Shown here piece by piece: positions 1 through 64,000 of a stretch of 64,000 nt of DNA (positions are counted from its first letter, which is position 1; each line of letters starts with the position of its first letter). Source of the DNA: a virus (Duplodnaviria; Caudoviricetes). The notes below the pieces were generated by a model. That model saw only the letters and a program-made list of their open reading frames with translations, was not told where the DNA came from and did no database searches. Location of the stretch: the IMG/VR virus record IMGVR_UViG_3300025437_000009; one strand, given 5' to 3'. The translations under genes were made by a program, and so were the position numbers.

Positions 1-2
1 TT

Positions 3-989
3 GCTAACAATGTTGTAATAAATCAATCATTGACAACCAATGGTACTTCAACATTCAATAGTCCTGCTACAGTAAATGCACAGTTAAATTCGCAGTCTAT
101 TGTTCCAAATACTACCGGCGTATATAATTTAGGTTCTGGAACAAAAACATATAATGATATAAATTTAAGTGGAAATATTGCATTTGCTTATGCAAACATT
201 CACTTTACCAGCAACAATAATTTAATTTTACATAATCGTGCATATTTGGGCAACGTTGATATCTATGTAAATTCAACAGTTGGTAATGTTAAGGCATTAG
301 AAGTCAGTGGATCATCGGGGTTAATTACCGTATTAAATGATCCAACAACTCCATATCAAATAGCTACAAAAAATTATGTTGATAACAATATTGCCAATGT
401 TAATACAATAATTACTTCTGTTAATTCATCATTGACATCTGGAATTAATCAATTACGTACTGATACTGGTAATTACATGACGGCTAACGTAGCCAATATC
501 AATGCCAATGCTGTTATTTTCCAAACAAGTACCAATGCCAATATCACAGCTGCTAACTTGGCTATTTCTGCATTAGTATCAAACACAGGAGTTTTGGCAA
601 ACAGTATACAGATCAACAATGCGAACGAACTTGCATTGGCCAATGCTATTGTAACAGCCAATACCGGTGTAGTTAGTTATGTTAATACCTTAAATGCTAG
701 ACAAACTTCTAATTTAAATACGGTAAACACTAACTTGACCAATAGTATTGCTCTTTTGGCAACTAGTACTGCGGCTAATCTAGCAACTGCTGTAGCACCA
801 TTGGCTACTATTGCAAGTCCAACATTTACCGGTACACCAAAAGCGCCCACCCCAACAGCGGGAGATAACAGCACACGGATAGCGACCACAGCATTTGTGG
901 AAACAGCGATAGCTAACCAAGTTACTTATACTGTATCAAGTAATCCACCATCCGGTACCCCAACATATAGTTTCTGGTTCCAGGTATAA
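3..989 (+). CDS. Tail fibre protein, 5'-truncated by the window edge
   Basis: Frame is open from nt 3. Asn/Thr/Ala-rich; C-terminal ASPTFTGTPKAPTPTAGDNSTRIATTAFV matches the phage tail-fibre repeat. Confidence 0.8.
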   Translation, partial: ANNVVINQSLTTNGTSTFNSPATVNAQLNSQSIVPNTTGVYNLGSGTKTYNDINLSGNIAFAYANIHFTSNNNLILHNRAYLGNVDIYVNSTVGNVKALEVSGSSGLITVLNDPTTPYQIATKNYVDNNIANVNTIITSVNSSLTSGINQLRTDTGNYMTANVANINANAVIFQTSTNANITAANLAISALVSNTGVLANSIQINNANELALANAIVTANTGVVSYVNTLNARQTSNLNTVNTNLTNSIALLATSTAANLATAVAPLATIASPTFTGTPKAPTPTAGDNSTRIATTAFVETAIANQVTYTVSSNPPSGTPTYSFWFQV

Positions 990-991
990 TA

Positions 992-2386
992 ATGTCACGT
1001 CAACCCTATGTGAATAATAACAACACATGGAGTCCGGTAAAAGGACTGTGGGTTGATAACGGCGGTACATGGACACAAGCCAAAGGCATGTGGGAAAATC
1101 AAAATGGCGTTTGGGTACGTGTTTGGCCACCTGATCCTGTTACTGCACAGATTCTAGTAGTGGGTGGAGGCGGTGGCGGAGGCGGCCCATCCGGATACGA
1201 AGGTGGCGGCGGAGGAGGAGCTGGCGGAGTAGTCTATAGCTCGAGCACAGTCATCTCAGCAATTAATACTACATATACTGTGGTAGTTGGCGCAGGTGGT
1301 GCACAAGATAACAATGGTGGCAATTCTAGTTTTGGATCTGCTAGCTTAGTAGTTGACACCGTAGATCAAACAATATATGAAGCACCTTATCCGGTATATA
1401 CTGGATTTTTAAATCAGTACGGAGTATGGAATTCTAATCCACCATCAGGTGCTCCTGCTGGAACAATTACATTAAATTATACAACTTATTTGGCAAATGG
1501 TGGGACATACACACTAATAACCAGTGCAGATAATCACACTAACAGTATTAGCTTCAACGGCGGATCATCTGTCCTGAGTGAAGATCAATGGTGGAATACA
1601 GCATCCACTACAGTATCACTTCCACCAGGAACAAACACTATAACCATCACAGCAACAAATGATGAGGGTCCTGCAAGCGTAGCAGCAGCTCTAATTGATT
1701 CTAGTGGCAATGTTGTTTGGAACACCCGCAGTCCCTTAAACGGTCAAACACACATAGCAGGACTATTAGCTTTGGGTGGTGGCCATGGCGGATACGGCCC
1801 TACACAAAATGGCCCGGGAGCAAATGGCGGATCTGGCGGAGGAGGCTCAGGATACGTTCAATCAGCCTCAGGTGGGCAAGGATATCCTGGTCAAGGAAAC
1901 CCGGGCGGTGTGGGTGTCTGGCAAGGTTACGGACAAGCTGGCGGCGGCGGCGGGGGAGGATATCTTACCGCAGGCAACGGTTCTAACGGTAACCAAGGCG
2001 GTGATGGTGGTGATGGTGCAATATTTACAGTTGTTGGTCAATCTTACTCAGTAGGCGGTGGGGGCGGTGGCGGCTACGGAAATCAAAGTTCTGGCGGTAC
2101 AGGTCCTGGCGGTCAAGGTGGATTTGGCGGTGGCGGCTCAGGTAATGGCGGTAATGGAGTAAATGGCACTGGGGGTGGTGGCGGTGGCGACGAACACTCG
2201 GGCATCGTACCTGGCGGACAGGGCGGATCGGGTGGAGTTTATGTTGGTTATGTAAGCCCAACTGGACAACCATTATTTCAAGGCGGGGACAGCATAAACA
2301 TTGTAACAAATGCAGATTTCTCTGCGAATATCGTACACATTTTCCAAACTCCGGGTACATATTCATTGGTTGGACTCAATACATAA
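992..2386 (+). CDS. Glycine-rich tail/virion protein with an inserted beta-sandwich domain
   Basis: Poly-Gly blocks (LVVGGGGGGG, GGGGGGAGG, YSVGGGGGG) flank a ~130 aa non-Gly segment; lies among tail-fibre genes. Confidence 0.7.
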   Translation: MSRQPYVNNNNTWSPVKGLWVDNGGTWTQAKGMWENQNGVWVRVWPPDPVTAQILVVGGGGGGGGPSGYEGGGGGGAGGVVYSSSTVISAINTTYTVVVGAGGAQDNNGGNSSFGSASLVVDTVDQTIYEAPYPVYTGFLNQYGVWNSNPPSGAPAGTITLNYTTYLANGGTYTLITSADNHTNSISFNGGSSVLSEDQWWNTASTTVSLPPGTNTITITATNDEGPASVAAALIDSSGNVVWNTRSPLNGQTHIAGLLALGGGHGGYGPTQNGPGANGGSGGGGSGYVQSASGGQGYPGQGNPGGVGVWQGYGQAGGGGGGGYLTAGNGSNGNQGGDGGDGAIFTVVGQSYSVGGGGGGGYGNQSSGGTGPGGQGGFGGGGSGNGGNGVNGTGGGGGGDEHSGIVPGGQGGSGGVYVGYVSPTGQPLFQGGDSINIVTNADFSANIVHIFQTPGTYSLVGLNT

Positions 2387-2398
2387 CTGAATTAGCGA

Positions 2399-2404
2399 TA
2401 AATA
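2399..2404 (+). promoter_or_regulatory. TAAATA late-type promoter (also at 4092, 5988/5992, 54423 and 56013 on +; 33612, 41946, 46178 and 51628 on -)
   Basis: TAAATA recurs in short intergenic gaps just upstream of start codons; resembles the T4 late consensus TATAAATA. Confidence 0.6.
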
Positions 2405-2423
2405 AGTAAAAGCGATAGATAAA

Positions 2424-4094
2424 ATGTCATATACAATAACAACAAGCGACGGATCCGTACAAATTACCATACCAGATGGTGGTTTTAATTCTACCACTAG
2501 TCTTATTTTACCAGGACCTAATGCCACTGGTTACGGACAATATCTAGATCAAAATTTGCTACAATTATTAGAAAGTTTTGCTAGTAATTCTGCACCGTCA
2601 GGAACAAATCTTCAAGGTCAGCTTTGGTTTAACAAGGGTGATCAAACTCTAAACGTATTCACAACAGAAGGATATTTGCCAGTTAATGGACTTATCGTTT
2701 CTGCTTCCCAGCCAGTTAATGCAGTTTCTGGAAATACTTGGTTCAGCACAACAACTAATCAATACTATTTTTATGATGGTACTACATGGTTATTAATTGG
2801 CCCAATCTATACCAAAGCACAGGGAGTTAGCGGTGCAATTCCTGTTACAGTCAACGATGCAGTAGCAGTTGGGCAAACACACAATATTTTAAAACTACAG
2901 TTCGGCAACGTTACTCTAGCCACACTCAGCAGTGATGGCGCTTTTACTCCATCCCCGGCTATTACTGGTTTCCCAACGGTCTATTCTGGACTGACTATTA
3001 ATAATAGTTTGTTTAATGGCCCTGGACAATTTTACACAAATTCTAATACCGCTGCTTATTTGCCAACTGACCCAACAATCATAGGTATTAATGCAAACGT
3101 GTCAGCACTGGCAGTGGCAACACAGGCTAACTTGTCATTGGTCAATACTTCAATCATAGCTGCCAACGCTAATATAAAAATTTATACTGATGCTCAGATT
3201 AGCACAGTTAACACTAATTTAGTTAATAACGTTGCTGCAATAAACTCTAACGTTTCAACACTAGCGTCAACAACTCAAACCAGTTTAACTAACATTAATT
3301 CAAATGTACAATTATTGACCACAGCATTGGCATCAAATGTATCGGCTATTAATTCCAATGTTGCTAACGTTTCTGTGGCGTGGCAAGCTAACGCAGCCAG
3401 TCAACAGACACAAATTGCTAATTTGACTGCCAACGTTTATAACAACAGCAACGTAGCCGCATACTTACCAACAAACTCAGGTGTAATAGGTGCCGCTACC
3501 CTACCATACAATACCAGCAACACAGCAGTAGCAACTACAGCATTTGTACAAAGTGTACTACCACGTGGTATGATTATTATGTGGGGAGGTATAACATCAT
3601 CAATTCCTTCCGGTTGGCAACTATGTGACGGATCTAACGGAACTCCAGATTTACGTGGTCAATTCATCATTGGTGCAGGTGGATCATACACAGTTGGCAA
3701 TACTGGCGGAGCTACTAGTGCTGGGATTACTATAACTAATCTTAATTTACCCGCACACTCACATACCTATAGCGGTACAGTTACAACTACCGGTACTACA
3801 AATACAGGCACCGCAGCAATAAATGATCCTGGACATCGACATCCAATATATACTCCTGGCGGTCAAGGATCAGTAAACTCAGGTAACGATTTAGTTGGAG
3901 ATAGCGGATATCAAACAACACAACGCTATACTGGAACTGTAACAACAGGTATTACAGACTCGGGCCATGCACATACATTCAGTGGTAGTGGATCATATTC
4001 TGGTACAACTGCTAATACAGGTGTTGGTAATCCTATTACAGTTAGTACTTTACCACCATTCTATGCCCTATGTTACATACAAAAAATGTACTAA
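2424..4094 (+). CDS. Tail fibre protein with tail-collar domain
   Basis: N-terminal GYGQYLDQNLLQLLESFAS..P...GQLWF anchor; C-terminal PRGMIIMWGG..IPSGWQLCDGSNGTPDLRGQFIIGAG collar motif. Confidence 0.85.
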   Translation: MSYTITTSDGSVQITIPDGGFNSTTSLILPGPNATGYGQYLDQNLLQLLESFASNSAPSGTNLQGQLWFNKGDQTLNVFTTEGYLPVNGLIVSASQPVNAVSGNTWFSTTTNQYYFYDGTTWLLIGPIYTKAQGVSGAIPVTVNDAVAVGQTHNILKLQFGNVTLATLSSDGAFTPSPAITGFPTVYSGLTINNSLFNGPGQFYTNSNTAAYLPTDPTIIGINANVSALAVATQANLSLVNTSIIAANANIKIYTDAQISTVNTNLVNNVAAINSNVSTLASTTQTSLTNINSNVQLLTTALASNVSAINSNVANVSVAWQANAASQQTQIANLTANVYNNSNVAAYLPTNSGVIGAATLPYNTSNTAVATTAFVQSVLPRGMIIMWGGITSSIPSGWQLCDGSNGTPDLRGQFIIGAGGSYTVGNTGGATSAGITITNLNLPAHSHTYSGTVTTTGTTNTGTAAINDPGHRHPIYTPGGQGSVNSGNDLVGDSGYQTTQRYTGTVTTGITDSGHAHTFSGSGSYSGTTANTGVGNPITVSTLPPFYALCYIQKMY

Positions 4095-4120
4095 ATATAA
4101 CAGTATTCAAAGGATAAAGC

Positions 4121-5986
4121 GTGTCTTATACAATTAACTTAACTAACGGATCATTATTATCAACTGTTTCTGATGGAACAATTGATATTACCAGTTCCAG
4201 TTTAACCTTAATTGGTAGAGACTATTCCGGCTACGGAGCTTTTTTAAACGAAAACTTTGTTAAAATGTTAGAGAATTTCTCTAATACATCAAGTCCACCC
4301 AGTCCCTTAAAAGGACAACTATGGTGGGATTCTACCAACAACGTCCTGCGTGTTTGGTCTGGTACAAGTTGGAAAATTTCAACCGGTGCAACATCGTCGG
4401 GTACAGCACCAACTGACCTAAGTGCCCTCGGTGGCGACTTATGGTTTGATACTATTAATCAACAGCTAAAAGTATATACTGGTACAGGATTCCTTGTAGT
4501 TGGTCCTCCGAGTACACCTGCTACGGGCAACACAGGAACATTCCCAGTTCTAATGACTGATACCAGTTCTGGTACACACGTAGTAATACAGTTTATCATT
4601 GCTGGTACCATTTACGCAGTATTTTCTAAAGATACATTTTCTACTACACTACCTGGGTTCACTAATATTGTACCAGGTCTTAATTTTAATTTATCTGTTG
4701 CCCAAACACTGGGATTGAATACTCAAAGTGCTAGCGCCTTACCTAGCACACTGGTATTGAGAGACAGCGCATCTGGAATTACTGGCGCGGCAATTAACGG
4801 TACAGTTGTTACAGCATCAACAGTTAATGCTGGATCACTCAACGGTACATTCAATGGAACTTTAAACGGAAACGTTTCAGCAACCACAGTCAGCGCAACA
4901 ACAATGACGTCCCAGGTATTTACAGCACTATCTGGATTTACTGGAACACTACTAACACCTAGTCAGACTAACATAACTGGACTAGGTAATATTACTAATT
5001 TAAATACTAACGGTACCACAACACTATCAGGTACTACTAACATAAATGGATCAGGCTACTACAACGGATCGCCTATTGCAACAATTGGTGGATCTGCATC
5101 GTTCTCGTCTATTAATAATACACCAATTGGCAATATTACACCAAGTACTGGTGCATTTACTACACTGGCAGGTACACTAACTACCGCGGTACAACCAAAT
5201 TTAACAACAGCACTGACTTTAGCTAATATCGGTACTGTTACAGCAGGAACATGGCATGCCAACGTTATTTCACCAACTTATGGTGGTACTGGCGTCAACA
5301 ATGGTTCTAACACACTGACCCTATCTGGTAGCTACACATTAAATCAAAGTGTTGCTAGCGGAGCAGCACCAACCCTAACCGGTACAAATTTTAGCAGTAT
5401 TCCAAACGGTGCATTAACTAACAACTCTATTACAGTTACAGCAGGTACAGGTTTAACTGGTGGCGGAACAGTCGCTCTAGGCGGTAGTGTAACTGTTAGT
5501 TTAGCCGGTTCCGGCGCAGTTACTAGTTTATCAGCTGGTACAGGAGTTTCCCTATCGGGATCAACTGGTGCTGTTACAGTTAGCATTGGACAAGCAGTTG
5601 GCACAGGTAATAGTCCAACTTTTGCTGGCCTAACAGTAAACGGATCAATAAACGCTACGGGCGATATTACATCCAATTATTCGGACGATCGATTAAAAAC
5701 ACGAGTCAGTAAGATTGACAATGCCCTGGATAAGGTGTTATCATTGACAGGATTCATATACGAACCAAACGAGATAGCACAAGGTTTGGGTTATGAAGTA
5801 CGTAGAGATGTTGGTATTAGTGCTCAAGATGCTAAACGTATTTTACCAGAACTTACTGCGCCGGCCCCGATTGATCCACAATACTTAACTGTTAAGTATG
5901 ATCGACTATCTGCACTATTGGTCGAAGCTATTAAAGAATTAAAAGGTCAAATTGACGACATAAAATCAATTTTAGCAACAAAATAA
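4121..5986 (+). CDS. Tail fibre protein with C-terminal intramolecular chaperone (peptidase S74-like)
   Basis: N-terminus paralogous to 2424..4094; C-terminal YSDDRLK...GISAQD..RILPEL..YLTVKYDRLSALLVEAIKEL; GTG start. Confidence 0.85.
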   Translation: MSYTINLTNGSLLSTVSDGTIDITSSSLTLIGRDYSGYGAFLNENFVKMLENFSNTSSPPSPLKGQLWWDSTNNVLRVWSGTSWKISTGATSSGTAPTDLSALGGDLWFDTINQQLKVYTGTGFLVVGPPSTPATGNTGTFPVLMTDTSSGTHVVIQFIIAGTIYAVFSKDTFSTTLPGFTNIVPGLNFNLSVAQTLGLNTQSASALPSTLVLRDSASGITGAAINGTVVTASTVNAGSLNGTFNGTLNGNVSATTVSATTMTSQVFTALSGFTGTLLTPSQTNITGLGNITNLNTNGTTTLSGTTNINGSGYYNGSPIATIGGSASFSSINNTPIGNITPSTGAFTTLAGTLTTAVQPNLTTALTLANIGTVTAGTWHANVISPTYGGTGVNNGSNTLTLSGSYTLNQSVASGAAPTLTGTNFSSIPNGALTNNSITVTAGTGLTGGGTVALGGSVTVSLAGSGAVTSLSAGTGVSLSGSTGAVTVSIGQAVGTGNSPTFAGLTVNGSINATGDITSNYSDDRLKTRVSKIDNALDKVLSLTGFIYEPNEIAQGLGYEVRRDVGISAQDAKRILPELTAPAPIDPQYLTVKYDRLSALLVEAIKELKGQIDDIKSILATK

Positions 5987-6018
5987 GTAAATAAATATAT
6001 TCACAGGAATAGAAAAAT

Positions 6019-6957
6019 ATGGCGTACTCACAAGGTGGCTTAATTGCTGCATCAGATTATAATGGTTTTGTCAACGGTTCAAACCAGTTAAACACCGTTT
6101 GGTCCACTGGCACAGGTAACGCTGGCTACGGACAAACTGCGATATCAGCAGTATCTGGTAGCGGCTTAGTAACAGCCACACAATGGGCTAGTTTAATTAA
6201 CACATTAAATAGTGTTTTAACACACCAAAGTGGTAGCGGATCCGGCATCAGTGGTAGTATTACTAGTGGACAAACTATCAACTACCTAAGTACACTATCC
6301 ACAAACGTCAATACTGCTTACACAAACCGTTCAAATTTTGCTTCACAAGGTTCTACAACTACTGGTTCAGTATTCAGTCCAAACTTTACAGCAGTAAACG
6401 GTGCTACTGCCCAAACATATACAATTACTCGTACAGCAACATTTAGTTCGGGCGATGCTGCACGCTACTTCTTTAATGCTGGCGGCCAACTTAACTTTAT
6501 TTTCACAAGTACCACAGTAGGTGACGGCACAGCACGCTCAACTGATCTACAAACATTGATCAGTACCAATTTGGTAAGCTATCCAGCGTTCCGTTCCGCT
6601 ACAGGCGGCGGACGTAGTGGCACAGGTGGAACAGTCAACACCAACGCAACCAACATCGGGTACTACCAATTAACTACAACCAATCAAACATTGACGCAAA
6701 TCACATCAACTACTTCTGGCTACACCGGAGATTATGTAATTTTGGCGGTGAAATCAAATGGTGTACAGGGCGCACATGCTGACGTTGGTAGCGTTATTAC
6801 ATTCACCGTGACTATCTATAGTGCAGCACGTACTGACCCAACATTGGGTGCTCAGTTTAACGACTCAATTAACATTACCCCAAACCATCGTATTGACGTG
6901 GTATATCCAGAAACAACTAACCTAACTAACACTTGGGGTACAGTAACAATCGCTTAA
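6019..6957 (+). CDS. Putative virion structural protein
   Basis: Ser/Thr/Gly-rich, almost no Cys or charge clusters; preceded by tandem TAAATA and an AGGA RBS. Confidence 0.65.
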   Translation: MAYSQGGLIAASDYNGFVNGSNQLNTVWSTGTGNAGYGQTAISAVSGSGLVTATQWASLINTLNSVLTHQSGSGSGISGSITSGQTINYLSTLSTNVNTAYTNRSNFASQGSTTTGSVFSPNFTAVNGATAQTYTITRTATFSSGDAARYFFNAGGQLNFIFTSTTVGDGTARSTDLQTLISTNLVSYPAFRSATGGGRSGTGGTVNTNATNIGYYQLTTTNQTLTQITSTTSGYTGDYVILAVKSNGVQGAHADVGSVITFTVTIYSAARTDPTLGAQFNDSINITPNHRIDVVYPETTNLTNTWGTVTIA

Positions 6958-6968
6958 TCCATATTAAG

Positions 6969-6997
6969 TTGACATCCGGGGTGTAGTATAGTATAAT
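6969..6997 (+). promoter_or_regulatory. sigma70-type promoter
   Basis: Perfect TTGACA-N17-TATAAT upstream of the 7022 gene and the glycan island. Confidence 0.85.
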
Positions 6998-7014
6998 AAC
7001 TATCTACACCTTTT
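6980..7014 (+). terminator. Hairpin plus U-tract overlapping the promoter
   Basis: GGTGTAG-t-ATAGT/ACTAT-CTACACC stem, loop ATAATA, followed by TTTT, directly after the structural gene block. Confidence 0.55.
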
Positions 7015-7021
7015 ATTCTAT

Positions 7022-7336
7022 ATGAGCGAACTCGAAAAAATTACTGACGAAATCCGTCGGGCAACTGATTATCAGATCAACAAAAAGATTCTTCGCGAGA
7101 AGATCCAAACCGATTTGCACGTTGCATATAACGGTGGCCTGTTCAAAGTAACTCCTGAACTGTTGGCATTTGTAGCTACATATAGATATACTACAATGTA
7201 TATTGAAGACACATATCATAATCCCATTGAAGTTGAACGTGACGAGTTTCGTACACTATGTGAAGAACACTATCAACTAGTAATGAATCGATGGCATCAA
7301 GAACATAATGAACTCAAACGAATCCGTAAAGTCTAG
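7022..7336 (+). CDS. Hypothetical protein
   Basis: 104 aa ORF directly downstream of the consensus promoter; overlaps the next gene. Confidence 0.7.
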   Translation: MSELEKITDEIRRATDYQINKKILREKIQTDLHVAYNGGLFKVTPELLAFVATYRYTTMYIEDTYHNPIEVERDEFRTLCEEHYQLVMNRWHQEHNELKRIRKV

Positions 7337-8120
7337 AGGTGTAGTAGTATTTGCTTTTAATACTACCATAGACTATGTTGCTATTGCAGATCAAACAAGT
7401 CGACTGATTGGCCACACATTAAATTTACCCATTACACTGATCACTGACTTAGATAGCACACCCAAGTTTGCATACGATCATATTGTTCGAATAGAAAAAC
7501 AGGGCGACACATTTAAAACAGAAGATATGTCGTTCCGCTGGAGAAATCTTGGTAGACATTTAGCCTATGATCTCAGTCCCTACGATGAAACAGTTTTACT
7601 GGATACTGATTATCTTGTATTGGATGATAGCCTATTAAAATTGTTTGCTACAGATTTTGATTATCGGTTAATGCACCACAATGCAACACCCGAAGGACCA
7701 AGTTATGAACTAATGGGTGAAACAAGCCTTCCGTTTATTTGGGCCACAGTAGTCCTTTTTAGAAAAACAGAACGTGCTAGGTTATTTTTTGATCTTGTAG
7801 GGCGAGTTCAACGGAACTACGCCTACTATCGTGCTTTGTACAATATTCGTGAAGGAAATTTCCGTAATGACTATGCATTTGCTATAGCTAACAATATCAT
7901 TAGTGGTTATTCCTTAAATGAAGACCAAGGCATTCCTTGGCGCATGTTTACACTAGAAAAGAAAATTGAACGTATAATATTAAAGGATAATTTTATACAC
8001 GTACATCACAACGAAACAGCTACAGTGGTGCCATACCAAAATATACATGTGATGGATAAGTGGTATTTACAAAGTAGTGAATTTGAACAATTAGTGGAGG
8101 CTATAGTTGAGCCAACATAA
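7308..8120 (+). CDS. GT-A-like nucleotide-diphospho-sugar transferase
   Basis: SPYDETVLLDTDYLVL (DxD motif), WATVVLFRK, FRNDYAFAIA. Confidence 0.65.
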   Translation: MNSNESVKSRGVVVFAFNTTIDYVAIADQTSRLIGHTLNLPITLITDLDSTPKFAYDHIVRIEKQGDTFKTEDMSFRWRNLGRHLAYDLSPYDETVLLDTDYLVLDDSLLKLFATDFDYRLMHHNATPEGPSYELMGETSLPFIWATVVLFRKTERARLFFDLVGRVQRNYAYYRALYNIREGNFRNDYAFAIANNIISGYSLNEDQGIPWRMFTLEKKIERIILKDNFIHVHHNETATVVPYQNIHVMDKWYLQSSEFEQLVEAIVEPT

Positions 8121-8958
8121 AGAACAACAAGGATTTGTTACCTTTGCACAAAACACAGACGCAGTGGATTATTTGGAGCTTGCTTACCTGCAGGCACTTA
8201 ACATTAAGGCAACGCAGAAGAATAACCGGTATGCGGTAATTGTTGATGCAACCACTAAGGAGAAAGTAAATGACTCTCATCGTAATACTTTTGATTATAT
8301 TATTGATCTGCCCACCGATTATAATGACACTTCCTCTGATAGAAAGTTTGCTAACGAATGGCAAGTCTTTCGTCTTACGCCTTTTAAAGAGACTATTAAA
8401 TTAGAATCAGATTTATTGTTTACAAGAAGTATTGAACATTGGTGGACTGCATTTAGATTACGGAATGTTTGTTTAAGCACAGGTGCTAAAACATTTGGCG
8501 GAATCAATGGAACTATACGCAAGTATCGGGAATTGTTTGATGCTAATCAGTTACCGGATGTCTACAACGGCCTAATGTATTTCCGCTATAGTCAAGACGC
8601 ACACAATTTTTTTGAAGCCGCACGTTATATACAGCAGTATTGGGAATATGTAAAAACTGGTCTTAAAAAATGCGTTGAAGACAAACCCAGTACAGATGTG
8701 CTATACGCATTAGCTGCACTAATGGTTGGTGAAGAAACCTGCACAATGCCTAGTATGGACTTTATAAACTTTGTACATATGAAGTCTGGATTCAATGGAT
8801 GGTCGGACACACAAAGTTGGTTAGAAACTGTTATGACAGAACGAGACGGTGATGTTATTCGAATCAATAACTTAAACCAATATGGCCCTGTACATTACTA
8901 CGATAAGAATTACTGCACTAAAGAACTAATTGAATATTATGAGTCCAGAAGAACTTAA
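8107..8958 (+). CDS. GT-A-like transferase, paralog of 7308..8120
   Basis: TPFKETIKLESDLLF aligns with the SPYDETVLLDTDYLV motif; YNGLMYFR, TDVLYALA. Confidence 0.6.
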   Translation: MSQHKEQQGFVTFAQNTDAVDYLELAYLQALNIKATQKNNRYAVIVDATTKEKVNDSHRNTFDYIIDLPTDYNDTSSDRKFANEWQVFRLTPFKETIKLESDLLFTRSIEHWWTAFRLRNVCLSTGAKTFGGINGTIRKYRELFDANQLPDVYNGLMYFRYSQDAHNFFEAARYIQQYWEYVKTGLKKCVEDKPSTDVLYALAALMVGEETCTMPSMDFINFVHMKSGFNGWSDTQSWLETVMTERDGDVIRINNLNQYGPVHYYDKNYCTKELIEYYESRRT

Positions 8959-9286
8959 AGCATATTGGGCAGAGGTAAAACCCGAAATATCAACACAACT
9001 TGAATATAGATTGCATTATAATGATGATGGTGATATTACAATGTGTAGTATGCAACAACACCCAGAATCAACTCAGTATATTGTAGTAACAAAAGAAGAA
9101 TATGATAACTATTTTCGGTATTGTGTGGTCAAAGGACAACTAGTTAAAATTGAACATAATTCAAAATATCGTGTCAGACTTAAAAAATCTACAAAGGGAT
9201 TTCCTACAGTAGCAGGACACGCAGGACTTGTAATAGAAGCAGATGAAGTATATAATAACGTAGAATACTATGAGCCAAATAATTGA
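8939..9286 (+). CDS. Hypothetical protein
   Basis: ORF overlaps both neighbours within the operon; probable start MSPEEL. Confidence 0.65.
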   Translation: MSPEELKAYWAEVKPEISTQLEYRLHYNDDGDITMCSMQQHPESTQYIVVTKEEYDNYFRYCVVKGQLVKIEHNSKYRVRLKKSTKGFPTVAGHAGLVIEADEVYNNVEYYEPNN

Positions 9287-10169
9287 CGTAGCAGATTTAG
9301 ACTGCATTTACCTAACCTATGATGAACCAAATAAAGAACAAAATTGGATCCATATACAAAATATGGTTCCCTGGGCCCGTCGTGTGGATGGTGTTAAAGG
9401 GTCAGACGCCGCCCACAAAGCCGCCGCTGATGAAAGTAGCACTGACCGTTTTATTCTTATTGACGGTGACAATATCCCAGATCCTAATTTCTTTAATCTC
9501 CAGCTGGCACTAGACGATACAAATAAAGATTGTGTATTCCGTTGGCGGGCTCGTAACGCTATTAATGGCCTAATGTATGGCAATGGCGGATTAAGTTGCT
9601 GGACTCGAGACTTCGTCTACAGTATGCGTACACACGAAGCTAGTGACGGCACCACAGAAAACGATGTAGAGTTTTGTTTTTACCCTAACTACTGGGCTAT
9701 GAGTGACTGCTATTCAACTACCTATCCTAATGCTACTCCTTTCCAGGCTTGGCGTGCTGGCTTCCGTGAAGGTGTTAAGATGTGTTTAGATCGCGGAGCA
9801 AAGCCCACGCTACAAGAGTTTGAATCACGTGTGCATGGCCGCAACTACGATCACTTGTGTATTTGGCAATCAGTTGGTGCCGATGCTGACAACGGTTTTT
9901 ATAGTATCTTGGGTGCTAGAACAGGTACTTATATGACCATGCTGACCGAGTGGGACTATCGAGTAGTACAGGACTTTTCTGTACTAGAACAAATTTGGCA
10001 AAACAACGGAGCAGAGGATCAAGACACTGATCGGTGCAGTGAGTTAGGGGATATACTGCGTCATCAGTTAGGACTACCTATTGTTGATATGGATCCGGAT
10101 GCAAGTAAGTTTTTTAAACATCATTACAAAAGTCAGTTTCGTAATCAAGGACCAATGATCCGTGAGTAA
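9270..10169 (+). CDS. GT-A-like glycosyltransferase
   Basis: RVDGVKGSDAAHKAAA...RFILIDGDN (DxD), YGNGG, AWRAGFREGVKM. Confidence 0.65.
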   Translation: MSQIIDVADLDCIYLTYDEPNKEQNWIHIQNMVPWARRVDGVKGSDAAHKAAADESSTDRFILIDGDNIPDPNFFNLQLALDDTNKDCVFRWRARNAINGLMYGNGGLSCWTRDFVYSMRTHEASDGTTENDVEFCFYPNYWAMSDCYSTTYPNATPFQAWRAGFREGVKMCLDRGAKPTLQEFESRVHGRNYDHLCIWQSVGADADNGFYSILGARTGTYMTMLTEWDYRVVQDFSVLEQIWQNNGAEDQDTDRCSELGDILRHQLGLPIVDMDPDASKFFKHHYKSQFRNQGPMIRE

Positions 10170-11547
10170 ATCAGATTTTATGGCATCAGCTGAGTGGATG
10201 AAGGAGAATCTAGGTCCTGCACTCTGTTTGGCTAAATGGAAACAAGTGAGCCTACACTTGCCCACAGGACTTAATAACTCCTGTTACCATCCACCCCTAC
10301 ATCCAATTGATGCTGACGCATTAAAAGATAATCCTGGCGCATTACATAATACTGAGCATAAGAAACAGCAACGTGTTATCATGCTTAAGAATGAAAAACC
10401 TAGTGAATGTAGTTACTGCTGGAATATAGAAGCACACGATCAATTAAGTGATCGACACTATCGATCAGGAGAACCGTGGGCTGCTGAAGACTATGAAGTA
10501 ATTAAAAATTCCACAGGAGAAGAAGATGACGTTATTCCAAGTTATGTTGAAGTTAATTTTAATCACGCCTGCAATCTCGCTTGTAGCTATTGCAGTCCAC
10601 AATTTAGTAGTTCCTGGGCACAAGAGGTTGAACGTTGGGGAGCCTATCCGACATCAAGTCCTCATAATGATCCCAGCCATTTTGTGGGTCGTAATCGTCC
10701 TATCCCTGCAAGAGAGGACAACCCCTATGTCGATGCCTTCTGGCAGTGGTGGCCAGAATTGTACCCAAAGCTCAAACACTTCCGGATGACTGGTGGTGAA
10801 CCACTAATGGATCGAAATACCTATCGGGTATTTGATTATGTCCTGGCTCTACCCAACCCCGAACTACACCTAAATGTAACCAGTAACTTTTCAGTAGATG
10901 ACTCCCTGTTTGAAAAATATTTGGGCTATGTTAAACAATTATGTAACACAAACATAGAACACTTTATGCAGTATGTTAGTTTAGACTCCGGCAAATATCA
11001 ACACGCTGAGTACATTAGACACGGACTAAACTTTCACCGTATGCAAAATAATGTACATAGATTCTTACACGAGATTCCATATCGCAATAGTCTTACATTT
11101 ATTATTACAATGAATAATCTAAGCGTGTTGGGCATACAGCAACAGTTAGAATGGATTCTTAACCTCCGCAAGTCTTATAGCACAACTTATCAACGTGTTT
11201 GGTTTGATACACCACTATTACGCCAACCTTCTTGGCAAAGTTTACAAATACTCCCAGAAGTCTATGTAGGAGTACTAGAACGTGTAGCAGACTGGATGGA
11301 ACTACATTTAGAAACACCAGACAAGCCATTTCAAGGCTTTAAAGATTACGAAGTACAACGTATGCGTCGTGACATAGATTGGATGAAAGAAGGTAGCAAA
11401 CTTGATCCAGAATATGTTAAACTACAAAGAGCAGATTTTTATCGTTTCTTTAACGAACACGATAAACGACGGAATACTGATTTTTTAACAACCTTCCCCG
11501 AAATGAAGGAATTTTGGAGCCAATGCCGATACTATGCCCAAAATTAA
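10162..11547 (+). CDS. Radical SAM protein with N-terminal auxiliary Cys cluster (Twitch/SPASM-like)
   Basis: CNLACSYC (CxxxCxxC), TGGEPL; N-terminal CLAKW..SCYH..CSYCW. Confidence 0.9.
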   Translation: MSKSDFMASAEWMKENLGPALCLAKWKQVSLHLPTGLNNSCYHPPLHPIDADALKDNPGALHNTEHKKQQRVIMLKNEKPSECSYCWNIEAHDQLSDRHYRSGEPWAAEDYEVIKNSTGEEDDVIPSYVEVNFNHACNLACSYCSPQFSSSWAQEVERWGAYPTSSPHNDPSHFVGRNRPIPAREDNPYVDAFWQWWPELYPKLKHFRMTGGEPLMDRNTYRVFDYVLALPNPELHLNVTSNFSVDDSLFEKYLGYVKQLCNTNIEHFMQYVSLDSGKYQHAEYIRHGLNFHRMQNNVHRFLHEIPYRNSLTFIITMNNLSVLGIQQQLEWILNLRKSYSTTYQRVWFDTPLLRQPSWQSLQILPEVYVGVLERVADWMELHLETPDKPFQGFKDYEVQRMRRDIDWMKEGSKLDPEYVKLQRADFYRFFNEHDKRRNTDFLTTFPEMKEFWSQCRYYAQN

Positions 11548-11817
11548 TTTAAAAGAAAAAATAGTATTTGGGAAAAAATAGTTAAAAATATAAACACATT
11601 AGCTGATCGATATGGCGGGTATTCCTGTATACAAATAAACACCGTACTACAACGTGACAATATCAATCATTTATTAGAACTAGGGCAATGGATAGAAAGC
11701 ACAGGAATCACACGCTGGACATTGTCCGAACTTGGCCCAACCCTTGGATTTAATCCAATTGGCCAATATCATTATCAAAATTGTGAAAAAAGTAATAGTT
11801 CCGGAAGAACTATTTAA
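11548..11817 (+). pseudogene. Remnant of a radical SAM gene (C-terminal barrel fragment, no start codon)
   Basis: Open frame right after the 11547 stop reads FKRKNSIWEKIVKNINTLADRYGGYSCIQINTVLQRDNINHLLELGQW, resembling the W..V.KN...I.INTV....N segment of the flanking enzymes; no CxxxCxxC. Confidence 0.6.
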
Positions 11818-11868
11818 ATTATCGATAGTATCAACAAATATAAAAAGTGTAAACTTACTTAAAAAAAT

Positions 11869-13218
11869 ATGCCAAGACTCAACAACGAAACAGATTTAGA
11901 ATATAAACGTAGAGTAATCGATATTAAATCAGACTCATTTTGTGGTGCCAAATGGTACAATGCTACCATATGGTTGGGATCAGGACAGACTACAAGTTGC
12001 CATCACCCACTGCCACATAAAGTTGCAGTAGAAGATATACTAAATAATCCTAAAGCACTACATAATACACTAACAAAGAAAAAAGAACGTGCTCAAATGC
12101 AACAGGGCGAACGCCCAGGCGGTTGTGAGTATTGTTGGAAAATAGAGGACATTGGCCGTGACAACATCAGTGATAGAGTATATAAAACAGTTATCTATTC
12201 AGACGAAGACCTGGATCAAGCATATAACCTTCCAGCAGATGCAGACGTGGATTTACAAACTTTGGAAATTGCATTCGATCGTACCTGTAATTTTGCTTGC
12301 TCTTACTGTAACCCTGCTTTCAGTTCAACTTGGGTTAATGATTTGGATCGCAACGGCCCTTACACAGGGTTGGTTAGTGATGGCCGAAATCATTTTACTC
12401 ACGGTCATGATAGCAGTCAACTTTATCGCTTTAATGAAAGCAATCCTTACGTGGATGCCTTCTTTAAATGGTGGGAATCAGACCTCCATAGAACACTAAA
12501 AGAACTGCGACTAACGGGTGGCGAGCCGCTTATGTCAGGCGACACGTGGAAGTTATTAAACTGGTTTAAAAACAATGACACTGATATGAAGTTTGCTATG
12601 AACAGCAATCTTGGTGCCAAGGATGAGCTAATTGATCGATTAATTGATGCAACGCATTCGATCAAACACTTTCATTTGTATACTAGTAATGAATCAATCA
12701 GTCAACAAAGCGAATATATTCGTGATGGACTAGTTTGGGATAACTGGGCCAACAATGTAGAAAAAATATTGACTAACGGTAGACTTGAAGGATTTCACAT
12801 GATGTGTACCGTTAACGCATTATGCTTAGACAGTTTGGTTAGTTTTTTAGAATGTGTAATGAATTGGAAACGTGAGTATGGAAAAGACTTTCCTACGTTT
12901 ACACTAAATATTTTACGCTTCCCAAGTTTTCAATCACCCCTAGTATTACCGGATTCAATTAGGACTTACTATAGAGAACAATTACAGGAATGGTTTGATC
13001 AAAATGCCTACGATGATTGTATGCATCAAATGGAACGTAATCAGTTACGTAGATTAATTGATTACCTTGATGTAGTTAAAACACCCCACGTAGGTGCAGC
13101 AGAGCAATCAGTCCTACAACAAGATTTTAAAAAGTTTTACACTCAGTATGACCAACGTCGCGGTAAAAACTTTGCCCAAACGTTCCCAAATTTAGAAGAA
13201 TGGTACAATAGTATATGA
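11869..13218 (+). CDS. Radical SAM protein with N-terminal auxiliary Cys cluster
   Basis: CNFACSYC, TGGEPL; FCGAKW..SCHH..CEYCW; close paralog of 10162..11547. Confidence 0.9.
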   Translation: MPRLNNETDLEYKRRVIDIKSDSFCGAKWYNATIWLGSGQTTSCHHPLPHKVAVEDILNNPKALHNTLTKKKERAQMQQGERPGGCEYCWKIEDIGRDNISDRVYKTVIYSDEDLDQAYNLPADADVDLQTLEIAFDRTCNFACSYCNPAFSSTWVNDLDRNGPYTGLVSDGRNHFTHGHDSSQLYRFNESNPYVDAFFKWWESDLHRTLKELRLTGGEPLMSGDTWKLLNWFKNNDTDMKFAMNSNLGAKDELIDRLIDATHSIKHFHLYTSNESISQQSEYIRDGLVWDNWANNVEKILTNGRLEGFHMMCTVNALCLDSLVSFLECVMNWKREYGKDFPTFTLNILRFPSFQSPLVLPDSIRTYYREQLQEWFDQNAYDDCMHQMERNQLRRLIDYLDVVKTPHVGAAEQSVLQQDFKKFYTQYDQRRGKNFAQTFPNLEEWYNSI

Positions 13219-14552
13219 CAGAACGTCAAAAAGAGTTTTATAAAAAGGGCTATGACTATATGTCAAAGAAGCCTATCTATATCAGTGAAGATAAACTAAC
13301 AGAAGAACAGACACGCAGATTAACTAGCGATAAACACTTTTGTATACTACCTTGGGTGCATACACATGCTTTCCCGGATGGTCGTACTTATCCCTGTTGT
13401 CTAGCAGATTACTGGCATCCCGTCGGAGACCTGCGCAAAAATACCATGGAAGAAATTTGGAACCAAGATGGTTACAAGACTATGCGACGTAACATGCTAG
13501 AGGATAAACCTTGCAAGGAATGTACCAAATGCTATGAACAAGAAGCCAGCGGCTTTTTCAGTATGCGTAACGAAGCAAATAGAAACTTAGGACACTACAT
13601 AAATGACGTTGATCAAACCCTCGACGATGGCACGCATCCTGAATTCAAAATTAGGTATTGGGATATCCGTTTTAGCAATCTCTGCAATTTCAGCTGTCGT
13701 ACCTGCGGTCCTATTTTCAGTAGCAACTGGTACAACGATCATGTCAAGCTATATAATCGCAAGCCAGATGTTCTTGGTCGCGACATGCTACGAGTGGAAT
13801 ACGCAGCAGGAGACGAAGAATCGATAATGAAACAGATGGAGCCTCATATTCCATATATGGAGCAGGTATATTTTGCTGGTGGTGAGCCACTTATTATGAA
13901 GGAACATTATTTCTTATTAGATAAATTGTTGGAACGCGATAAAACTAATACTCGACTAATCTACAATACAAACTTTAGTGAATTACATTTTAAAGACAAA
14001 CATGTATTTGACTATTGGAAAAAATTTGAAACAGTAAATGTAGGAGCAAGTCTAGATGCATCATATGCACGAGGAGAACTAATACGTAAAGGTACTGATT
14101 GGAATCAAACAGTTGAAAATCGTCGGCGTATGAAAGAAGAAGTTCCGCATGTGGATTTTTATATTAGCTCTACTATTAGTGTTATGAATGTGTTGCATGT
14201 ACTAGATTTTCATAAAGAGTGGGTTGAATTAGGGTTAATAGATCCAAAAGATTTTAATGTTAATATTTTACAAGGACCTAAATGGTATCGAATTGACATA
14301 CTACCTGAATGGTTTAAACAAGAAGTAGTCATACCAGCTTATAGAAAACATATTGAGTGGTTAGATCCCCTAGACAAACTACGTCGTGCTACTGTTGGAT
14401 TTGAAAGTGTTATTAACTTTATGTCTAATCCAGGAAATAAAAATGACTGGGACAAGTTCATTAAAGAAACTTATGTCTTGGATACCTTACGTAAAGAAAA
14501 ATTTTGGGACACGTTTCCAGAATTAATACCAGCAAAAAATGCTACAGTATAA
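13215..14552 (+). CDS. Radical SAM protein with N-terminal auxiliary Cys cluster
   Basis: CNFSCRTC, AGGEPL; FCILPW..YPCC..CTKC. Confidence 0.9.
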   Translation: MTERQKEFYKKGYDYMSKKPIYISEDKLTEEQTRRLTSDKHFCILPWVHTHAFPDGRTYPCCLADYWHPVGDLRKNTMEEIWNQDGYKTMRRNMLEDKPCKECTKCYEQEASGFFSMRNEANRNLGHYINDVDQTLDDGTHPEFKIRYWDIRFSNLCNFSCRTCGPIFSSNWYNDHVKLYNRKPDVLGRDMLRVEYAAGDEESIMKQMEPHIPYMEQVYFAGGEPLIMKEHYFLLDKLLERDKTNTRLIYNTNFSELHFKDKHVFDYWKKFETVNVGASLDASYARGELIRKGTDWNQTVENRRRMKEEVPHVDFYISSTISVMNVLHVLDFHKEWVELGLIDPKDFNVNILQGPKWYRIDILPEWFKQEVVIPAYRKHIEWLDPLDKLRRATVGFESVINFMSNPGNKNDWDKFIKETYVLDTLRKEKFWDTFPELIPAKNATV

Positions 14553-15525
14553 AAATCTACGTAGTGTACATTTAGAAATTAGCAGCCGTTGTAATGCTGC
14601 TTGTCCAGATTGCCTGCGTAACTTTCGTGGTGTTGATGTGATGGATACATATCCTGTATGTGATATGACTCTAGATCAGTTCCAGCAGATTTTTACTCAA
14701 GACTTCCTACAGCAATTACAGCATTTCACAATTAATGGTAACTACGGTGACTTTGTTACAGCACGTGACGGTCTAGAGATTGTTGAGTATATGCTCAAAG
14801 TTAATCCCAGGATTCAGGTAGAAATCAGCACAAATGCTAGTGCAAGACCAAAGTTATGGGAACCCCTTGGTCGATTGGGTGTAACTGTTTACTTCCGTTT
14901 AGATGGACTAGCAGATACGCATCACTTATACAGACAAAATACAGACTTTAATTTTATTTTAGATAACGCCAAGAAATTTATTGCCGCTGGTGGCCGTGCA
15001 GTATGGGCAATGATTAAGTTTGATCATAACGAACATCAAATTGATGAATGTAAGCAAATGTCCCAGGATTTGGGATTTGATCGTTTTGATCTAGTAGATG
15101 CTGGTCGCAATACAATGCCAGTGTTTAACAGCGAACGTCAACTGACTCACACAATTGGCAATTGGCAGGGTAGTACAGACTTTGACAAATTGTTTACATC
15201 TTATTCTTACTATAAAATAGAACCTGATATTGCTATACGCAATGAGACTGAAAATCGTACAGTAGACTGCTATGCTAAACGTCAGCAAGAAATTTATGTA
15301 GCCAGCAATGGGGAAGTGTACCCTTGCTGTTGGTTAGGTTACTATCCTTTGCATAGTAACGCAAGACCCAGTAACATACAATTAAAACCCCTAATCAAAA
15401 ACAACAATGCACTAGAATACGGATTAGAAACTGCCATTGGATGGTTCAATGCTATAGAAGAAACTTGGGATCGTACAGTACCCGAGGGAAAAATTTATGA
15501 GTGTAATAAAACCTGTGGAAAATAA
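14539..15525 (+). CDS. Radical SAM protein with C-terminal SPASM/Twitch-like domain
   Basis: CNAACPDC near the N-terminus; C-terminal DCYA..GEVYPCCW..ECNKTC. Confidence 0.9.
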   Translation: MLQYKNLRSVHLEISSRCNAACPDCLRNFRGVDVMDTYPVCDMTLDQFQQIFTQDFLQQLQHFTINGNYGDFVTARDGLEIVEYMLKVNPRIQVEISTNASARPKLWEPLGRLGVTVYFRLDGLADTHHLYRQNTDFNFILDNAKKFIAAGGRAVWAMIKFDHNEHQIDECKQMSQDLGFDRFDLVDAGRNTMPVFNSERQLTHTIGNWQGSTDFDKLFTSYSYYKIEPDIAIRNETENRTVDCYAKRQQEIYVASNGEVYPCCWLGYYPLHSNARPSNIQLKPLIKNNNALEYGLETAIGWFNAIEETWDRTVPEGKIYECNKTCGK

Positions 15526-16732
15526 CTTACCTAAAACAATTTGTATGCTACCGTGGGTTAGTATTGAAACTAGCCCACTAGGTACTACACGTCCTTGCTG
15601 TTTGGCTAACGATGAGATTGTAGATGATACAGGTCGCAAGTATGATTTAAACGAAACTAATCTTGAAGTTATATATCATAGTGAGTATATGCAGGATCTG
15701 CGTCGTCAGTTTCGTCGGGGAGAAAAACCAGAAACTTGTAATCGTTGCTGGACTGAAGAAGCCGCAGGACGTGATAGCAAACGCATACATACACAAATTC
15801 GTTTAAAAGAATTATATCAACAGGTGGACTGGGCCAATGACAATCCTGATCAACTATGGTTTGTTGACTTAAAACTGGGTAATATTTGTAATCTTAAATG
15901 TCGTATCTGTGGATCATGGTCCAGCAGTAAGTGGGCCGAAGAAGAAATGAACTATGTTAAGGCTCATACTAATCCCAAAGAACACATTGCCTACACTTGG
16001 TTAAAGCAAGGTGCTTGGCCACGTAAGACAACAACCTTTTGGGATAACCTACGTGAGTTATTACCTAATATCCGTTACTTTGAATTTACCGGTGGCGAAC
16101 CTTGGATGATACAAGAACATTTTGATCTATTACAATACGCTGTGGATCAAGGTTACAGTAAAAACATTGACATACACTACAATACCAATGCTACACAAGA
16201 TCCTTTACCACACGCAGAATTATGGCATCAATTTGGACGTGTGGATATTGCATTTAGCATTGACAACGTAGGCGATCGTTTCGAGTACGAACGCTATGGC
16301 GCTGACTGGCAACGTGCAAATGAAATAGTTGATGAAGTTCATACCCTACGTGACGGATATGGGTCCAACATTACTACACAGTTATGCTTTACTATCAACA
16401 TACAGAATGTGTACTACCTAGATGAATTGTTGGCCTGGGCAGATACCAAACCCTGGACCAGCATATACTTTAATATGTTACACGACCCTAGTTATATGAA
16501 TATACAACATATGACTCCTCAAGCACAGGAACTTGTGTTAAACAAATTAAAGAAAATTTTTTGGGCTAACAAGTTCTATCAAAAAGAAATTGATCGAGTT
16601 ATACAGTTTATTGAAAACGGCTCGGGTAGCGACGGCGAACGATTCTTGTTTGAAATGAAACGCACTGATGCGTATCGTAAACAAAACTTCGCGGACACAC
16701 ATCCAGAAATAGCTAGGACTATGGGATATTAG
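15497..16732 (+). CDS. Radical SAM protein with N-terminal auxiliary Cys cluster
   Basis: CNLKCRIC, TGGEPW; ICMLPW..RPCC..CNRCW. Confidence 0.9.
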   Translation: MSVIKPVENNLPKTICMLPWVSIETSPLGTTRPCCLANDEIVDDTGRKYDLNETNLEVIYHSEYMQDLRRQFRRGEKPETCNRCWTEEAAGRDSKRIHTQIRLKELYQQVDWANDNPDQLWFVDLKLGNICNLKCRICGSWSSSKWAEEEMNYVKAHTNPKEHIAYTWLKQGAWPRKTTTFWDNLRELLPNIRYFEFTGGEPWMIQEHFDLLQYAVDQGYSKNIDIHYNTNATQDPLPHAELWHQFGRVDIAFSIDNVGDRFEYERYGADWQRANEIVDEVHTLRDGYGSNITTQLCFTINIQNVYYLDELLAWADTKPWTSIYFNMLHDPSYMNIQHMTPQAQELVLNKLKKIFWANKFYQKEIDRVIQFIENGSGSDGERFLFEMKRTDAYRKQNFADTHPEIARTMGY

Positions 16733-17965
16733 ATGATTAAGAAATTAATTACTCGATCTAGATATGAATCGTTTGCAGGTTCGTCTTGGCCTAGCTACGA
16801 AGAATTTCAAACCGGTAATTATAATTCCAATTCAAATATACAAAAAGAAATTGACGAGTTTATCAAGTTGATGCATGATGAATTAAAATTTTTAGATAAT
16901 ACAGAAATAAATTTAAAAACTTCAGAAACAAGTAGTTGGCAAACTAAAGAACGTCCCTTAACATGGAACATAGTAAATCATGATTTATTGTATAAAAGAA
17001 AAATAAAAAACTTACCGTCTAGTAAAAGCGGAATACAAACAGTTTGTTCTAAACCGTTTAGCAATATTTCAATTGATTTTGATGGTCGTATTTTTTTATG
17101 CGATTGCCCAGGCTGGTTGCCTTTTCCTGTGGGACACGTGACAGAGTTTAACTCAGCAGCTGAAGTATTTGATCATCCCACAGCAATAGAGATACAAAAT
17201 TCTATCTTAGACAAAATTTATAATTTTTGTGATGTCGACACCTGCAGACTGCCAAAAGACGGTTCAACAACGATCGTCCGTAGTCCCGTTAGGTTATACG
17301 TTGGTATAGATAAAAGTTGTAATTTAACTTGCCCTAGTTGCAGAGAACGTCCGTTGTTTTTCAAAGAAGGTGAAGAAGTGGAAAAACGTAAAAAATGGGC
17401 TGACCATATATGTAATTGGATTACAGCTGATCAAACAAAGTCTTGGACTATTATAATTGGTGCCGACGGAGATCCTTTTGTTAGTTATGTATACGAATAT
17501 CTATTAGAAAAGTTGCAATTATTAAACAATATAACTTTTGAATTTATGACAAACGGGTTATTTTTAAAAAGACAGTTAAGTAAGTTAGCTCCAGAGTTTT
17601 TATCTAAAATTAAATCAATCAATGTAAGTATTGATGCAGCCACAGAAGAAACATATAAAATAATTCGACGTGGCGGAAATTGGAAACACCTAATAGAAAA
17701 TTTAGAATATCTACAGGAAATATCAATCAGCAATAATATACAAACTGTTGGAAATTTAATTATACAAGAGGGCAATTTTACAGAAGCCGTTGGGTTTGTT
17801 GACTTATGCAAACACTATAACATGAAACCAAATCTTACATTGATTGAAGATTGGGGAACTTGGCACGATTTTGCAAAACATGCGGTGCATCATTCAGACC
17901 ACCCTCGATATAGCGAATTTGTTAAAGTATTTTCTGATTCAAAATTACAATTTTTTAAACCATGA
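16733..17965 (+). CDS. Radical SAM protein (AT-rich, divergent member)
   Basis: CNLTCPSC, GDPF, SIDAATEETY.IIRRGG.W; VCSKPF..FLCDC..FC...C; extra N-terminal WPSYEEF segment. Confidence 0.88.
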   Translation: MIKKLITRSRYESFAGSSWPSYEEFQTGNYNSNSNIQKEIDEFIKLMHDELKFLDNTEINLKTSETSSWQTKERPLTWNIVNHDLLYKRKIKNLPSSKSGIQTVCSKPFSNISIDFDGRIFLCDCPGWLPFPVGHVTEFNSAAEVFDHPTAIEIQNSILDKIYNFCDVDTCRLPKDGSTTIVRSPVRLYVGIDKSCNLTCPSCRERPLFFKEGEEVEKRKKWADHICNWITADQTKSWTIIIGADGDPFVSYVYEYLLEKLQLLNNITFEFMTNGLFLKRQLSKLAPEFLSKIKSINVSIDAATEETYKIIRRGGNWKHLIENLEYLQEISISNNIQTVGNLIIQEGNFTEAVGFVDLCKHYNMKPNLTLIEDWGTWHDFAKHAVHHSDHPRYSEFVKVFSDSKLQFFKP

Positions 17966-19254
17966 ACAAACCAGAAACACTATGCATGGCTCCGTGGACT
18001 CATACTTATTTGAGTCCACAAACAGAAAGACGTATGTGTTGTGCGTCGCGTGAACCAGCGCAAAACTTTGAGCAGTACATAGACACATCCAGCGGAACTG
18101 GTCGTTACATTCCTGTAACATTAGATGAACATTGGAATAGTGAACATATGAAAAGTGTGCGACAACGCATGATGGCTGGCGAAACATTGCCCGAGTGCGA
18201 AGTATGCAATGATAAGTTGCTCAATACTGACATTTACCGTAGTTATTTTAACCAGCTGTTTGGGCATAAGTATTTACAAGCCATGGAGCAGACTGATGCC
18301 TCAGGCTACACGACAATGAAGCCAGTATCGTGGGATTACAGATTTAGCAACCTTTGTAATTTTAAGTGCCGCATGTGCGGTGACATGTTGAGTAGTGCTT
18401 GGGAGAGCGAGCAGAAACAACACGGGATGATCGACTTGACGAATCCAAAAAATAACTGGATGCGTCCTGAAGTCAAGGTAGAAATAGAAAAGTTTCAAGA
18501 CACCCAGGTAGAGCAAGAGTTTGCTACTGCTGTTGAGGAGCACCGAGTGGAAGAGGTGTATTGGGTGGGAGGTGAGCCGTTAATGTACGAACAGCACTGG
18601 CGTTACATGAAACGGATTATTGAACTTGGAGATGGAAAAAATGTTTACGCTAGATACAACACTAATCTTAGTCGCATCAATTATCGCGGTATCAATCTGT
18701 ATAGGGATATTTTATCTGGGCTACGTGACTGGCAAATCTGCGCAAGCATCGATGGCACGGGCCGAATTGGAGAGTATATTAGAACAGGTCTTAATTTTGA
18801 TGAGTGGCTTAAGAACATCACTGAAGGACTTGCGTACAGCAGTCACCGCCGCCAAATCCGTTTGGACTTCACTCTTACTACACCAGGACTCTTTGAAGTT
18901 CAAAAGATACAAGAACTCGCGCAAAAACTTGGAGTAGACGTTTTAGCAAAGGTGGTGTTCTCTTTTTCACCGGACATTGTTATGTCACCGCTAGCACTAC
19001 CTAGGGAAGTATTACATCCTTGGATAGACGAAATCTTGCACACCATTGATAAAGGTGCCCTACACGACATATTAGTCCAACTGAAAACTAGACCCACTTT
19101 TGCTGAACAATGGCCCGACACGTATCAAACAGGACTCCAAAAGGGCAAACGCCGCATATTAGAACTTGAAAAAATTCGAAAAGACCAGTATACTTTTAGA
19201 GATATTATGGCTCTAAGACCACAAGTACTGGAATGGTATGACTCAATCAATTAA
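17962..19254 (+). CDS. Radical SAM protein with N-terminal auxiliary Cys cluster
   Basis: CNFKCRMC, VGGEPL; LCMAPW..RMCC..CEVC. Confidence 0.9.
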   Translation: MNKPETLCMAPWTHTYLSPQTERRMCCASREPAQNFEQYIDTSSGTGRYIPVTLDEHWNSEHMKSVRQRMMAGETLPECEVCNDKLLNTDIYRSYFNQLFGHKYLQAMEQTDASGYTTMKPVSWDYRFSNLCNFKCRMCGDMLSSAWESEQKQHGMIDLTNPKNNWMRPEVKVEIEKFQDTQVEQEFATAVEEHRVEEVYWVGGEPLMYEQHWRYMKRIIELGDGKNVYARYNTNLSRINYRGINLYRDILSGLRDWQICASIDGTGRIGEYIRTGLNFDEWLKNITEGLAYSSHRRQIRLDFTLTTPGLFEVQKIQELAQKLGVDVLAKVVFSFSPDIVMSPLALPREVLHPWIDEILHTIDKGALHDILVQLKTRPTFAEQWPDTYQTGLQKGKRRILELEKIRKDQYTFRDIMALRPQVLEWYDSIN

Positions 19255-20323
19255 AGTAGTACTGCGAAATCCTTTAAATTATAATGACCAAATTGATTAT
19301 ACAATTGAATCTTTTGATCACGAGTTATCGCATGATTGGATACAAGCACTCAAGGGACTACTACAGTCAAAAAACCTATTAGAAAAAAATTACTGTTTTA
19401 TGGGTTTTCCTAAAACAGCTCGCACATTAGAATACCTATGTGGAGAAGTAAATCTAGCAGCGGCAACTATAAACAATTTTTTCAGTGACTATCGAATTGA
19501 GGAAGTATATACTCCCGATAATGTAGTTGGATTTGACTACGCTGACCATGGTGTAAATCATGAGATGTTAAATACTCTACATAATCATTTTGAAAGACTG
19601 CAAGGAACTGTTTGGAATTTAAGTGATTATTATCGTCGGGCCGATTACGATACAAAGTACGCAATACGTCAATTGAATAATCTATGTCACGAAATAGAAA
19701 ATTTAATTCTCAGCAAACGTAAAGAACGAGAATTACCTTATTGGGTTCGTCCGAGCCAAATTACTACATTCATTAACAGTCCTCGATTAGATTTAAAAGA
19801 CTCGCATAGGCAAGGATTTGTTACCAATGGTTATAACCGTGTGCTAGGTGGAGTTTATATGCACTGGACACAGATAGGCAAAACTCTATATGAAGTATTC
19901 CGAGATGAACATGCTCCTAAACTAACTGACACAGTATGCGAAGCTATTACAGAATTACGCTACTACTCAGGAGAATTTGATGTAGAGTGGGGCAATGATG
20001 TAGTACTCAATGGTGGACATCCGTGGCATGATCGAGAACAAGAAGATTTTTGTTATTGGTTAATGGCCAATGGGCGCGATCCACTAGATCCCAAACTAAG
20101 TTTGGGATATTTGCCACTGGGACAGATAAAGTTATTGGAAAGTTTTGGCACCACTGATTACAAGGAAATTTGGAATACCTTGTCCGACCATTTGGACATT
20201 TATCAAATTGAAGTAGATGGAGTTGTAAGTACGTTTGACTACTGCTGGACTGACAGCAACTACAAGCAAATGCAAATTGACATGATGAAACCTGGATATG
20301 ATTACAGTTCTCGCCGGGGGTGA
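19238..20323 (+). CDS. Hypothetical protein
   Basis: 361 aa ORF overlapping both neighbours; no motif recognised. Confidence 0.75.
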   Translation: MTQSIKVVLRNPLNYNDQIDYTIESFDHELSHDWIQALKGLLQSKNLLEKNYCFMGFPKTARTLEYLCGEVNLAAATINNFFSDYRIEEVYTPDNVVGFDYADHGVNHEMLNTLHNHFERLQGTVWNLSDYYRRADYDTKYAIRQLNNLCHEIENLILSKRKERELPYWVRPSQITTFINSPRLDLKDSHRQGFVTNGYNRVLGGVYMHWTQIGKTLYEVFRDEHAPKLTDTVCEAITELRYYSGEFDVEWGNDVVLNGGHPWHDREQEDFCYWLMANGRDPLDPKLSLGYLPLGQIKLLESFGTTDYKEIWNTLSDHLDIYQIEVDGVVSTFDYCWTDSNYKQMQIDMMKPGYDYSSRRG

Positions 20324-20846
20324 TAGTTTCGTTTGGGGCAGTGAGTTAGCTGATAGCCCGCATGGTGGAGCTGATGGCTTTAGTAAGCAGACATTTACTG
20401 CCCTACTAGGGGATCGTTATATCTGTGCCGCATACCCAGGGTTGGGCAATAGGGAAATAGCTTATCGTGTAAGAGATGCCCTAATATACACTCGCCCAGA
20501 TATTGTTGTAGTTTGCTGGACTTGGCCTGGTAGAGATAATATGTTGGATAGTGATCACTACATAAAAGGACTGCAAGCACACCTGGTTTATCATAATATT
20601 CCTTATATGTTTACCTGTGCTGACAACTGTGTTGTAACAGGTAAATTGGATTACGATAATTGGTACATGTTCCCACCAGGACAAGAGCTATGGGAAACCA
20701 CACAGCCAAGAGGTTTTTATCAGTGGGCAGTAGAGAATAAATACCCTGTAGGACCTGAACATCATCCACTAGAATTAGCACATCAAGATGCTGCTAAATT
20801 AATGAAAGAAAAATTCAATGCAATGGTTAAAAAATCTATACAATAG
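20298..20846 (+). CDS. SGNH/GDSL-fold hydrolase or O-acyltransferase-like protein
   Basis: GGDSF..G, YPGLGN, C-terminal HHPLELAH. Confidence 0.6.
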   Translation: MITVLAGGDSFVWGSELADSPHGGADGFSKQTFTALLGDRYICAAYPGLGNREIAYRVRDALIYTRPDIVVVCWTWPGRDNMLDSDHYIKGLQAHLVYHNIPYMFTCADNCVVTGKLDYDNWYMFPPGQELWETTQPRGFYQWAVENKYPVGPEHHPLELAHQDAAKLMKEKFNAMVKKSIQ

Positions 20847-20919
20847 AATAGTCTTAGAAATACGTTATCGCAAAAAACTAAAAGAGTTGCGTAAGCGAGA
20901 TCCATTTATTTACAAATGA
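20818..20919 (+). CDS. 33 aa basic peptide MQWLKNLYNRIVLEIRYRKKLKELRKRDPFIYK
   Basis: Below the ORF-track cutoff; fills the gap between two SGNH genes and overlaps the next gene in an ATGA junction. Confidence 0.65.
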   Translation: MQWLKNLYNRIVLEIRYRKKLKELRKRDPFIYK

Positions 20920-21455
20920 TATTAGTCAACGGCGATAGTTTTACCTATGGTGAAGAAAGTTCTATTGCTTGGCCCAATTTGATTGCTAATACCGTAAACA
21001 TAGCGGAATCTGGCTATAGCAATGATGCTATCGTTAGGACGACTGTGAATTCAATTGAATCTTGTTTGTTATCCGTTGAGTATGTTATTGTTGCATGGAC
21101 TACCCCAAACAGAATAGAAGTTAACGGCCAGCATCTAACTCCGCATAGTCATAGAAAGTACGGATCAATCTGTGATTATGTATTTTTAGACTGGAATGAA
21201 CAGTGGGCTACTGCAAAATTCCGTACACAGGTTGCACTATTAGATGCTTATATAAAAAGCAAAAGCATACCTTACGTTTTTATTAGAACTTTTGATGTTC
21301 CTGAAACTACAGTAGGAAATTGGATGCCGGGTAGTATAGTAGAATGGATGGGCGATTGTCCCAAAGGCCCGGGCGGACATCCGCTAGAACTTGGACAAGT
21401 AAGAATAGCAGAACATGTCGAAAAATATATTAGGAATCTCGGCTGGCTTCCATGA
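20916..21455 (+). CDS. SGNH/GDSL-fold protein
   Basis: NGDSFTYG, GYSNDAIVR, GGHPLELGQ. Confidence 0.6.
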   Translation: MILVNGDSFTYGEESSIAWPNLIANTVNIAESGYSNDAIVRTTVNSIESCLLSVEYVIVAWTTPNRIEVNGQHLTPHSHRKYGSICDYVFLDWNEQWATAKFRTQVALLDAYIKSKSIPYVFIRTFDVPETTVGNWMPGSIVEWMGDCPKGPGGHPLELGQVRIAEHVEKYIRNLGWLP

Positions 21456-22896
21456 TGCCGCCGCAACAGTAATTAACCAAGGTGAGATCTTATATGCTGG
21501 ACACGCAGAGCGTTACAGTAAGATTAAGAATGACCCTAATTTGCATGAAGCAATGTTTTGGGAGTTTAGTCGTGGGCGACACATTGATCATATTGCTTAC
21601 TACGAAACTCCTTGGAAGAAACAGTTGCGTCAACTGTACTCAGGACAAGGCATTGAGTGGAACAAACTAACTACCCGTCAAGTTTTAAAGCAACAATTAC
21701 GGGGATTCTTTGATAATGTTCCAGTATCGACACACAGTCATCATCTAAGCCACACAGCAGCAGGATTCCAAACAAGTCCATTTAAGCGTGCCACAGTGGT
21801 AGTAATTGATGCTATAGGTGAATGGGACACTATCTCAATTTGGGGAGCAGAGTACATAAACGGCCGGGCTCAATATAAGAGCTTATGGCGTCAACGTTAT
21901 CCTCACTCAATCGGATTATTTTATACAGCAATGACTCAACGGGTGGGATTGAAACCCATGGAAGATGAGTATATTCTAATGGGAATGGCCGCATATGGTC
22001 GTCCTACTGCTACTACGTTTATAAAGAATGCAGTCATTGAAAATGAATGGGATCTAACATTTAAACAAAATCTACATGCGGGACTAGATGATACCTTTTT
22101 AGTTGGAGTCCCAAACGAAGAAATTGCCAGTTCTAGCCAGACCTTTTGTGAAAATTTGATATATAATGTTATACGTCGTGCTAAAGAATTTGGCTGGAGC
22201 ACGAATTTGGTATACCAGGGCGGTGTAGCCCTTAATTGTTTAGCTAATAGAAATCTTGGTGAATATTTTGAAAACGTTTGGATCATGCCTAATCCTGGTG
22301 ATGCTGGTAGCTCTCTTGGCGCAGCCGCTCTCGCCTACGGAGGCCCGATTGATTTTAAAAATGCGTTCCTCGGTACAGACATTAGCGGCAACTATCCCGT
22401 CAATGCCCTCCTTGATAGTTTACTCACAGATAAAATCGTTGGAGTTGCTTCCGGACGTGCAGAATTTGGACCCAGAGCCCTTGGAAACAGAAGTCTCCTC
22501 GCCGACCCTCGCGGACCCAACATAAAGGATCGAGTAAATGCAATCAAACGACGTCAAGAATTCAGACCATTTGCGCCAGTCATTTTGGAGGAGCATGTAC
22601 GTGATTATTTTGACATGCCTCCTGGTTTCGTTGATACTAGGTATATGCAAGTCATCGGTCATTGTAGGCGTCCTGACTTATTTCCTGCTATCGTTCATCA
22701 TGACGGGACTAGTCGTATACAGACAGTACCAGCTGATGGTTCGGGAATCCGAGAACTATTAGAAAAATGGTATGTAGTAACAGATTGCCCTATGTTACTG
22801 AATACTAGTCTTAATATCAAGGGCGAGCCAATGGTCAATGATCGTGCGGATGCAGATCGATTCGAAAAACTCTATAATGTAAAGGTACACTCATGA
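21415..22896 (+). CDS. Carbamoyltransferase, NodU/CmcH/TobZ family
   Basis: Kae1-like HDAAA, HHLSH, IDAIGE, GGVALNC; C-terminal GRAEFGPRALGNRS, RPFAP, DGTSRIQTV, LLNTSLN. Confidence 0.93.
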   Translation: MSKNILGISAGFHDAAATVINQGEILYAGHAERYSKIKNDPNLHEAMFWEFSRGRHIDHIAYYETPWKKQLRQLYSGQGIEWNKLTTRQVLKQQLRGFFDNVPVSTHSHHLSHTAAGFQTSPFKRATVVVIDAIGEWDTISIWGAEYINGRAQYKSLWRQRYPHSIGLFYTAMTQRVGLKPMEDEYILMGMAAYGRPTATTFIKNAVIENEWDLTFKQNLHAGLDDTFLVGVPNEEIASSSQTFCENLIYNVIRRAKEFGWSTNLVYQGGVALNCLANRNLGEYFENVWIMPNPGDAGSSLGAAALAYGGPIDFKNAFLGTDISGNYPVNALLDSLLTDKIVGVASGRAEFGPRALGNRSLLADPRGPNIKDRVNAIKRRQEFRPFAPVILEEHVRDYFDMPPGFVDTRYMQVIGHCRRPDLFPAIVHHDGTSRIQTVPADGSGIRELLEKWYVVTDCPMLLNTSLNIKGEPMVNDRADADRFEKLYNVKVHS

Positions 22897-23243
22897 CAGA
22901 GGTTGAACTAATTCAAGAAAAACAAAAACATATTTGGGCAAATGAAATGGCTTCATTATACTCACAAATTATTGTGAACGGAATTTATAACTCAGAAGAC
23001 TTTGGGTACCAGGAAAGAGAAGAGATAGCTGCCTACGTAAGTTTTAAAAATAAATGCGTGTATTGTTTTAAAGGCCACAAAACTGATAAAACGCTTAGTA
23101 TTGAATTAAGAAAGCTGATAGACGATTTATATAGTGGTAAAAAACAGGTTGATATAAATGATAACGATAAACTAATCGAACAAATTATTTATATTATTGG
23201 ATTTTTAAATTTTGTTAATTTTGTATTAAAGGCATATCGATAA
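22893..23243 (+). CDS. Hypothetical protein (AT-rich)
   Basis: Overlapping start/stop junctions on both sides. Confidence 0.55.
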   Translation: MTEVELIQEKQKHIWANEMASLYSQIIVNGIYNSEDFGYQEREEIAAYVSFKNKCVYCFKGHKTDKTLSIELRKLIDDLYSGKKQVDINDNDKLIEQIIYIIGFLNFVNFVLKAYR

Positions 23244-24082
23244 TGACACAACGTATTTTAATTATGGGCCTTCCAGGCTCGGGCAAAACAACATTGGCCG
23301 GCGCTCTTAAAAAATATCTTGAAGAGCACGGTGAGATTAGCTATGCTCGTGCTACTCGTGAAATGATTGGCAATTTTAATTGTGAAGTAAATTGGTTCAA
23401 TGCAGACGATATTCGACGCAAGTACAACGACTGGGACTTCTCAAACGATGGACGTATTCGTCAGAGCCTGCGTATGTTTCAATTCAGTATGGAATCGGGC
23501 GGAGACTATGTGATCTGTGACTTTGTGGCACCCTTGGTTGAGATGCGCAACAACTTCAAGGCCGACTGGACCATCTGGATGGATACCATACGTGAAGGAC
23601 GATATGCAGATACTAATGCGGCCTTTGTGGAACCCGAAGTATATGACTTCCGTATCACCGAGCAGAATGCAGAAAAATGGGCCGAATTTATTGGCGAACA
23701 TATTATTGAAAATCGACGTCGTCCTACGTTTGATTGGAAGAAAGAAACTGTACAGATGTTGGGACGTTGGCAACCATGGCATGATGGACACCGCGCACTA
23801 TTTGAACGTCTAATACAACGTACAGGGCAAGTAGTTATTCAAGTACGTGATGTACAGGGTTGGCAAGGATCTAATCCATTTGAAATTGACAAAGTTAAAT
23901 CTTTTATACGCAGAGATTTAGATCCCATCTATCAAGGACAGTATGAAATACAAGTAGTACCTAATATTGTACACATTGGTTGGGGTCGTGGAGTAGGTTA
24001 TACTTCAGGTGAAGAAACATTTGACGATGCAATTACTGATATTAGTGCTACAAAGATACGCAAAGAATTAGGTCTCAAGTAG
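23243..24082 (+). CDS. Adenylylsulfate-kinase-like P-loop domain fused to an HxGH nucleotidyltransferase domain
   Basis: MGLPGSGKTT, NADDIR, DFS.DGR.RQ, CDFVAP; C-terminal GRWQPWHDGH. Confidence 0.8.
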   Translation: MTQRILIMGLPGSGKTTLAGALKKYLEEHGEISYARATREMIGNFNCEVNWFNADDIRRKYNDWDFSNDGRIRQSLRMFQFSMESGGDYVICDFVAPLVEMRNNFKADWTIWMDTIREGRYADTNAAFVEPEVYDFRITEQNAEKWAEFIGEHIIENRRRPTFDWKKETVQMLGRWQPWHDGHRALFERLIQRTGQVVIQVRDVQGWQGSNPFEIDKVKSFIRRDLDPIYQGQYEIQVVPNIVHIGWGRGVGYTSGEETFDDAITDISATKIRKELGLK

Positions 24083-24279
24083 TGGATACTGCTAAACGTA
24101 GTTTGGTAAAAACAATCAGTTGGCGGGTAGTTGGTAGTACAGCTACGTTTGGCATTAGTTATTTGATATCTGAAAATTTTGCTGTTGCTGGGACTATAGC
24201 TATCGTGCAGTTGATTGCAAACACCGTACTATACTTTGTACATGAGAGGCTGTGGAATCGTGTTAATTGGGGTCGATAG
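24082..24279 (+). CDS. DUF2061-like small membrane protein
   Basis: RSLVKTISWRVVGS...YFVHERLWNRVNWG. Confidence 0.8.
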   Translation: MDTAKRSLVKTISWRVVGSTATFGISYLISENFAVAGTIAIVQLIANTVLYFVHERLWNRVNWGR

Positions 24280-25435
24280 CAATTCGTTGACCTAAACGAT
24301 TAACGGTATACGGCGCCGGGGTAGTAAAACTATCAGCCATGGACTTTAATTCTGCTTTAAGATGATCCCATTCTTTCTTGATAAAATTAGGATCTGTAAA
24401 CAAGTTATAGTTATGATCTAGTGTAGGTTGCATGTCTATCAGCATTAATTTTTGTTGTTCTGGTGACATATTAGATAGATCGCGTAGTATGTCTACTACC
24501 CGGGACATTCTTAGAATAGGATCTTCTATGGCGTCGTAGCTTTCGTCCCAATAATCACCAAATGTACGGAATCCGTAACTGCGTAGATACTCTAAGTTAT
24601 GAACACAACCCAGCAGTAGGAAGGGCATACGCAGGACAATTGGTTTAAATATTTTTTCTGTTAGGTGAGTTTTATCTTGCCAATAACAAGTTTCAGTAAC
24701 AACAAATACAAAACTTTCCATCAATTGATCCATAGGACTTAATAACATACTTTGATTGGGTATATCTTGATCAGCAAAATCTATTCGAAGTTCTGGAAGT
24801 TGGTTAATGTTAGTGATAGCTTCTCTTACAAGTAAAGGATCAACTCCTTGATTAACAATACTTAATTCTAAATTAGAATCAAATGATCCGCCATCGGGAC
24901 AAATTTTGCTAAAGCTAACGTAGCCCTGATCTAATAGATTATGTTTATACAATTCATTAACGAAAAGACTTCTATATACACGTTCGTTACTGGTTAACCT
25001 ATTAAAAGTAATATATGTTTTTGCTAGTGTTCTATCCCGTGGACTGATTAATCCTGGTAAGTATTCGTGTCCTCGATACCAATCTGCTGCTGCAAATATG
25101 TGAAAAAAGTAATCGAGGTGAGCAAATCTAAATTGATCACAAATGCGTTCTTTTTCAGTTGACAACTGTTCAGTACTAACTAAAACCCACGGTCCGTAGG
25201 TATTTGAAGTAATGTATTCAAATAATGATTTGTTGTAACCAAAGTTAAGAGGTTCTTGATCATAAAAAATAAACATTGGTCCTCGAGCTTCTGGTGGATC
25301 CGTGTCATTTCTTAATGTTTCTAAGTTTTCTGGTTGAGTTGACCCAAAAGGGTATAGGTATACTACCCTTGGATCTGCTATAATAGTCTTTAAGTATTGG
25401 TATATATTTTCGTAATGATTGGATAGGTTATACAT
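24263..25435 (-). CDS. Putative glycosyltransferase (TEKxxKP family), inverted within the + operon
   Basis: VVTETC..HLTEKIFKPI...PFLLLG..L.YLRSYGF.TF..WDESYD; paralog of 29863..30930. Confidence 0.6.
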   Translation of the reverse strand: MYNLSNHYENIYQYLKTIIADPRVVYLYPFGSTQPENLETLRNDTDPPEARGPMFIFYDQEPLNFGYNKSLFEYITSNTYGPWVLVSTEQLSTEKERICDQFRFAHLDYFFHIFAAADWYRGHEYLPGLISPRDRTLAKTYITFNRLTSNERVYRSLFVNELYKHNLLDQGYVSFSKICPDGGSFDSNLELSIVNQGVDPLLVREAITNINQLPELRIDFADQDIPNQSMLLSPMDQLMESFVFVVTETCYWQDKTHLTEKIFKPIVLRMPFLLLGCVHNLEYLRSYGFRTFGDYWDESYDAIEDPILRMSRVVDILRDLSNMSPEQQKLMLIDMQPTLDHNYNLFTDPNFIKKEWDHLKAELKSMADSFTTPAPYTVNRLGQRIAIDPN

Positions 25436-27854
25436 GTTTGATGTTTTTTATCAGGGACCAAAACCGGGATTATTTGCTTTCGAGCAACCTGCAGAGTCTC
25501 TTGACGAAGCTGCAAGCAAGAGTAGAACTAGTCACTACTGGTATATTTATGGGGGCAATGACTACACGGGATTTGATTTTGACTATACACCTGTCCCTTG
25601 GGAAACTAGTCACATACATGTCTGGCCTAGTCAATGGCAACAAGATGGCGGGGTATATCTAGCCAATCGACGTACTGTGGCTAACCGTGAATGGCATTTC
25701 CGTACAGAACAACGTGTTGTGAGAATACCAGATGACACTAATTGGACTATTCCTGCATATTTGACCGGTATCGACACCAGTTGGCATCCAGATCCTCACG
25801 AACCTAGCTACGTATATCATTTTCCTAGCCAGTGGCAAAGTGCTAGTGGAGCATACTATACTGTTCCTGGCGCTACTGAAGTTAAGTTGTCAGATCAACA
25901 GATATCTACTGCTATTCCCAATCGTCGGTACTGGCACATACCCGATGAAATCAATCAAGAAGGTGTAGATTTTAGCTGGCATCCCAACGTATTAGATCCT
26001 GCGTACATATACCACTTTGGCACAGACTGGCAGGCCAGTGTTGGCCTAACTTATACAGTCACAGGTGCTACGGAAATTAAGTTTGCTGGGCCCATACCTG
26101 GCGGAGAAAATGCCTTGGAAGTGCAGGACATATTCTTTATAGACAAGGGCAATGATACTGCTACTACACGCTACGAACTGCTACGTGGCAAGTATGGTGA
26201 TCGTGTGACCAAATTACGATATGCCAATAGCCTAATAGACACCATTGCTCGTTGTGCTAATAGAACCACTACAAATAAATTTTGGGTTATCAGCAGTGAG
26301 TACGATTATACTACATTTGATTTTGCGTGGCATGCAGAACCTTGGCAAAGTTTCATGACACACGTATTCCCTAGCCAGCATCAAAAGTGGTCTGACACAT
26401 TCTTAATTAACAAGTGGGAATTTCAACGTCACACAGAGTGGGCCAGCACCTTAGAAGAGTTTCCTAATTTGAACTTTGTAACAGATCAAACAGTAAGCAA
26501 GCCCGATAACTTGCATAACATTTATTATGTCGATCACGGTAATCCTACCAGTCGACATCAGTATGAACTTCTACGTTTATCACACCCTGACATAGTATTC
26601 ACACGTTTTGTAGACAATTACTTAGATACATTTAAACGTATTATGTCGACTGCTACTACAGAATATGTTTGGATCATTAATAGTGTATGTGATTACACCC
26701 AGTTTGACTTTACGTGGCAACCAGAACCTTGGCAACGGGAAATGATCCACGTATTCCCTAGTGACAATCAAGAACGTGGCGATACCTTTTACATACACGT
26801 AGAATCATTTAAAAAACAAATGATTGAATTAGAGTTGTTGGATTGGTTTAATGTAATTAACTATTGTGAAGATCAACGTGTGTACCGTTTTGATATGCCC
26901 GTACATCAATACTACACAGATGACCTGGTATCCGAAATTAAGAACTACAAGTTTGACACTCCATATGTATTGTTTACTAACCAAAAAGATCTACAGATGT
27001 TGGCAACACCCTGCTTATGGACAAAGAAAGATCGAGTTGTAGAACGTTTATCGCCTGCGGGTGCTACCGCGATAGTACCTCGTGATATCAAGGCTGATTT
27101 GAAGACACAAATCTATGATTATCCTTATATTCATGCTGGAAAACCGTGGGTAAACGACTACTTAGGAGGTGAGTTTAGCCTTGACATAGTCTATATCAGT
27201 AACGGAGAACCCGATGAAGAACGTTGGTATGAACATACTTGTGACGTAACCAATTCACGAGTAAAATGGGTTAGGGGAGTAAATGGTCGTACTGCCGCTT
27301 ATCAAGAAGCTGCACGTCAGAGTCGCACACCGTGGTTCTTTGCTGTGTTTGCTAAGTTACAGGTCAATCCAGAATTTCCATGGCATACTTGGATGCCAGA
27401 TTATTTTCAAGAACCTAAACACTATATCTTTAATAGCCATAATCCTGTAAATGGATTAGAGTATGGACATCAGGGTGTTATTGCTTATAACAAGAGATTA
27501 GTATTAGAAAATACAGCACCGGGCATCGACTTTACACTTTCGCAAGCACATGAAGCAGTTCCTTTATTATCAGGTATAGCACATTTCAATCAAAGTGAGT
27601 GGATGACTTGGCGTACTGCTTTCCGTGAAGTAGTTAAATTAAAGCACTTTATGGCTACACAACCAACACTAGAAACCAGTCATAGACTAGCAACATGGAC
27701 AACGGTTGCTGAAGGCGACTTTGCTGAATGGAGTATTCGTGGAGCAGAAGATGCTATTCAGTACTACAATGAAGTGGGTGGGGATTACAATCAGCTCATG
27801 TTGAGCTTTGAGTGGGCCTGGTTACAGGAACGTTTTAACGCAGGTAATTTATAA
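25434..27854 (+). CDS. Large multi-repeat glycosyltransferase-like protein
   Basis: Five DF.W.P.PW....H.FPS..Q-type repeats; C-terminal domain homologous to 9270..10169 (VRGVNGRTAAYQEAA, WRTAFREVVKL). Start may be 25419 or 25434. Confidence 0.7.
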   Translation: MFDVFYQGPKPGLFAFEQPAESLDEAASKSRTSHYWYIYGGNDYTGFDFDYTPVPWETSHIHVWPSQWQQDGGVYLANRRTVANREWHFRTEQRVVRIPDDTNWTIPAYLTGIDTSWHPDPHEPSYVYHFPSQWQSASGAYYTVPGATEVKLSDQQISTAIPNRRYWHIPDEINQEGVDFSWHPNVLDPAYIYHFGTDWQASVGLTYTVTGATEIKFAGPIPGGENALEVQDIFFIDKGNDTATTRYELLRGKYGDRVTKLRYANSLIDTIARCANRTTTNKFWVISSEYDYTTFDFAWHAEPWQSFMTHVFPSQHQKWSDTFLINKWEFQRHTEWASTLEEFPNLNFVTDQTVSKPDNLHNIYYVDHGNPTSRHQYELLRLSHPDIVFTRFVDNYLDTFKRIMSTATTEYVWIINSVCDYTQFDFTWQPEPWQREMIHVFPSDNQERGDTFYIHVESFKKQMIELELLDWFNVINYCEDQRVYRFDMPVHQYYTDDLVSEIKNYKFDTPYVLFTNQKDLQMLATPCLWTKKDRVVERLSPAGATAIVPRDIKADLKTQIYDYPYIHAGKPWVNDYLGGEFSLDIVYISNGEPDEERWYEHTCDVTNSRVKWVRGVNGRTAAYQEAARQSRTPWFFAVFAKLQVNPEFPWHTWMPDYFQEPKHYIFNSHNPVNGLEYGHQGVIAYNKRLVLENTAPGIDFTLSQAHEAVPLLSGIAHFNQSEWMTWRTAFREVVKLKHFMATQPTLETSHRLATWTTVAEGDFAEWSIRGAEDAIQYYNEVGGDYNQLMLSFEWAWLQERFNAGNL

Positions 27855-28941
27855 CAGATTCTGCAACGATTTCTACTTCAGTGTCAGTCAGTTCGGGGTA
27901 GATGGGCAAGCTCAAACACTCTCTACTAAATGCAGTAGATTCTCTAAATAGATCACGAGCATAATCAATATAGTTGTAGCCAACACTTAATTCAAACAGG
28001 GGTTTATCGTAATTGCAACGAGTTTCAATTCCGTGATTGCGCATAAAATCTTTGAGTGTGTGTCTATTAGCAGTTCTAATAACAAACTTTGACCAAGCTG
28101 AATCAACACCAAGTCCGGGTCCTACAATATCAACATATCCATCCAGCTGTTCGATATAGTATTCAGCAATTTCCTGTCTACGTGCTTGCCAGGAATCAAA
28201 GTATTCAAGTTTGACCAGCATGGCAGCACAATCAGCTTCCGACATCTTGCTGTTAGTTCCGTGAGCCTGGTGTCCCATCTTTTTGCCATTGTCACGCAGG
28301 TCCAGTAGATCTTCATATATGCTGTAACTATCTGTCAAGACCATACCACCTGAACCATAGTTGTTTAGATTCTTAGTGGGATCAAAACTCAACACACTGA
28401 TGTGACCTAGACTACCTGAAGGTATTCCTTTGTAGCTAGCACCAAATGATTGTGCAGCATCTTCAATTACTAAAATATCATCGTTGAAAAATTCTGTTTG
28501 TAGTCTAAAACGATCCCAATCTATGACATGTCCAAATAGGTTAGCGTACATGATACAATCTACACCAGCACCGGTCAGCGCGGTATCCATTGACTCCAAA
28601 TCTAATAGAGCACAATGATCAGTATCGCAGAACACAGGGGTATGCCCAGCGTACAGCACACTATTAATAGTGGCAGCAAAACTTAGGGTGGGAATTAATA
28701 CTCGACTTTCGGCTGGGATACAGGCCTGTTGTGCAAAAATTAAACCTTGCGTACAACTGCCCACTGCCACAGCCCATTGGCGTCCACAACGTTGAGCCAC
28801 AGCCTCTTCAAAGGCACGAGTACACGGGCCGTCTAGAACTTGTCCAGTCTGATATACTTCATCCATGGCATCCATGATTTCTTCACGTAGAGTCTTGTAT
28901 TGACGATCAACGCCAAAGAACGGAATCTTTAAGCCACTCAT
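27835..28941 (-). CDS. DegT/DnrJ/EryC1/StrS PLP-dependent NDP-sugar aminotransferase
   Basis: IEDAAQSFG, SFDPTKNL..YGSGG (PLP Lys), CLSLPIYP; probable start MSGLKIPF. Confidence 0.92.
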   Translation of the reverse strand: MSGLKIPFFGVDRQYKTLREEIMDAMDEVYQTGQVLDGPCTRAFEEAVAQRCGRQWAVAVGSCTQGLIFAQQACIPAESRVLIPTLSFAATINSVLYAGHTPVFCDTDHCALLDLESMDTALTGAGVDCIMYANLFGHVIDWDRFRLQTEFFNDDILVIEDAAQSFGASYKGIPSGSLGHISVLSFDPTKNLNNYGSGGMVLTDSYSIYEDLLDLRDNGKKMGHQAHGTNSKMSEADCAAMLVKLEYFDSWQARRQEIAEYYIEQLDGYVDIVGPGLGVDSAWSKFVIRTANRHTLKDFMRNHGIETRCNYDKPLFELSVGYNYIDYARDLFRESTAFSRECLSLPIYPELTDTEVEIVAESVINYLR

Positions 28942-29866
28942 AGTACAGTTGGAAACCTTCTTCAATATCAATTTTTCCGCGATAGCCAAAGTCCATACCA
29001 GCACGAATTGTGCTTAGTGTACCTCGACTAGGAAAACGTGGATTGGCCTCAGCTATTCGAATACGACCATTACCAGCAATTTTAACGGCCAGTTCTGCGG
29101 CTTCCAATAGTGTTCGACCGCTACTGCGTGTGATATTATAAGTACGCCTACTACTGTTAAAACTATTAGTAGCACGTACTATACCTTTTACACAATCATC
29201 TACGTAGGTAAAGTCTAATACTTCATCGGGACCGCATACTACTAATTCTTGATTGCGCATAGCCGCTACCAGGAAACGACTGACCACACGATCTAATACA
29301 TCACGTGGCCCATATACTGCTGAAGGGCGTAGAACAACATGATCTATTCCTGCACGATCACAATGATCACGAGTCAGTTGTTCACCTGCTAACTTAAGAA
29401 TACCGTAAATGCCTTTTGGGGTACACTTCATATCCTCGTAGCCGTAAAGGTCAAAGTCACCATAGACCATACTAGAGCTAACATAAACAAATCTACGTAC
29501 TTTCCAGTATTCACTGGCACGCAATAAATTAATAAGCCCACCAGTTAAGACTTCAGAACCTTCTATGGGATTTAGATCAACAGCCTTGGCGCGAGGATAA
29601 GCAGCACAATGTATAACAATGTCAGGACGGCATTCAGCAAATACTTCTGTCAGTGCTGGATAATCTCTAATGTCAATTTGGTGTATTCGTTTGTTGTTTA
29701 ATCTAGCCAGACGTTCGTTGTGTAGCTGTGTAACCTCTTTTGCAGGTATAGTTCCGCTATAGTCGGTGAGACTATCTATCACACAAACATCATGTCCTTG
29801 ACGTTCAAATTTGGCCACAATGCCGTGACCAATAAATCCAAGTCCACCAGTAACTAATATTTTCAT
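28907..29866 (-). CDS. NAD-dependent NDP-sugar epimerase/dehydratase
   Basis: TGGLGFIG, SSSMVYG, YGILK (YxxxK), DFTYVDD. Confidence 0.92.
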   Translation of the reverse strand: MKILVTGGLGFIGHGIVAKFERQGHDVCVIDSLTDYSGTIPAKEVTQLHNERLARLNNKRIHQIDIRDYPALTEVFAECRPDIVIHCAAYPRAKAVDLNPIEGSEVLTGGLINLLRASEYWKVRRFVYVSSSMVYGDFDLYGYEDMKCTPKGIYGILKLAGEQLTRDHCDRAGIDHVVLRPSAVYGPRDVLDRVVSRFLVAAMRNQELVVCGPDEVLDFTYVDDCVKGIVRATNSFNSSRRTYNITRSSGRTLLEAAELAVKIAGNGRIRIAEANPRFPSRGTLSTIRAGMDFGYRGKIDIEEGFQLYYEWLKDSVLWR

Positions 29867-30930
29867 CTGTTTGCTATAATCTCTTCAATTTGAATTTTTA
29901 CTTGTGCTATTTCTTTATTATACAGTAAAGGTAGGGACTTTGTAAAGTGATTATGGTTGTGTTCTAGCACAGGAAGCATTTCCTGATAAACAGAATTTAT
30001 CTTTTCTGGGGACCAAGTACTCATGTCTAATATAACACGAAGCATGGCTTCAAATCGTTGACGTCCGACTAGTTTATCGTAACTTTGATCTATCCACTGT
30101 TCAAAAGTTTGAAATCCCATGTCTCTCAACGCATCAAAACTATAAGGATTGCTGTGTAATAAAAAAGGTTGATAAAACAAAATTGGTTTAAACGTTTTCT
30201 CAGTAAAAAATGGAAACTTGTCAAGACTATGTGTTTCTGTAACAATAGAACAAAAACAATCTTCGTAGTATTTGCTGTTACCTATGCCCCAATCGTTATA
30301 ATCAAAATTGTCTACTAATCCAGTGGTCAGTGGAAGTAATTTTTTAGATTCTTTGAAGTCTATTTTATCTGCATACCAAACATTGCCATATTCGCCGGCT
30401 GAAAAATCCTGATCTATTTCGTCCAGTGACTGATACGGTGTACGTTCATAATCTCCAATGTAACTAAAATAGGCCTTATTTCTTAGATTAAAGTTTTCAA
30501 AAAAATAAAATAGACCCTGTCGAAACCATGTTGCACGATTGTTTAAAGATAAAAAATGTAAGAATTTGTTACTATTTTTTATAGCATCAAAATTGACATT
30601 TTTGTATACCATATTATGAGTATAATAGGAGTTAGCGTATTTTAGATTTATAAAACTTGCAGAATTTTTAAATTTATCTTTTAATACAGATGAAATTTCA
30701 TGCGATAATAAAAAAATATAATAATTGCTATAGTCACGAGACAGCATATTTTCAATTTGGTCGTCTCTCAGCAGTTCCCCAATTTGGGAATATAAAATAA
30801 TTTTATTTTTTAATTGAGAAAAATCTCTGTTTGATTCGTTTATTTCCCCGTGATATGTAGTTGATACTACTACGTTATCATTTGCTAAATTTACCAATTC
30901 TTGATAGGAGTTGGTTTTAAGGAAATTCAT
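29863..30930 (-). CDS. Putative glycosyltransferase (TEKxxKP family), AT-rich
   Basis: FLSLNNR, IVTETH..FFTEKTFKPI, GF.TF..WIDQSYD, HN.NHF. Confidence 0.6.
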   Translation of the reverse strand: MNFLKTNSYQELVNLANDNVVVSTTYHGEINESNRDFSQLKNKIILYSQIGELLRDDQIENMLSRDYSNYYIFLLSHEISSVLKDKFKNSASFINLKYANSYYTHNMVYKNVNFDAIKNSNKFLHFLSLNNRATWFRQGLFYFFENFNLRNKAYFSYIGDYERTPYQSLDEIDQDFSAGEYGNVWYADKIDFKESKKLLPLTTGLVDNFDYNDWGIGNSKYYEDCFCSIVTETHSLDKFPFFTEKTFKPILFYQPFLLHSNPYSFDALRDMGFQTFEQWIDQSYDKLVGRQRFEAMLRVILDMSTWSPEKINSVYQEMLPVLEHNHNHFTKSLPLLYNKEIAQVKIQIEEIIANR

Positions 30931-31838
30931 ACTGCCATTTCTGCTTGGATTGGTGGATGGCTAGTATATCCCTCTAACTTAATATCAGCCATGGTAAACT
31001 TGGTAATATCAGTAATGTCTGGATTTAATAGAAGCTGTGGAGCAGGTAATGGTTCACGGTTTAATTGTTCTTTTACCTGCTCTACATGATTAAGGTATAT
31101 GTGTGCGTCACCGAGGACATGAACGAACTCTCCTACATCTAATTCACACACCTGCGCAACGAGGTGTGTTAGCAAACTATAGCTTGCGATGTTAAATGGT
31201 ACACCTAAAAACATGTCACAACTACGTTGATACATCTGACAACTTAACTTACCGTCTTTACTTACATAAAACTGTGCAAATGCATGGCATGGCGGCAAAG
31301 CCATTTGATCTAGTTCTCCCGGATTCCATGCAGTTAATATATGTCTGCGTCCAAAGGGATCTCGACGAATGCCGTCAATCAAGGTTCTAAGTTGATCAGT
31401 TTCGACTTCCTGCATACCGCCCTGGATAGTAAAGTAACTGCCAGCATCGTTTTTAATACTACCGGCCTTGACATGCTGACTACTTCGCCAGTGGCGCCAC
31501 TGTACTCCATATACACGTCCTAGATCGCCTTCGTACTGTGCATGTGGTTTCCAGTAGGGTGCTTGAGCATTGGGAGTCCAAATAGTTGTAACCCCATCTC
31601 TAGTACCATGGGTAATTTCAGCTAGTCGGCGTTCATCTCCTGAGCCTTCGATCATCCATAGTAGCTCGCCCATACAGGCCTTCCATGCTAATCGTTTAGT
31701 AGTTACTGCGGGGAATGATTCGGTTAGGTTGTAGCGTTGTTGCATACCGAATAGGCTAATAGTGCCTACTCCGGTACGATCATCACGTTGTTCGCCTTGT
31801 TCAAGGACTTGTTTTAATGCGTTTAAATATTGATTCAT
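30927..31838 (-). CDS. thyA: Thymidylate synthase
   Basis: DRTGVGT, GRVYGVQWR, MALPPCH, YQRSCDMFLGVPFNIASY, GDAHIY. Confidence 0.97.
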   Translation of the reverse strand: MNQYLNALKQVLEQGEQRDDRTGVGTISLFGMQQRYNLTESFPAVTTKRLAWKACMGELLWMIEGSGDERRLAEITHGTRDGVTTIWTPNAQAPYWKPHAQYEGDLGRVYGVQWRHWRSSQHVKAGSIKNDAGSYFTIQGGMQEVETDQLRTLIDGIRRDPFGRRHILTAWNPGELDQMALPPCHAFAQFYVSKDGKLSCQMYQRSCDMFLGVPFNIASYSLLTHLVAQVCELDVGEFVHVLGDAHIYLNHVEQVKEQLNREPLPAPQLLLNPDITDITKFTMADIKLEGYTSHPPIQAEMAV

Positions 31839-32307
31839 AGACCGTAAATGTTGATTGAAAATCTCGGCTAACAGATGCTCTAATAGGACTGAAGCCGGTA
31901 AGGAATTCTTTTACATGTATCCTAGTATCTACTTTATACGATCCCTTGATGTGTGTCAAGTATATCCTGTCCAATACTGGTTTAGCTTCTTCTAATATAG
32001 CAGGACCACCAATAACAAATATGGTTTTATCTGAATGCTGGGATTCAATTTCTAATAGTTTATCTACAATGTTGCCACTAAATGGCATGGCGTATCTAAC
32101 AGGTCGATGTGTGGCTACATATACTGTACGGTTGGGTAAGGGTTTGGGCATTTTACTATCTTCCCAAGTACGTCGTCCGCAGACAACTACATGTCCTGTA
32201 GTTAAGTCTTTAAACTGCTGTAAGTCTTCAGAGTTATGAGGCCACGGCAATGAGCCGTTAAACCCCATACCGCCGTTGAAGTCAACGGCAAATATGGCAT
32301 TAATCAT
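31801..32307 (-). CDS. folA: Dihydrofolate reductase
   Basis: GMGFNGSLPW..SEDLQQFK.LT..VVCGRRTWE..PLPNR, VIGGP; adjacent to thyA. Confidence 0.93.
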   Translation of the reverse strand: MINAIFAVDFNGGMGFNGSLPWPHNSEDLQQFKDLTTGHVVVCGRRTWEDSKMPKPLPNRTVYVATHRPVRYAMPFSGNIVDKLLEIESQHSDKTIFVIGGPAILEEAKPVLDRIYLTHIKGSYKVDTRIHVKEFLTGFSPIRASVSRDFQSTFTVYESIFKRIKTSP

Positions 32308-32651
32308 AAGTTTTTTAAAAGTTGATCTGTGAAAGGTTGTACTACTTTTGCTACGCTATCTACACTAATATGAAAATCTACATCTTCAATAACATCATCG
32401 AGAGCATGTAATTTTTCATTGATCAGTTGTTCTACATAATCTGGATCAGCACCTTCATCAATCATTTCTTTAATGTTGACATCGACACTGGTTCCATCTT
32501 TGAGATTAACTGTAATGTATAGTAACACACCAATGGGAACCTGCTCTTTGTTTACTTCTTTGAGCAACTTCTCCCATTGGTCTTTACGATTTAAATTAAG
32601 CCGCTTGCTTTTTGGCTGTCGTGGCTTTTTTGGCTCTTGTTGTTTTGACAT
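32304..32651 (-). CDS. Hypothetical protein
   Basis: ORF within the tightly packed - strand operon. Confidence 0.7.
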   Translation of the reverse strand: MSKQQEPKKPRQPKSKRLNLNRKDQWEKLLKEVNKEQVPIGVLLYITVNLKDGTSVDVNIKEMIDEGADPDYVEQLINEKLHALDDVIEDVDFHISVDSVAKVVQPFTDQLLKNL

Positions 32652-33315
32652 TTTTTGCAGGTGTTAGTGATTGTGCTTCTTCTGTCAATCGTTTAGCTTC
32701 AGCTAACAATTGAGCGGCTTGTTTTTGCATTTGATCAGCTTGGTCTAAACGTTGCTGTGCTAAATCTGCATCACTTAATACACCTTCACTTGGAATGTTG
32801 CCCTTTAAGTATGCCGCAGCACTTGCAGTAGCATCAACATCAATGTTAGTGCGACTTACGCTAGTGTTGTTTGGAGGCATACCAACTTCACGGCCTTCAC
32901 GTACACGCTTTTTAGGAGCCATACCTGCTTGCTTGTCAATTTCGGCTAGACGGTCAACAGCTTCTTGACCTTTGTCCATTTCGTCGAGAATATTATTTAA
33001 TTCATCTAAACGAACTGACGATTTCATAGTTGGAGTGATTAAAACTTGGCTTGTTGGAACCTTCTTAATCATACCTTCTTTGTGTAATACTTCAAGAGCA
33101 TTACGGCCATCGGACATAGTAGTACGGAACAGCACGTCGGAGAACTCCTTGGCGTTTTGTCCAATCGGGCTTTCTAGAGCCTTCATCACTTCGTCGTGAA
33201 TCAAGCGTGGTAGTGTGTCACTGTATAACAATAGTGCCATATGATCTTCATTAGGCACTTTGCGCCACAATAACACAATCTTTTTACCATTGTGTTTACC
33301 AACGTGTTTAATCAT
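32596..33315 (-). CDS. Hypothetical protein with coiled-coil and Lys/Ala-rich C-terminus
   Basis: 239 aa ORF with an AAGGA RBS. Confidence 0.75.
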   Translation of the reverse strand: MIKHVGKHNGKKIVLLWRKVPNEDHMALLLYSDTLPRLIHDEVMKALESPIGQNAKEFSDVLFRTTMSDGRNALEVLHKEGMIKKVPTSQVLITPTMKSSVRLDELNNILDEMDKGQEAVDRLAEIDKQAGMAPKKRVREGREVGMPPNNTSVSRTNIDVDATASAAAYLKGNIPSEGVLSDADLAQQRLDQADQMQKQAAQLLAEAKRLTEEAQSLTPAKNVKTTRAKKATTAKKQAA

Positions 33316-33327
33316 TTTGATTTTTCC

Positions 33328-33585
33328 TTATTGTGCAGCTGGGGCATCTGTTGTGCCTGCTGTTTGATCAGCTGTGGAAGCTGGTTGTAGTGCTCCACTA
33401 GCTTGGAGGAAGGTCACTAGACGATTGTATAATCCGCCCACTGCTTCCATCTCTTCTGCTTTAATGGCACCGCGTTGACTGGCAAGTTGTACAACCTGCG
33501 CTGCGAGCATTAAGTCTTGTAATTGTAACTGTACAGCGGGAGCCGCTTCAGTTGCTGGTGTATCTACTGTTGTTTGTTCTGACAT
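33328..33585 (-). CDS. Hypothetical protein
   Basis: GGAG RBS; preceded by TAAATA inside a hairpin loop. Confidence 0.75.
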   Translation of the reverse strand: MSEQTTVDTPATEAAPAVQLQLQDLMLAAQVVQLASQRGAIKAEEMEAVGGLYNRLVTFLQASGALQPASTADQTAGTTDAPAAQ

Positions 33586-33586
33586 A

Positions 33587-33633
33587 GTATCTCCGTAATA
33601 AACTATGCATATATTTACACTCTACGGAGATAC
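33587..33633 (-). promoter_or_regulatory. RBS-sequestering hairpin with a TAAATA promoter in its loop
   Basis: Perfect 11-bp inverted repeat GTATCTCCGTA/TACGGAGATAC; the 25-nt loop holds TAAATA (33612-33617); the 3' arm holds the GGAG RBS of the 33585 gene. Confidence 0.75.
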
Positions 33634-33644
33634 CGAAAATTTTT

Positions 33645-33938
33645 TTACCAACCAAAATCTTGCTTGTTGATTTGATCCAAAATTAGGGCAAACATACTGG
33701 CTTCACCTGGTAATTCAAAAGCGGCTCTTTTATTTAATTGTACAGTATTATCGGCAGGATTTTTGTAGTACCAATCACCAAACCAAAAACGACCACTGAG
33801 ATTAGTCCAAATCCAATCACTGACAACTTTTTGATTACATTTTAAATCAAAGTCTACTGGAGTAAAATGTGGTGGGCAATGTTCAAGCTCTCGGAGCCCA
33901 AACACCGCCAGGGGATTCGCTTCACCATGCTTCAGCAT
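33645..33938 (-). CDS. Hypothetical protein
   Basis: Trp/Phe-rich ORF in the operon. Confidence 0.7.
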   Translation of the reverse strand: MLKHGEANPLAVFGLRELEHCPPHFTPVDFDLKCNQKVVSDWIWTNLSGRFWFGDWYYKNPADNTVQLNKRAAFELPGEASMFALILDQINKQDFGW

Positions 33939-34255
33939 TAGATAGCCTGTTGCTTGCTTTTAATTTGATCAATTACTTCTTGGCTGAGTTCACCTTCGAT
34001 AATCTTAAACTTAGCATCACCCTGTTCAATTTCTGGCAAGGTCAAACGATCTTTAAGTAATTCTTCAGCGTCGCGAGTAAAAGCATTAGTTACATCATAC
34101 TGTCGAGTGAACTGTGCAATTTCTGCAGCACGACTGATATCATCTAAACAGTTTTCGACTTTGAGTAATCTAATCTGTAATTGTAAGGCCAGTTCACGTA
34201 CTGCCTTGGGCTTCATTTTTGTTGGGTCTTGAAATTCCATTATTCTTCCGTCCAT
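33938..34255 (-). CDS. Hypothetical protein
   Basis: ORF with an overlapping junction; true start may be downstream. Confidence 0.65.
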   Translation of the reverse strand: MDGRIMEFQDPTKMKPKAVRELALQLQIRLLKVENCLDDISRAAEIAQFTRQYDVTNAFTRDAEELLKDRLTLPEIEQGDAKFKIIEGELSQEVIDQIKSKQQAI

Positions 34256-34470
34256 TCTGTGTAAACAAGTTTATAAGTGCCAAGTAAGCCAAACAACCAA
34301 GTACCAGTCTTAACCATTTTAAGTTGACGATGTCTTACTGTAGGCTTCCACGTATCTAAATTATAACGTACTTTTAGAAATTCGTCATCCGGTAATCGAG
34401 GCAACGGTTTCATCGCTTTAAGGTTTCCCACATTAACGTAGGATCGTTTTTGGGTACAGTGGCTACACAT
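34240..34470 (-). CDS. Hypothetical protein
   Basis: True start probably MKPLPRL (34413). Confidence 0.5.
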   Translation of the reverse strand: MCSHCTQKRSYVNVGNLKAMKPLPRLPDDEFLKVRYNLDTWKPTVRHRQLKMVKTGTWLFGLLGTYKLVYTEWTEE

Positions 34471-34649
34471 TCAATATAACCTTTCGCCAATGCCTGTTGA
34501 ATAGCTGTGGCTAAATTTCTTGGACAATCAGGGGTAATCAAAATGCCTGCTCGATTGGCTATAGTGAAGTCACCTTGTAGTTGAAAACTTGGATCACCTG
34601 ACTTTAGCGTGACCCAAGGTGTTTCGCTAACAGTAAATGTTATGGACAT
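34410..34649 (-). CDS. Hypothetical protein
   Basis: ORF in the operon. Confidence 0.65.
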   Translation of the reverse strand: MSITFTVSETPWVTLKSGDPSFQLQGDFTIANRAGILITPDCPRNLATAIQQALAKGYIECVATVPKNDPTLMWETLKR

Positions 34650-34801
34650 AATTTTACAATCTCTTCAGTACTACGACCAGACTTGGCCAGTTCTAATCTA
34701 CATTCTTTAGAACTTTTCATTGCTAGTCCGCCGGCCACAATCATAGAAACAATAACAAAGCCTATGCCCAAGAATAACCATTTTTCAAACTGTGTAATCA
34801 T
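34640..34801 (-). CDS. Small membrane protein (53 aa)
   Basis: MITQFEKWLFLGIGFVIVSMIVAGGLAM..., GAGG RBS; translated by hand. Confidence 0.6.
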   Translation of the reverse strand: MITQFEKWLFLGIGFVIVSMIVAGGLAMKSSKECRLELAKSGRSTEEIVKLCP

Positions 34802-34901
34802 TTTTAATCCTCACCTATTAGTTTAAGAATATGAATAACTACTACACACAATACAAAAGCAATAGCTATTATACAAAGTGCTTCGGCTATCCATTTTTCT
34901 A

Positions 34902-36161
34902 TCATTTATCGGCATCCTCGTAGTGTGCATAGATACCAAACTCTGGCTCTGCTGATTTGTTGCCTTTGATAATCCAAACAGTATCACAGTACTGTTCAAC
35001 TTCATCTGGGCTCCAACCAAAGAAACAAAAGTCAGTAAACATAATCAACTTCTTGGGTTCAATGCCATTGTCAATCAAGTAATTCCAAACACAATGTGGG
35101 TCTGTACCACCACCGCCACCTGGTTCAAAACTAGCAATATCTTCTAAGTTGTCTGAAGTAAATGTAGCTATATTGTGTACTTCAGTATCCCAGCCCATTA
35201 CAGTAATCTTATACTCATCGTAGGATTCCATAATACCTTGGATTTCACTTAAGAAAATCTTAAGATCGTTGTCAGTAATTGAGCCAGAAGTATCAATACC
35301 AATAACTACATCAATCTGCTCGCCGGGTTTCATACCAGGCATAACAGCATCCATATGCCACGATCTACGGCTAGGACGTGCCCAAGTAAAGTCTGATTTA
35401 ACAGTAGACTCGATCTGTTGTTGCAATAACTCACGCCAGTTCATGACAGGTTCAGTCAAATCTTTGATTAGACGTTTGACGCCGCCTGGTAAATTACCAG
35501 CACCACTGGCCTGTGCAGCCGCTAGTACAGCTTCACGAACTTCGTCACGTATTTCTTTCTTTTCTTGCTCAGAAAGTTTAGGGCGCCCATTACCACCCTT
35601 TTTGTCTCCGTCACCATCAGCATCATCACCTTCACCATCATCGCCATCTAAGTGTTCGTCCAATAGACGCTTCATTAGATCATCGATATTGATCTTGTCT
35701 GCGTTTTCGTACAAGTCATCATAGACTTCTTCTGCACTCATACCTTTGTATTTAGAATCGTATAGTGCAACGGGAATCTTATCACCAACACGTTGTTCTA
35801 CCAAGTCCCAATTTACACAATAGTCATCGGCAATGTTCCACAGTTTAGGATCACGATTGCCACGACGTCCCATATGATCATATACAGCATGTAGGACTTC
35901 ATGTCCAACTAAGAATTCTAACTGCTTCAATGGCATGTTATTAACAAATTCACTATTGTAGTAAAAACGACGACCATCTGTTGCGGCAGTAGGACACCAG
36001 TCATCTGCATTAATCAAATTCATACGGGTAGCTAAGTTACCAAAGAATGGAGCACGAAGCAATAAACCGATACGTGCAGTAACTAATTTTTCTTTAGCTG
36101 ACGCATCGATTTTGGGATCTGTTTCTGTTACTTTTTTAGATTTTTCTGCCAATGTAGTCAT
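34902..36161 (-). CDS. Zincin-like metallopeptidase plus vWA domain protein (DUF2201-like)
   Basis: TAATDG, HEVLH (HExxH), acidic linker, IDTSGSI (MIDAS), GGGGTD, FTD; start MTTLAEK after a GGAG RBS. Confidence 0.88.
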   Translation of the reverse strand: MTTLAEKSKKVTETDPKIDASAKEKLVTARIGLLLRAPFFGNLATRMNLINADDWCPTAATDGRRFYYNSEFVNNMPLKQLEFLVGHEVLHAVYDHMGRRGNRDPKLWNIADDYCVNWDLVEQRVGDKIPVALYDSKYKGMSAEEVYDDLYENADKINIDDLMKRLLDEHLDGDDGEGDDADGDGDKKGGNGRPKLSEQEKKEIRDEVREAVLAAAQASGAGNLPGGVKRLIKDLTEPVMNWRELLQQQIESTVKSDFTWARPSRRSWHMDAVMPGMKPGEQIDVVIGIDTSGSITDNDLKIFLSEIQGIMESYDEYKITVMGWDTEVHNIATFTSDNLEDIASFEPGGGGGTDPHCVWNYLIDNGIEPKKLIMFTDFCFFGWSPDEVEQYCDTVWIIKGNKSAEPEFGIYAHYEDADK

Positions 36162-36185
36162 ATAGAGCTCCTTTATCATACTTAT

Positions 36186-36230
36186 ATTATAGCATTTCGG
36201 CAATTATGTGTCTGTGGCTTTTTTGCAACA
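36186..36230 (-). promoter_or_regulatory. 45-bp conserved promoter module, copy 1
   Basis: TGTTGCAAAAAAGCCACAGACACATAATTGCCGAAATGCTATAAT upstream of the vWA gene. Confidence 0.7.
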
Positions 36231-36233
36231 CTC

Positions 36234-36677
36234 TTAGAAATTCAGCGTTAATAAGCCGTTGCAAACGTCTAGCATAACAGCATAGCGGCGTCGTTTGTAG
36301 TAATCACCGTTGCCTAAACTATAATCGTTGGTAACCCTGTGATCACGGACAGCACCGGTTTTATTGCTACGAACCCGATACACGTCCCACCCCTGTGCTT
36401 GAAAGGTATAACTACCACCAGCTGTCTTAATACGCCAGCGACTGTTTAGATAGTACTCACCTCGATCACGCCCAACGTTCAAGAATGTAAACGAGCTTTC
36501 AACCAAACTCTTATTACGCTTATATTCAGCACTAGCTTTGATACGGTCTAACTTACCACCGATACTGACAAGGTCCTTACCATCCAACCCCATGAGTTGG
36601 GCATACGCAACCAATTGGCGGACTTGTTCCTGTTTTTCTGCAGGAAATCTTTTAAATAGTAATTCTTCTTCTTCCAT
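36234..36677 (-). CDS. Hypothetical protein
   Basis: Probable start MEEEELL. Confidence 0.65.
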   Translation of the reverse strand: MEEEELLFKRFPAEKQEQVRQLVAYAQLMGLDGKDLVSIGGKLDRIKASAEYKRNKSLVESSFTFLNVGRDRGEYYLNSRWRIKTAGGSYTFQAQGWDVYRVRSNKTGAVRDHRVTNDYSLGNGDYYKRRRYAVMLDVCNGLLTLNF

Positions 36678-36678
36678 A

Positions 36679-36993
36679 TTACCCCCACTGTAACATAAAC
36701 GCACTTAGCGTTTCGTCATCTTTAAAATATAAACGCATTTCGTTGTACTCGGTATGCCAAGCCCAACGAGTTGTTGATTCCATACGACACTGACCTTCAT
36801 TGCCAGCTGGCTTTGCACGTATCACAATCCACTTGGTTTCGCAACCTGGCCCAAATGCGTCGTGACACCAATTACGCCATTCTTTAAACCGTTCTATCCT
36901 GGGCTCCTTGCCCCAAATATCAAACGTAACTTCTACATGATATTTCATAACAGTATAACAGGTATGACGCCGATCTAATTTAGTTACTTTCAT
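36679..36993 (-). CDS. Hypothetical protein
   Basis: Trp-rich ORF; the YFKD...F.L.W ending is of the same type as 33645..33938. Confidence 0.65.
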   Translation of the reverse strand: MKVTKLDRRHTCYTVMKYHVEVTFDIWGKEPRIERFKEWRNWCHDAFGPGCETKWIVIRAKPAGNEGQCRMESTTRWAWHTEYNEMRLYFKDDETLSAFMLQWG

Positions 36994-37750
36994 GATTTTT
37001 TATCATTCCTCGATTAAACATTTCGGGTAACAATATTTCATCTGTCCATTTTTCGCTACATGTTGGGCCTGGATGAAATAAATCATCGTGAAGCAAATTA
37101 TTTTTAAATGCATATTCAAACATAAAATCCATGGGCCTGTTTGGTATCCAAGGAATAGCACGAAGTTGTGCCAGTGTATTCTTGTCTACATATCCTTCAA
37201 ATTCGTGAGTAGTATCTCTCTTGGGAATATATGGCGGAAACAGCAGATTGGAATAAAAAGAAAAAACATAAGGTATATTTTTATCTTCTAGATATTTTTT
37301 AACTTCAAAAATTTTATCTGCAGATTCTTGCGCAACAATACTCTTATCAAATTTGGCAAATTTATTAACATTACTAATGCGTTGGTATTCAACTCCTCCG
37401 ATCAATGGTTGTATATTGCTGTTAATTATTTTTTGTTCTTTTCGATCTATACCGCTCCACATTACAATAACTATGCATTTTTCACGTTCGGCATTGTTAA
37501 ATGCATCAATTTGATACATAATGCTGTCGCCAATGAATTCGTTGCCGGCACCTGGGTAACTCCAATCCACGCAGTATTCGAATCCACATCGATCCAACAC
37601 AAATCCTGGCCAACTTGCACAAAAATCAGTCTGTAAAGTGTTGGCAGTAAAACTGCATCCACTGGTCAATAGTATGCCACGATCCACTGAATAATGTTGG
37701 GGGATACTGGGTGTCCATTTTAGAATTTTTGGTACCGGTAAAAACTTCAT
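36980..37750 (-). CDS. SGNH-fold protein (AT-rich)
   Basis: SGCSFTA, PGAGNEFI, MWSGIDR, DLFHP. Confidence 0.6.
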   Translation of the reverse strand: MKFLPVPKILKWTPSIPQHYSVDRGILLTSGCSFTANTLQTDFCASWPGFVLDRCGFEYCVDWSYPGAGNEFIGDSIMYQIDAFNNAEREKCIVIVMWSGIDRKEQKIINSNIQPLIGGVEYQRISNVNKFAKFDKSIVAQESADKIFEVKKYLEDKNIPYVFSFYSNLLFPPYIPKRDTTHEFEGYVDKNTLAQLRAIPWIPNRPMDFMFEYAFKNNLLHDDLFHPGPTCSEKWTDEILLPEMFNRGMIKNHESN

Positions 37751-37751
37751 G

Positions 37752-38021
37752 TTATTTGTATTTTCCTTCAATGTCTGAAGTACTTGATGCTTTATATTTG
37801 GATTCGGTTACTACTATTTTTTGAGCTTCGTCTTGGCACATGTCTTTACCATCTAACGAACGAGATATTTTGCAGTCCTTTCCGTTTATAGTACTTACAA
37901 CATGATCAGACATAGTCTTGCCTGTTGATTCGTTTACTCCTACACTAGCTACACCTGCTATAAACATAGGAACAGCACAACCTGGTAATAGCATTATAAC
38001 AAGTATTAGTATGTATTTCAT
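37752..38021 (-). CDS. Putative lipoprotein
   Basis: MKYILILVIMLLPGC signal with lipobox-like LPGC. Confidence 0.6.
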   Translation of the reverse strand: MKYILILVIMLLPGCAVPMFIAGVASVGVNESTGKTMSDHVVSTINGKDCKISRSLDGKDMCQDEAQKIVVTESKYKASSTSDIEGKYK

Positions 38022-38080
38022 GCTATAAAAAGGAGGACTTACGGGAAAGGAACCTGCCTCCATGACGCTAGCGAAACTGT

Positions 38081-39181
38081 TTACTTACCACCAGCAGCAA
38101 TAATATACTTGCCGTAACGCTTGTGGAACTCATCAAAGTTCTTCAGCTTACCTGGTACCAAGGGTAAGTTATAAGTAGTCAATGCAACACGAGCACCCAT
38201 AACAACCAACTCAGTGGTAAAATTATCCATCATAAAGCGGAAGAAGTTATCTGCCATACCATGCCATTCACCAATCTTGTCTTTACCAAGTTTAGCGTAT
38301 GCATCTTGTAATTCATAGCACATACTAACAGTCAAAGAATACATAGCTGATACTTCTTTGATCTTGAGTTCTTTGACCTTACCAGCCAATACTTCTGATG
38401 GGTTAGGCATTTGTCCAGCTACCTTGCGGTGTGCCATAAACTTAATACCAAGACCATCACCAATAGTACCTGAGATCAAGTCTGCCAATTCTGCATCTGT
38501 AGCATCTTCGTCATACAAGAATTCTGATACAAATGACCAAGAGCGTGGAGTAGCAAAACTACGGCTAGAGCTCTTGGGATTAAAGTCCATCAAGTCATTC
38601 TTAGCAAAGCCAATATAACCTACCACGTCCTTGTGGATACGATGCTTAACAGCCCACTCGTTCCAAGAGTCATAGTCAGAACGTACTTCTAAGTGTACGA
38701 AACGATTTGCTAAGGGCATTGGCATACGGAAACTTACACCTTTGTCTGACTCACGGTTACCAGCCGCAACAATCACAACATTCTTTGGCAAGTGATATTT
38801 GCCTAGTCTGCGATTGAGAACCAACTGATATGCAGCCGCTTGCACAGCAGGAGCTGCCACGTTCATTTCGTCTAAGAACAGGGTAATAACTGGGAATTCT
38901 TTAGCCATTTCTTCAGTTGGCAAATCCACTGGTTCGGCCCAGTCCATCTTACCAATGTCTTTGTTATAAAATGGAATACCACGTAAGTCTGTCGGCTCCA
39001 TTTGACCTAGACGTAAGTCAATCATAAGACCACCAAGTTCTTGGGTCAAATCTGCAACCAACTCACTCTTACCAACACCTGGAGGACCCCAGAGGAATAC
39101 AGGACGTTGAACTTTGAATGCACGTAGCAAACGACTACGAGCTTCTGATACTGTTACTGTACGATTTTCGCTAACTGCCAT
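38081..39181 (-). CDS. MoxR-like AAA+ ATPase
   Basis: GPPGVGKS (Walker A), LFLDEMN (Walker B), AAGNR, PLANRF, ATPRSW. Confidence 0.9.
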   Translation of the reverse strand: MAVSENRTVTVSEARSRLLRAFKVQRPVFLWGPPGVGKSELVADLTQELGGLMIDLRLGQMEPTDLRGIPFYNKDIGKMDWAEPVDLPTEEMAKEFPVITLFLDEMNVAAPAVQAAAYQLVLNRRLGKYHLPKNVVIVAAGNRESDKGVSFRMPMPLANRFVHLEVRSDYDSWNEWAVKHRIHKDVVGYIGFAKNDLMDFNPKSSSRSFATPRSWSFVSEFLYDEDATDAELADLISGTIGDGLGIKFMAHRKVAGQMPNPSEVLAGKVKELKIKEVSAMYSLTVSMCYELQDAYAKLGKDKIGEWHGMADNFFRFMMDNFTTELVVMGARVALTTYNLPLVPGKLKNFDEFHKRYGKYIIAAGGK

Positions 39182-39216
39182 TTTAGTTTCCTTTCAAAAT
39201 TAACTACTAAAAATAT

Positions 39217-39261
39217 ATTATACAATAATGACATTTATGTGTCTGTTGTTTATCTGCAACA
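39217..39261 (-). promoter_or_regulatory. 45-bp conserved promoter module, copy 2
   Basis: TGTTGCAGATAAACAACAGACACATAAATGTCATTATTGTATAAT; same length and spacing as copy 1. Confidence 0.7.
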
Positions 39262-39597
39262 TCAGGTGATTTTAATGCTATTTTCTGCCATACGATCACT
39301 ATAAATCTTACGACCACGTTCACGGATCAAGTCAGCCATGGCCTGAGGATTATGCTCAAACATCTCACATACATCTTCTTTGCTAATGCTAGATTCCATA
39401 GTTACAGTATAAACTTCATAATGACGCTGACCGTTTGCACGAGCTCGCATCATAACCGCATTAACAATGTGATTGAGTCTGGGGGTTTGCTGGTCCTGTA
39501 GTGTAGCCCAGGTTGCTTCTTTTTCAAGGTCGGTGACATTGATTATAGAATCTAATCCTAGCATATCCCAACTTAACAAGAAGACGTTGCCTTCCAT
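39262..39597 (-). CDS. Hypothetical protein
   Basis: 111 aa ORF with a TAATG junction. Confidence 0.65.
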   Translation of the reverse strand: MEGNVFLLSWDMLGLDSIINVTDLEKEATWATLQDQQTPRLNHIVNAVMMRARANGQRHYEVYTVTMESSISKEDVCEMFEHNPQAMADLIRERGRKIYSDRMAENSIKIT

Positions 39598-39794
39598 TAT
39601 ACTTCTGCGATTTCCCAGTTATTGATACGACGCTCAACTTCTTCGTTGAGTACATCTTTAATAAGTGCTTCTGTGGTGTTGACAGAAGTACACTCATTGA
39701 ATGTTTCGGCCAAACCCATCAACTCCTGAACGCCCATATTGCGAACAAGTTGTTGATACTGTTCTTTGGTTAAGGTTTTATTAAATGTTGACAT
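39597..39794 (-). CDS. Hypothetical protein
   Basis: AGGAG RBS. Confidence 0.65.
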   Translation of the reverse strand: MSTFNKTLTKEQYQQLVRNMGVQELMGLAETFNECTSVNTTEALIKDVLNEEVERRINNWEIAEV

Positions 39795-39803
39795 ACCTAC
39801 TCC

Positions 39804-40073
39804 TTATCTTGACAAGTTGATAATACGACCTTGGTATTCCATAAAACTAACTTTCCAAGGAACAAAAACAATTTCACCAACACGGCAACCATTGCGACGC
39901 TCAGTAAACTCTTTACCATCAAACACATCGCGAACTACACGAACCTTGTATGCTTGATAACCATTACTAGTATCACAACGATCTAGAACACGACCTTCAA
40001 CAAAACAATCACTACGGCCGAACATTGGTTTGAAATCATATGCACGGATATAATCGTTTACTTGAACTTCCAT
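39804..40073 (-). CDS. Hypothetical protein (SH3-like beta-rich)
   Basis: Start MEVQVND after an AAGGAG RBS. Confidence 0.65.
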   Translation of the reverse strand: MEVQVNDYIRAYDFKPMFGRSDCFVEGRVLDRCDTSNGYQAYKVRVVRDVFDGKEFTERRNGCRVGEIVFVPWKVSFMEYQGRIINLSR

Positions 40074-40103
40074 TGTCTGCTCCTTATTAATTACTATACC
40101 CAT

Positions 40104-40132
40104 AGTATAGCATTTCGGCAATTTGGCTACAA
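40104..40132 (-). promoter_or_regulatory. sigma70-type promoter sharing AATTGCCGAAATGCTATA with the 36186 promoter
   Basis: TTGTAG-N17-TATACT with an extended -10 (TGC); a TGTTGCGAAAAAACAAC motif lies upstream at 40181-40197. Confidence 0.65.
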
Positions 40133-40150
40133 CCAAAATTTGAGCCGTAA

Positions 40151-40176
40151 AAAAACCCCAAAAAAATGGGGTTTTT
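40151..40176. terminator. Intrinsic (possibly bidirectional) terminator
   Basis: AAAAACCCCA-AAAAAA-TGGGGTTTTT hairpin, downstream of the GT4 gene. Confidence 0.75.
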
Positions 40177-40199
40177 GACCGTTGTTTTTTCGCAACAGA

Positions 40200-41192
40200 T
40201 TAGATTTCAGCTAAATTTTCCCGGAATATCCGCCAACATTCTTCCCAAGTCCAATGCTGGCTAGATAGTTTAACTTGTGCCCGATCTAGGGTTAAACATT
40301 CGCGTACAGCCTCTTCTAAATCCCAATCCATGTATCCGTTTACACTCTGTTCGATAATGTCTACGGGTCCTTGCACTGGGAAAGCCGCTACCGGAGTACC
40401 TTGTGCCATTGCTTCAATAATAACCAGGCCAAAAGTATCTGCTTGGCTAGGAAATACAAACACGTCTGCTTGATGATAGTAGTCTACTAATTCTTGCCCC
40501 GATTTATAACCAACAAATGTAGCCCACGGTAACAGTCGACGAGCTTCCTTCATATATGGACCATCACCTACTATAACTAACGTATATTCAGTTGGATCCA
40601 GTTCTGCCAAAATCGCCAGACCTTTTTCACTGCTGACACGTCCTACATTGAGTAGTAATGGTTTCGTACGTTCACAACGTTCTTGGCTAGGTTCAAGGTT
40701 TCTGTTGACTCCGCGTGTCCAAACAACCATGCGTTCAAAGCCATGTGACTCTAAATCCTTTTGTATAGTCTTTGTAGTAACTAGCACACGATGACTGTTC
40801 TTATGAAACCAACGTAGATACCAATAGGTCAGGCTCTTGGGTACCCGATACATTGTCTTTAAGAACTCGGGGAAATCAGTATGATAACTAGTATTATAAG
40901 GAATATGATTGCGCTCACACCACCACCTTGCAAATAGGCCTACAGGGCCTTCTGTAGCGATATGTATAAAATCCGGCTGTATCGCTTTAATTTTCTTACT
41001 GATACCTTGCGGCCAACAGAGACGAACTTCAGGATAGCCAGGGCAAGCAAAATTAGGGAACTGCCCGGGATCAAGATAAACAATGTTATACCCATCACTG
41101 CGAGCACAATCTTCCAAGTTTTTGAAAGTTGTGACCACGCCATTAACTTGATCACGTAAGTTATCCGTTATTACTAGTATTGTTTTTATCAC
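40200..41192 (-). CDS. GT4-family glycosyltransferase, Agt-like (putative diacylglycerol glycosyltransferase)
   Basis: QVNGVVTT, GYPEVRL, PDFIHIATEGPVG, YHTDFP, VGRVSSEKG, DTFGLVIIEAMAQGTPV. Confidence 0.88.
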   Translation of the reverse strand: MIKTILVITDNLRDQVNGVVTTFKNLEDCARSDGYNIVYLDPGQFPNFACPGYPEVRLCWPQGISKKIKAIQPDFIHIATEGPVGLFARWWCERNHIPYNTSYHTDFPEFLKTMYRVPKSLTYWYLRWFHKNSHRVLVTTKTIQKDLESHGFERMVVWTRGVNRNLEPSQERCERTKPLLLNVGRVSSEKGLAILAELDPTEYTLVIVGDGPYMKEARRLLPWATFVGYKSGQELVDYYHQADVFVFPSQADTFGLVIIEAMAQGTPVAAFPVQGPVDIIEQSVNGYMDWDLEEAVRECLTLDRAQVKLSSQHWTWEECWRIFRENLAEI

Positions 41193-41940
41193 TAGATTGC
41201 GTCCATGTTACTATTTCCCAACGGCCGTCCCAATGCTCTACTAACGCTGTCATTGATTCTACCCAGTCGCCATCGTTCATATAAACAACACCATCTATTG
41301 TTTTTATTTCGGCGTGATGTATGTGACCACAGATAACTCCATCAAAGCCACGCTTACGACAGTAACCAGCAAGATTAAGCTCAAACTGAAAAATGAAATC
41401 CACGGACGATTTAACTTTATGCTTAAGGTACTTAGATAGACTCCAATACCCAAAACCAAGACGGTGACGAATCCAATTAAAACGACTGTTAAGGCCAAGA
41501 ATAAAATCATACAATTTATCCCCAAGGAAATTTAACCAAGGTGCTAGTTTACTTATACCATCAAACAGGTCACCGTGTGTAACCAAGTAACGTAGGCCAT
41601 CTAGACCTACGTGCTCGCATTGATTTACTATTTCAACTTGACCAAAGCCCATACCATATGGTATTAGTGGACGGAGAAATTCGTCGTGGTTGCCAGCTAT
41701 ATAAACTACTCGAGTTCCACGTTTAGCGTGACCTAGTATTCGTCTGATAGCATTGGTATGGCTTTGTTTCCATCGCCACTTGTTTTGTTGAATTTTCCAA
41801 GCGTCAATAATGTCGCCTACTAAGTAGAGGGTGTTGCAAGTGTTGTGTTTGAGAAAGTTGTTGAGTTCTTCGGCTTTACAATCGCGAGTGCCGAAGTGTA
41901 TGTCTGAAATAAAAATTGAGCGATAAGTCTTGGCTTTCAT
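41161..41940 (-). CDS. Metallophosphoesterase, PlcP/LpxH-like (putative phospholipase C)
   Basis: FISDIHFG, LVGDIIDAW, GNHDEFLR, THGDLFD, GVICGHIH, NDGDWVES.TALVE; operonic with the GT4 gene. Confidence 0.85.
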   Translation of the reverse strand: MKAKTYRSIFISDIHFGTRDCKAEELNNFLKHNTCNTLYLVGDIIDAWKIQQNKWRWKQSHTNAIRRILGHAKRGTRVVYIAGNHDEFLRPLIPYGMGFGQVEIVNQCEHVGLDGLRYLVTHGDLFDGISKLAPWLNFLGDKLYDFILGLNSRFNWIRHRLGFGYWSLSKYLKHKVKSSVDFIFQFELNLAGYCRKRGFDGVICGHIHHAEIKTIDGVVYMNDGDWVESMTALVEHWDGRWEIVTWTQSSDKNNTSNNG

Positions 41941-41985
41941 AACCATATTTATCGAAACACTCTATTGTATGATGTTACAGAATTA

Positions 41986-42639
41986 TTACTCAACAATACC
42001 TTTTTGATATTTTTGAATTCGCACTAGATCCAGTGGTGGGTTACAGCTAGGTATACGTTGATATTTTTTATAGTATTCTAACAGTAGATCTAGTTCAGCA
42101 GTCTTACAATAACTAGGATGCATGGGCAAATATGCTTGATACACATGATCAATTTGATGCTTACCAAAGTTTTCTTTGAATGCTGTCCCACACCCATATG
42201 GACTCAATCGGGGATTTCTTACAGTACCTTTAAAGTCTGTACGACGACCCAACATACCATTGCGACTGGTAGCTCGAGATTGTCCTATATAAAACACTCC
42301 TTGGTCTAAAAAGTCAGCAGAGTCTGATGGTGCACCATCTAAAAATAATCCATAGACATAACAACCGGGGTGTGCTTTATCAAATCCCCAAGACTTATCC
42401 CATTTCTCGTCAATTTGATGCCATTGAGTAAAGGATGTTAGTGCAGGTCGAGTAAGAGTCTGTGTTTGAGTGGTGAACGCTCCTTTACCGCTGATCTCGG
42501 AACACTTGTATAAACTATAGGCTAACTGATCAACATTTGAACAATGTTTAAATACTTCGTAGAGTTGATCTTCAGTCAGCCCGTGATTACCAGATCCGGA
42601 TCTAATATTTTGTGCTAGTGCTTTGGCTAAGTCGTTCAT
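41986..42639 (-). CDS. GIY-YIG-like endonuclease
   Basis: CYVYGL...FYIGQS...GRR...AE..LL.....IP.CN pattern. Confidence 0.55.
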   Translation of the reverse strand: MNDLAKALAQNIRSGSGNHGLTEDQLYEVFKHCSNVDQLAYSLYKCSEISGKGAFTTQTQTLTRPALTSFTQWHQIDEKWDKSWGFDKAHPGCYVYGLFLDGAPSDSADFLDQGVFYIGQSRATSRNGMLGRRTDFKGTVRNPRLSPYGCGTAFKENFGKHQIDHVYQAYLPMHPSYCKTAELDLLLEYYKKYQRIPSCNPPLDLVRIQKYQKGIVE

Positions 42640-43688
42640 TTTTTACCAATATACTCGTGGCTGTAGCAAACACGATACGCATCACGAACAGTAGTGGTGC
42701 CACCATAGCCTGCCATCTTACGTGCAGTACCATCTTTGTTTAAGTAACTGCCTACTCTAGATTTCTTATTCATTGACGTAGGGCGCCATAACGGTGACTT
42801 TTCACGATGTTCACCAAATGATGGGTGTGCTGTTTTACTAAAGTAGCGTAGTCCGCGGCTTACATATATTTCAGCAATAGCATCACTAAATGCTGTGCCT
42901 ATACCCATACCTTGGAACTCGGGTAGTATTACTGTACGATGGCCACGCCAATAACTATGAATATCTCTATTAGTAGAATGTATGGCGGCATGGAAGCCGA
43001 TAGGCTTGTCACCTAACAGTAAGACATAGTAGTGAGCACTTTTGCTAATTGCAGTATCTAGATAGTGATACTTACTGAAATATCTCCAATAGTCGACACT
43101 TGTGCTTTTGATGGTGAGTGTAAGTTCTGGTCTTGTCCCCAGTCGAAGAAGTGACCTCCGATTTTCTAAGACACAGAGATCCGTGTCATATACGTAGTCT
43201 GGATCTAACCATTCTACTATGTCCCTGTGGCAACTTGCAATGTATAGTGGATCTGTTGTGCCACGGCGATCATAAAACTTACGAATACTTAATGCAAGAC
43301 TTTTAGCAGTATCTCGGTCAACAACCGACGTAAACTCATCTACTGTGGTTAGCCCTTGATCTAAACTAATAGCCATTTCAAAGCGATGGTACTCGCCATT
43401 GCTTAATGTATTGGGTGATCGGAACCAAGTAGGAATACTACGAAGTCCGCAAGCAAGCAGCAATTCTTCTCCACGCTCTGCGGTAGTAAAGTTATCAATT
43501 GTTATACGAGTATTATCTACAGTTGGTTGACGAAGTTCACCTAGGCTACGCAAGATAGTACTCTTACCACTACCACTGGTACCTACTATAAGCACAATAC
43601 CATCTGTGGGTAATTCGGGAATGGTAACAGCAGGCTCTTTATAGTCTTTGATATCGTATTTCTTTTTGATTTCTTCTAAGTAGCTCAT
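42636..43688 (-). CDS. ABC-type ATPase fused to a GNAT acetyltransferase
   Basis: GTSGSGKS, LSNGE signature, VDEFTS, ASCH; C-terminal RTVILPEFQGMGIG (acetyl-CoA-binding motif A). Confidence 0.85.
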   Translation of the reverse strand: MSYLEEIKKKYDIKDYKEPAVTIPELPTDGIVLIVGTSGSGKSTILRSLGELRQPTVDNTRITIDNFTTAERGEELLLACGLRSIPTWFRSPNTLSNGEYHRFEMAISLDQGLTTVDEFTSVVDRDTAKSLALSIRKFYDRRGTTDPLYIASCHRDIVEWLDPDYVYDTDLCVLENRRSLLRLGTRPELTLTIKSTSVDYWRYFSKYHYLDTAISKSAHYYVLLLGDKPIGFHAAIHSTNRDIHSYWRGHRTVILPEFQGMGIGTAFSDAIAEIYVSRGLRYFSKTAHPSFGEHREKSPLWRPTSMNKKSRVGSYLNKDGTARKMAGYGGTTTVRDAYRVCYSHEYIGKK

Positions 43689-44158
43689 TTTGTAAATACT
43701 CCAGAAAACTGTTCCAGCAACAAGGGCAATATCGCAGGAGCAGTATCATCAGTCAAATTACTCATCACACGATTTAAGATAGCAGGCAACACTTGAAAGT
43801 TACTGGGAACATCAGCGCCGCCCTTTGATCTAGGAACAATATGATCTAGTTGTGGTTGATGCCATTCGTCATCTACATGCTCCAGGGGAATACGATTTTC
43901 ACCCTTGCCCCAATCGTATAATCTATACACACCCTGACCATCAGTCCAACCATCGGGTGCTTTGGCATACATTTCTTCAGCTTCGGCATCAGTCCACCGA
44001 TACTTGTTTTTATAGTAACCAAAAATAGCCACACGCTTTAGATCGCGAGTCTCGCAAAACTCTCTAAAGATATCCATGGTGTAGTATGTGTTATCTTCAA
44101 AGCTAGTGCAAGGCTCACGTTTGGCTATGCTTTCGTTGATAGTTTGGTAGTTCTTCAT
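43685..44158 (-). CDS. HNH endonuclease-family protein
   Basis: QLDHIVPRSKGGADVPSNFQVLPAILN; start MKNYQT. Confidence 0.75.
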   Translation of the reverse strand: MKNYQTINESIAKREPCTSFEDNTYYTMDIFREFCETRDLKRVAIFGYYKNKYRWTDAEAEEMYAKAPDGWTDGQGVYRLYDWGKGENRIPLEHVDDEWHQPQLDHIVPRSKGGADVPSNFQVLPAILNRVMSNLTDDTAPAILPLLLEQFSGVFTK

Positions 44159-44159
44159 A

Positions 44160-45359
44160 TTAGACCAAAGGCAATGTGAACTTGTTATTACCACTTGGCC
44201 ATGCAGGTTCTGCCCATGCAATCTCTGGGGCATACTTCTTACATACTTGCCAAATACCATGAGCAATAATCATTTCCTCTGGAACACGACTGTTGCTGTA
44301 GCTAGCTGAAGTTTGATCTTTATACTCATCCTTGATGTTTTTATGCAATTGACCACCTGTGTTGGCTTTAGTCCAACGCTTTTTAAGTGCGTTCATAATA
44401 GCAAAGTCCACGGTCATGTCATCTTCTTTGAGATTTTGATATTTGAGGAATTCCATCAATCCCCATGAATTTGCAGTATGGAATTTGCTAGTACCAAACA
44501 ACTGTGCATTGATTGTGGTAGCACGAGTAAAGTAATCCTGGCCGTAGGTAATACGATACTTGATCATGTTACCAATACTAGTAAGTACTAGCGCACGACT
44601 ACCATCATCGACTTTTTCGGCTACTGTAATACCTAAATTGCCAAACAATTCGCTGAGTTCATAGCTGATTGCATCTTCTGGCTCACTAGGCATACCAGCA
44701 TCACGTGCGGCCTGTTCACGTTGTACACGAATGCGGTAACGGTCAAACTCACTGGCTACAAGGCTATGAATGTTCAGAGCCGCATACTGTGACACGTCCC
44801 AAAACTCATCGTCACTGGTAATGTAGTTGATAGGTACATCTTCAATGCCTAGAATGATACAGCCCAATGTTCGATGCTGTGCATCATTAACAAACAAGTA
44901 ACCTTTTGAGTTCATACGACCCACACCAGGCAAGACTAAACCTGGATTAAAGCGGAAGATAATATCTTCAAAAATATGACGCAGGAATACGTCACGTTGT
45001 TTTTCGGCATTCTTAACTAACTTGTCTAGTGGTTGCAAGTTATCTGCTGTGTAGTTTAGTGCTTGAGTATTAAGTTTAGTAGCCGCATCGTTAAGGCTAT
45101 CATACACTGGCAGGTCAATGCCTAGCAGTGGATTGTCTGTGCCCATTAGCACAATTTTATTTAAACAGTAGACAACAATGTCTACCAGTGTGGGCTGTTT
45201 GCCTAGTGAACGAGTATTAACATACTCTGGAATACGTTTGAGGCGGCTCTTTTGCTCGGCAAGTGAAAGGGAGTTCCAAGGTACTCGATTGGCCTTTGGG
45301 CCCAATACCTTGAATAAGTCAGCACCGAATTGTGCTGTAATTTTTGGATGATATGACAT
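44160..45359 (-). CDS. ParB/Srx-fold (DGQHR-like) protein
   Basis: QR.V...HI......F.P..V......LFVNDAQHRTLG...VP pattern. Confidence 0.6.
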   Translation of the reverse strand: MSYHPKITAQFGADLFKVLGPKANRVPWNSLSLAEQKSRLKRIPEYVNTRSLGKQPTLVDIVVYCLNKIVLMGTDNPLLGIDLPVYDSLNDAATKLNTQALNYTADNLQPLDKLVKNAEKQRDVFLRHIFEDIIFRFNPGLVLPGVGRMNSKGYLFVNDAQHRTLGCIILGIEDVPINYITSDDEFWDVSQYAALNIHSLVASEFDRYRIRVQREQAARDAGMPSEPEDAISYELSELFGNLGITVAEKVDDGSRALVLTSIGNMIKYRITYGQDYFTRATTINAQLFGTSKFHTANSWGLMEFLKYQNLKEDDMTVDFAIMNALKKRWTKANTGGQLHKNIKDEYKDQTSASYSNSRVPEEMIIAHGIWQVCKKYAPEIAWAEPAWPSGNNKFTLPLV

Positions 45360-45447
45360 TACATTTCCTTTAAGTGTGTTTTATAACAAAGTAAACGATA
45401 ACACGTTTACCTAGTTGAATCTACTTGATAACACAAGTATTAAAGTA

Positions 45448-45476
45448 ATTATAGCGTCAAAGGATTATTGTGTCAA
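45448..45476 (-). promoter_or_regulatory. sigma70-type promoter
   Basis: Perfect TTGACA-N17-TATAAT upstream of the ParB-like operon. Confidence 0.85.
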
Positions 45477-45504
45477 CCAGGCCCTAAGTTAGTGCCCACT
45501 AACC

Positions 45505-45885
45505 CTACTGCGTTAGTTCTATTGAGTCTAAATAGGCCCGCAAGTTACCCGAATGTAGAGTAAGCATCATGGCTTCTTCCTCCTCAAAGACAATTATCTT
45601 TTGCCGTTTGAGTAGATAGTAGGGACCTTTGAGATAGCGTTCAAGTTGTAGTAGGCCATGGTTAGTTAGCTCTTCGGGTAATTGAAATTCATAACTCTGT
45701 AGCTTGAGAACGGCCTTGACCATTTGAAGGCCTGCAAGACTTAGTCTTAGACTGGTATCATCTGTAGGATTTTTGAACCAACGTTTTTGCATGTCGGTTG
45801 TTTGACCAACAGGAATATCAGCCTGCGTTACAAATATTTTTGTTAGCTGACGTTGGGTGTAACGCTTAGGGGAAGATTTGCTCAC
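45505..45885 (-). CDS. Hypothetical protein
   Basis: 126 aa ORF in the operon. Confidence 0.7.
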   Translation of the reverse strand: MSKSSPKRYTQRQLTKIFVTQADIPVGQTTDMQKRWFKNPTDDTSLRLSLAGLQMVKAVLKLQSYEFQLPEELTNHGLLQLERYLKGPYYLLKRQKIIVFEEEEAMMLTLHSGNLRAYLDSIELTQ

Positions 45886-46153
45886 CTTGCTTTAACAAGA
45901 CCACTGAGAACTTGTCTGTCTTGTATAGTGTGTTTAATTTTTTGCAAAGGTTAATTGCATGTCCAGAATTACTAAAACTTATTTTAGAATATTTTGGGCC
46001 TGGATAGCTAGTGAGGATATTGAATGACCTCATGTTGATAGGTTGGTTGTCATAAAAGACCGCCCAGATGCCTTCAGCAGCTAGGACCTGCTGACTTTTG
46101 TAAGTTGATTTATTAACGTGGTCTAATAAAACCGTTGGCTTTGGTCTTGACAT
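45866..46153 (-). CDS. Hypothetical protein
   Basis: Preceded by TAAATA and an AGGA RBS. Confidence 0.7.
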   Translation of the reverse strand: MSRPKPTVLLDHVNKSTYKSQQVLAAEGIWAVFYDNQPINMRSFNILTSYPGPKYSKISFSNSGHAINLCKKLNTLYKTDKFSVVLLKQGEQIFP

Positions 46154-46201
46154 TTCACTAATCCTTGATATACTGTTTATTTATCTCATAATATACGTAT
46201 A

Positions 46202-46417
46202 TTATTTAAAACTGCCGCCATCCATGTTAATAACAACTACATCGTCTACAGTAGAATTTTTACTTAATTGGCTGATTGTGGCCATCAAATCGTAAATTTC
46301 GGCATGCAAACTGCGTGCTTCTTCAGCATTTAAGGTCAATAATTTACCGTTGCTTTGATTCATTGCACGTACCTTACTGTTGAAATTTTTGATCTGTAAG
46401 GGCAAATTATTGTCCAT
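46202..46417 (-). CDS. Hypothetical protein
   Basis: Overlapping junction. Confidence 0.65.
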   Translation of the reverse strand: MDNNLPLQIKNFNSKVRAMNQSNGKLLTLNAEEARSLHAEIYDLMATISQLSKNSTVDDVVVINMDGGSFK

Positions 46418-46883
46418 TGGCTTCTTTCATAGCTTCTATCATACGTTCTTGACTCTTGAACGGACCTTCATACTCATAACGATTCAGTGTAATAAGTTTT
46501 GGGCAATATGCACGAACCCAAGTTGAACTGAATTTGATAATATAGTAGCCAGCACAGAAAAAACTCTTTGACTTAGCACCCTTGGTATAGATTGGCAAGT
46601 AGCGTTGAACGTCGAGGATTTCGTTGTGTGGTTGTGCGTTGGTCGGGAATCCATAGACATCATAAACATCTTGTTTGACCCGCTTTGGTCGTTCTGCTTT
46701 GACAAACTCAATATTATATTTCTTACTTAATAATTTAATTGATGCAAACTGTTCACGTTGATCATCATGTAAGTAAACTACACCACCTTCGTCGACCATC
46801 ATGATGTTGCCAACCTTGGTACCTTCGGATTCTACAATCCACATTTTATTTTTTACTACGGGTTTTGCAATTAGTTCGGTCAT
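46407..46883 (-). CDS. Hypothetical protein
   Basis: 158 aa ORF with a GGAG RBS. Confidence 0.7.
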   Translation of the reverse strand: MTELIAKPVVKNKMWIVESEGTKVGNIMMVDEGGVVYLHDDQREQFASIKLLSKKYNIEFVKAERPKRVKQDVYDVYGFPTNAQPHNEILDVQRYLPIYTKGAKSKSFFCAGYYIIKFSSTWVRAYCPKLITLNRYEYEGPFKSQERMIEAMKEANGQ

Positions 46884-47083
46884 TGTGACTCCTTCAATTT
46901 TTTCCTACACTCTTCTTTCATAGCTGGAGTAAAGTCTGGACTTATCTCGGCTATACGACAATCATATCTTGGTGCCGCCTCTGGTAACATTGAGTTAATT
47001 CCATATAACAAAGCAAATAAGGAACCGCCCAGAAAGGCAAGTGCGGGCCACATCAATAGGTGTTCTTTTAATCTAGTAGCCAT
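46880..47083 (-). CDS. Small membrane protein
   Basis: One hydrophobic helix followed by YDCRIAEISPDF..ECR. Confidence 0.65.
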   Translation of the reverse strand: MATRLKEHLLMWPALAFLGGSLFALLYGINSMLPEAAPRYDCRIAEISPDFTPAMKEECRKKLKESQ

Positions 47084-47254
47084 TTAATTATTTTTATAGA
47101 AAATATAATTTAGCCATGCAAGGCCAATGTCCCAGGCCATACCGGACCAGTTACCTCGACTAAAATCATCTAATGCACACATAGCTAACCAGCCAATCAC
47201 AAACCAAGTGATTTGCGTATAGTTACTGCGATACCATCTAACAATACTATTCAT
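47084..47254 (-). CDS. Small Trp-rich membrane protein (56 aa)
   Basis: MNSIVRWYRSNYTQITWFVIGWLAM..., GGAG RBS; translated by hand. Confidence 0.6.
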   Translation of the reverse strand: MNSIVRWYRSNYTQITWFVIGWLAMCALDDFSRGNWSGMAWDIGLAWLNYIFYKNN

Positions 47255-47263
47255 AACTTCTCC

Positions 47264-47446
47264 TTATTTTGCCGCAGGACGCCGGCGTTCATAGTCGGTG
47301 CGTTGTAGTTCTGTCCAGACACGATTCTTACGTTCATGATACAAATCTATAAGACCTGCTATGAACATAGTAATAAAAAATCCAAAAAATAACAACAATG
47401 CTAAAGCAAGTCCCGCAACTGGCACCCAAAAAACATCATTTATCAT
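47264..47446 (-). CDS. Small membrane protein
   Basis: Single long hydrophobic segment. Confidence 0.6.
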   Translation of the reverse strand: MINDVFWVPVAGLALALLLFFGFFITMFIAGLIDLYHERKNRVWTELQRTDYERRRPAAK

Positions 47447-48431
47447 CAGGATAACTAGCTTCTAAAAATCTAACATAACTGTCGGACTGCTCCGACATCT
47501 TGATCAAATCGTACTTGCCACAGAACTTTAAGAACTGTGCGCCTACCATTGGGCGATTAAGCGGTACTGCACCCTCGGCAATAGTTTCTGCTATCTTAAC
47601 TTTAATATCATCTGGTTGTGCAGTTAAATCAACCAGTGTTACGTTGCGATTATAGTCATCTAAAACTCTGTGCTCATCTCCGTTATGATCGGTCCAGCGT
47701 TGTAGCATTAGGTTATTCCAAGCAAAGCCTTTCGCTGTTTTGTCGTTAAATGCCTCAAGGAGTCCCACTTTATTTTTACTTCCCACTTTACGCACCCCTG
47801 GGAATGCCGAGAAAACGTTATCTGTGGGGTCGCCCCGCATACATTTTTCGAAAAGAATCCACTTAGGATCCGGAATGACTTTTGGTTCCTTAGTCTTTTT
47901 ATCGATGACTGCTTTACCTTTTTTGTCGAAAATACCTTGTATAGTATGGAGCTCATCTGAAATTCCGTTATATTGATTTACGTTTTCTGCCAGTAGTTGA
48001 TAAAAGTCTGTATCGCTTGATACAATAGTATGATGATCTTGGGGATGGCTTTGAATCCAACCTGCGATTAGATCATCAGCTTCTAAGTTAGGATGTTGCA
48101 ATACTGTACAGTTTGTTCGATTAGCAAGAAACTCTTTAAGATTATCAAAGGTTTCCCAAAACAGTCGATCTTCTTCAGCTTCTGCTTCGGTTAGAGCAGC
48201 ACGGGCAACTGCACGATTCTTTTTATAGGGTTCGTAAAAGTCTTTGCGCCAGCTACGTCCTTCTAAACAGAAAATAACGTGATCAGCTTTTTGATCTCTA
48301 AAACTCTTACTAACACTATTTAGTGTCACATGAATAGCAAATCCTAGCTTATCCCAGGTATCTGCCTGACGGTGGGCGGCGTGGCGAGCACGGAAGAATG
48401 TATTAGCGGTGTCAACAAGTAGATATCTCAT
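47436..48431 (-). CDS. rnh: RNase H / 5'-3' flap exonuclease (T4 rnh-like)
   Basis: LLVDTAN, EADDLIA, IVSSDTDFYQL, KCMRGDPTDNV; start MRYLLVD. Confidence 0.9.
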   Translation of the reverse strand: MRYLLVDTANTFFRARHAAHRQADTWDKLGFAIHVTLNSVSKSFRDQKADHVIFCLEGRSWRKDFYEPYKKNRAVARAALTEAEAEEDRLFWETFDNLKEFLANRTNCTVLQHPNLEADDLIAGWIQSHPQDHHTIVSSDTDFYQLLAENVNQYNGISDELHTIQGIFDKKGKAVIDKKTKEPKVIPDPKWILFEKCMRGDPTDNVFSAFPGVRKVGSKNKVGLLEAFNDKTAKGFAWNNLMLQRWTDHNGDEHRVLDDYNRNVTLVDLTAQPDDIKVKIAETIAEGAVPLNRPMVGAQFLKFCGKYDLIKMSEQSDSYVRFLEASYPDDK

Positions 48432-48437
48432 AACATT

Positions 48438-48466
48438 ATAGTAGCATATAATGATTATTGTGTCAA
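48438..48466 (-). promoter_or_regulatory. sigma70-type promoter
   Basis: TTGACA-N17-TACTAT; shares TTGACACAATAATC with the 45476 promoter. Confidence 0.7.
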
Positions 48467-49201
48467 GTTCTTTTGTATAAGAGTTTGATAAAGGAATTCG
48501 GCCCAAGCACAATGGGCGTCTGCACCAAAATGATAGCTGTTTGGATTAACTGTTTTGAATCCTTTTGCTAGTAACCATTCATAGTAGGTGCCACTTCGAT
48601 TGTAAGGATCGATATAACTGCCCTCCCAATCGTACTCTTGTGCTCCTAGATAGCCTAAGTTTTTAATGTGACTAAAGTCGCGGTAGGTATTAAAGAATAG
48701 ATGTGGTATTTTTCTACTGTTTAAATCTTCGTGTAGTTTCCAAATACGGTCGTGTACTTCAACTATCTTATTGTTTATTACTGAATGGTCACTTTGTTCA
48801 ATAACCCATTTTTTATAACGTTCTTTGAGTGAATTGGGCACAGTATCAGTTCCACTGGCAGTAACTTGATAGTAAGTACCTTCATAGGACCATTCTTCTC
48901 TTTCCCAGGTTGACCAACCAATTACTATATAGTCGGGTCTGTTCACGGGCATATTCTGTACACCCTGCAGATGATTCCATGTGGTCCTAAAAATACGATC
49001 GTTACTAGCAGCCGACTCTGCGTCACATTCTAAAATGGCACCCATAAGGTTAGCTAGTTCGCAACCGTAACTAGCACGTAGATTATCGGGGTGTGGTTGT
49101 CGTCCTAATGCCCAGTACAAGGGATCATCTTGGGCAAATGCATATTTGTTGACTGCCTCTGCTCCGGCAGAATGGCTATCGCCGTTTACATATAAGATCA
49201 A
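48455..49201 (-). CDS. SGNH-fold protein
   Basis: YVNGDSHSAG, ASNDRIFR, IGWSTWEREE, YHFGADAH. Confidence 0.6.
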   Translation of the reverse strand: MILYVNGDSHSAGAEAVNKYAFAQDDPLYWALGRQPHPDNLRASYGCELANLMGAILECDAESAASNDRIFRTTWNHLQGVQNMPVNRPDYIVIGWSTWEREEWSYEGTYYQVTASGTDTVPNSLKERYKKWVIEQSDHSVINNKIVEVHDRIWKLHEDLNSRKIPHLFFNTYRDFSHIKNLGYLGAQEYDWEGSYIDPYNRSGTYYEWLLAKGFKTVNPNSYHFGADAHCAWAEFLYQTLIQKNLTQ

Positions 49202-49686
49202 GAAACTTCAGTCTTTCCGTTGCCTAGATCTGTACGGTTGATAACTCTGGGACGTTCATTATAGGGCTGATTAGCTTCCCATTGCTCAAAGTTTTCTTGA
49301 GCAATATTTCGACAGATTTCTTGAAACCAACGATCGACAATATCGGAATCTGGTTCGTTGGGTTTGGTCTGATACCCGGCACGTACTAGATTAGCAACAA
49401 ACTTGTCGTTCCAATCTAATTCAAATGCACCATTGCCGATATTTTCTGGATCCAGTTCCACACTAAGAATAGCCACATAAGGCTCGCCCTTGGCAGTAGC
49501 AATGTCCTTAGGACTTTTACTACGAACTTTTAAAGTTTCTTTGGGCTTGGGTGCGGCCACGGTAGGTTTTGCTTTAGTTGACGTAACCTTTTTTGCAGGC
49601 GCTTTTTTTGCTGTGGTCGCAGAGCTTGCGGGGTTCTTTTTAGCAACCGTTTTCTTAGGTGTTGGGGTTTTCTTTTTTGTTGCCAT
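49198..49686 (-). CDS. Hypothetical protein with Lys-rich N-terminal tail
   Basis: Histone-like K/A/T/P tail followed by GEPYV..G.FELDWN..F. Confidence 0.75.
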   Translation of the reverse strand: MATKKKTPTPKKTVAKKNPASSATTAKKAPAKKVTSTKAKPTVAAPKPKETLKVRSKSPKDIATAKGEPYVAILSVELDPENIGNGAFELDWNDKFVANLVRAGYQTKPNEPDSDIVDRWFQEICRNIAQENFEQWEANQPYNERPRVINRTDLGNGKTEVS

Positions 49687-49687
49687 A

Positions 49688-49951
49688 CTAATTTCCTTTT
49701 AATTTCCATATAATATGTTCTGTAGTTTCGTGATATCTGAACTCAACCACAGGTTCGCCTGGGCCTGTCCACATTGCTGTGCCTTCGTAGACAAACTGTA
49801 AAAATAACCAACGACCGGTTAAGGAACTACGTTTTGGTAACCATAAAAACTTTAATCGCCAATGGGCACGATTATAGAAAGCATCGTAAGTTTCATCCAT
49901 GCCTGTATATAAGCCTTGTGGAAACATTACTTGCCCCAGCCATTGCCCCAT
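49688..49951 (-). CDS. Hypothetical protein
   Basis: Trp-rich ORF; start uncertain. Confidence 0.55.
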   Translation of the reverse strand: MGQWLGQVMFPQGLYTGMDETYDAFYNRAHWRLKFLWLPKRSSLTGRWLFLQFVYEGTAMWTGPGEPVVEFRYHETTEHIIWKLKGN

Positions 49952-50787
49952 AGGTCCACATGCAATCTGGGACTATAATTAAATCCACGTTCGCAACAGA
50001 TATTGGCAATGTTTAGTTTATTTGATTCGTATGGATCAACAACACCACCCTGCGGCATTAAGTATACGGTACCTTTAAATCCACCTGCACGGAAAGCATC
50101 CACAGCACGTGTAGCTTCATTAACATGATCTTCAGTTTCAACAACAAACTTAAGATATACATGTCCATATGTTTGATAGATATTAACAATTAGTGGCTTA
50201 ATAGCATCATCCCACGATTCGCCTGATGCTGATAGTTTAGCACTGACTGAGAATGTAACTTCACGACCTGAACCAGCATCGGCCCAGTCAATCAAGTAAT
50301 CGCGGAAGTCTTCATGTAATTCTTGAGTACCATTTGTTTCAAACGTAATGTTCTTTAAGTCTGCCATACGTGGATGACTTAACAAATCAGCATAAGCACG
50401 TTGCCAGCCTAAAAGTGGCTCACCGCCAGTAATAACTAAATGTACATCATTGCCATTGTTCTGTACCCAACTACCGTTGGGAGTTAGGGCTAACATCTTG
50501 TCTACAAGTTCATCTGTAGTGTATGTTGGAGACAAATGTTTGAACGCAGGATGCCATGACGCATATGAATCACAGCCTGTTTCTACTAAAGGAAGATCTA
50601 AAAAATCTTTATACAGTTCTACCTTTTTAGCAACTTCATCTGCACCTGTAGACTTTTCACCAGGCTTACACCCAAACCCTGAACAGGTAAAGTTACATCC
50701 ATAAGTTCTTAAGAATACACTAGGTACTCCCACAAAGCGACCTTCGCCTTGTAGACTGTAAAATATTTCACTGACTTTAATCTTCAT
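49927..50787 (-). CDS. queE: 7-carboxy-7-deazaguanine synthase (radical SAM)
   Basis: SEIFYSLQGEG, VFLRTYGCNFTC, CDS, VITGGEPLL, ITFETNGT, SPRLHVDLWGN. Confidence 0.88.
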   Translation of the reverse strand: MKIKVSEIFYSLQGEGRFVGVPSVFLRTYGCNFTCSGFGCKPGEKSTGADEVAKKVELYKDFLDLPLVETGCDSYASWHPAFKHLSPTYTTDELVDKMLALTPNGSWVQNNGNDVHLVITGGEPLLGWQRAYADLLSHPRMADLKNITFETNGTQELHEDFRDYLIDWADAGSGREVTFSVSAKLSASGESWDDAIKPLIVNIYQTYGHVYLKFVVETEDHVNEATRAVDAFRAGGFKGTVYLMPQGGVVDPYESNKLNIANICCERGFNYSPRLHVDLWGNGWGK

Positions 50788-51033
50788 ATATTTTTGACCA
50801 TTCAACTAATTTTTGACTCTTACGCAACTGCGCCGCACGCAATTCTGCATCTGTATATACCTGATGTGCTTTGAGCAATTCTATTAATAGTGTAACATCT
50901 CCTAGCTCTTGAGTCAAGTGTTCTCTTTGGGTACCACCGTCTTTGTACCGATTTTCCATACCAAAGCGGCGGCATTTACTAATAGCCTGTATAACCTCAG
51001 CACACTCCTCTTGGAGTATGTCTAAGATTTCAT
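50777..51033 (-). CDS. MazG-like NTP pyrophosphohydrolase
   Basis: LQEECAEVIQAISK..RFG...L.QELGDV; a TAATG overlap with queD suggests start 51033. Confidence 0.75.
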
Positions 51034-51539
51034 TAACCTTCGAAGAGGTCTTCATTCCACTCACGATGTCCTTCACGGAACGCCATATTGCTTTGTGTTT
51101 CACGTACTTCTACACGATAACACCAAAGTCGATCAGCTTCTGCTTGACCCCACATGTCGGGAATATAAACTCCGTTTACAAACTTGTATAGTTGATCGGC
51201 TAGACCTTCACAACCTAGTTTAGGTAGGACGGTTAGTTTAGCTAGATTCTTTTCTTGCAATAATTTGTATGTTTCAAGCTCAGGATCATCCTCGGCTACT
51301 AATAATGTATGATCAAATTGACTTTCAAGAATGCCTTTGAGTTCTTTAAGACCGCCGTAGTCGGCAGCCCAATTACGCACATCTAGGTCATCTGTACCAA
51401 AGTAAAATTTCATACTAAACGAATAGCCGTGAATTAAGTTACAGTGACTATCAGCTCGCCATTGGCGATATGCACAGGGAAATGCATCGTGATACTCTTT
51501 AGTACTTGTGTACTTGTACTGCCTAGATTGGTTTGCCAT
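51033..51539 (-). CDS. queD: 6-carboxytetrahydropterin synthase (QueD/PTPS T-fold)
   Basis: SHCNLIHGY, DYGGLK, FDHTLLV, GCEGLA, VEVRET. Confidence 0.88.
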   Translation of the reverse strand: MANQSRQYKYTSTKEYHDAFPCAYRQWRADSHCNLIHGYSFSMKFYFGTDDLDVRNWAADYGGLKELKGILESQFDHTLLVAEDDPELETYKLLQEKNLAKLTVLPKLGCEGLADQLYKFVNGVYIPDMWGQAEADRLWCYRVEVRETQSNMAFREGHREWNEDLFEG

Positions 51540-51546
51540 TATAAAT

Positions 51547-51612
51547 CTCCTATGTTAATTATAGCATAGGCGGCAGAATTTGTAAAGCGGGATGACGCCG
51601 AAAGGCCGCTGA
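51547..51612 (-). ncRNA. Candidate cis-regulatory RNA (pseudoknot plus RBS-sequestering hairpin) in the queD leader; alternatively a sigma70 promoter
   Basis: AGCGG/CCGCU stem; loop CGGCG can pair with downstream UGCCG; CCUAUG/CAUAGG hairpin covers AGGAG. The same DNA also reads TTTACA-N17-TATAAT. Confidence 0.45.
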
Positions 51613-51626
51613 TTTTGGGAATATAA

Positions 51627-51806
51627 CTATTTATCTTGCGCAACTGGTGGTGAAACATTTGTGTCCACTTTAGTTGTATCAATTCCCATCTTTTTAGATA
51701 AGTATGGATCGATGTAAGGTTTATTAACAGTTTCATCTGCAACATTCCACCCCACGGCACTGACAAATCCTACTAATAACCAAGTTCCAATAAGTTCGAG
51801 TATCAA
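51627..51806 (-). CDS. Small membrane protein (59 aa, TTG start)
   Basis: MILELIGTWLLVGFVSAVGWNVAD...; fills the gap exactly; translated by hand. Confidence 0.55.
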   Translation of the reverse strand: MILELIGTWLLVGFVSAVGWNVADETVNKPYIDPYLSKKMGIDTTKVDTNVSPPVAQDK

Positions 51807-52364
51807 TTAACGCCACCACTCTTCCCAGGGGAACACAGCCCACTGTGGTTCTTCATTTTTGTTAATACTTAGACCCATGTAATCCACATCTTTGAATTCA
51901 CTAGCTTCATTATTGATTAGTACAGCAAAGCGTACATTATTACCAAATACATTTGCCCAACGTGAATTATCTGGCAGACAACTTGATTGCCAATCTTTTC
52001 GAATCCAGTTAAGGGTAGCACCCGTGTCGTTGATGTCATCTACTATGAGAATATTTTTAGCATGTAGGCTAAAATCAAACGCACCATCTCCGCCTAAGGC
52101 TTTATAACTTCCATCAATCCAGCCAAATGCATCTTCGGCCATCCACAAGTTAGATTCTGGCCCAGCAAGGTCGTCGCGGAAACTTACTTTAAGTGTTTCC
52201 ATTGGTACATCTAAGTATTGACTCAGCATGTTAGCAGGAACTAGACCGCCACGTGTAAGACCTACAACGTAATCGGGCTTCCAACCATCGGCATTCATTG
52301 CACGAATAATTTCGTGTATCCAACCTTTAACAGTTGATTCTTTATAAAATACTTTTCTAGACAT
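51807..52364 (-). CDS. Type I phosphoribosyltransferase (purine PRTase-like)
   Basis: VVGLTRGGLVPA, ILIVDDINDTGATL, W.VFPWE. Confidence 0.88.
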   Translation of the reverse strand: MSRKVFYKESTVKGWIHEIIRAMNADGWKPDYVVGLTRGGLVPANMLSQYLDVPMETLKVSFRDDLAGPESNLWMAEDAFGWIDGSYKALGGDGAFDFSLHAKNILIVDDINDTGATLNWIRKDWQSSCLPDNSRWANVFGNNVRFAVLINNEASEFKDVDYMGLSINKNEEPQWAVFPWEEWWR

Positions 52365-52680
52365 ATTGTTCTGCTTCTTTTAAATTATGTGATTGTACGT
52401 GATCTATAAACTTTAATAAAAACATGCTTGCTGTACTTGCATCGGCACCATCAAAACGGATTAGTGTTAGATTAGTCCCATCTTTAGTTACATAACTAGG
52501 CTTTGCTTTACCGTATTGTACTTGTTTTATAGTATGTTCGCGACCTCGCCAGTCATATTCTTTAAGCATTGTGGCTTTTCCGCCAATCATGTTAAACCAC
52601 TCGCCCATTTCATCGGAGAGTTCTTTTACATAAAACCGAATTTCATAAGCTACCCGACATCCTGGTGGTAATTGAATCAT
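52357..52680 (-). CDS. Hypothetical protein
   Basis: ORF in the operon. Confidence 0.65.
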   Translation of the reverse strand: MIQLPPGCRVAYEIRFYVKELSDEMGEWFNMIGGKATMLKEYDWRGREHTIKQVQYGKAKPSYVTKDGTNLTLIRFDGADASTASMFLLKFIDHVQSHNLKEAEQYV

Positions 52681-53030
52681 TGTTCTTCTGTTAAAGTTAA
52701 TACCATTTTAAGTTGTTCTTGTGCTAGTTCATACTTGGCCAGTGCATCTGCTACAGTAGCATTTTTAGCCGCAAGTTCTTTGATCTTTGATTCTTCAGAC
52801 ATTTTCTTTTGGCACCAATCTAGGGCACTAATAGCTGCACCGCTTAGGCTAACTTCAGCACTGGTACCAAACTGAATCCAAGTGCTTCCATTAAACACTT
52901 CCATATTATTACCATTCATACGAATCATGCCAGTGGCTGGATTATTATGGTCAGGGTAAATGTACGGACTGTTATTAAATCCTGAGACATTTAAATATCC
53001 TGAAGTATTGGAATAGATGCTGTTAATCAT
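52677..53030 (-). CDS. Hypothetical protein
   Basis: G.IR.NG..MEVF.GS.W domain followed by a coiled coil. Confidence 0.65.
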   Translation of the reverse strand: MINSIYSNTSGYLNVSGFNNSPYIYPDHNNPATGMIRMNGNNMEVFNGSTWIQFGTSAEVSLSGAAISALDWCQKKMSEESKIKELAAKNATVADALAKYELAQEQLKMVLTLTEEQ

Positions 53031-53254
53031 TTTTCAATATCCCGCAAACGAATACTTAAATCGCGAACATCGGTAATAAGTTGATTTTCGATCTTACTTA
53101 CAAGTTTTTTTAGTCGAGCGAGTCTGACGTGAGCATACACGATCGCAACAACTACGGCAGTAAAGGTCAATCCCCACCCAGCAATAATACCAACAATCCA
53201 AGACCAAAGGCCATTTACTTCACCAACTAAAGTTTGTATAGTTTGTGCTATCAT
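53027..53254 (-). CDS. Small membrane protein
   Basis: One hydrophobic segment plus a coiled coil. Confidence 0.6.
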   Translation of the reverse strand: MIAQTIQTLVGEVNGLWSWIVGIIAGWGLTFTAVVVAIVYAHVRLARLKKLVSKIENQLITDVRDLSIRLRDIEK

Positions 53255-53580
53255 GATCGTAATTTGCTCATAGTAATAATTTTGCCTAGTTCTCTATCAA
53301 AGTCGCTACCATCTGGGATAATGTATAACTCGCCGTTGTTATAATCATTTGTTTGCATCTGTATAATAGTGCCACCATTGGCTGGGGTAATTTTAATAGT
53401 CATTGTTTGACTAGACTGCGGTGCTTGTGCAACCCCATATCCAGCTGGATTAATATTAATAGTTCCTGGTGTGCCACCTAAGGTGTATGACATTGGTTTT
53501 TTATCTTTCTCTATTATAATTCTACCTGCCGCTAACCAGTTTAGTATACTGATGCGGAAATTCTTGAACCATAGCGTCAT
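53251..53580 (-). CDS. Hypothetical protein, paralog of 53577..53849
   Basis: PANGGTIIQ..YIIPDG.DFDRELGKIITMSKLRS. Confidence 0.65.
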   Translation of the reverse strand: MTLWFKNFRISILNWLAAGRIIIEKDKKPMSYTLGGTPGTININPAGYGVAQAPQSSQTMTIKITPANGGTIIQMQTNDYNNGELYIIPDGSDFDRELGKIITMSKLRS

Positions 53581-53849
53581 GAACGCAATAATTCCATGCT
53601 AACAATCTGACCAATACGTTCGCTAATATCTTCGCCGTCGGGGATAACGTGTGTGATATGATTGTTGCGATCAGTCTTGCGATCGTAGCAACGAATCTGT
53701 ACTACAGTTCCACCCTGTGCTGGCATAACATTAAATGACAAGCCTTCTACATCAACAGATCTAGAACCTACTACTACATCTTGCACAGGTTGACAGCTAT
53801 TCCAATCGTCACGAACCCATTTAACTACAATTTTCTTTAGCCATTTCAT
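53577..53849 (-). CDS. Hypothetical protein
   Basis: PAQGGTVVQ..HVIPDG.DISERIGQIVSMELLRS. Confidence 0.65.
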   Translation of the reverse strand: MKWLKKIVVKWVRDDWNSCQPVQDVVVGSRSVDVEGLSFNVMPAQGGTVVQIRCYDRKTDRNNHITHVIPDGEDISERIGQIVSMELLRS

Positions 53850-53947
53850 CTTGGAGCAAAGTCCTGTTGTAATTTGATATTGTCCATAAACTCTTTTTTG
53901 GTTCCTGGATCTGTGTTGAATGCACCTTTTAATACTGTGGTTTTCAT
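53846..53947 (-). pseudogene. Detached duplicate of the FolE C-terminus (33 aa ORF with its own RBS)
   Basis: MKTTVLKGAFNTDPGTKKEFMDNIKLQQDFAPR versus FolE end QTTVLRGAFLKDPATKKEFFDNIALQSRNGK; GGGAG-5nt-ATG. Confidence 0.8.
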
Positions 53948-53948
53948 A

Positions 53949-54071
53949 TCAACTCCCAAAAATGTATTTCACACAGGCCGCGATGATAGCAAATCTCATC
54001 AAGCCCAAAGTCCAGGTATTAGTCCAGAACTTTACTCGTTCCGCAAATTCATACTGTTCAAGAATGTTCAT
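53949..54071 (-). CDS. Small hypothetical protein (40 aa)
   Basis: MNILEQYEFAERVKFWTNTW...; translated by hand. Confidence 0.5.
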   Translation of the reverse strand: MNILEQYEFAERVKFWTNTWTLGLMRFAIIAACVKYIFGS

Positions 54072-54086
54072 TTTTCTTTGCCTCTC

Positions 54087-54266
54087 TTATTTAATATCCC
54101 AAATACCTTTTATGTGTTTAATAACTGTTTGACAGGATTTGACTAATTCTTTATTTGTTGGTGTGCATTGTTGTTCAAATTCAATAATGCCTTCCATTCG
54201 TTGAATAGCAAATTCATCCATAAAGTGTGTAAGGCTTGTATGTTTGTCGTAATGAATTGTTTTCAT
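54087..54266 (-). CDS. Small hypothetical protein (59 aa)
   Basis: MKTIHYDKHTSLTHFMDEF..., ATGA overlap with the upstream ORF. Confidence 0.5.
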   Translation of the reverse strand: MKTIHYDKHTSLTHFMDEFAIQRMEGIIEFEQQCTPTNKELVKSCQTVIKHIKGIWDIK

Positions 54267-54361
54267 TTCTCTTGTGCCTTTCTTATAATTGGTCTAAGCA
54301 TAAACACCCATACAGCGTGACTAACCCACCCAACAATGATACCCCAAACGAATGCGTTCAT
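54263..54361 (-). CDS. Small membrane peptide (32 aa)
   Basis: MNAFVWGIIVGWVSHAVWVFMLRPIIRKAQEK, GGAG RBS. Confidence 0.5.
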   Translation of the reverse strand: MNAFVWGIIVGWVSHAVWVFMLRPIIRKAQEK

Positions 54362-54457
54362 TCTTCAACTCCGAAATGTTTAATACCACTGTTTTTACAG
54401 CAACCAATTTTAACTTTAATCATAAATAAATTATACAGCAATCCTATAGGAAAGTCA

Positions 54458-55126
54458 ATGTTTTTAGATAACAAATATACTAAAGTTTATTACCAAATTA
54501 TTAATCGAGCATTAACACGACCATACAAAAAAGTAAAGAATGATGGATATCAAAAACATCATATTGTTCCAAAATGTATTGGAGGCACTGATTCTACTGA
54601 TAATCTTGTAATACTCAGTTATAAAGAACATAGAGTATGCCATTGTTTACTGATCAAAATGCAACTTACAAAATCAGCAGAAATCAAAATGCGACACGCC
54701 TACGGATTTTTTAATAAGAGTAGCAGATATAATGGGCCACGATATAAACGAGGGAAAGACAATATATTTTCTACTAAGGAAATCGTCGATCAAGTTCGTA
54801 AGCGTATGAAAGAAAACAATCCAATGAAGGATCCACTCTCTCAACAAAAAAGAGTCGATACCTGGAGAGCAAATAGAGCCGCACGAGATTACATTCCGCC
54901 GCGAGTCCTTAAGGACAAATTCATTACGCCAAGCGGCATTTTCAAAACCAAAAAAGAAATACAAAAAGTTGTAGGTATTCCAGAATGGACACTAAACACT
55001 ATCTACAACGATTTAGATGCTTACCCTGTTACAAACGGCAGGGCAAGCAAAAAAATCAATCACTTAAATATCGATCCAACAAAAACTTGGAGAGACAATG
55101 GGTTTGGATTACTTGCCGTTTCTTGA
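54458..55126 (+). mobile_element. Free-standing HNH homing endonuclease gene, antisense to folE
   Basis: KY...Y..II.RA...YQKHHIVPKCIGGTDSTDNLVILSYKEHRVCHCLL; TAAATA and an AGGA RBS upstream of ATG 54458. Confidence 0.85.
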
Positions 55127-55912
55127 TTGTAACGCAATATTGTCAAAGAATTCTTTTTTGGTAGCAGGATCTTTAAGGAATGCTCCGCGAAGAACAGTAG
55201 TTTGAGTCAAAGAGCTGTGTGCCATTATGCCCCTATTGGTGCAACAACCATGTTCACATTCTATATATACACCAATGTTATCGGAATCAGTGGCCTTGCT
55301 TATTTCACGTGCTATATCGTTACATAGCTCTTCTTGTAAAGTACCACGGCGAGCACACCATTGAGCAATGCGAGTATACTTGCTAAGACCAATAAGTTTG
55401 TTTGCGGCAATGATCCCAATATAAGCCACTCCACTAACTGGCTGATGATGATGGCTACACATACTACGAAGTTCAGAGCGTACAACCAACATACCCTCGT
55501 ATCTATCTTCACTGTCGTTTGGAAACGCTGTGGCGTCTGGTCTTGGTGCATATCTACCTTCCATAATTTCATTAAAATACATCTTGGCCAAGCGACGTGC
55601 TGTGCCTTGGCTATTTGGATCAGTTTCTCGATCGATTAATAGGGTATCTAGCACTTGCTCAAACGCTTCTGTAGCTTCATTAATAAGAATTTCTTTATCG
55701 CTTTCGCTTACATAATCACTGATATTGTCTCCAGCCCAGAAACGTTTCTTGTCACGCTTCATATTGAAACGGATAGCATCAGCAAGATTTGCTTCTTCAT
55801 ATCCTTTGTCGCTCATATTCATTGCGGCATCTTCATATCCAGGATGATATGGTGCTTCTTGTACTAGTAAATCTGCTATTTTTTGTTCTTCTGGTGATGC
55901 GTAGTTAGGCAT
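55109..55912 (-). CDS. folE: GTP cyclohydrolase I
   Basis: TARRLAKMY, SMCSHH, GLSKYTR, RGTLQEEL, EHGCCTNRG; start MPNYAS after a GGAG RBS. Confidence 0.95.
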   Translation of the reverse strand: MPNYASPEEQKIADLLVQEAPYHPGYEDAAMNMSDKGYEEANLADAIRFNMKRDKKRFWAGDNISDYVSESDKEILINEATEAFEQVLDTLLIDRETDPNSQGTARRLAKMYFNEIMEGRYAPRPDATAFPNDSEDRYEGMLVVRSELRSMCSHHHQPVSGVAYIGIIAANKLIGLSKYTRIAQWCARRGTLQEELCNDIAREISKATDSDNIGVYIECEHGCCTNRGIMAHSSLTQTTVLRGAFLKDPATKKEFFDNIALQSRNGK

Positions 55913-55952
55913 TCGTTTCTCCGAGTTAGTGTCGTGGATGACTTTATTGTAT

Positions 55953-55981
55953 ATTATAAGGTATTTAGATCTGTGTGTCAA
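55953..55981 (-). promoter_or_regulatory. sigma70-type promoter of folE
   Basis: Perfect TTGACA-N17-TATAAT. Confidence 0.85.
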
Positions 55982-56022
55982 ATATAATTAAATTTATTTG
56001 TCCATTAACGGTTAAATACAGA

Positions 56023-57102
56023 ATGAAACGAGCTGTACTCTGCGTACCCAATCCACAAGACTATATTGATCAATGCAACAATTATAGCATCATGATCATT
56101 AATCCTCAAGCACCTGTTGCTCGAAATCAATACCTATTGGCCAAAAGCGACTACAGTCTATTGATCACAGAACATGGTGTGGAAGAACGTGACGGGCAAG
56201 ACTACCCAAATGAACGTTTACTTTGGTATACTAGCGGAACTACAGGTGACAGTAAATTTTGCAGTTTTAGTCAGGAACAATTAGACATACTGGCACGTAA
56301 AATCTGCAACACTTATCAAATTACAGCCAATGATCGATATGTGAGTATTATGAGTCTATGGCACGCACACGGACAGGGCTTTTACTGGGCTACCCGACTA
56401 GCTGGTTGTGAAACTCATTTTTTATCAGTTGCAAATATTCGGCACATGCCAGAATTTGATCCCACATTTGTTACTGCTATACCCGATGTACTAAAGACTA
56501 TTGGACAGTTTGATTTTAAAAGCCTACGTTTCCTACGTGGTGCTAGTTCAGCTCTTCCTAATCAATTGTATCTTGATCTAAAACACAAATTTGGGGTTCC
56601 TGTAATAGAAGCATTTGGCATGACCGAAGCACTGAGTCACTGTTTTACTAACCCTTTAGATGGAGAACAGCGCATAGGTACTGTGGGACTACCAGATGGC
56701 ATAGAAGCTGATATAGTCGAAGGACGTTTATATATTAGTGGCGCTACTGTTTTTACTGATGGTTGGTACGATACCGGAGATCTAGCTGATAGAGATGAAC
56801 AAGGCTACTATCGTATACTAGGACGGCATCGTGATCAAATCAATGTTCGCGGGATTAAAGTAAATCCTATTAGTATTGAAAATCAATTAGTACACTCAAT
56901 TCCAACTATAGGTGACTGTGCAGTATTTGGCAGTGACAGTTTAAAGTGTATCTATACAGGAGATACTGATCCCGAGGTAGTTAGAAAATTTTTGATCAGT
57001 TTAGGACAACAATGCAAACCCATGCTACTACAACACGTGGCTCAAATACCAGTTAGTCCTTCGGGGAAGATTTCAAGGACTTGGCTCAATGGCCAATATT
57101 AA
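56023..57102 (+). CDS. Short ANL-family adenylating enzyme (acyl-CoA ligase-like)
   Basis: YTSGTTGDSK, EAFGMTE, YDTGDL, GR..D.I.VRG.KV.P..IE, C-terminal PSGKI. Confidence 0.88.
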   Translation: MKRAVLCVPNPQDYIDQCNNYSIMIINPQAPVARNQYLLAKSDYSLLITEHGVEERDGQDYPNERLLWYTSGTTGDSKFCSFSQEQLDILARKICNTYQITANDRYVSIMSLWHAHGQGFYWATRLAGCETHFLSVANIRHMPEFDPTFVTAIPDVLKTIGQFDFKSLRFLRGASSALPNQLYLDLKHKFGVPVIEAFGMTEALSHCFTNPLDGEQRIGTVGLPDGIEADIVEGRLYISGATVFTDGWYDTGDLADRDEQGYYRILGRHRDQINVRGIKVNPISIENQLVHSIPTIGDCAVFGSDSLKCIYTGDTDPEVVRKFLISLGQQCKPMLLQHVAQIPVSPSGKISRTWLNGQY

Positions 57103-57667
57103 GTAGTCTTAGATCGGGATACGGGTAGGCTTTTGGCGATTCTGCTACCTGTGGTAGTCGTTCTAAACCTAGTTGACAAGTTTCTAAAGTAGGACAATAG
57201 TGGTAACCTTGACTGAATGTCTTTTGATCTTGCCAAGGAGTGATACGTAAATCTCTACCATCACTACGCATACGACTCAATGCTTCATACGCAGTCGAAT
57301 CATCTAATAGTATAGCACCAGCTTTGCCTAGCTCTAGAGGTTTACCGTGACCAAAGCTCAGACATTGCATAGCACCCGGCCGATACATACCACGTTCTAG
57401 TCTACGGGCACTATCCCAGATGTTGGTTTTATAAAATTCATATTCACCCGTCCATTCGTCATCTGTTAGGCGATAATGAATGTTTAATTGATTCAACAGT
57501 TGGGGAATACTAAGATATGTCTGTGCGGGGAATTGGCAGTATCTGACTCGACGGTATCTAAAACACAGTTCAAGAGCATGAGTGCAACCATCAGTTGCCA
57601 CTGCATAGGGAGCACCGGTATATTCAGCTAGTGCAGATTCAAAGTCGAATAGTGTTTGGAAACTCAT
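57086..57667 (-). CDS. Compact DegT/DnrJ-like PLP aminotransferase
   Basis: FESALAEYTGAPYAVATDGCTHAL, IWDSA, SFGHGKPLELG..G; only 193 aa. Confidence 0.75.
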   Translation of the reverse strand: MSFQTLFDFESALAEYTGAPYAVATDGCTHALELCFRYRRVRYCQFPAQTYLSIPQLLNQLNIHYRLTDDEWTGEYEFYKTNIWDSARRLERGMYRPGAMQCLSFGHGKPLELGKAGAILLDDSTAYEALSRMRSDGRDLRITPWQDQKTFSQGYHYCPTLETCQLGLERLPQVAESPKAYPYPDLRLLNIGH

Positions 57668-58023
57668 TCTGATAGGTGATCTTTTTTGATTTCACGTACT
57701 GAGCACCCTAGTTTTTCTGCTATTAGATTTTTAAGTGCCACACGACGATTATTATGATCACGGATACTAATAGCACGACGTCCAATTTCTTCTAGACTTA
57801 ATTCAGCTTCTCGACCAGTTTTAAGTTCTGCTTCTAAATCCCAAATCTCATGGTGTATTTGTTTGAGTTGCTCGTATTCATCTACGATAAGACTAATGTC
57901 AATACGTAAGGCTTGATTCATGTACCATAACAATTCTTCTTCATTGGCTTTAGTACGTTTAAATTTTACTTCTGCAATAGCTAGTCTATCAACTAGTTCG
58001 ATAATAGGAAATACGGGGGTCAT
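57664..58023 (-). CDS. Hypothetical protein (DUF6165-like)
   Basis: ELVDRLAI..VK...IWDLE...A..IRD.N.RR..LK. Confidence 0.6.
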   Translation of the reverse strand: MTPVFPIIELVDRLAIAEVKFKRTKANEEELLWYMNQALRIDISLIVDEYEQLKQIHHEIWDLEAELKTGREAELSLEEIGRRAISIRDHNNRRVALKNLIAEKLGCSVREIKKDHLSE

Positions 58024-58026
58024 TGG

Positions 58027-58236
58027 TTATTGATCGTTTTCTGGCTGTCCGCCTGTACAAGATCCGCCTTCAAACCAAAGCCCTTGGGCTTCTTTTTGAT
58101 ATTGTGCTAGATCATATTCGTCTTTTTTACGCTTATACTCATCTTCAGTGAGAGCATGCCACCCACAGCACTTACCTATTGGGCTACGGCCGCAACCACA
58201 GCCACCAAAATTATCGTTACTTGTTCTTACTTGCAT
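58027..58236 (-). CDS. CDGSH-like Fe-S/Zn-binding small protein
   Basis: CGCGRSPIGKCCGWH resembles CxCx2Sx3PxCDGSH. Confidence 0.55.
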   Translation of the reverse strand: MQVRTSNDNFGGCGCGRSPIGKCCGWHALTEDEYKRKKDEYDLAQYQKEAQGLWFEGGSCTGGQPENDQ

Positions 58237-58456
58237 TTTTTAATTTCCAAATGGTTTCTTTAGCTTCTTGCAAATCTGTAAAAAGACTATCGTTTAGATT
58301 TTTAGCAACAGCTAGTTCTTCTCGAAGTTTTTGTTCACTATCTGTAATTTTTGGAGTTTCATTTTTGTCACTAACTCTACCAGCAACAAACCCGCAAAAA
58401 AGTGCAACAACAAATAATAATACGCTCATTGAGGTTTCTCCTTTAATCCTCGCCAT
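58217..58456 (-). CDS. Small membrane-anchored coiled-coil protein
   Basis: Hydrophobic N-terminus; true start probably MSVLLF. Confidence 0.6.
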   Translation of the reverse strand: MARIKGETSMSVLLFVVALFCGFVAGRVSDKNETPKITDSEQKLREELAVAKNLNDSLFTDLQEAKETIWKLKNASKNK

Positions 58457-58629
58457 TTTTCAATTTTTATTACTGTTTCCCAGCCCTTTTTCTTGGACCA
58501 AGTTTCTCTGTGCGGCCAAGGCCAATGTGCAGTCATTACATCATACTCGCCTTCGTTGACTGGATCGACGTCGCCAGGAAACCAATCGGTTAATAAGGAT
58601 TCAAGATCTTCGGTGGTAAAGGTTGTCAC
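58426..58629 (-). CDS. Hypothetical protein
   Basis: TDWFP...PV.EG.Y...W.....W....WRGL motif. Confidence 0.65.
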   Translation of the reverse strand: MTTFTTEDLESLLTDWFPGDVDPVNEGEYDVMTAHWPWPHRETWSKKKGWETVIKIEKWRGLKEKPQ

Positions 58630-58630
58630 A

Positions 58631-59836
58631 TTAATCCTCTAACTGAATAAATTCTTGTCTAAGTTCTTCCAGTGCGGCATTCATACCAGCAATAAACTCT
58701 TGTTTTTCGGTCTGGGTAATACAATATTTCTCACGATTGGCCTGACCTTCTTTGGTGTCTGGATCGTAATCAATAAATGAGAACTCGGTGCCATCACAAT
58801 CAGGGCAATGATCGTTATAATCGTCATCGGTCCTGCGTTCCTCACTCATACCTGTCCACCCACACTTTTTGTTGTCGCAGATGAGATCTGGCGGCTCAGG
58901 TGGTTGGTTGGCCCAGTTGCTAGTGTCCCAGTTGTATCCAGACCAGCGATCCACACTGGTGATAGGGTTGAACTTGCCAAATTCCCATTCACCAAAGTTG
59001 TTGCCATCCCAGTATAGGCTACCATGGGTAGTACCAAAATGACTCCATACAGCATTGTAATATCCTGGATATACCGGCTTGTGTTTGGCAAACTTAAAGG
59101 TGACAGACCTTTCCCAACTGGCCGGACTGGTGCCGTATTCTGGATGTCCCCAATCCTTCTCTCCGGGTTCATAGCGTTCAAAGTTGCCTTCGTCGTCAAT
59201 CATCCGTACCATATTAAACTCACTGCTCTTGCCGTCGGTTGAGCCGCCCCAATTGTCGATGTCTTCGCCATCATAGCTGATACCATGTACAATCTCTTCG
59301 TCGTCAAAGTCGGAAATATGTAAGGTTAATTTTTCAATATCAAATGGTGCTGTAAGTTCTAGTTCAGCTTCAAAGAATGTACCTTTTTCGTTTGAACTTC
59401 CTACAAACACAACTTCGCCTTTTTTGCGACTTCCAATCCAAACTTCATCATCGGTGTCGAGCTGTGCGCTATCATCACAGCCATCAAACTCTTCCAGACT
59501 TTTCTCAAGTACTGTATCACCGTTCTCATCTTCAATCTGTAAGGTGCCAGCATCACGACTAACACCGTGAACATGACCCATGCTGTCGCATTCGTACCAC
59601 GATCCTGGGTAGAACGGCAACTGGTCAGGATCAAGACCCATGTTTTCAGCGGCATCACTATCCCAAGCCAAATCGCTGAGATCTACTTGATGTTCCATGC
59701 AGTAATCCCATACCTTGGGATCCACTGTGCCCATGACCTTTTCGCCACCGTAGCCCCACATAGAGATTTTATAAGTACGTGGTGTAAATTTAAGAACTTC
59801 AATTAGTTGTTCTGCTGTGATATCTTTAGTTGCCAT
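58631..59836 (-). CDS. Acidic hypothetical protein with C-terminal Zn ribbon
   Basis: Very Asp/Glu-rich; CDNKKCGW...CPDC. Confidence 0.75.
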   Translation of the reverse strand: MATKDITAEQLIEVLKFTPRTYKISMWGYGGEKVMGTVDPKVWDYCMEHQVDLSDLAWDSDAAENMGLDPDQLPFYPGSWYECDSMGHVHGVSRDAGTLQIEDENGDTVLEKSLEEFDGCDDSAQLDTDDEVWIGSRKKGEVVFVGSSNEKGTFFEAELELTAPFDIEKLTLHISDFDDEEIVHGISYDGEDIDNWGGSTDGKSSEFNMVRMIDDEGNFERYEPGEKDWGHPEYGTSPASWERSVTFKFAKHKPVYPGYYNAVWSHFGTTHGSLYWDGNNFGEWEFGKFNPITSVDRWSGYNWDTSNWANQPPEPPDLICDNKKCGWTGMSEERRTDDDYNDHCPDCDGTEFSFIDYDPDTKEGQANREKYCITQTEKQEFIAGMNAALEELRQEFIQLED

Positions 59837-59841
59837 TTTTT

Positions 59842-60090
59842 TTACCTATTTAGAGTTGACCAAGTGAGCCATTCCTTAAAAGCATTATACACTTCTTTGA
59901 CTTCTTTGTCATCCTGTTCGAGTTTCACGCCACGTACATAAAAGCCATCTTCGGCTACACGTAGCATTTCGGTTTCTCCTGAACATAGAGTAATATCGTT
60001 TTTTGGAGAAGTGAATACAACAGGCTTGGTATTAACGGCATTAGCCTTAACCATATTTTGATACCAAACCGGGTCAGTATTTACGCTCAT
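59842..60090 (-). CDS. Hypothetical protein
   Basis: EMLRV..DGFYVRGVKL motif. Confidence 0.65.
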   Translation of the reverse strand: MSVNTDPVWYQNMVKANAVNTKPVVFTSPKNDITLCSGETEMLRVAEDGFYVRGVKLEQDDKEVKEVYNAFKEWLTWSTLNR

Positions 60091-60093
60091 ATG

Positions 60094-61191
60094 TTATTTT
60101 CCGAGATTAATTAATAACTTGTCGGCACTAAAGAACTCTTGAGTCAACATGTCTGTTTGTTTTTGTAAAATTGGTAGTAGCACATCGTATTCTTCCATAT
60201 ACTGTTTAATTTTATTGCAAAGGAAGGGTTTGTACACTTCATAAGAACTATAGCTGTCAGTCCATTCTGAAGGATATTTAAATGCATCAAGAGCCATTTC
60301 TTGATAGCTCAAACGATCAGGAACCAATGGAATAGCATCGACTAAACAGCCTTCATACCAACTAATACCTAGGGTTTCTTGAAGATTAGCTGAAAATACT
60401 ATTTTTGCTTGACCCAATAAGGTATGATATTGATCTTTGGTTAGCGTTTGGTCTTGACAAACAACAAATTCATATTGCGGTAAGTCACGTGCTAGGTCTC
60501 TAAAAATTTCTACTTGTTTTTCTGGAGCAATACGGTGTGGGAAAAGGATGAGATCTCGTTTGGCAATTCCCTTGTATGGAGCAAGCGTGTCCTGCATATA
60601 CTCCATAGGCCAGCCTGAACGCACAATCTTTTTGTTCATGAATAGTGATGCTTTATCTTCACTAGCCCAAGGATTTTCGCTTTTAACCCCATTCTCTAAC
60701 AGGTTATCAACAAACATATTGATGTGAAAGTCAGTAGCAAAATAGTTGTGATCAAACGAGTGAAAGAAACTCTTTTCAGCATGTCTAACCCAAGGTGCAT
60801 CGCCAATCAATCTACCTAAGAAATCTTGAGGATCATATGAGCCAGCATGCCATAGTCCGTGTGTAGTCACTAGAATGTTCAGCAACTCACTCATGTATTT
60901 TAAGTTGATGATACCAGGATGCCAAGCATCAGTAAAGATAAAATGATCGCCAGACTGAACTGCTCCGGCACAAAATAGACGACCCAACTGTTCCACTTGG
61001 TTAGCTTTGTATATATTAGTACCACCAAAGTTAAGGAAAGCACCAGGGGTAGTGGCACTGGGAATGTCTGTAGGTCCTGCAATAACTTGAACATCATGTC
61101 CTGCCTTTCGTAGAAGATCGGGTACATGGCTCTTCCACTGGCCAGTGTACCTAGTTTCAACACTTTCTAAATCAATTAAAAATACTGTCAT
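60094..61191 (-). CDS. GT-B-fold glycosyltransferase, possibly acting on DNA
   Basis: D.FIFTDAWHPG, HAGSYDP.DFLG, LFPHRIAPEKQ, FSANLQETLGISWYEG. Confidence 0.7.
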   Translation of the reverse strand: MTVFLIDLESVETRYTGQWKSHVPDLLRKAGHDVQVIAGPTDIPSATTPGAFLNFGGTNIYKANQVEQLGRLFCAGAVQSGDHFIFTDAWHPGIINLKYMSELLNILVTTHGLWHAGSYDPQDFLGRLIGDAPWVRHAEKSFFHSFDHNYFATDFHINMFVDNLLENGVKSENPWASEDKASLFMNKKIVRSGWPMEYMQDTLAPYKGIAKRDLILFPHRIAPEKQVEIFRDLARDLPQYEFVVCQDQTLTKDQYHTLLGQAKIVFSANLQETLGISWYEGCLVDAIPLVPDRLSYQEMALDAFKYPSEWTDSYSSYEVYKPFLCNKIKQYMEEYDVLLPILQKQTDMLTQEFFSADKLLINLGK

Positions 61192-61640
61192 TTTCCAATA
61201 GTAATAGTTGCTGGATTTAGTGTACTATCGTTTTCAACATCTGTCAAATTAAATGTAGTACTAGAGCTAGTGTATGGTCCAGATGGGATAGTGCCCCACG
61301 GACTACCTGGATTAGCATATGGGCTATAGGGACTGCCCGGACCTGGCATGTATGGATTTACTGTGGGAGGTATGTAAGAATTTCTCTGTCTAACTTCATT
61401 CTCCACATTTGCCAGTCTGGAACGAATGCTCTTTAAATCTTCCTGCATTTGACGTAGTGGACCGTGACTGGTTTCTACTGCCATACGTCCATCGTCTTGT
61501 GGGCGTGTTAGCTCAATAATAGTTAGCAATCCACGTAAGGCACTTTGTACACGTTCGTCCTTGCTGGTCATTGCTTCATCTAAATACGCAAACATGCGTT
61601 CTATTTCATAATCTGCTTGGGTTTTCTCTCGCATACTCAT
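61188..61640 (-). CDS. Hypothetical protein
   Basis: Coiled coil plus Pro-rich tail. Confidence 0.65.
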   Translation of the reverse strand: MSMREKTQADYEIERMFAYLDEAMTSKDERVQSALRGLLTIIELTRPQDDGRMAVETSHGPLRQMQEDLKSIRSRLANVENEVRQRNSYIPPTVNPYMPGPGSPYSPYANPGSPWGTIPSGPYTSSSTTFNLTDVENDSTLNPATITIGK

Positions 61641-61643
61641 GTG

Positions 61644-61781
61644 TTACTCTTTGTAAATTTGGAATAAACTTTGAAATGGAATACTGTAAACAGAAAATCT
61701 AATAGCACTGGTTAGTGTGCTAAAAGATTTTCTAATTTTGCGACCACTTGAAATGTAGTAGCTGACTGTATAATTAGTCAC
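61644..61781 (-). CDS. Possible small protein (45 aa, GTG start)
   Basis: Fills the gap and overlaps the upstream stop. Confidence 0.4.
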   Translation of the reverse strand: MTNYTVSYYISSGRKIRKSFSTLTSAIRFSVYSIPFQSLFQIYKE

Positions 61782-62037
61782 GTGGTTTCCAACTAGTATC
61801 GCGAGGTTTAAAATCCTTGCGATCACGTTTAGGAGTACGCCATTGATCCCAAGGTTCACGACCACGAACCATTTTCATGTATTCGCTATAAGGGCCACGA
61901 TCCTTATAAAGATCACGTTCGTCATATGAATAACCATAATCTCGACAGAATTGATGATATACTTCTAAATCATCAAAGATCTGCTTGACTTCGGGTTTCA
62001 TACGAAGATACTTGGTGAGCCATTCTGGTTTGGCCAT
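61774..62037 (-). CDS. Hypothetical protein
   Basis: AGGAG RBS. Confidence 0.7.
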   Translation of the reverse strand: MAKPEWLTKYLRMKPEVKQIFDDLEVYHQFCRDYGYSYDERDLYKDRGPYSEYMKMVRGREPWDQWRTPKRDRKDFKPRDTSWKPRD

Positions 62038-62049
62038 TTTACTACTCCT

Positions 62050-62493
62050 TTAAATTACGATTGATTGAGCAGGACGGGTGAGGTTATAATCAATTGAGCA
62101 TCCGTTTTCACCGTCCTCGGATACTTCAATTGTTACAGCACGATCAGGATAACGTGCAGCAATTTGTACATACAAGTCATCTGCCATCATCTCGCAGGAT
62201 TTCCAGTCGAGCGCCAGCACACCGTCTTGATACAGATTAACGAGCCAGCGTTTGAACTGGATGAATTCAATATCTCGGTCGTTGTGGAACACATCGATAG
62301 AAACACGGAAATGAAACATATGACGATGAGGGCTAGCCAAAAACGATACATCATATTCTCCTGCGGTATTCAAGTTGGGGTCTGTGGCTGCCGCTGGATA
62401 GCAGTGGATGCCTTCTTTTTCAAACGTGACCCAAATCTGTCGTTGGGCCGCGGCCATTATTCTATCTACTACTGCACGTTGTTCTTGATTCAT
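62050..62493 (-). CDS. QueD-like T-fold protein (DpdL-like)
   Basis: FLASPHRHMFHF (LxxxHRHxF), DRDIEFI, SCEMMA, VSEDGENG. Confidence 0.65.
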   Translation of the reverse strand: MNQEQRAVVDRIMAAAQRQIWVTFEKEGIHCYPAAATDPNLNTAGEYDVSFLASPHRHMFHFRVSIDVFHNDRDIEFIQFKRWLVNLYQDGVLALDWKSCEMMADDLYVQIAARYPDRAVTIEVSEDGENGCSIDYNLTRPAQSIVI

Positions 62494-62494
62494 G

Positions 62495-63073
62495 TTATTC
62501 AAAGTCAAAGAGTTTAAGAGAATCTCTCATAGAAGAGATGATGAGTATTTGCTTCATTGCTGTATTAGTGATACGATATCTGTAGGAGTTAGGATGATTA
62601 AACCCATCAAATACCGCCCACCTGTTACTACTAGTAATAGTTTTTGTACGCACACCTGCAACAAGTTGCCGGCGTAAATCTTCATAAGCATCTTTTAGTT
62701 TGCTTTGAATTTCTGGTAAGGCCATATCTACAATTTTTACATCGGCAACTTCTCTAAATACCGGATCCCATGTTACTTGATTTTGATTTTGTACCTTAGG
62801 ATAAAAACCGGTTTCTTCCCAAACAGGGGTAGCAATAATATCGGAAATGGTCATCGACCCAACGGTATGATTGGCATTACTGCCTTTCTTACGAGTCTTG
62901 TTATCAATGTTATATTCGGGCATGTCGACACGACCTTTGGAATCGATTGTGTGACCCTTACGCATCATTTCTGCGTCTACCCATTGTCCTACATCACAGT
63001 CATTACGTACTTCCGGTAATGGTGCAAGTTTTTCAATGTTATCTTTAATAACACTTACTCGGGCTTGTTTCAT
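62495..63073 (-). CDS. Hypothetical protein, possible PD-(D/E)xK nuclease
   Basis: G.WVD...VDMPEYNIDNKTRK; weak motif only. Confidence 0.55.
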   Translation of the reverse strand: MKQARVSVIKDNIEKLAPLPEVRNDCDVGQWVDAEMMRKGHTIDSKGRVDMPEYNIDNKTRKKGSNANHTVGSMTISDIIATPVWEETGFYPKVQNQNQVTWDPVFREVADVKIVDMALPEIQSKLKDAYEDLRRQLVAGVRTKTITSSNRWAVFDGFNHPNSYRYRITNTAMKQILIISSMRDSLKLFDFE

Positions 63074-63582
63074 TTGATTACTTCGTCTTTAGTGTACTTC
63101 GACCAATCCGTAAATACCTTACGGTCCCTTAATTCATGTAAACTGTGACACCAAATACCTGGGTTAGTAGCCGCATAGTCTTTGTCATCGAGCTTAATTG
63201 TAGCATTATATCCCAGCAGTTGTATATAGGGCAATTTCACCGAAATCATTGGGATAAAGTTATTGAATTCTGTCAATCGACCACTGGTTATCTGTTCTAC
63301 GTTAGCAACATCAAAGTCTAAGGTACATAACCAACCTGCTTCTAAGCAGTCAGTGATCATCATTTCCCAATCCTGCATTTCATCTGAGTCCATATCCGAC
63401 TGAGGAAAACTTTGATTAGCACCAAAATAAATGTGTGTGCAATTATTGTTTTTAGCTTCTTGCTGAATAATTTGACTGTCTTGAATACCAACCACAAACA
63501 GAGTTTGATGCCCAAATGCTGGTGAGTGTTCAACTTCTGTGCCAGTAAAAAATTCTATTTCATCGTGCCCAGGTCTATCCAT
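63070..63582 (-). CDS. Hypothetical protein in the deazaguanine neighbourhood
   Basis: FTGTEVEH.P..G..TLFVVG, CTHIYFGANQSF, D..ATNPG.WCH. Confidence 0.7.
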   Translation of the reverse strand: MDRPGHDEIEFFTGTEVEHSPAFGHQTLFVVGIQDSQIIQQEAKNNNCTHIYFGANQSFPQSDMDSDEMQDWEMMITDCLEAGWLCTLDFDVANVEQITSGRLTEFNNFIPMISVKLPYIQLLGYNATIKLDDKDYAATNPGIWCHSLHELRDRKVFTDWSKYTKDEVIK

Positions 63583-63772
63583 TTGCTTTTTGCTCTCTAA
63601 ATTCTAATTCAGATTTAAGTTTAACAATATTATCTTTAATATGCAACCTTTGTTGTTTCAATTTATGTAGATGCTCGTCATTAAATTTGCCTGTAGATTC
63701 CATGCCATCAATCTTTTTATCGATCTCTGCGTGTTCTTTTTCTAAATGTGCAATACGTCCTAAGAGTGTCAT
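63575..63772 (-). CDS. DUF465/YdcH-like small coiled-coil protein
   Basis: L.KEH.EIDKKI...L..LK..RL.IKD.I. Confidence 0.7.
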   Translation of the reverse strand: MTLLGRIAHLEKEHAEIDKKIDGMESTGKFNDEHLHKLKQQRLHIKDNIVKLKSELEFREQKANG

Positions 63773-63999
63773 TCTTCCCCCAAATGATCAAGTTTAGTTT
63801 CATCAAATCCAGAATCATCAATATGATGTTCTTCTTCCTCGTCTACTTCGCCTTCTACTACAAATAACTGGTCAAACATAGCGGAACCATTAATGGCTTT
63901 TGTACCTTTATTTCCACGGGTACCAATGATTTCAGTCCAGTACTTACTGTAGCCATCAACAATCTCCATACTTTTTTCTTTAGTGGGTGCTGCAAAGAT
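63769..63999 (-). CDS. 3' end of a gene starting beyond the window; possibly DpdA/TGT-like
   Basis: Frame is open to the window edge (IFAAPTKEKSMEIVDGYSKYW.EIIGTRG..G...F..LF, acidic tail). Identity inferred from neighbourhood and recollection only. Confidence 0.4.
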   Translation of the reverse strand: MFAAPTKEKSMEIVDGYSKYWTEIIGTRGNKGTKAINGSAMFDQLFVVEGEVDEEEEHHIDDSGFDETKLDHLGEE

Positions 64000-64000
64000 A

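What the first reader, a model, noticed from the sequence alone, without database searches (positions are those of the whole stretch)
53846..55126. folE 3' end duplicated around an HNH cassette; the orphan end has its own ATG and RBS
Seen: intact folE ends ...QTTVLRGAFLKDPATKKEFFDNIALQSRNGK. About 1.16 kb downstream, past an antisense HNH gene and three tiny ORFs, lies MKTTVLKGAFNTDPGTKKEFMDNIKLQQDFAPR, which keeps an ATGA overlap with the next gene. Inference: an intron-less homing cassette invaded folE, supplied a new (cleavage-resistant) 3' end and displaced the old one. The displaced end has a GGGAG RBS and no stop codons, so it may be kept for translational coupling, or the peptide may act on the FolE oligomer, whose C-terminal helices pack at the ring centre.
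Basis: partly seen in the sequence, partly recalled or inferred. Interest (0 to 1): 0.65.

Follow-up and report, generated by a model that had tools for sequence, protein, structure and literature searches.

The report
Homing endonuclease cassette replacing folE's end
A selfish DNA-cutting gene has inserted itself into a giant freshwater phage's folE gene at the codons for the enzyme's active site, bringing a spare copy of the gene's end so the enzyme still works and leaving the old end behind as a short, still-translated stub; this design is known from fungal mitochondria, and I found no description of it in phages.

Summary
The duplicate is 47 codons, not 33, and the window's orphan is in two pieces: 54405..54379 and 53947..53846.

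I compared about 110 related folE loci from IMG/VR.
- Every cassette-free allele carries the orphan-type end (..GCCENRG..KLQQ[DE]FAPR*).
- Every long duplicate sits beside an HNH gene or its footprint.
- Pairs of loci that are only about 70-80% identical across folE become 97-100% identical exactly from the GCC codons to the stop. So the replacement end travels with the HNH.
- Cassette-linked alleles never have GCCENRG. They have CC[TLVI]NRG or CVENRG instead.
- The new SRNGK* tail is the antisense of the HNH's own last codons.

The cassette also carries an outward sigma-70-like promoter, conserved across cassettes. Its right edge supplies a ribosome-binding site and an in-frame ATG, which keep the displaced end translated up to the ATGA overlap with the next gene. 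That gene has no ribosome-binding site of its own. Small cargo ORFs ride inside the cassette.

The orphan itself is resident DNA, renewed at each invasion, so its conservation does not show that the peptide has a function.

The closest known kind is the fungal mitochondrial mobile endonuclease ORF with a C-terminal duplication. I rate this a new variant of a known kind. Cleavage and translational coupling are inferred, not shown.

The parts
55953..55981 (-). folE's own sigma-70-like promoter (TTGACA-17-TATAAT). It implies that folE starts at ATG 55912, not at TTG 55981.
   Evidence: 12 of 12 consensus matches. Consensus match only; function not shown.
55256..55912 (-). Resident 5' part of folE (GTP cyclohydrolase I), up to the catalytic His codon.
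   Evidence: Pfam hit. Its nearest relative over the 450 nt upstream of the GCC codons is cassette-free L005, at 81%. It aligns to E. coli FolE structures.
55109..55255 (-). Cassette-borne replacement 3' end of folE (EH GCCTNRG ... ALQSRNGK*). The GCC codons start at 55249. The last 18 nt overlap the HNH 3' end in antisense.
   Evidence: It is 100% identical to L001 from GAACAT|GGT to the stop, against about 75% upstream. GCCTNRG stands in place of the GCCENRG of all 71 free alleles. The tail is read from the HNH antisense strand.
54458..55126 (+). Free-standing HNH homing endonuclease, Mob-like, 222 aa, with an intact HNH motif (GYQKHHIVPKCIGGTDSTDNLVILSYKEH).
   Evidence: PHROG 655 at 9e-23. 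Weak Pfam HNH hit. Motif alignment. Best cultured-phage hits are annotated homing endonucleases or MobE, at 27-40%. L052 carries an 87% identical copy in the same place.
54430..54458 (-). Outward promoter of the cassette (TTGACT-17-TATAAT), in the folE sense. Its -35 box overlaps the HNH start codon.
   Evidence: 11 of 12 matches. The same element stands at the same place in 15 of 24 distinct cassettes, against 126 of 5000 control windows. Activity not shown.
54358..54423 (-). Leader mini-ORF MIKVKIGCCKNSGIKHFGVEE*. It contains orphan piece 1 (GCCKNSGIK, 54405..54379) and the HFGVEE* linker (54378..54358), whose stop overlaps the ATG of the next ORF.
   Evidence: In L083-85 the same leader runs in frame into an uninterrupted GCCENSGIMAHSSLTQTTVL...* orphan. 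The linker occurs once in the window, with 0 expected by chance.
54263..54361 (-). Cargo ORF t32, a small hydrophobic protein.
   Evidence: A 74% identical copy lies at the same position in L104.
54087..54266 (-). Cargo ORF t59, function unknown. It is absent from L104.
   Evidence: A 92% identical copy lies in a different context in L113. No family match.
53949..54071 (-). Cargo ORF t40, with a hydrophobic C-terminus. Its 3' end supplies the GGGAG ribosome-binding site and the ATG for the orphan.
   Evidence: About 97% nt identical to L104 up to the orphan's ATG, after which identity falls to about 80%.
53846..53947 (-). Orphan piece 2: the displaced resident folE end (MK + TTVLKGAF...KLQQDFAPR*). 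Its stop overlaps the ATG of d90.
   Evidence: It is contiguous with d90 at 87% identity to cassette-free L005. It has the same amino acids as the end of free allele L008.
53577..53849 (-). d90, the resident downstream gene. It starts inside AGATGA and has no Shine-Dalgarno sequence of its own.
   Evidence: The same stop/start overlap with folE occurs in cassette-free loci L005 and L003.

Best explanation
This is a free-standing, Mob-like HNH homing-endonuclease cassette. It sits in the folE gene (GTP cyclohydrolase I, part of the 7-deazaguanine pathway) of an uncultured freshwater jumbo phage.

Insertion site: between the codons for the catalytic His and the zinc-binding Cys (..EH|GCCENRG..).

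The mobile unit, read in the folE sense, has five parts:
1. A diverged copy of the last 46 codons of folE, which keeps the enzyme whole. Substitutions around the junction probably make this allele uncuttable.
2. The HNH gene on the opposite strand. Its last codons, read in antisense, provide folE's new tail, SRNGK*.
3. An outward sigma-70-like promoter.
4. A slot of small cargo ORFs.
5. A right edge that supplies a Shine-Dalgarno sequence and an ATG, fused in frame to the resident folE end that the cassette displaces.

The displaced end (the orphan) is resident DNA. It probably has two roles. It is the downstream homology arm during homing. It is also a translated spacer that carries ribosomes to the ATGA stop/start overlap, on which the next gene depends.

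Shown here: the anatomy, presence/absence polymorphism, block transfer with sharp breakpoints, allele-specific junction substitutions, and the conservation of the promoter and the in-frame starts.

Inferred: cleavage of the GCCENRG allele, resistance of the cassette's own allele, promoter activity, and translational coupling.
For: (1) Empty site.
- 71 of 71 cassette-free folE alleles end ..GCCENRGIMAHSSLTQTTVL..KLQQ[DE]FAPR*, like the orphan, and none has a duplicate.
- L005 is syntenic on both sides: up375-folE-d90-d117-d75.

(2) Linkage.
- All 14 distinct loci with an orphan of 25 or more codons carry an HNH or its footprint.
- Of the 32 HNH loci found in IMG/VR, 30 show the HNH (or its fragment) convergent at the folE 3' end. 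In L100 and L111 no folE was in range.

(3) Block transfer. The following pairs are 53-93% identical per 30-nt window (mostly about 70-80%) upstream, then 97-100% identical from about 6-25 nt before the GCC codons to the stop or beyond:
- the window against L001
- L013 against L083
- L088 against L083

(4) Patchy distribution. On a tree of the 450 nt upstream of the GCC codons, cassette alleles need at least 14 changes of state; 5 are forced by well-supported branches.

(5) Junction substitutions.
- Free alleles always have CCENRG.
- SRNGK- and KGVY-tailed alleles have CC[TLVI]NRG or CVENRG.
- A second HNH class (ESNKR-tailed alleles) keeps CCENRG but has AHDSSTTTTV.
- Position -12 is C in 64 of 64 free alleles and G in 14 of 15 cassette alleles.

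(6) Decay series expected of a homing-endonuclease life cycle:
- HNH ORF deleted, footprints kept: L063, L065, L013, L001.
- Only the resistant tail left: L007.

(7) Outward promoter at the same place in 15 of 24 cassettes, against 2.5% of control windows.

(8) In-frame starts.
- 13 of 14 distinct long orphans begin with an in-frame ATG created at the junction, in at least 5 different ways.
- Shortened orphans in L052 and L100/L101 are also fused in frame to an ATG.
- Most end in AGATGA or TAATG, overlapping the start of whatever gene follows.

(9) Between the window and L104, t40 is about 97% identical, the orphan about 80%, and the downstream gene is unrelated. So the cargo and the start signals are mobile and the orphan is resident.

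(10) There is no intron or other Rfam RNA family in the region.
Against: - No enzyme activity, cut site or homing event has been observed. The target is inferred from sequence patterns alone.
- The relatives are metagenome-assembled contigs, many from similar lake samples. Some are near-duplicates, so the counts are not independent.
- Some cassettes keep an intact GCCENRG stretch in orphan piece 1 (L086, L087). The recognition site must therefore extend upstream of the junction. This is assumed, not shown.
- Two loci (L092, L094) have the orphan out of frame with the nearest ATG, and several have lost it. Coupling through the orphan is therefore not obligatory.
- The overall number of promoter-like hits in this region is no higher than in shuffled sequence. 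The case for the promoter rests on its positional conservation.
Confidence: 0.85

Rival explanations
1. The orphan is kept because its 33-aa peptide has a function of its own. It could bind the FolE decamer, whose C-terminal segments pack in the ring, or poison a competitor phage's FolE.
For: - An in-frame ATG and a ribosome-binding site are present in 13 of 14 distinct orphans.
- No orphan has a stop or a frameshift.
- pN/pS is 0.18, the same as for functional folE ends at 0.16.
Against: - The orphan is resident DNA freshly displaced at each invasion. The window's orphan is about 80% identical to L104's, while the adjacent cargo is about 97% identical. The orphan plus d90 is colinear with cassette-free L005. 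Its conservation is therefore inherited from a working folE.
- Orphans are cut down to 9-17 codons in L052, L091, L094, L095, L099, L100/L101, L109 and L112. In L102 the orphan is gone.
- L092 has it out of frame with the nearest ATG.
- pS is saturated at about 0.7, so the test has little power.
Confidence: 0.06
2. The orphan is only the downstream homology arm, or a passive leftover, of homing. Its start codon and its overlap with the next gene are incidental and have no role in expression.
For: - The break in identity lies exactly at the orphan's 5' edge.
- Downstream genes differ between loci while the orphan is always folE-like. A universal 100-140 nt arm would let the cassette enter any folE-bearing phage.
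- Mitochondrial native C-termini are often untranscribed relics (PMC3630166).
Against: - In-frame ATGs were created independently in several different junction types. Even very short remnants are fused in frame to an ATG and still run into the ATGA (L052, L100/L101).
- The one locus that lost the remnant entirely (L102) has an AAAGGA ribosome-binding site before the downstream gene.
- d90 has no Shine-Dalgarno sequence of its own.
- The two roles do not exclude each other.
Confidence: 0.25
3. The duplicate arose by an ordinary tandem duplication or unequal crossover at folE, or by insertion of the small-ORF cargo. The HNH came later, by chance, and does not move the replacement end.
For: - L013 has a duplicate and cargo but no HNH ORF.
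- L104 and L107 have a standard-type tail on the full-length folE.
Against: - L013 keeps the HNH-encoded tail and a footprint of the HNH 3' end.
- 0 of 71 cassette-free loci have a duplicate.
- The replacement end and the HNH are co-transferred as a 97-100% identical block with a common left edge in several pairs.
- The leader and the GCC remnant lie at a fixed distance from the HNH start in 18 of 24 cassettes.
Confidence: 0.04

Closest known systems
Mitochondrial mobile endonuclease ORFs (mORFs) with a C-terminal duplication: Allomyces macrogynus atp6; Glomus atp6, atp9, cox2 and nad3; Rhizopus atp9; Mortierella cox2 (as described in PMC3630166)
   Same: - An endonuclease ORF is inserted in the 3' part of a conserved gene.
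- It brings a foreign, diverged C-terminal copy that is in frame with the resident 5' part.
- The native C-terminus is left downstream.
- The native end matches close relatives, while the inserted end does not.
   Different: - The host is a phage, not an organelle.
- The nuclease is HNH (Mob-like), not LAGLIDADG or GIY-YIG.
- The nuclease gene lies antisense and overlaps the host gene's new stop, rather than being in phase with it.
- The element carries an outward promoter, a ribosome-binding site and ATG adaptor that keeps the displaced end translated, and a cargo slot.
- In Glomus, the native atp6 and cox2 ends were not expressed.
Free-standing HNH (mob) and GIY-YIG (seg) homing endonucleases of T4-like phages, which move by intronless homing (review PMC2988022; mobE in PMC2790892)
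   Same: - A Mob-like N-terminal HNH domain.
- Sporadic presence among syntenic phages.
- Co-conversion of flanking DNA.
- A target in a conserved nucleotide-metabolism gene.
- Promoters for downstream genes embedded in the cassette; the review describes this for segG and gene 32.
   Different: - According to that review, the T4-type elements sit between genes, or split a gene into two polypeptides (mobE in Aeh1 nrdA, mobA in gene 60).
- This element instead sits inside the coding region and repairs the gene with its own replacement 3' end.
- I found no phage example of this in the papers searched.
Group I intron- or intein-borne homing endonucleases
   Same: They follow the same logic of limiting damage to an invaded essential or conserved gene at a highly conserved active-site sequence.
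   Different: There is no splicing element. No Rfam match was found, and folE reads straight through. The damage is repaired at the DNA level by a duplicated gene end, not by RNA or protein splicing.

Membership tests
Free-standing HNH (Mob-like) homing endonuclease | HNH catalytic motif present and intact | tested here: met
   GYQKHHIVPKCIGGTDSTDNLVILSYKEH aligns to HNH domains. The Pfam HNH hit is below its cut-off (17.9 against 21.4 bits). PHROG 655 matches at 9e-23.
Free-standing HNH (Mob-like) homing endonuclease | Homology to annotated phage homing endonucleases | tested here: met
   tblastn hits to 1080 phage records, the best annotated as homing endonuclease or MobE, at 27-40% identity.
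Free-standing HNH (Mob-like) homing endonuclease | Presence/absence polymorphism at a fixed site among related genomes, not inside an intron or intein | tested here: met
   71 free loci against about 30 cassette loci, all at the same GCC junction. No Rfam intron. Scattered on the folE tree.
Free-standing HNH (Mob-like) homing endonuclease | Co-conversion or block transfer of flanking DNA together with the nuclease gene | tested here: met
   Sharp switch from about 70-80% to 97-100% identity at the junction in three independent pairs.
Free-standing HNH (Mob-like) homing endonuclease | The enzyme cleaves the cassette-free allele and spares its own | not testable with these tools
   Only indirect evidence: fixed junction differences between free and cassette alleles.
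Mobile endonuclease ORF with C-terminal replacement (mitochondrial mORF type) | Inserted C-terminal copy in frame with the resident 5' part, giving a full-length hybrid gene | tested here: met
   folE is a continuous ORF, and Pfam covers it to residue 282 of 290. It aligns with solved FolE structures through the junction.
Mobile endonuclease ORF with C-terminal replacement (mitochondrial mORF type) | Native C-terminus displaced downstream of the endonuclease ORF | tested here: met
   Orphan pieces at 54405..54379 and 53947..53846.
Mobile endonuclease ORF with C-terminal replacement (mitochondrial mORF type) | The native end resembles the ends of close relatives more than the inserted end does | tested here: met
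   The orphan is 89% nt identical to free L008 over 31 codons, with identical amino acids. Over the 26 residues where they align, the orphan and the window's own replacement end are 73% identical. The orphan plus d90 is 87% identical to L005.
Mobile endonuclease ORF with C-terminal replacement (mitochondrial mORF type) | Endonuclease of the LAGLIDADG or GIY-YIG family, usually in phase with the host gene, in an organelle genome | tested here: not met
   Here the nuclease is HNH, lies antisense, and sits in a phage. So it works like an mORF but is not a member of those lineages.
Group I intron with homing endonuclease | Self-splicing intron RNA around the nuclease ORF | tested here: not met
   No Rfam match at E up to 1 in 53500..56100. 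folE has its own stop before the HNH gene.

The most novel reading that the evidence does not exclude
The translated orphan is more than a spacer. It would be a 33-residue FolE C-terminal mimic, made from the cassette's own promoter and start signals, that enters or caps FolE rings. It could tune the phage's deazaguanine supply or disable the FolE of a co-infecting cassette-free competitor, giving the element a second, protein-level way to win mixed infections.
Probability: 0.06. Interest if true: 0.8.

Novelty: new variant of a known kind. Interest (0 to 1): 0.58.

Why it matters
Phage homing endonucleases are thought to avoid killing their host in one of three ways: sitting between genes, hiding in introns or inteins, or splitting a gene into two working halves. 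This locus, with about 30 relatives, shows a fourth way in phages. The element cuts at the active-site codons of a conserved enzyme gene and repairs the damage with its own spare gene end.

It also appears to repair the damage to gene expression. It brings a promoter and an in-frame start, so that ribosomes still reach the stop/start overlap that feeds the next gene. And it has a slot in which small genes hitch-hike between phages.

This gives a natural, well-sampled system, with several nuclease lineages, matching resistant alleles, decay stages and one serial invasion. It could be used to study how homing elements pick targets, how co-conversion tracts end, and how accessory genes spread among uncultured jumbo phages. 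The short target and the matching resistant alleles are directly testable in vitro.

Tried and rejected
- Nucleotide search of the locus against cultured phages found nothing. The best cultured FolE relative is only 59% identical, so all comparisons rest on IMG/VR contigs.
- No whole genome is held for the window, so I could not look for paralogous cassettes elsewhere. Within the 64-kb window there is only one HNH copy.
- I first read the cassette as a simple insertion six codons before the folE stop, flanked by a 12-nt direct repeat, as in L052. I rejected this once L083-85 showed the leader running into a complete GCCENSGIMAH... orphan. L052 is better read as a deletion derivative, formed through ATYAAAC microhomology.
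- I used pN/pS of the orphans to test for peptide function. It cannot discriminate, because the orphans are freshly displaced resident DNA and synonymous sites are saturated.
- My first comparison of end classes silently dropped the standard alleles, which are one codon longer. I used only its nearest-neighbour lines.
- I suspected that the HFGVEE* linker flanks the three cargo ORFs as a direct repeat. Only one copy is found at up to 3 mismatches. The second, before the orphan, matches only in blocks (ACATTT / GGAGTTGA / ATGAA), so this stays a weak suggestion.
- Pfam, PHROG and Atlas searches gave no function for t32, t59, t40, d90, d109 or the 99-aa cargo family.
- An intron was excluded.
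- Literature searches found no report of a homing endonuclease in phage folE, or of 3'-end replacement in phages. The library lacks most subscription journals, so this is not proof of absence.
Full report
**What is in the window.**
All neighbouring genes run on the minus strand. In order:
- folE at 55981/55912..55109 (Pfam GTP_cyclohydroI, 8.6e-39).
- An HNH ORF on the plus strand at 54458..55126. It overlaps the folE stop by 18 nt.
- Three small ORFs: t32 (54361..54263), t59 (54266..54087) and t40 (54071..53949).
- A 33-codon ORF at 53947..53846 that repeats the folE C-terminus.
- d90 at 53849..53577, whose ATG lies inside the orphan's AGATGA.

The two folE ends match at tblastn E = 4e-7 within the window. 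The HNH protein matches PHROG 655 'homing endonuclease' at 9e-23. It has an intact HNH motif and resembles MobE-type enzymes of cultured phages at 27-40% identity. No RNA family, and so no intron, is detected. Earlier notes of this scan place the window in an uncultured freshwater jumbo phage with a 7-deazaguanine pathway. I did not re-test that, beyond a QueD-like Pfam hit.

**Relatives.**
Cultured phages hold nothing close. IMG/VR holds more than 595 folE relatives, of which 80 were returned (L001-L080). A scan with the HNH protein gave 32 more loci (L081-L112).
- In 71 cassette-free loci, folE ends ..HGCCENRGIMAHSSLTQTTVL..KLQQ[DE]FAPR*. This is the orphan's sequence.
- The window's orphan has the same amino acids as the end of free allele L008, with 10 synonymous and 0 non-synonymous differences.
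- L005 is a syntenic empty site. It has the same upstream gene, then folE running straight into d90, then d117 and d75. Its folE aligns to the window's folE up to 55217, and then to the orphan plus d90 at 87%.

**The duplicate is longer than reported, and it belongs to the cassette.**
In L083-85, the short leader after the HNH start (ATGATAAAAATTAAAATT) runs in frame into a complete GCCENSGIMAHSSLTQTTVLKGAF...* orphan. The window has the same leader and then GCCKNSGIK (54405..54379). The rest of the orphan follows only after the three small ORFs. So the displaced end starts at the GCC codons, 47 codons from the stop, and the cargo lies inside it.

A remnant GGNTGYTGY stands at a fixed distance from the HNH start in 18 of 24 distinct cassettes. 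All 14 distinct loci with a long orphan have an HNH or its footprint, and no free locus has a duplicate.

**The replacement end moves with the HNH.**
In 30-nt windows, the window and L001 are 57-87% identical along folE. They become 100% identical from GAACAT|GGTTGTTGC to the stop. L013 against L083, and L088 against L083, show the same switch at the same place. On a tree of the 450 nt upstream of the junction, cassette-bearing alleles are scattered: at least 14 changes of state are needed, 5 of them forced by strongly supported branches. The window's nearest neighbour on that tree is cassette-free L005. This is the signature of repeated lateral spread with short co-conversion tracts.

**Target and immunity (inferred).**
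- Against E. coli FolE, the junction falls in ..VH|YCVKARG... From memory, these are the catalytic His179 and the zinc ligand Cys181.
- All free alleles have CCENRG.
- All 24 SRNGK-tailed and 4 KGVY-tailed cassette alleles have CC[TLVI]NRG or CVENRG.
- A second HNH class, with a different C-terminal domain, is linked to alleles that keep CCENRG but read AHDSSTTTTV.
- Upstream, position -12 is C in 64 of 64 distinct free alleles and G in 14 of 15 cassette alleles.
- Because L086 and L087 keep GCCENRG in the orphan remnant, the recognition site must span the junction. Insertion disrupts it there, as in classical homing.
- The replacement residues (T, L, V, I) are of the kind E. coli has nearby (VKA), so the enzyme's function is probably kept.

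**The new tail.**
SRNGK* is not a foreign FolE end. It is the antisense reading of the HNH's last codons (..LLAVS*). The class-B tail ..QESNKR* likewise overlaps ..YRLLDS*.

**Decay series.**
- L063 and L065 have lost the HNH ORF but keep both flanks.
- L013 keeps the tail, a 26-nt footprint, the cargo and the orphan.
- L001 keeps the tail and 13 nt of footprint.
- L007 keeps only the tail.
- L052 (HNH 87% identical) has the leader fused to the last nine orphan codons. This is best explained by a deletion through ATYAAAC microhomology.

**Expression module.**
A TTGACT-17-TATAAT element, in the folE sense, overlaps the HNH start at 54458..54430. An equivalent element stands at the same place in 15 of 24 distinct cassettes, against 2.5% of control windows.

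From it runs a chain of stop/start-linked ORFs: leader mini-ORF, t32, t59, t40, orphan, d90, d109, d75, d117. Evidence bearing on translational coupling:
- d90 has no Shine-Dalgarno sequence.
- In free loci its ATG, or that of whatever gene follows, already overlaps the folE stop.
- 13 of 14 distinct long orphans start with an in-frame ATG made at the junction, in at least five different ways.
- Short remnants in L052 and L100/L101 are also fused in frame to an ATG.
- L102, which lost the remnant, has an AAAGGA ribosome-binding site instead.
- L092 and L094 are exceptions.

**Who owns the orphan.**
Between the window and L104, t40 and the GGAGTTGATATG start signal are about 97% identical. The orphan is about 80% identical, and the downstream genes are unrelated. 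The cargo and start signals are therefore mobile, and the orphan is resident DNA, displaced afresh. This explains why orphans look as constrained as working ends (pN/pS 0.18 against 0.16), without any need for a peptide function. It also fits a role as the right-hand homology arm.

**Comparison with known systems.**
- The architecture equals the mitochondrial mORF 'gene hybrids' with a C-terminal duplication (PMC3630166). It differs in nuclease family, orientation and host, and in having the expression adaptor and the cargo slot.
- The T4 literature describes intergenic and gene-splitting free-standing endonucleases, and promoters embedded in the cassettes. It does not describe 3'-end replacement (PMC2988022).
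- I found no paper on a homing endonuclease in phage folE.

**Verdict.**
Among their ideas for the orphan, coupling and homology arm are favoured, and the peptide idea is unsupported. I rate it a new variant of a known kind, of moderate to good interest. All biochemical steps remain inferred.

Noticed in passing
L113:94-1630 and window 54263..54284: A homologue of t59 (92% aa) lies in an unrelated contig, among small ORFs separated by a repeated stop/start linker of about 25 nt, AAGAAAGGCACAAGAGAAATGA. L113 has five copies within 1.6 kb. The same linker joins t32 to t59 in the window, where it occurs only once. It looks like a conserved junction used to shuffle small gene cassettes.
   Followed up: partly
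window 54358..54378; L013, L082, L086-L088, L093, L106: A 21-nt linker, CATTTCGGAGTTGAAGAATGA, encodes ..HFGVEE* and supplies a GGAG ribosome-binding site and an ATGA overlap. It ends a widespread 80-100 aa phage ORF family of unknown function (Atlas clusters of up to 1662 members). In those loci it always feeds into the orphan's ATG. In the window it feeds into t32 instead.
   Followed up: partly
L082 (orphan after the HNH; folE-sense coordinates 5073-5168): The orphan of L082 ends ..DTLSLQESNKR*. This is the tail otherwise made by read-through into the antisense of the class-B HNH. A folE already converted by one nuclease lineage therefore seems to have been invaded later by another.
   Followed up: partly
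L104 and L107: Two cassettes with class-B-like HNH genes have a standard-type tail (..KLQQDFAPR*, ..KLQQDFSLR*) on the full-length folE and still carry a long orphan. Their junction alleles differ from free alleles at other positions (QHGCC; QTSV or MATSS).
   Followed up: no
window 53251..53849: d90 and d109 are tandem paralogues, 36% identical over 56 residues. They are linked by ATGA overlaps, and homologues lie near folE in many relatives. No family match was found.
   Followed up: no
window 55953..55981: A perfect TTGACA-17-TATAAT lies at the listed TTG start of folE. The real start is therefore probably ATG 55912 (MPNYASPEEQ..).
   Followed up: no
window 54379..54423: Orphan piece 1, which is half of the presumed target site, lies in the region upstream of the HNH gene, where a weak plus-strand promoter-like site is predicted (54394..54423). 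In T4, intron endonucleases repress themselves at operator sites that resemble their homing site. Separately, the -10 box of the outward promoter ends 6 nt before the leader ATG, so that mRNA may be leaderless. Both points are untested ideas.
   Followed up: no

What the first reader, a model, noticed from the sequence alone, without database searches (positions are those of the whole stretch)
60094..62493. GT-B glycosyltransferase beside the DpdL-like gene: possible glycosylated deazaguanine
Seen: this GT is unrelated in motif to the island GTs and to the Agt-like GT, and sits ~30 kb from the island among the DpdL-like, DUF465 and putative dpdA genes. Known: T-even GT-B enzymes glucosylate hmC in DNA. 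Inference: the QueD-like enzyme (T-fold, aldolase-type chemistry) could yield a hydroxyl-bearing or unsubstituted deazapurine that this GT glycosylates, giving a hypermodified base I do not recall being described.
Basis: inference. Interest (0 to 1): 0.7.

Follow-up and report, generated by a model that had tools for sequence, protein, structure and literature searches.

The report
Sugar transferase inside phage deazaguanine genes
A giant freshwater phage carries a genuine sugar-adding enzyme built into the gene set that swaps guanine in its DNA for 7-deazaguanine. The same pairing recurs in many unrelated phages, so a sugar-bearing purine in DNA, which I found described nowhere, is likely and can be tested in phages already in culture.

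Summary
The flagged span holds four minus-strand genes, not one. They are the glycosyltransferase (60094-61191, 365 aa), two small unknowns, and the DpdL-like T-fold gene (62050-62493).

Its family is viral and travels with DpdL. Among 38 dereplicated loci, 37 have DpdL (36 within 2 kb), 33 a DpdA-type transglycosylase, 34 QueE and 31 FolE. This holds in both family-B and family-A polymerase phages. Cultured carriers include PA5oct, ACP17, Phosso and Xanthomonas X1.

Cellulophaga phage phiST has proven plain 7-deazaguanine DNA and DpdL plus DpdA, but no such transferase. The enzyme therefore looks like an optional add-on step.

Best reading (about 0.55): it puts a sugar on 7-deazaguanine that ends up in virion DNA. 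The acceptor atom, the sugar, and whether it acts on free base or on DNA are all unknown.

I found no paper describing such a base. This scan has already noted the same theme on other phage DNA. Interest 0.72.

The parts
60094..61191 (-). Glycosyltransferase, 365 aa. GT-B fold, retaining GT4-like, viral subfamily linked to DpdL and DpdA.
61188..61640 (-). p150, unknown 150-aa protein, translationally coupled to the GT (ATGA overlap). Poorly conserved.
   Evidence: Found in only 8 of 232 loci. No family hit.
61774..62037 (-). p87, small basic unknown protein, conserved between DpdL and the GT in this clade.
   Evidence: Present in 128 of 139 close loci and 9 of 25 loci of a second clade. No family hit.
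62050..62493 (-). DpdL-like T-fold protein (147 aa from the ATG; 152 aa from an upstream TTG at 62508). Predicted 7-carboxy-7-deazaguanine decarboxylase.
   Evidence: phrog_17812, E 2e-34. tblastn to ACP17 (57%) and phiST gp040 (33%, E 4e-9), both DpdL regions (PMC10516641). Motif LASPHRHMF = LxxxHRHxF.
62495..63073 (-). p192, unknown protein. Variable (14 loci).
63070..63582 (-). p170, unknown protein. Conserved next to the DpdA-type gene, also in Acidovorax phage ACP17.
   Evidence: 127 of 139 close loci. ACP17 homolog 27% identical, E 1e-11. Atlas gives no reliable hit.
63575..63772 (-). DUF465 small coiled-coil protein.
   Evidence: PF04325 on the identical gene in L003.
63769..64000 (-). 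Last 76 codons of a 543-aa TGT-fold (DpdA-like) DNA/RNA guanine transglycosylase homolog. The rest lies beyond the window (L003:5792-7423).
   Evidence: DSGGFQ and FDCASP motifs invariant. Model pLDDT 87; all best PDB matches are tRNA-guanine transglycosylases, E about 1e-6. The PDB profile search hits only TGT, weakly.
59842..60090 (-). p82, small unknown protein directly downstream of the GT.
   Evidence: Found in only 3 loci.
55109..55981 (-). FolE, GTP cyclohydrolase I (first step of the deazaguanine pathway).
   Evidence: PF01227, E 9e-39.
51807..52364 (-). Purine-type phosphoribosyltransferase.
   Evidence: PF00156, E 7e-16. A PRTase also lies beside QueE in the PA5oct-like phage PAC2.
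51033..51539 (-). QueD (6-carboxytetrahydropterin synthase, PTPS family).
   Evidence: PF01242, E 2e-13. 54% identical to ACP17 QueD.
49927..50805 (-). QueE-like radical SAM enzyme (7-carboxy-7-deazaguanine synthase).
   Evidence: Weak PF04055 hit. 34% identical, E 4e-47, to the annotated QueE of Xanthomonas phage X1.

Best explanation
The 365-aa gene encodes an active, retaining-type GT-B (GT4-like) nucleotide-sugar glycosyltransferase. It belongs to a virus-specific subfamily that is an add-on module of the QueC-less, DpdL-type 7-deazaguanine DNA-modification pathway.

Proposed pathway:
1. FolE, QueD and QueE make 7-carboxy-7-deazaguanine from GTP.
2. DpdL removes the carboxyl group to give 7-deazaguanine.
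3. The TGT-fold DpdA-like enzyme exchanges guanine in phage DNA for this base.
4. The glycosyltransferase adds a sugar to the deazaguanine, either on the free base before insertion or on the base already in DNA. Virion DNA then carries a glycosylated 7-deazaguanine instead of plain dDG.

Shown here: the fold, the conserved donor-site residues, operon membership, and near-obligate linkage with DpdL and DpdA across unrelated phage backbones.

Inferred: the acceptor, the atom that is glycosylated, the sugar, and whether the enzyme works on base or on DNA.

For: 2. Operon. The gene has an ATGA overlap with the upstream gene. It lies on the same strand as polB, clamp, DpdA-like, DpdL, GT and folE.

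3. Linkage in cultured phages. All 17 phage records with a strong GT match also have DpdL, 0 to 2.8 kb from the GT and adjacent in Phosso, PA5oct-like phages and ACP17. These are Phosso, the PA5oct group, ACP17, X1/BUDD and BCSR5.

4. Linkage in viral contigs. Of 38 loci dereplicated at 60% GT identity with at least 4.5 kb on each side:
- 37 have DpdL (36 within 2 kb);
- 33 have a DpdA-type gene (21 within 300 bp of the GT);
- 34 have QueE, 31 FolE and 26 QueD.
The backbones differ: 27 have a family-A polymerase and 5 a family-B polymerase, never both.

5. Independent samples. Two further representatives from other sources (31% and 38% identical) have DpdL directly upstream of the GT. A DpdL-anchored sample gives 54 of 56 loci with the GT.

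6. The add-on pattern. phiST, whose DNA was shown to carry plain dDG, has DpdL and DpdA3 but no GT (PMC10516641). Rhizobium phage RHph_I1_18 has a DpdL 60% identical to the window's and also lacks the GT.

7. No alternative acceptor pathway. A 94%-complete relative has no ThyA-family hydroxymethylase and no full-length QueC.

8. PA5oct DNA resists restriction enzymes whose sites contain G. The chemistry of the modification was not determined (PMC12191111).
Against: - No chemical data exist for any phage that carries this GT.
- 7-deazaguanine has no hydroxyl group. The sugar would have to go onto N2, O6 or a ring carbon, or onto a group added by another enzyme. From memory, retaining GT4-type enzymes are known for O-, S- and Se-glycosylation but not for C- or N-glycosylation.
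- This clade has no obvious hydroxylating partner next to the GT.
- The protein is acidic (pI 5.3, like most of the family). Its nearest folds use small-molecule acceptors, and T4 alpha- and beta-GT are not among the top 50. This leans towards a free base or nucleotide acceptor rather than DNA.
- DpdL's decarboxylase activity is itself only predicted and could not be reconstituted (PMC10516641).
Confidence: 0.55

Rival explanations
1. The transferase works on a soluble pathway intermediate or by-product, such as free 7-deazaguanine or CDG, a deazaguanine nucleotide, or a pterin made from the FolE product. The glycoside does not end up in DNA. It could be a transient protected intermediate, a storage or detoxified form, or a pterin glycoside of the cyanobacterial type.
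For: The nearest folds are GT4-type enzymes with small-molecule acceptors (BshA, MshA, LmbT). They include UDP-glucose:tetrahydrobiopterin glucosyltransferase at Foldseek ranks 21 and 31. The protein is acidic. FolE and a PTPS-like T-fold enzyme are also the first two steps of pterin glycoside synthesis (established pathway knowledge). A PRTase in the cluster shows that base-to-nucleotide chemistry is present.
Against: The GT is as tightly linked to DpdA-type DNA transglycosylases (33 of 38 loci, 21 within 300 bp) and to QueE (34 of 38) as to the T-fold gene. It sits in replication operons. The pterin GT match is no better than dozens of other GT4 enzymes. A phage has no evident use for a soluble glycoside.
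Confidence: 0.22
2. The transferase has a target unrelated to deazaguanine, such as another DNA base, a phage or host protein, or a host envelope glycan. On this reading it sits next to DpdL only because both are early or replication-module cargo.
For: Nothing in the fold identifies the acceptor. A remote relative in Xanthomonas phage PhiXhv-15 sits with GlmS and a deacetylase and no dpd genes, so the wider superfamily has other jobs.
Against: The pairing with DpdL survives in phages with unrelated replication modules and with varying gene order: 37 of 38 dereplicated loci, 36 within 2 kb. GT, DpdL, QueE and FolE distances are correlated (Mantel r 0.31-0.41, p about 0.002 or less). No ThyA-family hydroxymethylase is present in a 94%-complete relative.
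Confidence: 0.1
3. The protein is a catalytically silent scaffold that helps DpdA or DpdL. For example, it could hand the base over, and no sugar is transferred.
For: Cui et al. could not obtain dDG from DpdL plus DpdA of ACP17 in E. coli, and suggested that other enzymes may be needed (PMC10516641). ACP17 encodes this GT between those two genes.
Against: The donor-site residues of retaining GT-B enzymes are invariant or nearly so across a family with 34% mean column identity. phiST makes dDG without the protein.
Confidence: 0.05

Closest known systems
DpdL-type 2'-deoxy-7-deazaguanosine (dDG) system of Cellulophaga phage phiST (FolE, QueD, QueE, DpdL, DpdA3; Cui, Hutinet et al., NAR 2023, PMC10516641)
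   Same: The gene logic is the same: FolE, QueD, QueE, a DpdL with LxxxHRHxF, a TGT-superfamily transglycosylase and no QueC, placed next to the DNA polymerase.
   Different: phiST has no glycosyltransferase and its DNA carries plain dDG. Here a GT is inserted between DpdL and the rest of the pathway. The transglycosylase is a 543-aa form with no sequence match to phiST.
T4 alpha- and beta-glucosyltransferases (glucosylation of 5-hydroxymethylcytosine in DNA)
   Same: Both are phage-encoded GT-B enzymes encoded with DNA-modification and replication genes. The expected role is the same: a bulky sugar on a modified base to block host nucleases.
   Different: There is no sequence similarity, and T4 GTs are not among the 50 best structural neighbours. 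The acceptor would be a purine analogue without a hydroxymethyl group. A 94%-complete relative has no hydroxymethylase.
QTMAN/QTGAL, the enzymes that mannosylate or galactosylate queuosine in animal tRNA (PMC12518689)
   Same: This is the only known case of a sugar added to a 7-deazaguanine derivative inside a nucleic acid.
   Different: Those enzymes act on tRNA, and the sugar goes onto a hydroxyl of the cyclopentenediol side chain, which the DpdL product lacks. No homology was tested or seen here.
Retaining GT4-type transferases BshA and MshA (bacillithiol and mycothiol synthesis)
   Different: Sequence identity is about 10%. The family is not recognised by the Pfam GT1/GT4 models. It has a distinct, strongly conserved N-terminal acceptor domain, and it is viral.
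Huimycin/dapiramicin-type preQ0 N-glycosides of actinomycetes (from memory and scan note e1-1326964, not checked here)
   Same: They are a precedent for a sugar on the exocyclic N2 of a 7-deazaguanine.
   Different: These are soluble natural products made from preQ0, with no DpdA and no DNA.

Membership tests
GT-B glycosyltransferase, retaining GT4-like | Two Rossmann-like domains with the GT-B topology | tested here: met
GT-B glycosyltransferase, retaining GT4-like | Conserved donor-binding residues in the C-terminal domain (Arg/Lys pair, E-x7-E) | tested here: met
   R220 and K225 at least 90% conserved. E272 at least 90% conserved and E280 invariant, 8 residues apart, in alignment A1.
GT-B glycosyltransferase, retaining GT4-like | Match to the Pfam Glycos_transf_1 / Glyco_trans_4 models | tested here: not met
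   No Pfam hit even at E<=5. Some neighbouring Atlas clusters carry PF00534, at 29-92% of members. So it is a divergent relative, not a recognised member.
GT-B glycosyltransferase, retaining GT4-like | Sugar-transfer activity and donor identity | not testable with these tools
   Needs an enzyme assay.
T4-type DNA glucosyltransferases (alpha-GT, beta-GT) | Homology to T4 a-gt or b-gt | tested here: inconclusive
   No PDB sequence hit at E<=10. T4 enzymes are not among the 50 best VIA rows. A cyanophage 'DNA alpha-GT' appears only at rank 44, TM 0.53, in the viral library.
DpdL (predicted CDG decarboxylase) | QueD-like T-fold protein with LxxxHRHxF in place of CxxxHGH | tested here: met
   LASPHRHMF at residue 57. 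Homology to the DpdL regions of ACP17 (57%) and phiST (33%, E 4e-9).
DpdL (predicted CDG decarboxylase) | Co-occurrence with FolE, QueD, QueE and a DpdA, without QueC | tested here: met
   Only partial PP-loop matches, and no full-length QueC, in a 94%-complete relative. The window's own whole genome is not held.
DpdL (predicted CDG decarboxylase) | Decarboxylation of CDG to 7-deazaguanine | not testable with these tools
   The activity is unproven even for the founding members (PMC10516641).
DpdA / TGT superfamily (the 543-aa neighbour) | TGT TIM-barrel fold with the DSGGFQ and catalytic Asp motifs | tested here: met
   Model pLDDT 87. The top 50 PDB matches are all tRNA-guanine transglycosylase, E about 1e-6, TM about 0.5 by target. 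D103-S-G-G-x-Q108 and F300-D301-C-A-S-P305 are conserved; all but F300 (at least 90%) are invariant.
DpdA / TGT superfamily (the 543-aa neighbour) | Membership of a named DpdA subfamily (DpdA1-4) | tested here: inconclusive
   No Pfam TGT hit. tblastn finds only PA5oct-like, Phosso and one Vibrio phage protein, none of them named DpdA.

The most novel reading that the evidence does not exclude
In this abundant freshwater jumbo-phage clade, and in PA5oct, ACP17, Phosso and X1, guanine in virion DNA is replaced by a 7-deazaguanine carrying a sugar attached directly to the ring (for example a C7 C-glycoside) or to the exocyclic N2. A retaining GT4-like enzyme would install it. That would be the first glycosylated purine in any DNA and a new reaction type for this enzyme class.
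Probability: 0.2. Interest if true: 0.9.

Novelty: new variant of a known kind. Interest (0 to 1): 0.72.

Why it matters
Known sugar-bearing DNA bases are all pyrimidines: glucosyl-hmC, base J and arabinosyl-hmC. Known deazaguanine DNA bases carry only small groups. A glycosylated deazaguanine would be a new class of natural DNA base.

It would probably also:
- explain why PA5oct-type DNA resists restriction enzymes and is sensed by modification-dependent nucleases;
- affect the sequencing, cloning and therapeutic use of such phages;
- provide a new enzyme for labelling purine analogues in DNA.

The family is very large: at least 8000 clusters at 90% identity and 1076 at 50%. It dominates freshwater phage contigs, so much environmental phage DNA could be affected. 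The question can be tested directly, because several carriers are in culture.

Tried and rejected
- Pfam, PHROGs and NCBIfam scans of the GT and of p150, p87, p82, p170, p192 and p401 gave nothing usable. The only hit in the span is phrog_17812, for DpdL.
- phmmer of the GT against PDB sequences found nothing at E<=10.
- megablast of 57000-64000 against cultured phages found no match.
- The window's own genome is not held. I used large contigs of relatives instead.
- The search for related loci with the window GT or with alignment A1 returned only close relatives. Distant representatives were needed.
- The phiST DpdL query found no relatives in viral contigs.
- My iterated PRTase profile drifted onto FolE-containing ORFs, so its counts were discarded.
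- Complex prediction of the GT with the DpdA-like protein gave no verdict (score 0.00, controls not run). This is neither for nor against binding.
- The Atlas search for p170 gave only sub-threshold leads.
- The Tet/JBP search in relatives found nothing, but the control did not ring either, so it is uninformative.
- Literature searches found no report of a glycosylated deazaguanine in DNA and no chemical analysis of ACP17 or PA5oct DNA. The MMBR 2024 review is not held.
- Considered and set aside: a T4-like hmC glucosyltransferase role, because there is no homology and no hydroxymethylase in the most complete relative.
- Considered and set aside: a pterin glycoside role, because the links to QueE and DpdA argue against it.
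Full report
**What is at the coordinates.** The span 60094-62493 is not one gene. On the minus strand it holds four:
- the glycosyltransferase candidate (60094-61191, 365 aa);
- p150 (61188-61640), whose stop overlaps the GT start in ATGA;
- p87 (61774-62037);
- a T-fold gene (62050-62493 from its ATG; an upstream TTG at 62508 gives 152 aa).

The identical region on metagenome contig L003 gives the context beyond the window edge. In the direction of transcription the order is:
- family-B DNA polymerase, a methyltransferase, a 244-aa clamp-like protein, a sulfotransferase-like protein;
- a 543-aa protein, DUF465, p170, p192, the T-fold gene, p87, p150, GT, p82, p401;
- four small genes, a half-size DegT-like protein, an oppositely oriented AMP-binding enzyme, then folE.

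Further along the window lie a PRTase, queD and a queE-like radical SAM gene. The window is part of a large freshwater T4-like phage. The GT protein occurs letter for letter on contigs of up to 290 kb.

**Is it a glycosyltransferase?** Profile libraries are silent, and so is a sequence search of the PDB. An AlphaFold model built on 45 diverse homologs is very confident (pLDDT 94, pTM 0.91) and is an unmistakable GT-B fold.
- Foldseek gives 417 PDB matches at E<=0.001, led by BshA, glycogen synthase, GlgM and MshA.
- In the alignment (mean column identity 34%), E280 is invariant and E272, R220, K225 and H115 are at least 90% conserved. They form the R-x4-K and E-x7-E pattern of this enzyme class (the comparison with MshA is from memory).

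The enzyme therefore looks catalytically competent and should make an alpha-linked glycoside from a nucleotide sugar.

**What are the neighbours?**
- The T-fold protein carries LASPHRHMF, the LxxxHRHxF signature that Cui et al. use to define DpdL (PMC10516641). It matches the DpdL regions of ACP17 (57%) and phiST (33%, E 4e-9).
- The 543-aa protein has invariant DSGG-x-Q and DCASP motifs. Its model has pLDDT 87, and all 50 best PDB matches are tRNA-guanine transglycosylases. A profile search of PDB sequences hits only TGT, weakly. It is a TGT-superfamily, DpdA-like enzyme, although I could not place it in a named DpdA subfamily.
- FolE and QueD are clear. QueE is supported mainly by homology to annotated phage QueE.
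- In a 94%-complete 345-kb relative there is no full-length QueC and no ThyA-family hydroxymethylase.

This is therefore the QueC-less, DpdL-type pathway. No hydroxymethyl-pyrimidine acceptor is in sight.

In cultured phages, tblastn finds the GT in 22 records.
- The 17 strong matches are Sinorhizobium phage Phosso, eleven PA5oct-like Pseudomonas phages, Acidovorax phage ACP17, Xanthomonas phages X1 and BUDD, and Burkholderia phage BCSR5. All of them also have DpdL, 0 to 2.8 kb from the GT.
- In ACP17 the order is DpdA-like, GT, DpdL, QueE. In X1 it is FolE ... GT, TGT, DpdL, QueE. In PA5oct-like phages it is DpdA-like, GT, DpdL ... PRTase, QueE. In Phosso it is DpdL, GT ... FolE ... QueE.
- The five weak matches (26% identity; Xanthomonas and Erwinia jumbo phages) sit with GlmS and a deacetylase and have no DpdL. 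That marks the boundary of the linked subfamily.

The family is large and viral. It has at least 8000 clusters at 90% identity and 1076 representatives at 50% identity, and the Atlas clusters are at least 95% viral. I fetched 232 loci, seeded with the window GT and with two representatives that are 34-41% identical to it, and searched them with iterated profiles.

After dereplication at 60% GT identity, and requiring at least 4.5 kb on both sides, 38 loci remain:

| Feature near the GT | Loci (of 38) |
|---|---|
| DpdL | 37 (36 within 2 kb, 13 within 300 bp) |
| DpdA-type gene | 33 (21 within 300 bp) |
| QueE | 34 |
| FolE | 31 |
| QueD | 26 |

The single exception is the remote PhiXhv-15 gene. 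The backbones are unrelated: 27 loci have a family-A polymerase with DnaB and DnaN, and 5 have a family-B polymerase, never both. The position of the GT relative to DpdL also varies. This is a module that travels, not frozen synteny. GT distances correlate with DpdL, QueE and FolE distances (Mantel r 0.31-0.41, p about 0.002 or less).

Two more representatives taken from other data sources (31% and 38% identity) have DpdL directly upstream and a DpdA-type gene nearby.

In the reverse direction, 80 contigs chosen by similarity to the DpdL of a GT-less phage contain the GT in 54 of the 56 cases with enough flank. These are mostly one freshwater lineage, so they are not independent.

Among cultured DpdL phages, about six lineages have the GT and eight do not. 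One of those without is Rhizobium phage RHph_I1_18, whose DpdL is 60% identical to the window's.

**What this means.** phiST DNA carries plain dDG in place of all G. It encodes FolE, QueD, QueE, MazG, DpdL, a kinase-like ATPase and DpdA3, but no GT (PMC10516641). The GT is therefore not needed to make or insert 7-deazaguanine. It is gained and lost on an otherwise constant pathway, and it practically never occurs without DpdL.

The simplest reading is a further decoration step on the DpdL product. This parallels glucosylation of hmC in T-even phages and mannosylation or galactosylation of queuosine in tRNA (PMC12518689).

For PA5oct there is independent evidence of a modified G. [quoted passage not shown] The chemistry was not determined (PMC12191111).

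I found no paper reporting a sugar on a deazaguanine in DNA. I also found no chemical analysis of ACP17 DNA. Cui et al. note that DpdL plus DpdA of ACP17 gave no dDG in E. coli and that other enzymes may be needed. ACP17's GT lies between those two genes.

**What remains open.**
- 7-deazaguanine has no hydroxyl group. The sugar would have to go to N2, O6 or a ring carbon, or to a group installed by another enzyme.
- In 27 of the 38 lineages a second radical SAM enzyme sits beside the GT. It is either a B12-type enzyme (PhpK/HpnJ-like, far below cut-off) or a SPASM type. This hints at extra chemistry there. The window's clade has neither, only the conserved unknowns p87 and p170.
- The GT is acidic (pI 5.3) and its closest folds use small acceptors. 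Action on the free base or a nucleotide before insertion is as plausible as action on DNA.
- A complex prediction with the DpdA-like protein gave no verdict.
GT-associated and GT-less DpdLs are close relatives.

**Odds.**
- The GT is a functional part of the deazaguanine pathway: about 0.85.
- A sugar-bearing deazaguanine is present in virion DNA: about 0.55.
- A soluble, non-DNA product: about 0.2.
- An unrelated target: about 0.1.
- A silent scaffold: about 0.05.

**Novelty.** This is a new variant of a known kind of system: a 7-deazaguanine DNA modification pathway with an added glycosyltransferase. The scan has already noted the same theme on other phage DNA (for example notes e1-3442596, e1-5338525, e1-5365554 and e1-5338025). 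I treated those as leads only. I reached the linkage, the cultured carriers and the phiST contrast from my own searches. This window adds a very abundant freshwater T4-like clade whose minimal gene set has no extra radical SAM or oxygenase.

Noticed in passing
L207:8643-9998 and L181:10193-11137 (related viral contigs): In family-A-polymerase phages, a 452-aa B12-type radical SAM (PhpK/HpnJ-like, far below cut-offs) or a 315-aa radical SAM/SPASM enzyme sits next to the GT, often between DpdL and the GT. 27 of 38 dereplicated loci have one of them; the window's clade has none. It may add a carbon or other handle to the deazaguanine or the sugar.
   Followed up: partly
L088 (Xanthomonas phage PhiXhv-15, PV764602.1 98820-113560): The most remote GT relative (26% identity) sits with GlmS and a BshB-like GlcNAc-malate deacetylase and no dpd genes. 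This is a BshA/BshB-like pair in a jumbo phage, with an unknown acceptor.
   Followed up: no
window 63070-63582 (-): p170, an unknown 170-aa protein, is conserved beside the DpdA-type gene in 127 of 139 close loci. It has a homolog in the same position in Acidovorax phage ACP17, so it is a candidate further pathway component.
   Followed up: partly
L003:3431-4366 and L003:5149-5781 (just beyond the window's end): A class I methyltransferase and a sulfotransferase-like gene (PF03567, E 3e-5) lie between polB, the clamp and the DpdA-like gene. They occur in only 7 and 2 of the fetched loci, so they are variable cargo rather than core pathway.
   Followed up: partly
window 55975-57667: A 375-aa AMP-binding (adenylate-forming) enzyme lies on the plus strand. 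It overlaps the end of a half-size DegT/DnrJ/EryC1-like protein (193 aa, minus strand) between the GT block and folE. The function is unknown, and a sugar or acyl tailoring role is possible.
   Followed up: no
window 58631-59836 (-): p401, an acidic unknown protein with a C-terminal CxxC...CxxC zinc-ribbon-like motif, lies two genes downstream of the GT. It is present in only 16 loci.
   Followed up: no
window 51807-52364 (-) and L002:10330-10764: A purine-type phosphoribosyltransferase accompanies the pathway here and in PA5oct-like phages. It could recycle the guanine released by the transglycosylase, or make a deazaguanine nucleotide.
   Followed up: no
G001:C1:277130-277312 and 249789-249980 (345-kb relative of this phage): Two partial matches to the QueC model lie inside 409-aa and 390-aa frames. 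They are probably other PP-loop ATPases rather than QueC, and were not examined further.
   Followed up: no
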